Positions 1-13,081 of a stretch of DNA of 13,081 nt are shown here, one piece after another (positions within the stretch are counted from its first letter, which is position 1; every line of letters begins with the position of its first letter). The DNA is from Candidatus Nitrosocosmicus sp. Its GTDB lineage: Archaea > Thermoproteota > Nitrososphaeria > Nitrososphaerales > Nitrososphaeraceae. The notes beneath the pieces were generated by a model that had not been told where the DNA came from, searched no databases, and was given only the letters and a program-made list of their open reading frames with translations. The stretch is from positions 1-13,081 of the forward strand of contig JBBJMN010000056.1 of assembly GCA_037720485.1 (NCBI GenBank), in the 5' to 3' direction. A program made the translations under genes and the position numbers.

Positions 1-1477
1 TCAGCACACATTACCACGTTTACAAATTAGATTTGTAAATGATGAAATAGTCAAAACTTGTCATTATCATTTTTATAATATTTATGGATTAAATTGTAAT
101 ATGTAAATTTCAAAATAAATGGTGTTTTTTTATTAAATTTAAAGGTTCCTGGAAATGAAATGATGGCTAATACCGTATACATTTTCTCCTTTAATGTAAA
201 TATTGTTTTTATCAGGACTGTGGTGAATGTCCCCACATGAACTTGTTAATGGAAAGATGATTAAGGCGACAACAAAGTAATTTGATGGGGTTTTTTACCA
301 AAAACATTCGGCAATTATGGCCAATCCGATGCAAATTCCTTTTTGAAAAAAAAAAACTTCAAGGTGGCGATAACAATGTTAAACCATACACTTGAGTGTG
401 ATGTTAGGTATATGCAAATATCGAACCTCAATCGCTATTGAAAATGCCCATATTACTTTAGCCCAGAATGCTATGTGCTGTCCAAGAGCACAAATCCGCC
501 CGAAATGCTTATTCGCAAAGACATTTTGTTGCAGGCAATAGCATGAGATATACATGATATTGCTTTGAGTCTGCTTGGGTATCTGGTATGGTGCGGCAAC
601 AACGAAACAAATCAATAGGGGGGGGGTGATAAGCAAGTTTTACTAAAATATGTGAATGCAGCAGCAGTTGCTAGCCTGCCATAACAAAATAGCCTTCATA
701 TGCAATGTATATTGGGCAGATATGATGTGGATTGTTATTATTGGAGGGTGATTTAGTTGCCGCTTCACTGTAGAATATTATGATCATCGTTGGATTCTAT
801 GCTGCATCGAGTTGGATTATACGTTGAATCAAATGCTTTATTTATATATTCGAATCGCCAGTAGATATACTTAAGGAAAATTCCTCAGCCATTGATATAC
901 AAATGTACACAGGTTCGTTTTATTTTATTTATCAAGGTAGGGTCGGGACAATAGTGCATATATGCCTCTCCCTTTATTTATAAACAGAAAGTTTTTTGAA
1001 TCTATGGTCATACGGGAAACTGGCTCTTTCAGGCAAAAAAATGAGGGGTTATTGTTGTTGTTTGACCCTGCTGTAACTCCACCTTTATACCCTTTCCATT
1101 TGGGATCGCATATTTCCATTTTGCTGAATTCTATATCGGGTATTCCGTTATGGTGTGTTGACTTTGTGATTTCGTTTTTTGCCTCCGCCTTTTCTGCATA
1201 TCCTGCTTCTCATTTCGCCAAAATCAAAAAACCTGTGAAACCATTCATTATAGTCATTATTGTTATCTATGGGCCCTGCATTCATAATTTGTCACCTACA
1301 GTATGTAACAACCTGCTTTACGTATGGTAACATCCCATGTGGAAGACATGGCAAATTCGTTTTGTTAAGTTTGGCTGAATATCTTATGTCAATATCTTAG
1401 GGATGCATCACACAAGAATTGCCGTTTCTTTGGTGTGATGGGGCATTACATCGGGCAAATGAATTTTCAGTTGGCAA

Positions 1478-2395
1478 TCAGTTATTATAGGCTGTTGCAA
1501 CAAATACATCCCATGGAAAGGTGATTATGCCTCTGTGATCTGCATACCTATCGGCGGTTTCTTTTGATTCTTTTTTTATGGATGATATTGTGCTATCTCC
1601 TTTTGACTCAATCATATGGCGGATTGAGTTTGCAGTTGAAGACATGTAGTCAGACCAATAATCCTCAAATGCTCCTGCCTGATAACAAAAAGTGTGTTTT
1701 TTTATTGATATTTCAGAAAGGCCAGCGCTCTTTAATATGTTGGATAGATCGCCGGGATTACCAAATGCGTGAACTGATGGGGAATTGTTAGGTCTTATGT
1801 TTGGGATATACCTTAATATGCAGTCCATTATACAGCTAAAATAGGGAACACCTTTTGGAGAGCCGTGAACTGCTATGGATAGTTTCCCGCCCTTCTTTAA
1901 AATCTCTTTCAGTTCTTTAAGAACCGATAGCGGGTTTGGAAAGAACATCAAGCCAAATTGGCACAAGATTTTGCTAAAAAAGGACTTGCGAAACCCCAAG
2001 TTTTCGGCATCCATTTCAATTAGCATGAGTCTTGCAAAATTAGGCGGTGTTGGTAATTTGGCTATCGATAGTGCAGTTCTTGAAATGTCCACTCCGATTA
2101 AAAGACCTTTGACCCCAACATCCCCAACACCCTTGTTGACTCCCATGGTTTTACCCATTGCCTTGACTATCTCTTTTGAAACTGCGCCTGTCCCACATGC
2201 GAGATCGAGTACAATGTCATTTGGATTTATTTGGGCTGATTCCACTAGTTTTTTTGTTGATTTGAAAGGTCCTGTATCTGTGCTTGCCCAATTTTTGTGA
2301 TATGTAGAAGCTACGGCATTCCAGTTTGTTTTGGTATTGATTTTATACTGGACTGGATCAAAAGCTGAAGGTGTTGTTGAATTTGGCTTATCCAA
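1478..2395 (-). CDS. Class I SAM-dependent methyltransferase (UbiE/COQ5 / Methyltransf_11-like)
   Basis: 305-aa ORF with SAM-binding motif I (VLDLACGTGAVS), then GVDIS, IEMDAENLGF, and KEILKKGGKLSIAV typical of the Rossmann-like MTase fold. The only in-frame start downstream of the in-frame stop at 2465-2467 is TTG at 2395. Both antisense ORFs (1564-1791, 1875-2300) look like shadows. Confidence 0.8.
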   Translation of the reverse strand: MDKPNSTTPSAFDPVQYKINTKTNWNAVASTYHKNWASTDTGPFKSTKKLVESAQINPNDIVLDLACGTGAVSKEIVKAMGKTMGVNKGVGDVGVKGLLIGVDISRTALSIAKLPTPPNFARLMLIEMDAENLGFRKSFFSKILCQFGLMFFPNPLSVLKELKEILKKGGKLSIAVHGSPKGVPYFSCIMDCILRYIPNIRPNNSPSVHAFGNPGDLSNILKSAGLSEISIKKHTFCYQAGAFEDYWSDYMSSTANSIRHMIESKGDSTISSIKKESKETADRYADHRGIITFPWDVFVATAYNN

Positions 2396-2714
2396 ATGCC
2401 ATTCATAAAAGGGAACAAAGGATATAATTATTTGGTTGGCATGTCCTTTAACGCTTTGGGATACCTAATGGGATACGCTGAACCCATTTTTTTATGACTG
2501 TGATTTTGCACTCATGCTAAATTGGCAAGCCATGTATATGAAATTAATTATCTGGCCTGTCGAAAAAGCCTAATGTTGATTATGTTGCCAAACCTATAGG
2601 AAATCGCATATCATGTGTTTTTGCAAATAACCTATAAAGTATTGCCTCTTGGCTTTTATTTTGTTTGGTCAATAACTCTATTGGTATGCGAATGCAAAAT
2701 AAATCTATTTAAAT

Positions 2715-3014
2715 TCACAGCCTCTTAATCTTGATTTCTTGTTGTTCATGTGATTTCTTGTTGTTCATGTGAATTCTCGTTGGAATGCTGAAAGAATTGT
2801 GGAAATGAATGTTGTCACAACCCCTCTCCTTTGACAGGAAATCCTCTATTTTATCTGAATATGTGTTTAGTCTATTGATCGTGTCTTGTCTTATAACACC
2901 GCTTACGTTCAATGCAATGCTATTTTCATAGTCTATTTCCAATAGCTCTCCATCAATACCGCTTAAAAGAACATATTCTAAATTAACGTCGTTATCTTCT
3001 TTGCCTGTGGCCAA
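2715..3014 (-). CDS. Hypothetical small acidic protein (99 aa); C-terminus altered by a 19-bp tandem duplication
   Basis: ORF with a TTG start. AT-rich TATA-like stretch (reverse complement of 3040-3053, AAAAATATAATAAT) about 30 nt upstream. No family recognised. Confidence 0.3.
   Translation of the reverse strand: MATGKEDNDVNLEYVLLSGIDGELLEIDYENSIALNVSGVIRQDTINRLNTYSDKIEDFLSKERGCDNIHFHNSFSIPTRIHMNNKKSHEQQEIKIKRL
2732..2769. repeat. Perfect 19-bp tandem duplication (TGATTTCTTGTTGTTCATG x2) plus a degenerate partial third copy to about 2785
   Basis: Read directly from the sequence: 2732-2750 equals 2751-2769. Confidence 0.9.
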
Positions 3015-3180
3015 TGTTTGGGTGATATTAACAATTGATCATTATTATATTTTTCACCAATTGAAATTTGATGTGTTTTTAGGTGTAATTTTTTATTGTT
3101 TGAATTTGTTTTTACTATCTTTGAATACATGAATATGGTTCCCTATAATGCGACAAAAACAACATTAAAGTAAACACTTA

Positions 3181-3225
3181 TTGTTGATGATGATGATGAT
3201 TGTGATGCTGCTGTTGATACTGCTG
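3181..3225. repeat. 45-nt tract with strict 3-nt periodicity, (NTG)15: TTG TTG ATG ATG ATG ATG ATT GTG ATG CTG CTG TTG ATA CTG CTG
   Basis: Read directly. 13 of the 15 triplets end in TG. Confidence 0.8.
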
Positions 3226-3489
3226 CACACTAACACACAAACCCCTCAATAATGAATTAAAATGATGATTAAATTTGCAATAGGGGATAAATTTTTTGGC
3301 TAGTCAAAGTTTTTGCCTTTTTTGATTTACTTTAAAATCCATTTGGTTTGTATTTGTAAAGATGCTTTAGTACCGCAAAACGAAACTTTAAAACAACTAA
3401 AACAAAACTGAATTGATATGCAGATAAAGTAATGTTCGTGGCTGTGACTTTAGGATAAATGATGATTTTCGATATATTGTATTGAGGTG

Positions 3490-3540
3490 AGGTGTTAAAA
3501 TTATAAACACCTGCTCTGTTCCTGCAGCTATTTTTTTTTT
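3490..3540 (+). terminator. Orphan hairpin (7-bp stem AGGTGTT/AACACCT, 9-nt loop) followed by T10, with no annotated plus-strand gene upstream
   Basis: Stem 3490-3496 pairs with 3506-3512. T10 at 3531-3540. Confidence 0.3.
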
Positions 3541-3563
3541 GTTTATGGGGATTGTGTGCTGTA

Positions 3564-3791
3564 TTATTTCTTAAGAATGTTTTCTGATATTTTCTGTTTT
3601 GGCTGAGTATCTTCTAGTTTGTATAACACTTTGTTGATATAATCGTTTGTTATGAATAAAGGCATATGTATTCTCAGTTCTTTTGGAAGCATTGAATTTA
3701 TTTTAACAAATAATTTTATTTTGTTGTTTGTATTGTCTTCGTAGATGCATTTTCTTATCATTTGCTTTAAACCCTCAGTATTATATCTCAT
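3564..3791 (-). CDS. Hypothetical small protein (75 aa)
   Basis: ATG-initiated ORF. Good TATA-like element on the minus strand (reverse complement of about 3812-3830, TTTTATACATATAAATA) about 30 nt upstream, consistent with a leaderless or short-leader mRNA. No recognisable motif. Confidence 0.35.
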   Translation of the reverse strand: MRYNTEGLKQMIRKCIYEDNTNNKIKLFVKINSMLPKELRIHMPLFITNDYINKVLYKLEDTQPKQKISENILKK

Positions 3792-3880
3792 GTTGTATAT
3801 TATATAACAAAGTATTTATATGTATAAAAGTTTTCCCATTCAAATTACTGTTTGATGAATAAAACCATATTGTTGGGCAT

Positions 3881-4120
3881 TTATTTTTGATTGGTATTTC
3901 GAGAACAGTCTTTAACTGGTTTGCTTTGTTTTTTTATCAAGGTGGGGGATCTCTTTGTAGCCGCAGCTATTATTGTTATTCTTTTGGAGATATAACTGCG
4001 TGGATCAAACGGGTAAACGATATCTTTTATGATTAGCCACTGATTGCCGATTTGTTGATTTTGTTGCTTTAAAGTTGTAATTTGGGATATTTTGTGGATG
4101 ATTCCTTTCAATTGTTTCAT
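3881..4120 (-). CDS. Hypothetical small basic protein (track start TTG 4132; ATG 4120 preferred)
   Basis: ORF with Q/K-rich, coiled-coil-like N-terminus (MKQLKGIIHKISQITTLKQQNQQ) and lysine-rich C-terminus. No family recognised. Confidence 0.25.
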   Translation of the reverse strand: MKQLKGIIHKISQITTLKQQNQQIGNQWLIIKDIVYPFDPRSYISKRITIIAAATKRSPTLIKKQSKPVKDCSRNTNQK

Positions 4121-4379
4121 TATTTGATACAAAAGATAAAATTTTTTTGTTAGTATTTGAGGTATATGTGTATTTCAAACAAAACGCTAATTGAAAACAA
4201 TGTGGAGTGATTTATCGTTTTTTGCTGCCCATGCATGTGATTTTTGGACACGAGTGTGTTTGTCTGGGTTTCGTGTTACGTAAATGCGCTAATATGTGTG
4301 TGTCCCTCTCATTAAGTTAGGATTATTATGCATTAAACTCTGAAGTAACGCATATACATTTTTAAAATATGTATCAATA

Positions 4380-4706
4380 ATGAATAATAACTTGGAATGG
4401 TGTGAACCTGGTCTTTCCTCATTGGGTGAAATTCGTTCGAATATTGATAAAATAGATAAAGAAATTGTTGTATTGTTGTGCCGACGCGGAGAGCTTGTCA
4501 AGCAAGCTGCAAGGTTTAAGCCTAATCCTGCAAATGTCAAAGATTTAAAAAGGTTGGAGCAAATTATTGAAAAAGTGACCTCGTATGCCAAAGAGATGAA
4601 TTTTGATTCGTTTACCATAGAAAACATATACCGCAATATGATTGAGCAGTTTATACAATTAGAGATGAAAACCTACTCTGATTTAAGGTCCAATTCAAAT
4701 AAATAG
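4380..4706 (+). CDS. Chorismate mutase, AroQ class (stand-alone, 108 aa)
   Basis: Typical AroQ helix-1 pattern LGEIRSNIDKIDKEIVVLLCRRGELVKQAARFK, plus later helices (LKRLEQIIEKV..., IENIYRNMIEQFIQLE). The size matches monofunctional AroQ proteins. The overlapping antisense ORF 4289-4636 is a shadow. Confidence 0.8.
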   Translation: MNNNLEWCEPGLSSLGEIRSNIDKIDKEIVVLLCRRGELVKQAARFKPNPANVKDLKRLEQIIEKVTSYAKEMNFDSFTIENIYRNMIEQFIQLEMKTYSDLRSNSNK

Positions 4707-4967
4707 TCTAAAGATGTGGATAGCTTTTAAAAGTACAAATAAAATTATTTGTTTCTCGTTTTTAATTTTCCAGTTTTTTGGGTTTGACCTCATGGATTTT
4801 ACATGACGCAAACCTAACGCATGCCTTTTTTTGACAGGTATGCCAATTTTTTACTTTATCTTGTTGTTGCTATATGCGTGTGATTTGCTGCAGGCCGGTC
4901 TGGTTTTGTAACCCATATAGCCCAGTTTGGTTTTAAGTTATTTGATAAAATACAAATATTGACTGTC

Positions 4968-4984
4968 TGCTATATGTGTGATAG
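4968..4984 (+). promoter_or_regulatory. Putative TATA box/promoter of the aminotransferase gene (TGCTATATGTGTGAT)
   Basis: The TATA-like core at 4970-4976 is centred about 25 nt upstream of ATG 4998 (spacing for a leaderless mRNA). A near-copy of the element lies 100 nt upstream, at 4868-4884. Confidence 0.35.
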
Positions 4985-4997
4985 GAACTAAATACTG

Positions 4998-6182
4998 ATG
5001 AAAATATCTGAGCGGCTTGGCAGAGTTGAATATGCGATACGTGATATAATATTGCATGCTAGAGAGTATCAGAAAACCGGTAAAAAAATTATATATCTAA
5101 ACATCGGCGATCCCGTAGCTTTTGATTTCAAGACCCCAACGCATATCAAAAACGCTTTAATCGATGCATTGACTCATGATAATGATTATTATACAGATTC
5201 TGAGGGATGGCCTGAATTGCGGCAGTCTATAGTTGAAAAGGAAAGCAAAAAAAAGGGACTGGCCCTTACCCCTGAAGATGTTTTGGTTACAAATGGTGTT
5301 TCCGAAGGATTGGATATGGTAATGGGTTCTATAGTTGAAGATAATGATGAAATACTGCTTCCTGGGCCTTATTACCCTCCCTATGCGTCTTATGCCAAGT
5401 TTTATGGGGGTAACATAAATGAGTTTAAGATCCTAGATGATGGCACACCTGACTTGGATGACTTGAGGAGCAAAATAAATGGCAAATCAAAAGCAATTTG
5501 CTTGATAAATCCCAACAATCCAACTGGAGAGGTTTTTGATCTAAAAAGCTTGAAATCTGTGATTGACATTGCTTCTGAGAATAATCTTTACATTATTTGT
5601 GATGAGATATACGATGGAATAGTTTTTGATGGTGGGTTTTCTGGAATCGGAAAAGTTGCTAAGGATTCTCCTGTGATTCTCCTTAACGGTTTTTCTAAAA
5701 CTTATTCGATGACCGGTTTGCGGTGTGGCTATATTTGCATAAATAACAATTCCCGTCAACTTGACTCCTTGAGGCGCAATATCTTTAAACTAGCAAGAGT
5801 CAGAATTGCCTCAAACTTTCCAGTCCAGATAGCCGCAAATGCAGCGTTAAAAGGCCCTCAAGATCATATTGATGAAATGGTGCAAAAGCTGCGTAAAAGA
5901 CGGGATTTGGTGTTCAAAAGACTCAACGAGTTCAATGGTGTGCATTGCAAGAAACCTAAAGGGGCCTTTTACTTGTTTCCTGAAATCAATCTTTCAAATA
6001 AATGGAAAACCGATTTGGAGTTTGTGATTGACATGCTGAATTCTACCGGTGTTTTGACTGTCCATGGGTCCGGGTTTGGAAATGATGGATCAAAGCATTT
6101 CAGGATTGTGTACCTTCCTGAGGAAAACATGTTGGAAGAGGCTATGGATAAAATCGATCTTTTCCTAAAGCGGGCTCTGTAG
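4998..6182 (+). CDS. Fold-type I (class I/II) PLP-dependent aminotransferase, aspartate/alanine/aromatic type
   Basis: 394 aa with NPNNPTGEVF, CDEIYDG, and SFSKTYSMTGLRCGY (Schiff-base Lys in SFSK). TATA-like CTATATG at 4970-4976 lies about 25 nt upstream of the ATG. Confidence 0.9.
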   Translation: MKISERLGRVEYAIRDIILHAREYQKTGKKIIYLNIGDPVAFDFKTPTHIKNALIDALTHDNDYYTDSEGWPELRQSIVEKESKKKGLALTPEDVLVTNGVSEGLDMVMGSIVEDNDEILLPGPYYPPYASYAKFYGGNINEFKILDDGTPDLDDLRSKINGKSKAICLINPNNPTGEVFDLKSLKSVIDIASENNLYIICDEIYDGIVFDGGFSGIGKVAKDSPVILLNGFSKTYSMTGLRCGYICINNNSRQLDSLRRNIFKLARVRIASNFPVQIAANAALKGPQDHIDEMVQKLRKRRDLVFKRLNEFNGVHCKKPKGAFYLFPEINLSNKWKTDLEFVIDMLNSTGVLTVHGSGFGNDGSKHFRIVYLPEENMLEEAMDKIDLFLKRAL

Positions 6183-6189
6183 ACTGGTT

Positions 6190-6462
6190 TTATTGTATCC
6201 CGTTTTGATAGTTTTTTCTTTTGATTTTTCCAAAATAGATGAGGACAATGCCCATAATTACCATTACAATCACGAATTTCTCATTTGTGATCTCCGAATT
6301 AGTAAAGTTGTCAATAAAAAACTCTATTCCCAACTCTGTGGTTATTAGAATAAGGTTTCTCAAAAAAATAATGGATGCCATCACAATGAACAGAACCCCT
6401 AACGGGAACATCCACTCCTTTCGGCTATTCCTTATTTTTTTGTCTATTCTGTCAAAATCCAT
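6190..6462 (-). CDS. Hypothetical small membrane protein (2 predicted TM helices, 90 aa)
   Basis: ATG start. Basic N-terminus (DKKIRNSRKEW), then two hydrophobic stretches (FPLGVLFIVMASIIFLRNLILI; FVIVMVIMGIVLIYF) and a basic tail. Lies 40 nt downstream of the same-strand oxidoreductase gene. The antisense ORF 6239-6493 looks less protein-like. Confidence 0.5.
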   Translation of the reverse strand: MDFDRIDKKIRNSRKEWMFPLGVLFIVMASIIFLRNLILITTELGIEFFIDNFTNSEITNEKFVIVMVIMGIVLIYFGKIKRKNYQNGIQ

Positions 6463-6502
6463 TTCAAAACCAGTTGTCGTTTTTTTGTATTAAAGGGTTG
6501 TC

Positions 6503-7177
6503 TTATACCAGTTTTATGCCCGGGTGCTTGATCTTGTTTTGTTTTGACGCGTTAAGTATCATTGGAGTCATCACTTCTGCCTGATATGACAGGGATAGGG
6601 GGCCAAGAAAAATTGACCTGAGCCCCTCAATTTCTTTTATTAGGCTGTTAACGACAGAAAGGTTTTCTTTATTGTCGGTACACACAAAGGTGTCTGCATT
6701 TAAGGGCATATTTGGGTTCTTTAGCTTTATTTCTGAAATTGTGTGAAAGGCAGATACAATTTTGTTACGGTTTGGGAGGTTTTCCGCAACCAACACCGCG
6801 GCAGATTTTTTTCCTTCTTCAATAGGTATGTAATAAAAACCGCTCTCATTTCTTCCCATGGGAACTATGGGCGAGATTATTACGCAATTGTCATTAATGG
6901 TGTTTGAGATGTCTTTGCACGTTCCAATTATGTTGTCGTAAGGAATGGAAAGAATTAAAACGTCACTTTCTTTCGATACGGATATGTTATCATTACCCGA
7001 TATAGTGCCATTTAGTTTGTCTGCACACGCGCCCTTAATGTAGTTTAGGTTGTCTTCAGCAGCTTTTTCTGCCTTTTGTTTGTCCCTAGATCCTATCAAA
7101 ACATTGTGGTTGAGGCACCACCTTTGGACAAAACCTTCCCCCATACCGCCAGTTCCGCCAATAATTCCGATTTTCAT
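6503..7177 (-). CDS. npdG: NADPH-dependent F420 reductase-like oxidoreductase (NADP oxidoreductase, coenzyme F420-dependent family)
   Basis: N-terminal Rossmann signature MKIGIIGGTGGMGEGF...VLIGSRDKQKAEKAAED, as in NpdG/Fno-type enzymes. I prefer ATG at 7177, which puts the GxGxxG motif at the N-terminus, over the track start at 7216. Confidence 0.7.
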   Translation of the reverse strand: MKIGIIGGTGGMGEGFVQRWCLNHNVLIGSRDKQKAEKAAEDNLNYIKGACADKLNGTISGNDNISVSKESDVLILSIPYDNIIGTCKDISNTINDNCVIISPIVPMGRNESGFYYIPIEEGKKSAAVLVAENLPNRNKIVSAFHTISEIKLKNPNMPLNADTFVCTDNKENLSVVNSLIKEIEGLRSIFLGPLSLSYQAEVMTPMILNASKQNKIKHPGIKLV

Positions 7178-7263
7178 ACTGATTGTGTCAATTAACTTGT
7201 TAGGTTTTAAATACATTTATGATCCAAACAGAGGGTGTTTTGAGGTCAATCCAATCGTTTAAT

Positions 7264-7277
7264 ATTAATATAATTTT
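7264..7277 (+). promoter_or_regulatory. Putative TATA box of the histidine phosphatase gene
   Basis: ATTAATATAATTTT, centred about 27 nt upstream of ATG 7297. Confidence 0.3.
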
Positions 7278-7296
7278 GATTTATTCTTGTTAAGTT

Positions 7297-7929
7297 ATGT
7301 CACTTATCATATTTATGAGGCATGGTCAAGCTAATAACAACGTAAAAAAACTTTTAGTTGGCAGAAATCTCGAGTCCCATTTGACTGATTTGGGGCGAGA
7401 ACAGGTTAAGCACACGGCTGGAATTCTGTCGACCATTGATATCCAAAAGATTTATTCAAGTCCCGTCATAAGAACGGTAGAGACTGCCGAAATTGTTTCC
7501 AATATTGTTAATGTGCCTTTTGATACGGATGAGCGACTGTTTGAGATAGAGTTAGGCAAACTTGTGGGCATGTATTATGATGATTTGATAAATACCCATG
7601 GCGATCTTTTTGTGAAGTTTTACAGTGACAATGATGACGACAATTCCCTTTTGGAATTTGAAGTTGAGTCGTTTGGCGCAGTGAAAAAAAGGGTATCCGA
7701 GTTATTAAGGGAAATAACAGCAAAACACAAAAACGAAAATGTTCTTCTTGTATCCCATTTGGACCCAATCAAGGCTGCCATTTCACTTGTAATGAATCTA
7801 AAACCCTCTTCAGTGTATAGCATTCAGGTGCCAAACGCCTCGCTGAATATATTTAAGAATGTCAATAACATTGTTTCGCTATGCGGAATAAACATAATGG
7901 ATATACGCAGATTCCTGCTGGAATATTGA
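7297..7929 (+). CDS. Histidine phosphatase superfamily protein (phosphoglycerate mutase-like, branch 1)
   Basis: N-terminal catalytic RHG motif (IIFMRHGQANNN), SSPVIRTVETAEI, and a C-terminal second catalytic His (LLVSHLDPIKA). TATA-like AATATAAT at 7267-7274 lies about 27 nt upstream of the ATG. Confidence 0.8.
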   Translation: MSLIIFMRHGQANNNVKKLLVGRNLESHLTDLGREQVKHTAGILSTIDIQKIYSSPVIRTVETAEIVSNIVNVPFDTDERLFEIELGKLVGMYYDDLINTHGDLFVKFYSDNDDDNSLLEFEVESFGAVKKRVSELLREITAKHKNENVLLVSHLDPIKAAISLVMNLKPSSVYSIQVPNASLNIFKNVNNIVSLCGINIMDIRRFLLEY

Positions 7930-7930
7930 A

Positions 7931-7941
7931 TTTTTTTTTTT
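7931..7941 (+). terminator. Oligo-T (T11) archaeal-type terminator after the histidine phosphatase gene
   Basis: T11 begins 2 nt after the TGA stop (7927-7929). Oligo-T tracts are the established archaeal termination signal. Confidence 0.6.
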
Positions 7942-7999
7942 GGTTGCGCGCAATTTTGCCATCAAAAAGCAATGATTTTACTTCTTAATAGCAAAAACC

Positions 8000-8015
8000 T
8001 TAAATTAGTATAAAG
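8000..8015 (+). promoter_or_regulatory. Putative BRE/TATA region of the subunit II transcription unit
   Basis: AAAAACC-TTAAATTAGTATAAAG. The TATA-like GTATAAAG at 8008-8015 lies about 37 nt upstream of TTG 8049, implying a short leader containing GGGAG. Confidence 0.3.
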
Positions 8016-8048
8016 TTAACCAAACCGCAGAGAGTGAAATAAGGGAGA

Positions 8049-8324
8049 TTGGCTTATTCCTATAATAAAATCCTGATTTTTTTTATTTTGGCTTCTGTAA
8101 CAGTCCTTGGTCTGCAAAGTGTCATTCAAATAGTGCAAGCTCAAGAGGAGGGTGGCGAGATTGTCATAAGGCGAGTAGCAATTTGGGATTTATTTTATAG
8201 ATTGATGGTTGTTGCCTTTGGTGTAGGAGCTGTGGTTCAGGGTGTACAGATATATGCAACGTGGAGATTCAGGGAATCTCATCCCCGATTTAAGGCTTCT
8301 GGCAATTTAGGAGGCACCAAGTAA
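8049..8324 (+). CDS. Detached N-terminal module of heme-copper oxidase subunit II (signal-peptide-like segment + TM1 + start of cytoplasmic loop)
   Basis: 91 aa, TTG start. Hydrophobic N-terminus ending VQAQEE, then a TM helix (LFYRLMVVAFGVGAVVQGVQIYA) followed by WRFRES. This resembles the canonical post-TM1 CoxII motif as I recall it (B. subtilis CtaC ...YVIVRFRRS). Its stop overlaps the next gene's ATG (TAATG, 8322-8326). Confidence 0.55.
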   Translation: MAYSYNKILIFFILASVTVLGLQSVIQIVQAQEEGGEIVIRRVAIWDLFYRLMVVAFGVGAVVQGVQIYATWRFRESHPRFKASGNLGGTK

Positions 8325-9286
8325 TGGGTCACAGTACCCCTGAATGGGCATTTATTGTTGTTGTAATTGCTTTGCTGATTTATGTGGGTGCGGAATCATG
8401 GAGGGTAGAGCACACACTAGAGTTTGCACCCCCCAACTCCGAAACGGTTAGAGTCATAGGCCAGCAATGGTTTTGGTCCTTTGAGCATGCTGATGGAACA
8501 AAAGAGGTAAATGAGCTTCACCTAAAAACCGACATACCCTATAGGTTTGAAATAGTTTCTAATGATGTTGTTCATGATTTTGCAGTTCCCGATTTCGCAA
8601 TTCTTATGGATGCAGTTCCGGGAAGGGTAAACACGGTATGGAACGTATTTGATGTGCCTGGGGAATATCTTGTGGAATGCAGGGAATATTGCGGCCAATT
8701 GCATCAGGATATGAGGGCAAGACTGTTTGTTGAGCCAAACGAGGGTTCAGGCCCAGTACCAATGAATGGTACGGTGCAGCAACAAAGTGAAGCACCAACT
8801 GTATCCAGTGGCACAGGAACTGCTGGGGTTATAGCACCCGGTGGAACAGGTGAAGTTACTCAAGGAACCGGAACAGCTAGGTTAGTTGAACCGGGTCCAC
8901 TAACACAAAATACTACTACCACCCCTGCACCAGCTGCCAACGCAACCAATGCAACCGGCACTACCAATGCAACTAGTTCTGCTGCTGCACCCGGTGCAAC
9001 ATTATCCATTCCTGCAGGCGCCGCAACGCCCGGAAACCCGCCATATACTCCAACAGAGTTGTCGGTTAAGAAGGGGGATGTAGTAAATGTGGTAAATGAT
9101 GACAATGCCCCACATACTGCGACTAGCGGCAATGGACCTGAAGATGCCGGTAAGGCATTTGACACAAGTCTAATAATGCCAGGAGCGTCTGCAACAATAG
9201 ACACATCAACTATGGAGGCAGGTGAGTATCCTTACCATTGTACAGTCCATCCATTCATGAAAGGAACACTCACTGTTACTGCATAA
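8324..9286 (+). CDS. coxB: Heme-copper oxidase subunit II (TM2 + CuA cupredoxin) fused to a C-terminal amicyanin-like type-1 copper domain
   Basis: TM helix (WAFIVVVIALLIYVG), the CoxII hallmark GQQWFWSFEH, CuA ligands H84 (VVHDFAVPDF) and C119-x-E-x-C123-G-x-x-H127-x-x-M130 (CREYCGQLHQDM, nt 8678-8713). Low-complexity linker at aa 138-228. C-terminal cupredoxin with H264 (NAPHTATSG) and C306-x2-H309-x2-M312 (YHCTVHPFMKG), matching the amicyanin loop CTPHPFM as I recall it. Confidence 0.9.
   Translation: MGHSTPEWAFIVVVIALLIYVGAESWRVEHTLEFAPPNSETVRVIGQQWFWSFEHADGTKEVNELHLKTDIPYRFEIVSNDVVHDFAVPDFAILMDAVPGRVNTVWNVFDVPGEYLVECREYCGQLHQDMRARLFVEPNEGSGPVPMNGTVQQQSEAPTVSSGTGTAGVIAPGGTGEVTQGTGTARLVEPGPLTQNTTTTPAPAANATNATGTTNATSSAAAPGATLSIPAGAATPGNPPYTPTELSVKKGDVVNVVNDDNAPHTATSGNGPEDAGKAFDTSLIMPGASATIDTSTMEAGEYPYHCTVHPFMKGTLTVTA
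8735..9007 (+). other. Low-complexity Thr/Ala/Gly/Pro/Asn-rich inter-domain linker inside coxB, with clustered N-x-T sequons
   Basis: aa 138-228: PNEGSGPVPMNGTVQQQSEAPTVSSGTGTAGVIAPGGTGEVTQGTGTARLVEPGPLTQNTTTTPAPAANATNATGTTNATSSAAAPGATLS. It contains five N-x-T sequons (NGT, NTT, NAT x3) and an internal GTGTA...TQ duplication. Confidence 0.8.
9011..9286 (+). repeat. Copy A of the duplicated cupredoxin-domain coding segment (pairs with 11344-11619)
   Basis: Codon-by-codon hand alignment over 276 nt: about 45 mismatches (about 84% nt identity), 9 of 91 residues different. About 48% GC by hand count. Confidence 0.9.
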
Positions 9287-9307
9287 TCGTTTGTCCACAA
9301 CTTCTAA

Positions 9308-9343
9308 TTTTTTATTGATGTAGTATATTTTTATATTTTTTTT
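9308..9343 (+). terminator. Cluster of oligo-T tracts (T6, T5, T8) after coxB
   Basis: T6 at 9308-9313, T5 at 9328-9332 and T8 at 9336-9343, starting 22 nt after the coxB stop. Confidence 0.45.
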
Positions 9344-9485
9344 ATAATTTATAACCTGTATTATTGTTATATTAAAACATGTTTTATTACTTTTACAGAT
9401 GTGCTTATTGCATTATGGAAAAGAAAATATCTCTTTAACAATTTATCAAGTGATGAATTGGGATTATTTTGCTTAATCCAAATGC

Positions 9486-9519
9486 TTTTATAGACTTTAT
9501 TGAAAATATGGAATATAAG
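9486..9519 (+). promoter_or_regulatory. Two candidate TATA boxes upstream of coxA (TTTTATAG 9486-9493; AATATAAG 9512-9519)
   Basis: AT-rich 250-bp spacer. These boxes are centred about 47 and about 21 nt upstream of TTG 9537. Confidence 0.3.
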
Positions 9520-9536
9520 GGTGTTATACTAAAAAA

Positions 9537-11069
9537 TTGGTACTAGAATTAAAAAAGCCCAGGCCGATTTGGGAAATAATATTTTCTACTCACCATACTG
9601 ACATAGGGTTACTGTACATTATTACATCAATTGTAGCTTTATTTGCGGGTGGTGGATTGGCAATGGCAATAAGAGCAGAATTGTTTTTGCCGGGTATTCA
9701 GATATTTACCGGGCAGGAGGATTTCGCAAGATTCTTTACTATGCATGGTACCACAATGTTGTTTTTGTGGGCAATACCATTTGCGGCAGGGGTTGGTAAT
9801 TATTTAATTCCAATCATGGTCAGGTACAAAGATATGGCGTGGCCAAAGCTAAATGCTGTTGCATTTTGGATGATACCTCCAAGCATTTTTCTGCTTTGGG
9901 GGGGCTTTTCAGATACCGGTTGGACGGCCTATCCTCCATATTCCATATTAAAGGCACCTGCCCCAGCTGCCGATATGTGGATATTTGCACTTACGTTTCT
10001 TGGATTATCTTCTTTACTGGGTGCAGTAAACTTTGTGGTGACTATATTGAAGATGAAACATCCTGATTTGCCCTTAATGAAGATGTCTCTATTCTCATGG
10101 GCAACATTGAGTACTTCGCTTATGATCATCGTGGCTATACCGACTTTTGCTGCTGCTCTGGTCATGCTAACAACCGATAGGTTGGGTGTGACTGGATTCT
10201 TCAACGCTGAGATGGGGGGTGATCCTATAGCCTATCAGCACCTGTTTTGGTTTACATTCCATCCAGAGGTTTACATATTCATTCTGCCTGCCATAGGGAT
10301 GCTGTATGAATTGATTCCAACATTCTCAAGGAAGCCTATATTTAGCTATTACTCGGGTGTGATAGCACTGGTGCTGATAGCGGTTATAGGATTTGGATCC
10401 TGGGCCCATCACATGTTCGCCACGGGTATGAGTTTTACCGAAAAGACTGTGTTCATGGTTGCAACATTGGCAGCAGTTCCATCATCGGCTATGCACGTGT
10501 TTAACTTTTTGGCGACAATGTGGGGAGGCAGAATCAAATTTGCTGCGCCAATGCTGTTTGGGTCTGCCGCCATAATGCTGTTTTACGCATCGGGAGCAGG
10601 AGGTGTTGTCAACACTGCACTTCCACTGGACTTTTTAACCCATGATAGTTATTGGGTTGTGGGCCACTTCCACCTGCTGCTGATGGGAACCATTTCAATG
10701 ACGTTTACGGGATTCATCTACTATCTGTTTCCGTTGATAACTGGAAGGATGTATAACCAAAAACAGGCAAAGATTCATTTCGTCATTGCATTTATTGGGG
10801 TAATAATGGTATTCATTACCCAGCACATACTGGGTCTCTATGGCATGCCAAGACGAGTTATTGATTATTTGCCAATAGATGAATTGGTGTTGATGAACCA
10901 AATAGCGTCAGTTGGTGCCTTTATGGTTGGGGCGTCCTATGTGCTGTTTGTATATAACTTGGTAAAATCAGCAATGTTTGGTAAGATTGCGGATACAAGG
11001 GATCCATTTGAACTAGGAAAGGGAGTGGAGTATTATTATGACTACGCACGACGAGACCCACATCATTAG
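9537..11069 (+). CDS. coxA: Heme-copper oxidase subunit I (A-type-like)
   Basis: 510 aa, about 12 TM helices. Low-spin heme His in FTMHGTTMLF. HPEVY (10260-10274) carries CuB His, the cross-link Tyr and the A1-type Glu. WAHHMF supplies the CuB His pair (10407-10412). GHFHLL supplies His ligands to both hemes (10665-10673). D-channel-like GNYLIP...KDMAWPKLN. TTG at 9537 is the only start available after the in-frame TAA at 9516-9518 and before the conserved N-terminus. Confidence 0.95.
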   Translation: MVLELKKPRPIWEIIFSTHHTDIGLLYIITSIVALFAGGGLAMAIRAELFLPGIQIFTGQEDFARFFTMHGTTMLFLWAIPFAAGVGNYLIPIMVRYKDMAWPKLNAVAFWMIPPSIFLLWGGFSDTGWTAYPPYSILKAPAPAADMWIFALTFLGLSSLLGAVNFVVTILKMKHPDLPLMKMSLFSWATLSTSLMIIVAIPTFAAALVMLTTDRLGVTGFFNAEMGGDPIAYQHLFWFTFHPEVYIFILPAIGMLYELIPTFSRKPIFSYYSGVIALVLIAVIGFGSWAHHMFATGMSFTEKTVFMVATLAAVPSSAMHVFNFLATMWGGRIKFAAPMLFGSAAIMLFYASGAGGVVNTALPLDFLTHDSYWVVGHFHLLLMGTISMTFTGFIYYLFPLITGRMYNQKQAKIHFVIAFIGVIMVFITQHILGLYGMPRRVIDYLPIDELVLMNQIASVGAFMVGASYVLFVYNLVKSAMFGKIADTRDPFELGKGVEYYYDYARRDPHH

Positions 11070-11130
11070 AGATAAGAAAGGGGTGTAGAGTATTATTATG
11101 ACAACACACGATGAGGACCACATCATTAGA
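11011..11130 (+). repeat. Tandem direct repeat, period exactly 60 nt, spanning the coxA 3' end, the intergenic spacer and the start of the cupredoxin gene
   Basis: 11021-11070 (GGGAGTGGAGTATTATTATGACTACGCACGACGAGACCCACATCATTAGA) against 11081-11130 (GGGTGTAGAGTATTATTATGACAACACACGATGAGGACCACATCATTAGA): 43/50 identical by hand count. The preceding 10 nt are weakly similar. Confidence 0.85.
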
Positions 11131-11619
11131 ACATCGCCCAGACGATTCCTGAAGGGATTAGCTCTTATTTTAGTCCCTATGACTATCTTGGGCTATTTTA
11201 CAATTACCTATTGGGACTTTACGGCAAGCTATCCACCACCTGTATCCTCTCCGCCCCCTGCTCCTCCAGTAGAAGAGACTACTGGAGGAGCAGGTATCTC
11301 TGCTGCTCCTGCTACGACGGCAACTGGACCGACAATAACTGTACCTGCAGGTGCCGCGACCCCAGGAAACCCGCCCTATACCCCAACAGAGCTGTCGGTT
11401 AAGAAGGGTGAAACAGTTACGGTTGTAAACAATGACAATGCGCCACACACCGCAACCAGTGGCAATGGTCCGGAGGATGCCGGTCAGGCATTTGACACAA
11501 GTCTCATAATGGCTGGGGCATCTGGGACAATAGACACGTCCACTATAGAGGCCGGTGAGTATCCTTTCCATTGTACAGTCCATCCGTTCATGAAAGGAAC
11601 ACTCACCGTTACGGCGTGA
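11098..11619 (+). CDS. Membrane-anchored amicyanin/plastocyanin-like type-1 (blue) copper protein, paralogous to the CoxII C-terminal domain
   Basis: 173 aa. Charged N-terminus, one TM helix (GLALILVPMTILGYFTITYW), a Pro/Thr/Ala-rich linker (YPPPVSSPPPAPPVEETTGGAG...), and a cupredoxin domain with H (NAPHTATSG) and C-x2-H-x2-M (FHCTVHPFMKG). The last 91 aa differ at only 9 positions from coxB aa 230-320. Confidence 0.85.
   Translation: MTTHDEDHIIRTSPRRFLKGLALILVPMTILGYFTITYWDFTASYPPPVSSPPPAPPVEETTGGAGISAAPATTATGPTITVPAGAATPGNPPYTPTELSVKKGETVTVVNNDNAPHTATSGNGPEDAGQAFDTSLIMAGASGTIDTSTIEAGEYPFHCTVHPFMKGTLTVTA
11344..11619 (+). repeat. Copy B of the duplicated cupredoxin-domain coding segment (pairs with 9011-9286)
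   Basis: Same alignment as copy A. About 54% GC by hand count, with more G/C-ending codons than copy A. Confidence 0.9.
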
Positions 11620-11635
11620 CTCGTTGACCCAAACC

Positions 11636-11656
11636 TTTTTTCTTTACTCTGTTTTT
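11636..11656 (+). terminator. Oligo-T tracts (T6, T5) after the anchored cupredoxin gene
   Basis: T6 at 11636-11641 and T5 at 11652-11656, 17 nt after the TGA at 11617-11619. Confidence 0.45.
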
Positions 11657-11658
11657 AG

Positions 11659-11670
11659 ATAAAAATAAAT
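11659..11670 (+). promoter_or_regulatory. Putative TATA box of the ctaA unit (ATAAAAATAAAT)
   Basis: Centred about 26 nt upstream of the decoy ATG at 11692 and about 43 nt upstream of the ctaA ATG at 11708. Confidence 0.3.
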
Positions 11671-11690
11671 TATGCTTAACTTATGTTAGG

Positions 11691-11722
11691 AATGAATTAC
11701 GATAAGAATGAAATACGATAAG
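11691..11722 (+). repeat. Tandem 16-nt duplication containing the ctaA start codon
   Basis: AATGAATTACGATAAG (11691-11706) followed by AATGAAATACGATAAG (11707-11722), 15/16 identical. Each unit carries an ATG (11692 and 11708). Confidence 0.9.
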
Positions 11723-12250
11723 TTTGTTCTTTTGTTCTCTATTGTTACACTATGTGTATTGTTTGGCTTGATGTTTATGGGTGGCTATGTTAGTGCCAGT
11801 GGTGTTGGCTTGTCATGCCCTGACTGGCCACTTTGCCCAAAAGGATTGGCTCCATCGGCTGAATTCCTAATTGAATATGCCCACAGAACCCTTGCTGCCT
11901 CTACAGGGCTTTTGGTTTTAATGACAATGGTTTTTGTGCTTAGAAGCAAAAACTCTATAAAACCTACCAAGGTTTTCTCGATATTTGCTACTATTGTTGT
12001 CTTTGGTCAAATAGCATTGGGCGCTACTGTGATTACTGAGAGATTACATGCCGTTTTAGTGACTGCGCATTTGGGATTGGGGTTGGTGTTATACAGTAGC
12101 CTTATCTTTGTCATTATGAACACATACTATACCAACTTAAGGCTAAAATCATCCTCTGCATCTACATCCATATCATCTGCTCCTGATTCTGACTTCAATG
12201 AGAAAAAACCTTCCGTGGAATACTCTCCAAACAAAACAAGTAATAATTGA
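11708..12250 (+). CDS. ctaA: Compact (4-TM, half-size) heme A synthase, COX15/CtaA family
   Basis: N-terminal TM followed by GVGLSCPDWPLCPKG (the CtaA Cys-pair loop). EYAHRTLAAS (E-x-x-H-R helix-2 motif). Two more TM helices, the last with a conserved His (AVLVTAHLGLGL). Only 4 TM helices plus a ~45-aa Ser-rich tail. Confidence 0.8.
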   Translation: MKYDKFVLLFSIVTLCVLFGLMFMGGYVSASGVGLSCPDWPLCPKGLAPSAEFLIEYAHRTLAASTGLLVLMTMVFVLRSKNSIKPTKVFSIFATIVVFGQIALGATVITERLHAVLVTAHLGLGLVLYSSLIFVIMNTYYTNLRLKSSSASTSISSAPDSDFNEKKPSVEYSPNKTSNN

Positions 12251-12268
12251 TGAGTGTGTTATTTAGTT

Positions 12269-13081
12269 ATGGTGATTATGAATTTCCCCGTATTTGATTT
12301 TTTTAACATTTCAAAAACAATACTCAAAGAAAGCAATAAATCGGTTTATGTTACTTCTCTAATCCTGTTTTTTCTCTTTTTCTGTTCTCTTTTGGTATTC
12401 CACTCTCCTATTCAATATGCGCAGGGTCATTTTGATCATCTGTCTCACTATAATGGCGGAGGATTTGGCATCAGCGACAAATATTATGTTAACCAACAAC
12501 TGGAACCCACATACACAAAACCAAATGAGTTATCCAAGGTTATGTTCAGCGTTCAGGACAATGCTGGACGTGATGTGCAAAACATTGTCGCTATGGTTGA
12601 AATCTACTCACTCCATGGCGAAAGGGTCTCTGTTTTTCCTTGGTCCCATCTTGACATTGGTGACTTTGGCGTTCCCTTTGTGTTTCCAAAGGCTGGCAGT
12701 TACCATATTGTGCTCAGTGTGTTGAATAGTGGTGTTGACTCAAGCCAGATAATTAACACCGTGCCTCCTGCAAGATCGATTTTAGGTGATAATTCTAATT
12801 GTAACTGTGAAAGGGGTGTGTTTAACGTATCGATAACACAGAACTTTGGCACAATTTTTGTTATGGTTATTTATATTTCAATTTTTCTTGCTGTTTCTGT
12901 TTTGGGTGCTGCTTTGATTTGGATATTTTGGAGCAGAAGAAATAACAAGGCGTTTGACCCACTTTCAAATAACGATTTTGTAAAATATTCTGTTTTGTTT
13001 TTGGCTTTTGGTGCGTCAGTTGTACATCTAGCAGTAGCTCCAGGACACGCTGGCCTAAGGCTCGAGTACAGCCTCTTTTTA
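12269..13081 (+). CDS. Membrane protein of unknown function, 3'-partial (runs off the window); not on the supplied ORF track
   Basis: My own translation of the frame starting at ATG 12269 gives 271 codons with no stop to 13081. An in-frame TGA lies at 12251-12253; GTG alternatives at 12254 and 12257, ATG at 12278. Predicted signal anchor (VYVTSLILFFLFFCSLLVF), possible cleavage at YAQG, His-rich HFDHLSH, a ~130-aa beta-rich domain (VMFSVQDNAGRDV...FVFPKAGSYHIVLSV), C-N-C, then at least 2 TM helices. Starts 18 nt after the ctaA stop. Confidence 0.6.
   Translation, partial: MVIMNFPVFDFFNISKTILKESNKSVYVTSLILFFLFFCSLLVFHSPIQYAQGHFDHLSHYNGGGFGISDKYYVNQQLEPTYTKPNELSKVMFSVQDNAGRDVQNIVAMVEIYSLHGERVSVFPWSHLDIGDFGVPFVFPKAGSYHIVLSVLNSGVDSSQIINTVPPARSILGDNSNCNCERGVFNVSITQNFGTIFVMVIYISIFLAVSVLGAALIWIFWSRRNNKAFDPLSNNDFVKYSVLFLAFGASVVHLAVAPGHAGLRLEYSLFL

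Follow-up and report, generated by a model that had tools for sequence, protein, structure and literature searches.

The terminal oxidase cluster at positions 8049-12250 of the window (the whole stretch of 13,081 nucleotides that was analysed) is that of a soil ammonia-oxidising archaeon (AOA), Nitrosocosmicus-like, and it encodes an amicyanin-like type-1 copper (T1Cu) module twice, at the C-terminus of CoxII and in a membrane-anchored protein. The explanation we favour, with moderate confidence, is that the locus specifies an aa3-type, A-family, proton-pumping heme-copper oxidase without cytochrome c and without subunit III, in which a T1Cu donor on two tethers would offer equivalent, parallel entry to CuA in a caa3-like manner. 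The design itself, a blue-copper domain used for cytochrome c and attached twice, is already known for AOA and is not new. A sequence-only reading of the same DNA had correctly placed the blue-copper, plastocyanin-like theme of AOA complex IV as known at annotation level (PMC4084955, PMC7785015, PMC7300363), and PMC7300363 states that AOA lack oxidase subunit III. The cluster has the conserved gene order of the AOA-type complex IV ('plastocyanin-copper oxidase') and lacks coxC and cytochrome c. The features of the locus are collected in Table 1.

Table 1. Features of the oxidase locus, in window positions
Feature	Position	Strand	Evidence or remark
coxB-N, 91 aa	8049..8324	+	signal-peptide-like N-terminus (..VQAQE), one TM helix, basic tail (WRFRESHPRFK)
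coxB, 320 aa	8324-9286	+	
coxB residues 1-140: E7, TM2, CuA cupredoxin domain	8324..8743	+	Pfam COX2, fold
coxB linker, residues 141-225	8744..8998	+	composition, pLDDT
coxB fused type-1 Cu domain, residues 226-320 and stop codon	8999..9286	+	Cupredoxin_1, Copper-bind
direct repeat of the T1Cu coding block, 300 nt: copy 1, copy 2	8968..9267, 11301..11600	+	family D1, 80% identity
coxB-coxA spacer, AT-rich, 250 bp	9287..9536	.	T-runs right after coxB stop
coxA, subunit I, 510 aa	9537..11069	+	Pfam COX1 1.3e-137, 459.6 bits
60-nt tandem duplication	11015..11130 (11015-11070, 11075-11130)	+	84% identity, repeat family D2
anchored cupredoxin, 173 aa	11098..11619	+	Pfam Cupredoxin_1, Copper-bind
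ctaA, heme A synthase, 180 aa	11708..12250	+	Pfam COX15-CtaA (PF02628) 1.4e-18, 67.5 bits, cut-off 29.9
conserved uncharacterised membrane protein	12269..13081	+	open at window end, at least 271 aa

An oxidase cluster with a split subunit II

The domain make-up and metal ligands of the cluster, its split CoxII and its synteny were established computationally. The order small ORF, coxB, coxA, anchored blue-copper protein, ctaA is kept in related loci, N. viennensis and N. franklandus included, and CoxII fused to a cupredoxin is frequent among Nitrososphaeraceae. Gene order is identical in N. franklandus C13 (LR216287.1) and N. hydrocola, where chorismate mutase, aminotransferase, F420 oxidoreductase, histidine phosphatase, the small ORF, CoxII-cupredoxin (322-326 residues, 63-64% identity), CoxI (510 residues), an anchored single-domain cupredoxin (179-180 residues), ctaA and the unknown membrane protein follow one another. 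N. viennensis (NVIE_027520 to NVIE_027570) shares the flanking genes, a split CoxII (89 residues plus CoxB), CoxA1, a compact CtaA, the downstream unknown protein and an anchored blue-copper protein whose N-terminal motif is the one seen here; it differs in its unfused CoxB (163 residues) and in the pair of unlike T1Cu domains on the anchored protein (282-284 residues). Two checks suggested by the sequence-only reading bear it out: the window is syntenic with cultured N. franklandus and N. viennensis, and the COX2, cupredoxin, COX1 and COX15-CtaA families all matched at the expected genes. Its statement that the window encodes neither a heme-c protein nor subunit III also holds: CxxCH is absent from every coding frame of the window, the sole six-frame match lying in a 54-codon antisense frame within coxA, and the profile search gave no COX3 among the window ORFs scanned.

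Subunit II is encoded in two pieces. The upstream ORF, coxB-N, is recognisable as the detached first transmembrane (TM) helix of CoxII; it stood first in the range covered by the sequence-only reading and was left undescribed there. By itself, coxB-N has no Pfam or NCBIfam match. When its mature part is joined to CoxII, one continuous match to the CoxB profile TIGR02866 covers profile positions 9-195 at 130.1 bits, compared with 57-195 at 107.5 bits for CoxII alone; both scores lie below the cut-off of 147.7. CoxB does not have two N-terminal TM helices in one polypeptide: its single helix is equivalent to TM2 and aligns with TM2 of yeast and human COX2. The coxB-N stop and the coxB start overlap (TAATG), a coxB-N homologue lies upstream of coxB in 79 of 80 related loci (the exception, L071, is on a contig beginning just upstream of coxB), and NVIE_027520, the N. 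viennensis orthologue, has been detected by proteomics. A separate one-helix polypeptide in place of the first TM helix of subunit II also occurs in the Thermus thermophilus ba3 oxidase (subunit IIa); compared with it, coxB-N is still homologous to TM1 of canonical CoxII and has a signal-peptide-like N-terminus.

The remainder of subunit II contains the CuA site. CoxB matches Pfam COX2 (1.4e-18, 67.4 bits; cut-off 22), and the complete CuA motif named in the sequence-only reading is present to the last residue (H84, C119, E121, C123, H127, M130), with W49 in the sequence GQQWFW. The ligand set (H...C-x-E-x-C-x3-H-x2-M) is invariant in 40 homologues, and E7 is the K-pathway entrance Glu. The AlphaFold2 model has a helix at residues 6-33 and a beta domain at residues 40-137, and Foldseek with the CuA part retrieves COX2 chains; the caa3 chain 2yev_B is among the best matches in both sequence and fold.

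CoxA combines the features of A1-type subunits, namely six His ligands, an HPEVY motif with the D-pathway Glu and the cross-linked Tyr, and the D-pathway entrance Asp (H70, D99, H242-P-E244-V-Y246, H291/H292, H377/H379). Among PDB entries, subunit I of actinobacterial and mitochondrial aa3 oxidases matches it best, and it scores 515 bits against TIGR02891, under the cut-off of 670.75. The K-pathway Lys of the P-T-G-x-K-x-F motif is missing, and His320 is aligned there (VPSSAMHVFNF vs VPTG-IKFFNW); a His occupies this position in 43 of 43 AOA CoxI sequences. The spacer upstream of coxA, in which Rfam finds no match, may hold a terminator and a separate coxA promoter. At the other end of the gene, the tandem duplication consists of copies of the coxA 3' end and the cupredoxin 5' start and keeps the two genes apart, whereas they overlap by ~29-32 nt in the close relatives L002, L003, L083 and L084 and the cupredoxin gene overlaps the coxA end in N. 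franklandus and N. hydrocola.

Two further genes complete the cluster. CtaA displays C37-x5-C43, E56-x2-H59-R, H114, H121 and four hydrophobic segments, features that assign it to the compact four-helix archaeal class (PMC8239418). The gene at the window end is linked to the cox cluster: its product is syntenic with N. viennensis NVIE_027570, and 26 related loci have a clear homologue (at least 37% identity) within their cox cluster; two more matches are weak (23-25% identity). The product belongs to no Pfam family; a signal peptide and a His-rich mature N-terminus (HFDHLSHY) are followed by a beta-rich ectodomain and by helices at the C-terminal end.

Amicyanin-like modules on two tethers

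The CuA domain is followed by a low-complexity linker (71% T, S, A, G or P) with a pLDDT of ~30 over residues 142-223 in the AlphaFold2 model. All five N-x-S/T sequons of CoxB fall within it (N148, N196, N206, N209, N215), and in homologues the linker spans 38-90 residues with 1-6 sequons. These ~85 residues probably form a disordered, glycosylated tether. Such a length far exceeds the reach needed for the module's own CuA and suits a shuttle as well as a fixed donor.

The domain at the end of the tether has the complete T1Cu site that the sequence-only reading had assigned to it (H264, C306, H309, M312), in an amicyanin-like C-x2-H-x2-M loop (CTVHPFM). It matches Cupredoxin_1 (PF13473; 3.7e-14, 53.1 bits, cut-off 27) and Copper-bind (PF00127; 2.2e-07, 31.6 bits, cut-off 21.2) and is modelled with a pLDDT of 70-91, in an overall CoxB model whose pTM of 0.40 makes it uninformative for docking on CuA. 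Sequence matches in the PDB include 9cck (3.9e-13) and amicyanin (4.8e-09), with all ligands aligned; the T1Cu ligands fall on the PH and CTPHPFM motifs of amicyanin, whose corresponding residues we take to be H53, C92, H95 and M98. The His-Cys-His-Met site is invariant or nearly so in 40 homologues and is present in all 86 domain copies. Paracoccus denitrificans amicyanin, the best characterised PDB relative of the fused domain, shares the fold and the loop (CTPHPFM vs CTVHPFM) but works as a soluble protein in the periplasm, in the methylamine dehydrogenase pathway. Amicyanin proper (TIGR02657) was rejected, at 36.8 bits for the fused-domain protein and 39.3 bits for the anchored one against a cut-off of 110.2, and the window contains no mau genes. 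Judged by these matches, the module is amicyanin-like in ligand loop and fold only.

The anchored cupredoxin, whose gene abuts or overlaps coxA, carries towards its N-terminal end the conserved cytoplasmic motif MTTHDEDHIIRTSPRRFLKG, followed by one TM helix and, beyond a Pro-rich linker, a T1Cu domain with ligands H117, C159, H162 and M165; it matches Cupredoxin_1 (3.2e-11, 43.6 bits) and Copper-bind (5.2e-09, 36.9 bits). Motif and helix are conserved across Nitrososphaeraceae and Nitrosopumilaceae. In published blue-native data from N. viennensis, an organism with unfused CoxII, the syntenic orthologue NVIE_027550 tracks CoxB over 22 gel slices with a Pearson r of 0.995 and a ratio of 1.6-2.3, compared with an r of 0.95 for CoxA1 against CoxB. 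CoxB correlates with AMO subunits too in that study, which means that the gel peaks hold several complexes. The co-migration suggests that the anchored cupredoxin is an oxidase subunit, most likely a stoichiometric one. In some genomes (example P0084), both cupredoxin domains of the anchored protein are fused onto CoxII, a Rosetta-stone pattern suggesting that the anchored protein works at CoxII.

The sequence-only reading had described a second, TM-anchored protein with an almost identical T1Cu domain, duplicated from the domain in CoxII. An anchored copy does follow coxA, with 'almost identical' slightly generous for 87% amino acid identity (83% at the nucleotide level over 95 codons), and the direction of duplication is reversed. 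All AOA loci examined have the anchored protein with its conserved N-terminal motif, even where CoxII is unfused (Nitrosopumilaceae, N. viennensis), and the fused domain groups with the distal domain of that protein; both observations place the anchored protein as ancestral and the fused domain as a copy of its distal domain. In its ancestral form the anchored protein has two different T1Cu domains in tandem, ~48% identical, and its distal domain belongs with the fused domain to a single orthologous type.

Many genomes show homogenisation of the two copies at the DNA level. Within a genome, fused and anchored modules have a median identity of 93% in amino acids and up to 100% in nucleotides, third codon positions included; between genomes, identity is ~60% in amino acids and ~40% at third positions. 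Identity so much higher within than between genomes points to gene conversion. The shared tract in related genomes is 250-350 nt long, its limits being those of the domain and not of the linkers. No report of this homogenisation was found in the literature searched. In cultured N. franklandus and N. hydrocola, the copies are merely 58-66% identical, compared with 87% here, and these strains do not show the homogenisation; the equivalence of the modules is thus not universal, and the copies may have different roles.

Proposed electron entry into CuA and competing explanations

In the mechanism we propose, the amicyanin-like T1Cu module would be the one-electron donor that replaces cytochrome c, copy 1 being fused by its tether to the CoxII C-terminus and copy 2 forming the ectodomain of the single-pass protein encoded after coxA. 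Both copies would be exposed on the outside of the membrane: no additional helix separates the fused domain from the extracytoplasmic CuA domain, and in the anchored protein a basic N-terminus precedes the single helix, which supports the outward orientation given in the sequence-only reading. Each copy would be reduced by upstream donors, for example a complex III-associated or soluble blue-copper pool, and would hand its electron to CuA near W49, from which it would pass to heme a and on to heme a3-CuB. The two copies would be equivalent, parallel entry points; the near-identity of the modules within genomes is consistent with interchangeable function. Orientation, electron path and equivalence of the modules are what we infer from these features.

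The sequence-only reading had instead suggested a two-step relay from the anchored to the tethered cupredoxin and on to CuA. The anchored protein would then be a mobile shuttle from complex III, in parallel with the membrane-anchored cytochromes c-y and c552, and the tethered copy alone would dock on CuA. The two copies do sit on different tethers, their 58-66% identity in cultured Nitrosocosmicus would permit different potentials and surfaces, and the tandem pair in the ancestral anchored protein resembles a short wire. Near-identical modules in many genomes, however, would be expected to provide neither a driving force nor docking surfaces that differ; N. viennensis and Nitrosopumilaceae have no fused copy, and there the anchored protein must reach CuA anyway. 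With one orthologous module type, an orthologue whose ratio to CoxB stays constant as the two co-migrate, which a free shuttle would not show, an N-terminal anchor motif conserved as in a fixed subunit, and related genomes that manage with one, two or three modules, the serial relay finds no specific support and seems unlikely.

The length of the tether invites another assignment, in which the fused module would reach out to collect electrons directly from periplasmic enzymes that oxidise hydroxylamine or NO, or would donate to NirK-type enzymes, bypassing or supplementing complex III and leaving the anchored copy as the routine donor. The disordered, sequon-rich linker of 38-90 residues, the fusion of the same module type to an AOA multicopper oxidase (9cck) and the co-migration of CoxB with AMO in blue-native gels would fit. 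Whole genera with the same metabolism lack the fusion, however, and linker length is not conserved, which makes this role rather improbable. It is very improbable that the extra cupredoxins store copper or act as chaperones in the assembly of CuA and CuB, or that the fused copy is a nearly neutral product of repeat recombination. The cupredoxins sit beside the assembly gene ctaA, a His-rich exported protein is encoded in the cluster, and genomes differ in their number of modules, from one to three; yet the invariant or nearly invariant His-Cys-His-Met site is the signature of electron-transfer cupredoxins and not of known CuA chaperones, and the fusion has been kept across many species-level lineages.

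Related donor systems and meaning for ammonia oxidisers

The parallel-donor arrangement recalls several known systems. As in the caa3 oxidases (Thermus thermophilus 2YEV; Bacillus CtaC), a one-electron donor domain sits on the C-terminus of subunit II, next to CuA. The caa3 donor is a heme-c domain on a short connection, whereas here a T1Cu cupredoxin without CxxCH is carried on the ~85-residue disordered linker; Thermus caa3 also has subunits I and III fused, while this locus has no subunit III. With a fused one-electron domain that is not a CxxCH cytochrome, the enzyme is functionally caa3-like and not a caa3 member. The SoxM supercomplex of Sulfolobus acidocaldarius works without cytochrome c, and its membrane-bound sulfocyanin (SoxE) is thought to feed CuA. 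There, however, no donor resides on subunit II: sulfocyanin is a subunit of its own in a supercomplex that combines a bc1 analogue with the oxidase, and subunit III is fused to subunit I. The closest solved relative of the T1Cu module, the N. maritimus multicopper oxidase 9CCK, again has it as a C-terminal addition to a copper redox enzyme, but a NirK-like multicopper oxidase and not a heme-copper oxidase. In Halobacterium, the uncharacterised OE_4073R is a halocyanin-CbaD fusion, and halocyanin has been considered as donor to haloarchaeal oxidases (PMC8305020). The likeness lies in a blue-copper protein replacing cytochrome c and fused to a terminal-oxidase subunit; the host is the small CbaD subunit of a ba3-type oxidase instead of subunit II, and the cupredoxin subfamily is different.

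The locus adds no new principle, and the comparison sharpens testable points: it singles out the amicyanin-like distal module as likely to donate directly to CuA and the anchored protein as a probable oxidase subunit. Cultured Nitrosocosmicus strains and N. viennensis provide natural 'fused' and 'unfused' versions of one enzyme, and the way in which the two modules are homogenised at the DNA level makes a neat example of concerted evolution within a respiratory operon. Ammonia-oxidising archaea perform a large share of global nitrification, and to our knowledge the components of their copper-based respiratory chain that follow the quinone pool all still await biochemical characterisation. More tentatively, and as a possibility we hold to be less probable than not, AOA oxidases may form their own A-family subclass, with a split subunit II, His for the K-pathway Lys, no subunit III and all donors tethered, in which Nitrososphaeraceae would use one amicyanin-like module on two tethers, kept interchangeable by recurrent gene conversion. 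If so, the last step of the chain could do without a freely diffusing carrier, and the module would swing on its long glycosylated tether between upstream donors and CuA.

Gene content of the oxidase locus

The stretch 8049-12250 contains five co-oriented genes (see the table of features), in which Pfam profile searches matched every family expected from the sequence-only reading (COX2, Copper-bind/cupredoxin, COX1 and COX15-CtaA). The CuA ligands H84, C119, E121, C123, H127 and M130 of CoxII each lie at the position quoted in that reading, as does W49 in GQQWFW, and the type-1 Cu (T1Cu) cupredoxin site H264, C306, H309 and M312 was verified in the loop CTVHPFM. This loop had been called amicyanin-like, and the ligands of the site indeed match, residue for residue, those in the PH and CTPHPFM motifs of amicyanin. 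Both ligand sets are invariant or nearly so across 40 homologues. The window was also said to encode neither a heme-c CxxCH protein nor subunit III: six-frame translation gives a single CxxCH, in a short antisense frame inside coxA, and no subunit III is present among the ORFs scanned. No Rfam family was matched in the window. Published accounts of complex IV in ammonia-oxidising archaea (AOA) describe a copper oxidase that depends on plastocyanin and does without cytochrome c (PMC4084955; PMC7785015), and that lacks subunit III (PMC7300363), in agreement with the earlier remark that the theme is known at annotation level. The observation is confirmed as real and was rightly recognised as a known theme; the CoxII-cupredoxin fusion itself is not discussed in the literature searched.

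Features of the window
Feature	Position	Strand	Assignment
Chorismate mutase	4380-4706		
Class I/II aminotransferase	4998-6182		
Small membrane ORF	6190-6462	-	
F420-type NADP oxidoreductase	6503-7216	-	
Histidine phosphatase	7297-7929		
91-aa membrane protein	8049-8324	+	
coxB, 320 aa	8324-9286	+	Pfam COX2 + Cupredoxin_1 + Copper-bind
coxB/coxA spacer	9287-9536		250 bp, AT-rich
coxA, 510 aa	9537-11069	+	Pfam COX1
CoxI His320 codon	10494-10496		
Tandem duplication, 60 nt	11015-11070 and 11075-11130		84% identity
Anchored cupredoxin, 173 aa	11098-11619	+	Pfam Cupredoxin_1 + Copper-bind
180-aa protein	11708-12250	+	Pfam COX15-CtaA
Conserved uncharacterised membrane protein, at least 271 aa, open at window end	12269-13081	+	No Pfam family match

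The protein search returned 1280 relatives. Among the best 120, all carry COX2 and 119 carry a cupredoxin domain besides (the exception is P0085, a 217-aa match). The family thus has the fusion as a regular trait, and public genome annotation labels it ‘cupredoxin domain-containing protein’ or ‘cytochrome c oxidase subunit 2’. The best genomic matches of CoxII come from Nitrososphaeraceae MAGs, at 87-90% identity. Synteny holds over the whole stretch with the complete genome of the cultured Nitrosocosmicus franklandus, which shares the chorismate mutase, aminotransferase, F420-type oxidoreductase, histidine phosphatase, cox genes and downstream membrane protein, and the gene order agrees with that of Nitrososphaera viennensis too. 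The upstream genes (4380-7929) keep the same order beside cox in N. franklandus and partly so in N. viennensis, and the phosphatase adjoins the cox cluster in most related loci.

Several further features accompany coxA. His320 of CoxI aligns with the K-pathway lysine that A-type oxidases carry: the motif (residues 317-323) reads VPSSAMHVFNF against VPTG-IKFFNW in the best PDB match, with a one-residue insertion besides the His, which recurs in 43 of 43 AOA CoxI from related loci. At the 3' end, the tandem duplication copies a stretch in which close relatives have the coxA stop together with the overlapping start of the cupredoxin gene. The two genes are thereby unlinked in this genome, and a dead 16-codon copy of the cupredoxin start remains in the 3' end of coxA. 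On the other side, T-runs lie directly past the coxB stop, and the coxB-coxA gap in relatives varies between about 90 and about 900 bp (as in the related locus L008). The two genes may be transcribed separately; a promoter/terminator scan found sites no more numerous than in shuffled sequence, its consensus being bacterial and uninformative on archaeal signals. In the last protein of the window, a signal peptide precedes a His-rich mature N-terminus (HFDHLSHY); the protein also has a beta-rich ectodomain, C-terminal helices and a CNCERG motif. NVIE_027570 is its syntenic counterpart in N. viennensis, and 26 related loci hold a clear homologue inside the cox cluster, placed either downstream of ctaA or between the phosphatase and the small ORF ahead of coxB. 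The protein may be a copper-handling or assembly factor.

A split subunit II and the origin of its cupredoxin domain

An AlphaFold2 model of full-length CoxII, built from 40 sequences, consists of a single transmembrane helix (residues 6-33), a CuA beta-sandwich (residues 40-137), a segment at pLDDT about 30 (residues 142-223) and a second, confident beta domain (residues 224-320, pLDDT 70-91). The model confirms, at the level of prediction, two beta domains joined by a disordered linker; with a pTM of 0.40, inter-domain geometry is inaccessible to it, and docking of T1Cu on CuA lies beyond its reach. Foldseek with the whole chain retrieved mainly COX2 chains, including caa3 subunit II (PDB 2yev_B), together with two-cupredoxin proteins and two-domain laccases. 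T, S, A, G and P together make up 71% of the linker, in which all five N-x-S/T sequons of CoxII lie; in homologues the linker spans 38-90 residues with 1-6 sequons. It is probably an extracytoplasmic, predicted glycosylated tether.

In alignment, the single helix of CoxII corresponds to TM2 of COX2 from yeast and human. Matched by itself, the 320-aa protein leaves the NCBIfam CoxB profile uncovered before position 57 (107.5 bits), whereas the mature 91-aa product joined to CoxII gives one continuous match (profile 9 to 195, 130.1 bits). Rejoining a Nitrososphaera pair has the same effect. This continuity is visible only by the CoxB profile: the 91-aa product alone matches no Pfam or NCBIfam family, and rejoined to CoxII it does not match Pfam COX2_TM either. 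The split point falls in the cytoplasmic loop, between WRFRESHP... and ...GHSTPEW, and the stop of the 91-aa ORF overlaps the coxB start (TAATG). Of 80 related loci, among them those of Nitrosopumilaceae, 79 have a homologue upstream of coxB; the remaining one, L071, is on a contig that begins just upstream of coxB. The N. viennensis orthologue has been detected by proteomics. Profile continuity and gene order identify the 91-aa ORF as the half that CoxII lacks, an arrangement reminiscent of subunit IIa in the Thermus ba3 oxidase.

Subunit II and anchored cupredoxin in related loci
Source	CoxII	Anchored protein
Nitrosopumilaceae (locus L078)	Unfused, 141 aa	Two plastocyanin-like domains, 322 aa
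Nitrososphaera (locus L075; N. viennensis)	Unfused, 163-165 aa	Proximal + distal amicyanin-like domains, about 48% identical
L011-type loci	Fused	Two-domain; three modules in all
Window and Nitrosocosmicus	Fused	Distal-type domain only
Locus L070	Unfused	One domain
P0084 (search match, short contig)	Both domains fused	

The anchored protein has an N-terminal motif, MTTxDE..IIRTSPxR..KG, followed by a helix and W...PPxxS, that is conserved in both Nitrososphaeraceae and Nitrosopumilaceae, and its gene abuts or overlaps the coxA stop. Proximal T1Cu domains group apart as a clade. Comparisons between genomes place fused, distal and single domains equally far from one another (57-61% identity). 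Most simply read, the anchored protein came first, and its distal domain was copied to give the fused one. The sequence-only reading had the CoxII domain ‘duplicated as an anchored carrier’; the outgroup distribution, from which we infer polarity, reverses that direction.

Some metagenomic CoxII proteins carry tandem C-terminal T1Cu domains, one proximal-type and one distal-type in P0084 (418 aa) and two near-identical copies in P0089 (445 aa, incomplete). The anchored protein can thus have its entire ectodomain transferred to CoxII. The Nitrosopumilaceae protein (L078, 8009-8977) keeps the anchor motif with two plastocyanin-like cupredoxins that have the longer ligand loop CTVPGH....M: in the marine type, the anchor is conserved and the donor domains are exchanged.

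Homogenisation of the two cupredoxin copies

Within a genome, the fused and downstream T1Cu domains are 67-100% identical in protein (median 93%, 33 genomes) and up to 100% in DNA, often with 90-100% identity at third positions, whereas fused domains of different genomes average about 60% in protein and about 40% at third positions. Among 86 copies, the nearest relative of the fused domain is the other copy of its own genome in 22 of 34 genomes. The common DNA tract of 250-350 nt begins no more than about 60 nt from the domain boundary and ends at or shortly past the stop codon, leaving the linkers outside. We read the pattern as probable gene conversion that recurs between the two direct repeats, which lie about 2.3 kb from each other; no report of this for these domains in AOA was found in the literature searched.

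Two other origins were weighed and rejected. Bubble-popping in short-read assemblies may lift an identity of about 95% toward 100% but cannot lift 60% to 90% or more, and the same high identity in the megabase-scale contigs of L006, L011, L017 and L038 (0.4-1.8 Mb) argues against assembly collapse. Independent recent duplications would need more than 20 separate insertions at one site, and appear less parsimonious than gene conversion.

Homogenisation is lineage-dependent, not universal: the copies are 58% identical in the cultured N. franklandus, 66% in N. hydrocola and 67-68% in loci L007 and L008. The window pair (87% in protein, 83% in DNA, 62% at third positions) suggests an older conversion event. 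At locus L024 (6529-6813 versus 9145-9426), the copies are 99% identical at third positions and 91% in protein, which makes nearly all differences non-synonymous. Selection for divergence following a recent conversion could account for this, as could an assembly quirk.

Role of the two copper modules

The orthologue of the anchored protein by synteny, the blue-copper protein NVIE_027550, was followed in the blue-native complexome of N. viennensis, where the intensity profiles cover 22 slices (PMC10030591, supplementary file 2). It tracks CoxB with a Pearson r of 0.995 and a near-constant ratio of 1.6-2.3, against 0.95 for CoxA1 and 0.56-0.59 for an unrelated membrane protein, with the caveat that AMO subunits also correlate with CoxB in this study. 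The co-migration, seen in an organism with unfused CoxII, supports a fixed oxidase subunit over a free carrier. The same module type is fused to the multicopper oxidase of N. maritimus (PDB 9cck, 3.9e-13) and a halocyanin-CbaD fusion is known in Halobacterium (PMC8305020), making a cupredoxin donor attached to its acceptor enzyme a recurring archaeal solution.

On balance, we lean towards a copper analogue of the caa3 oxidases. Two equivalent tethered T1Cu modules would sit on the outer membrane face, both reduced by upstream blue-copper or complex III donors and each able to pass electrons to CuA near W49, from which they would proceed to heme a and heme a3-CuB. The serial relay of the sequence-only reading, from anchored to tethered cupredoxin to CuA, is possible but less likely: no potential step is expected between near-identical modules, a single module or an unfused CoxII is enough in related organisms, and the anchored protein behaves in a subunit-like manner. 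A fused copy acting as a long-reach collector, or cupredoxin copies with a chaperone or neutral role, ranks below the caa3-like arrangement. Beyond the sequence-only reading, the points of moderate specialist interest are the split subunit II, the reversed duplication polarity, the lineage-dependent DNA homogenisation of the donor module, the subunit-like behaviour of the anchored protein and the His at the K-pathway Lys position.
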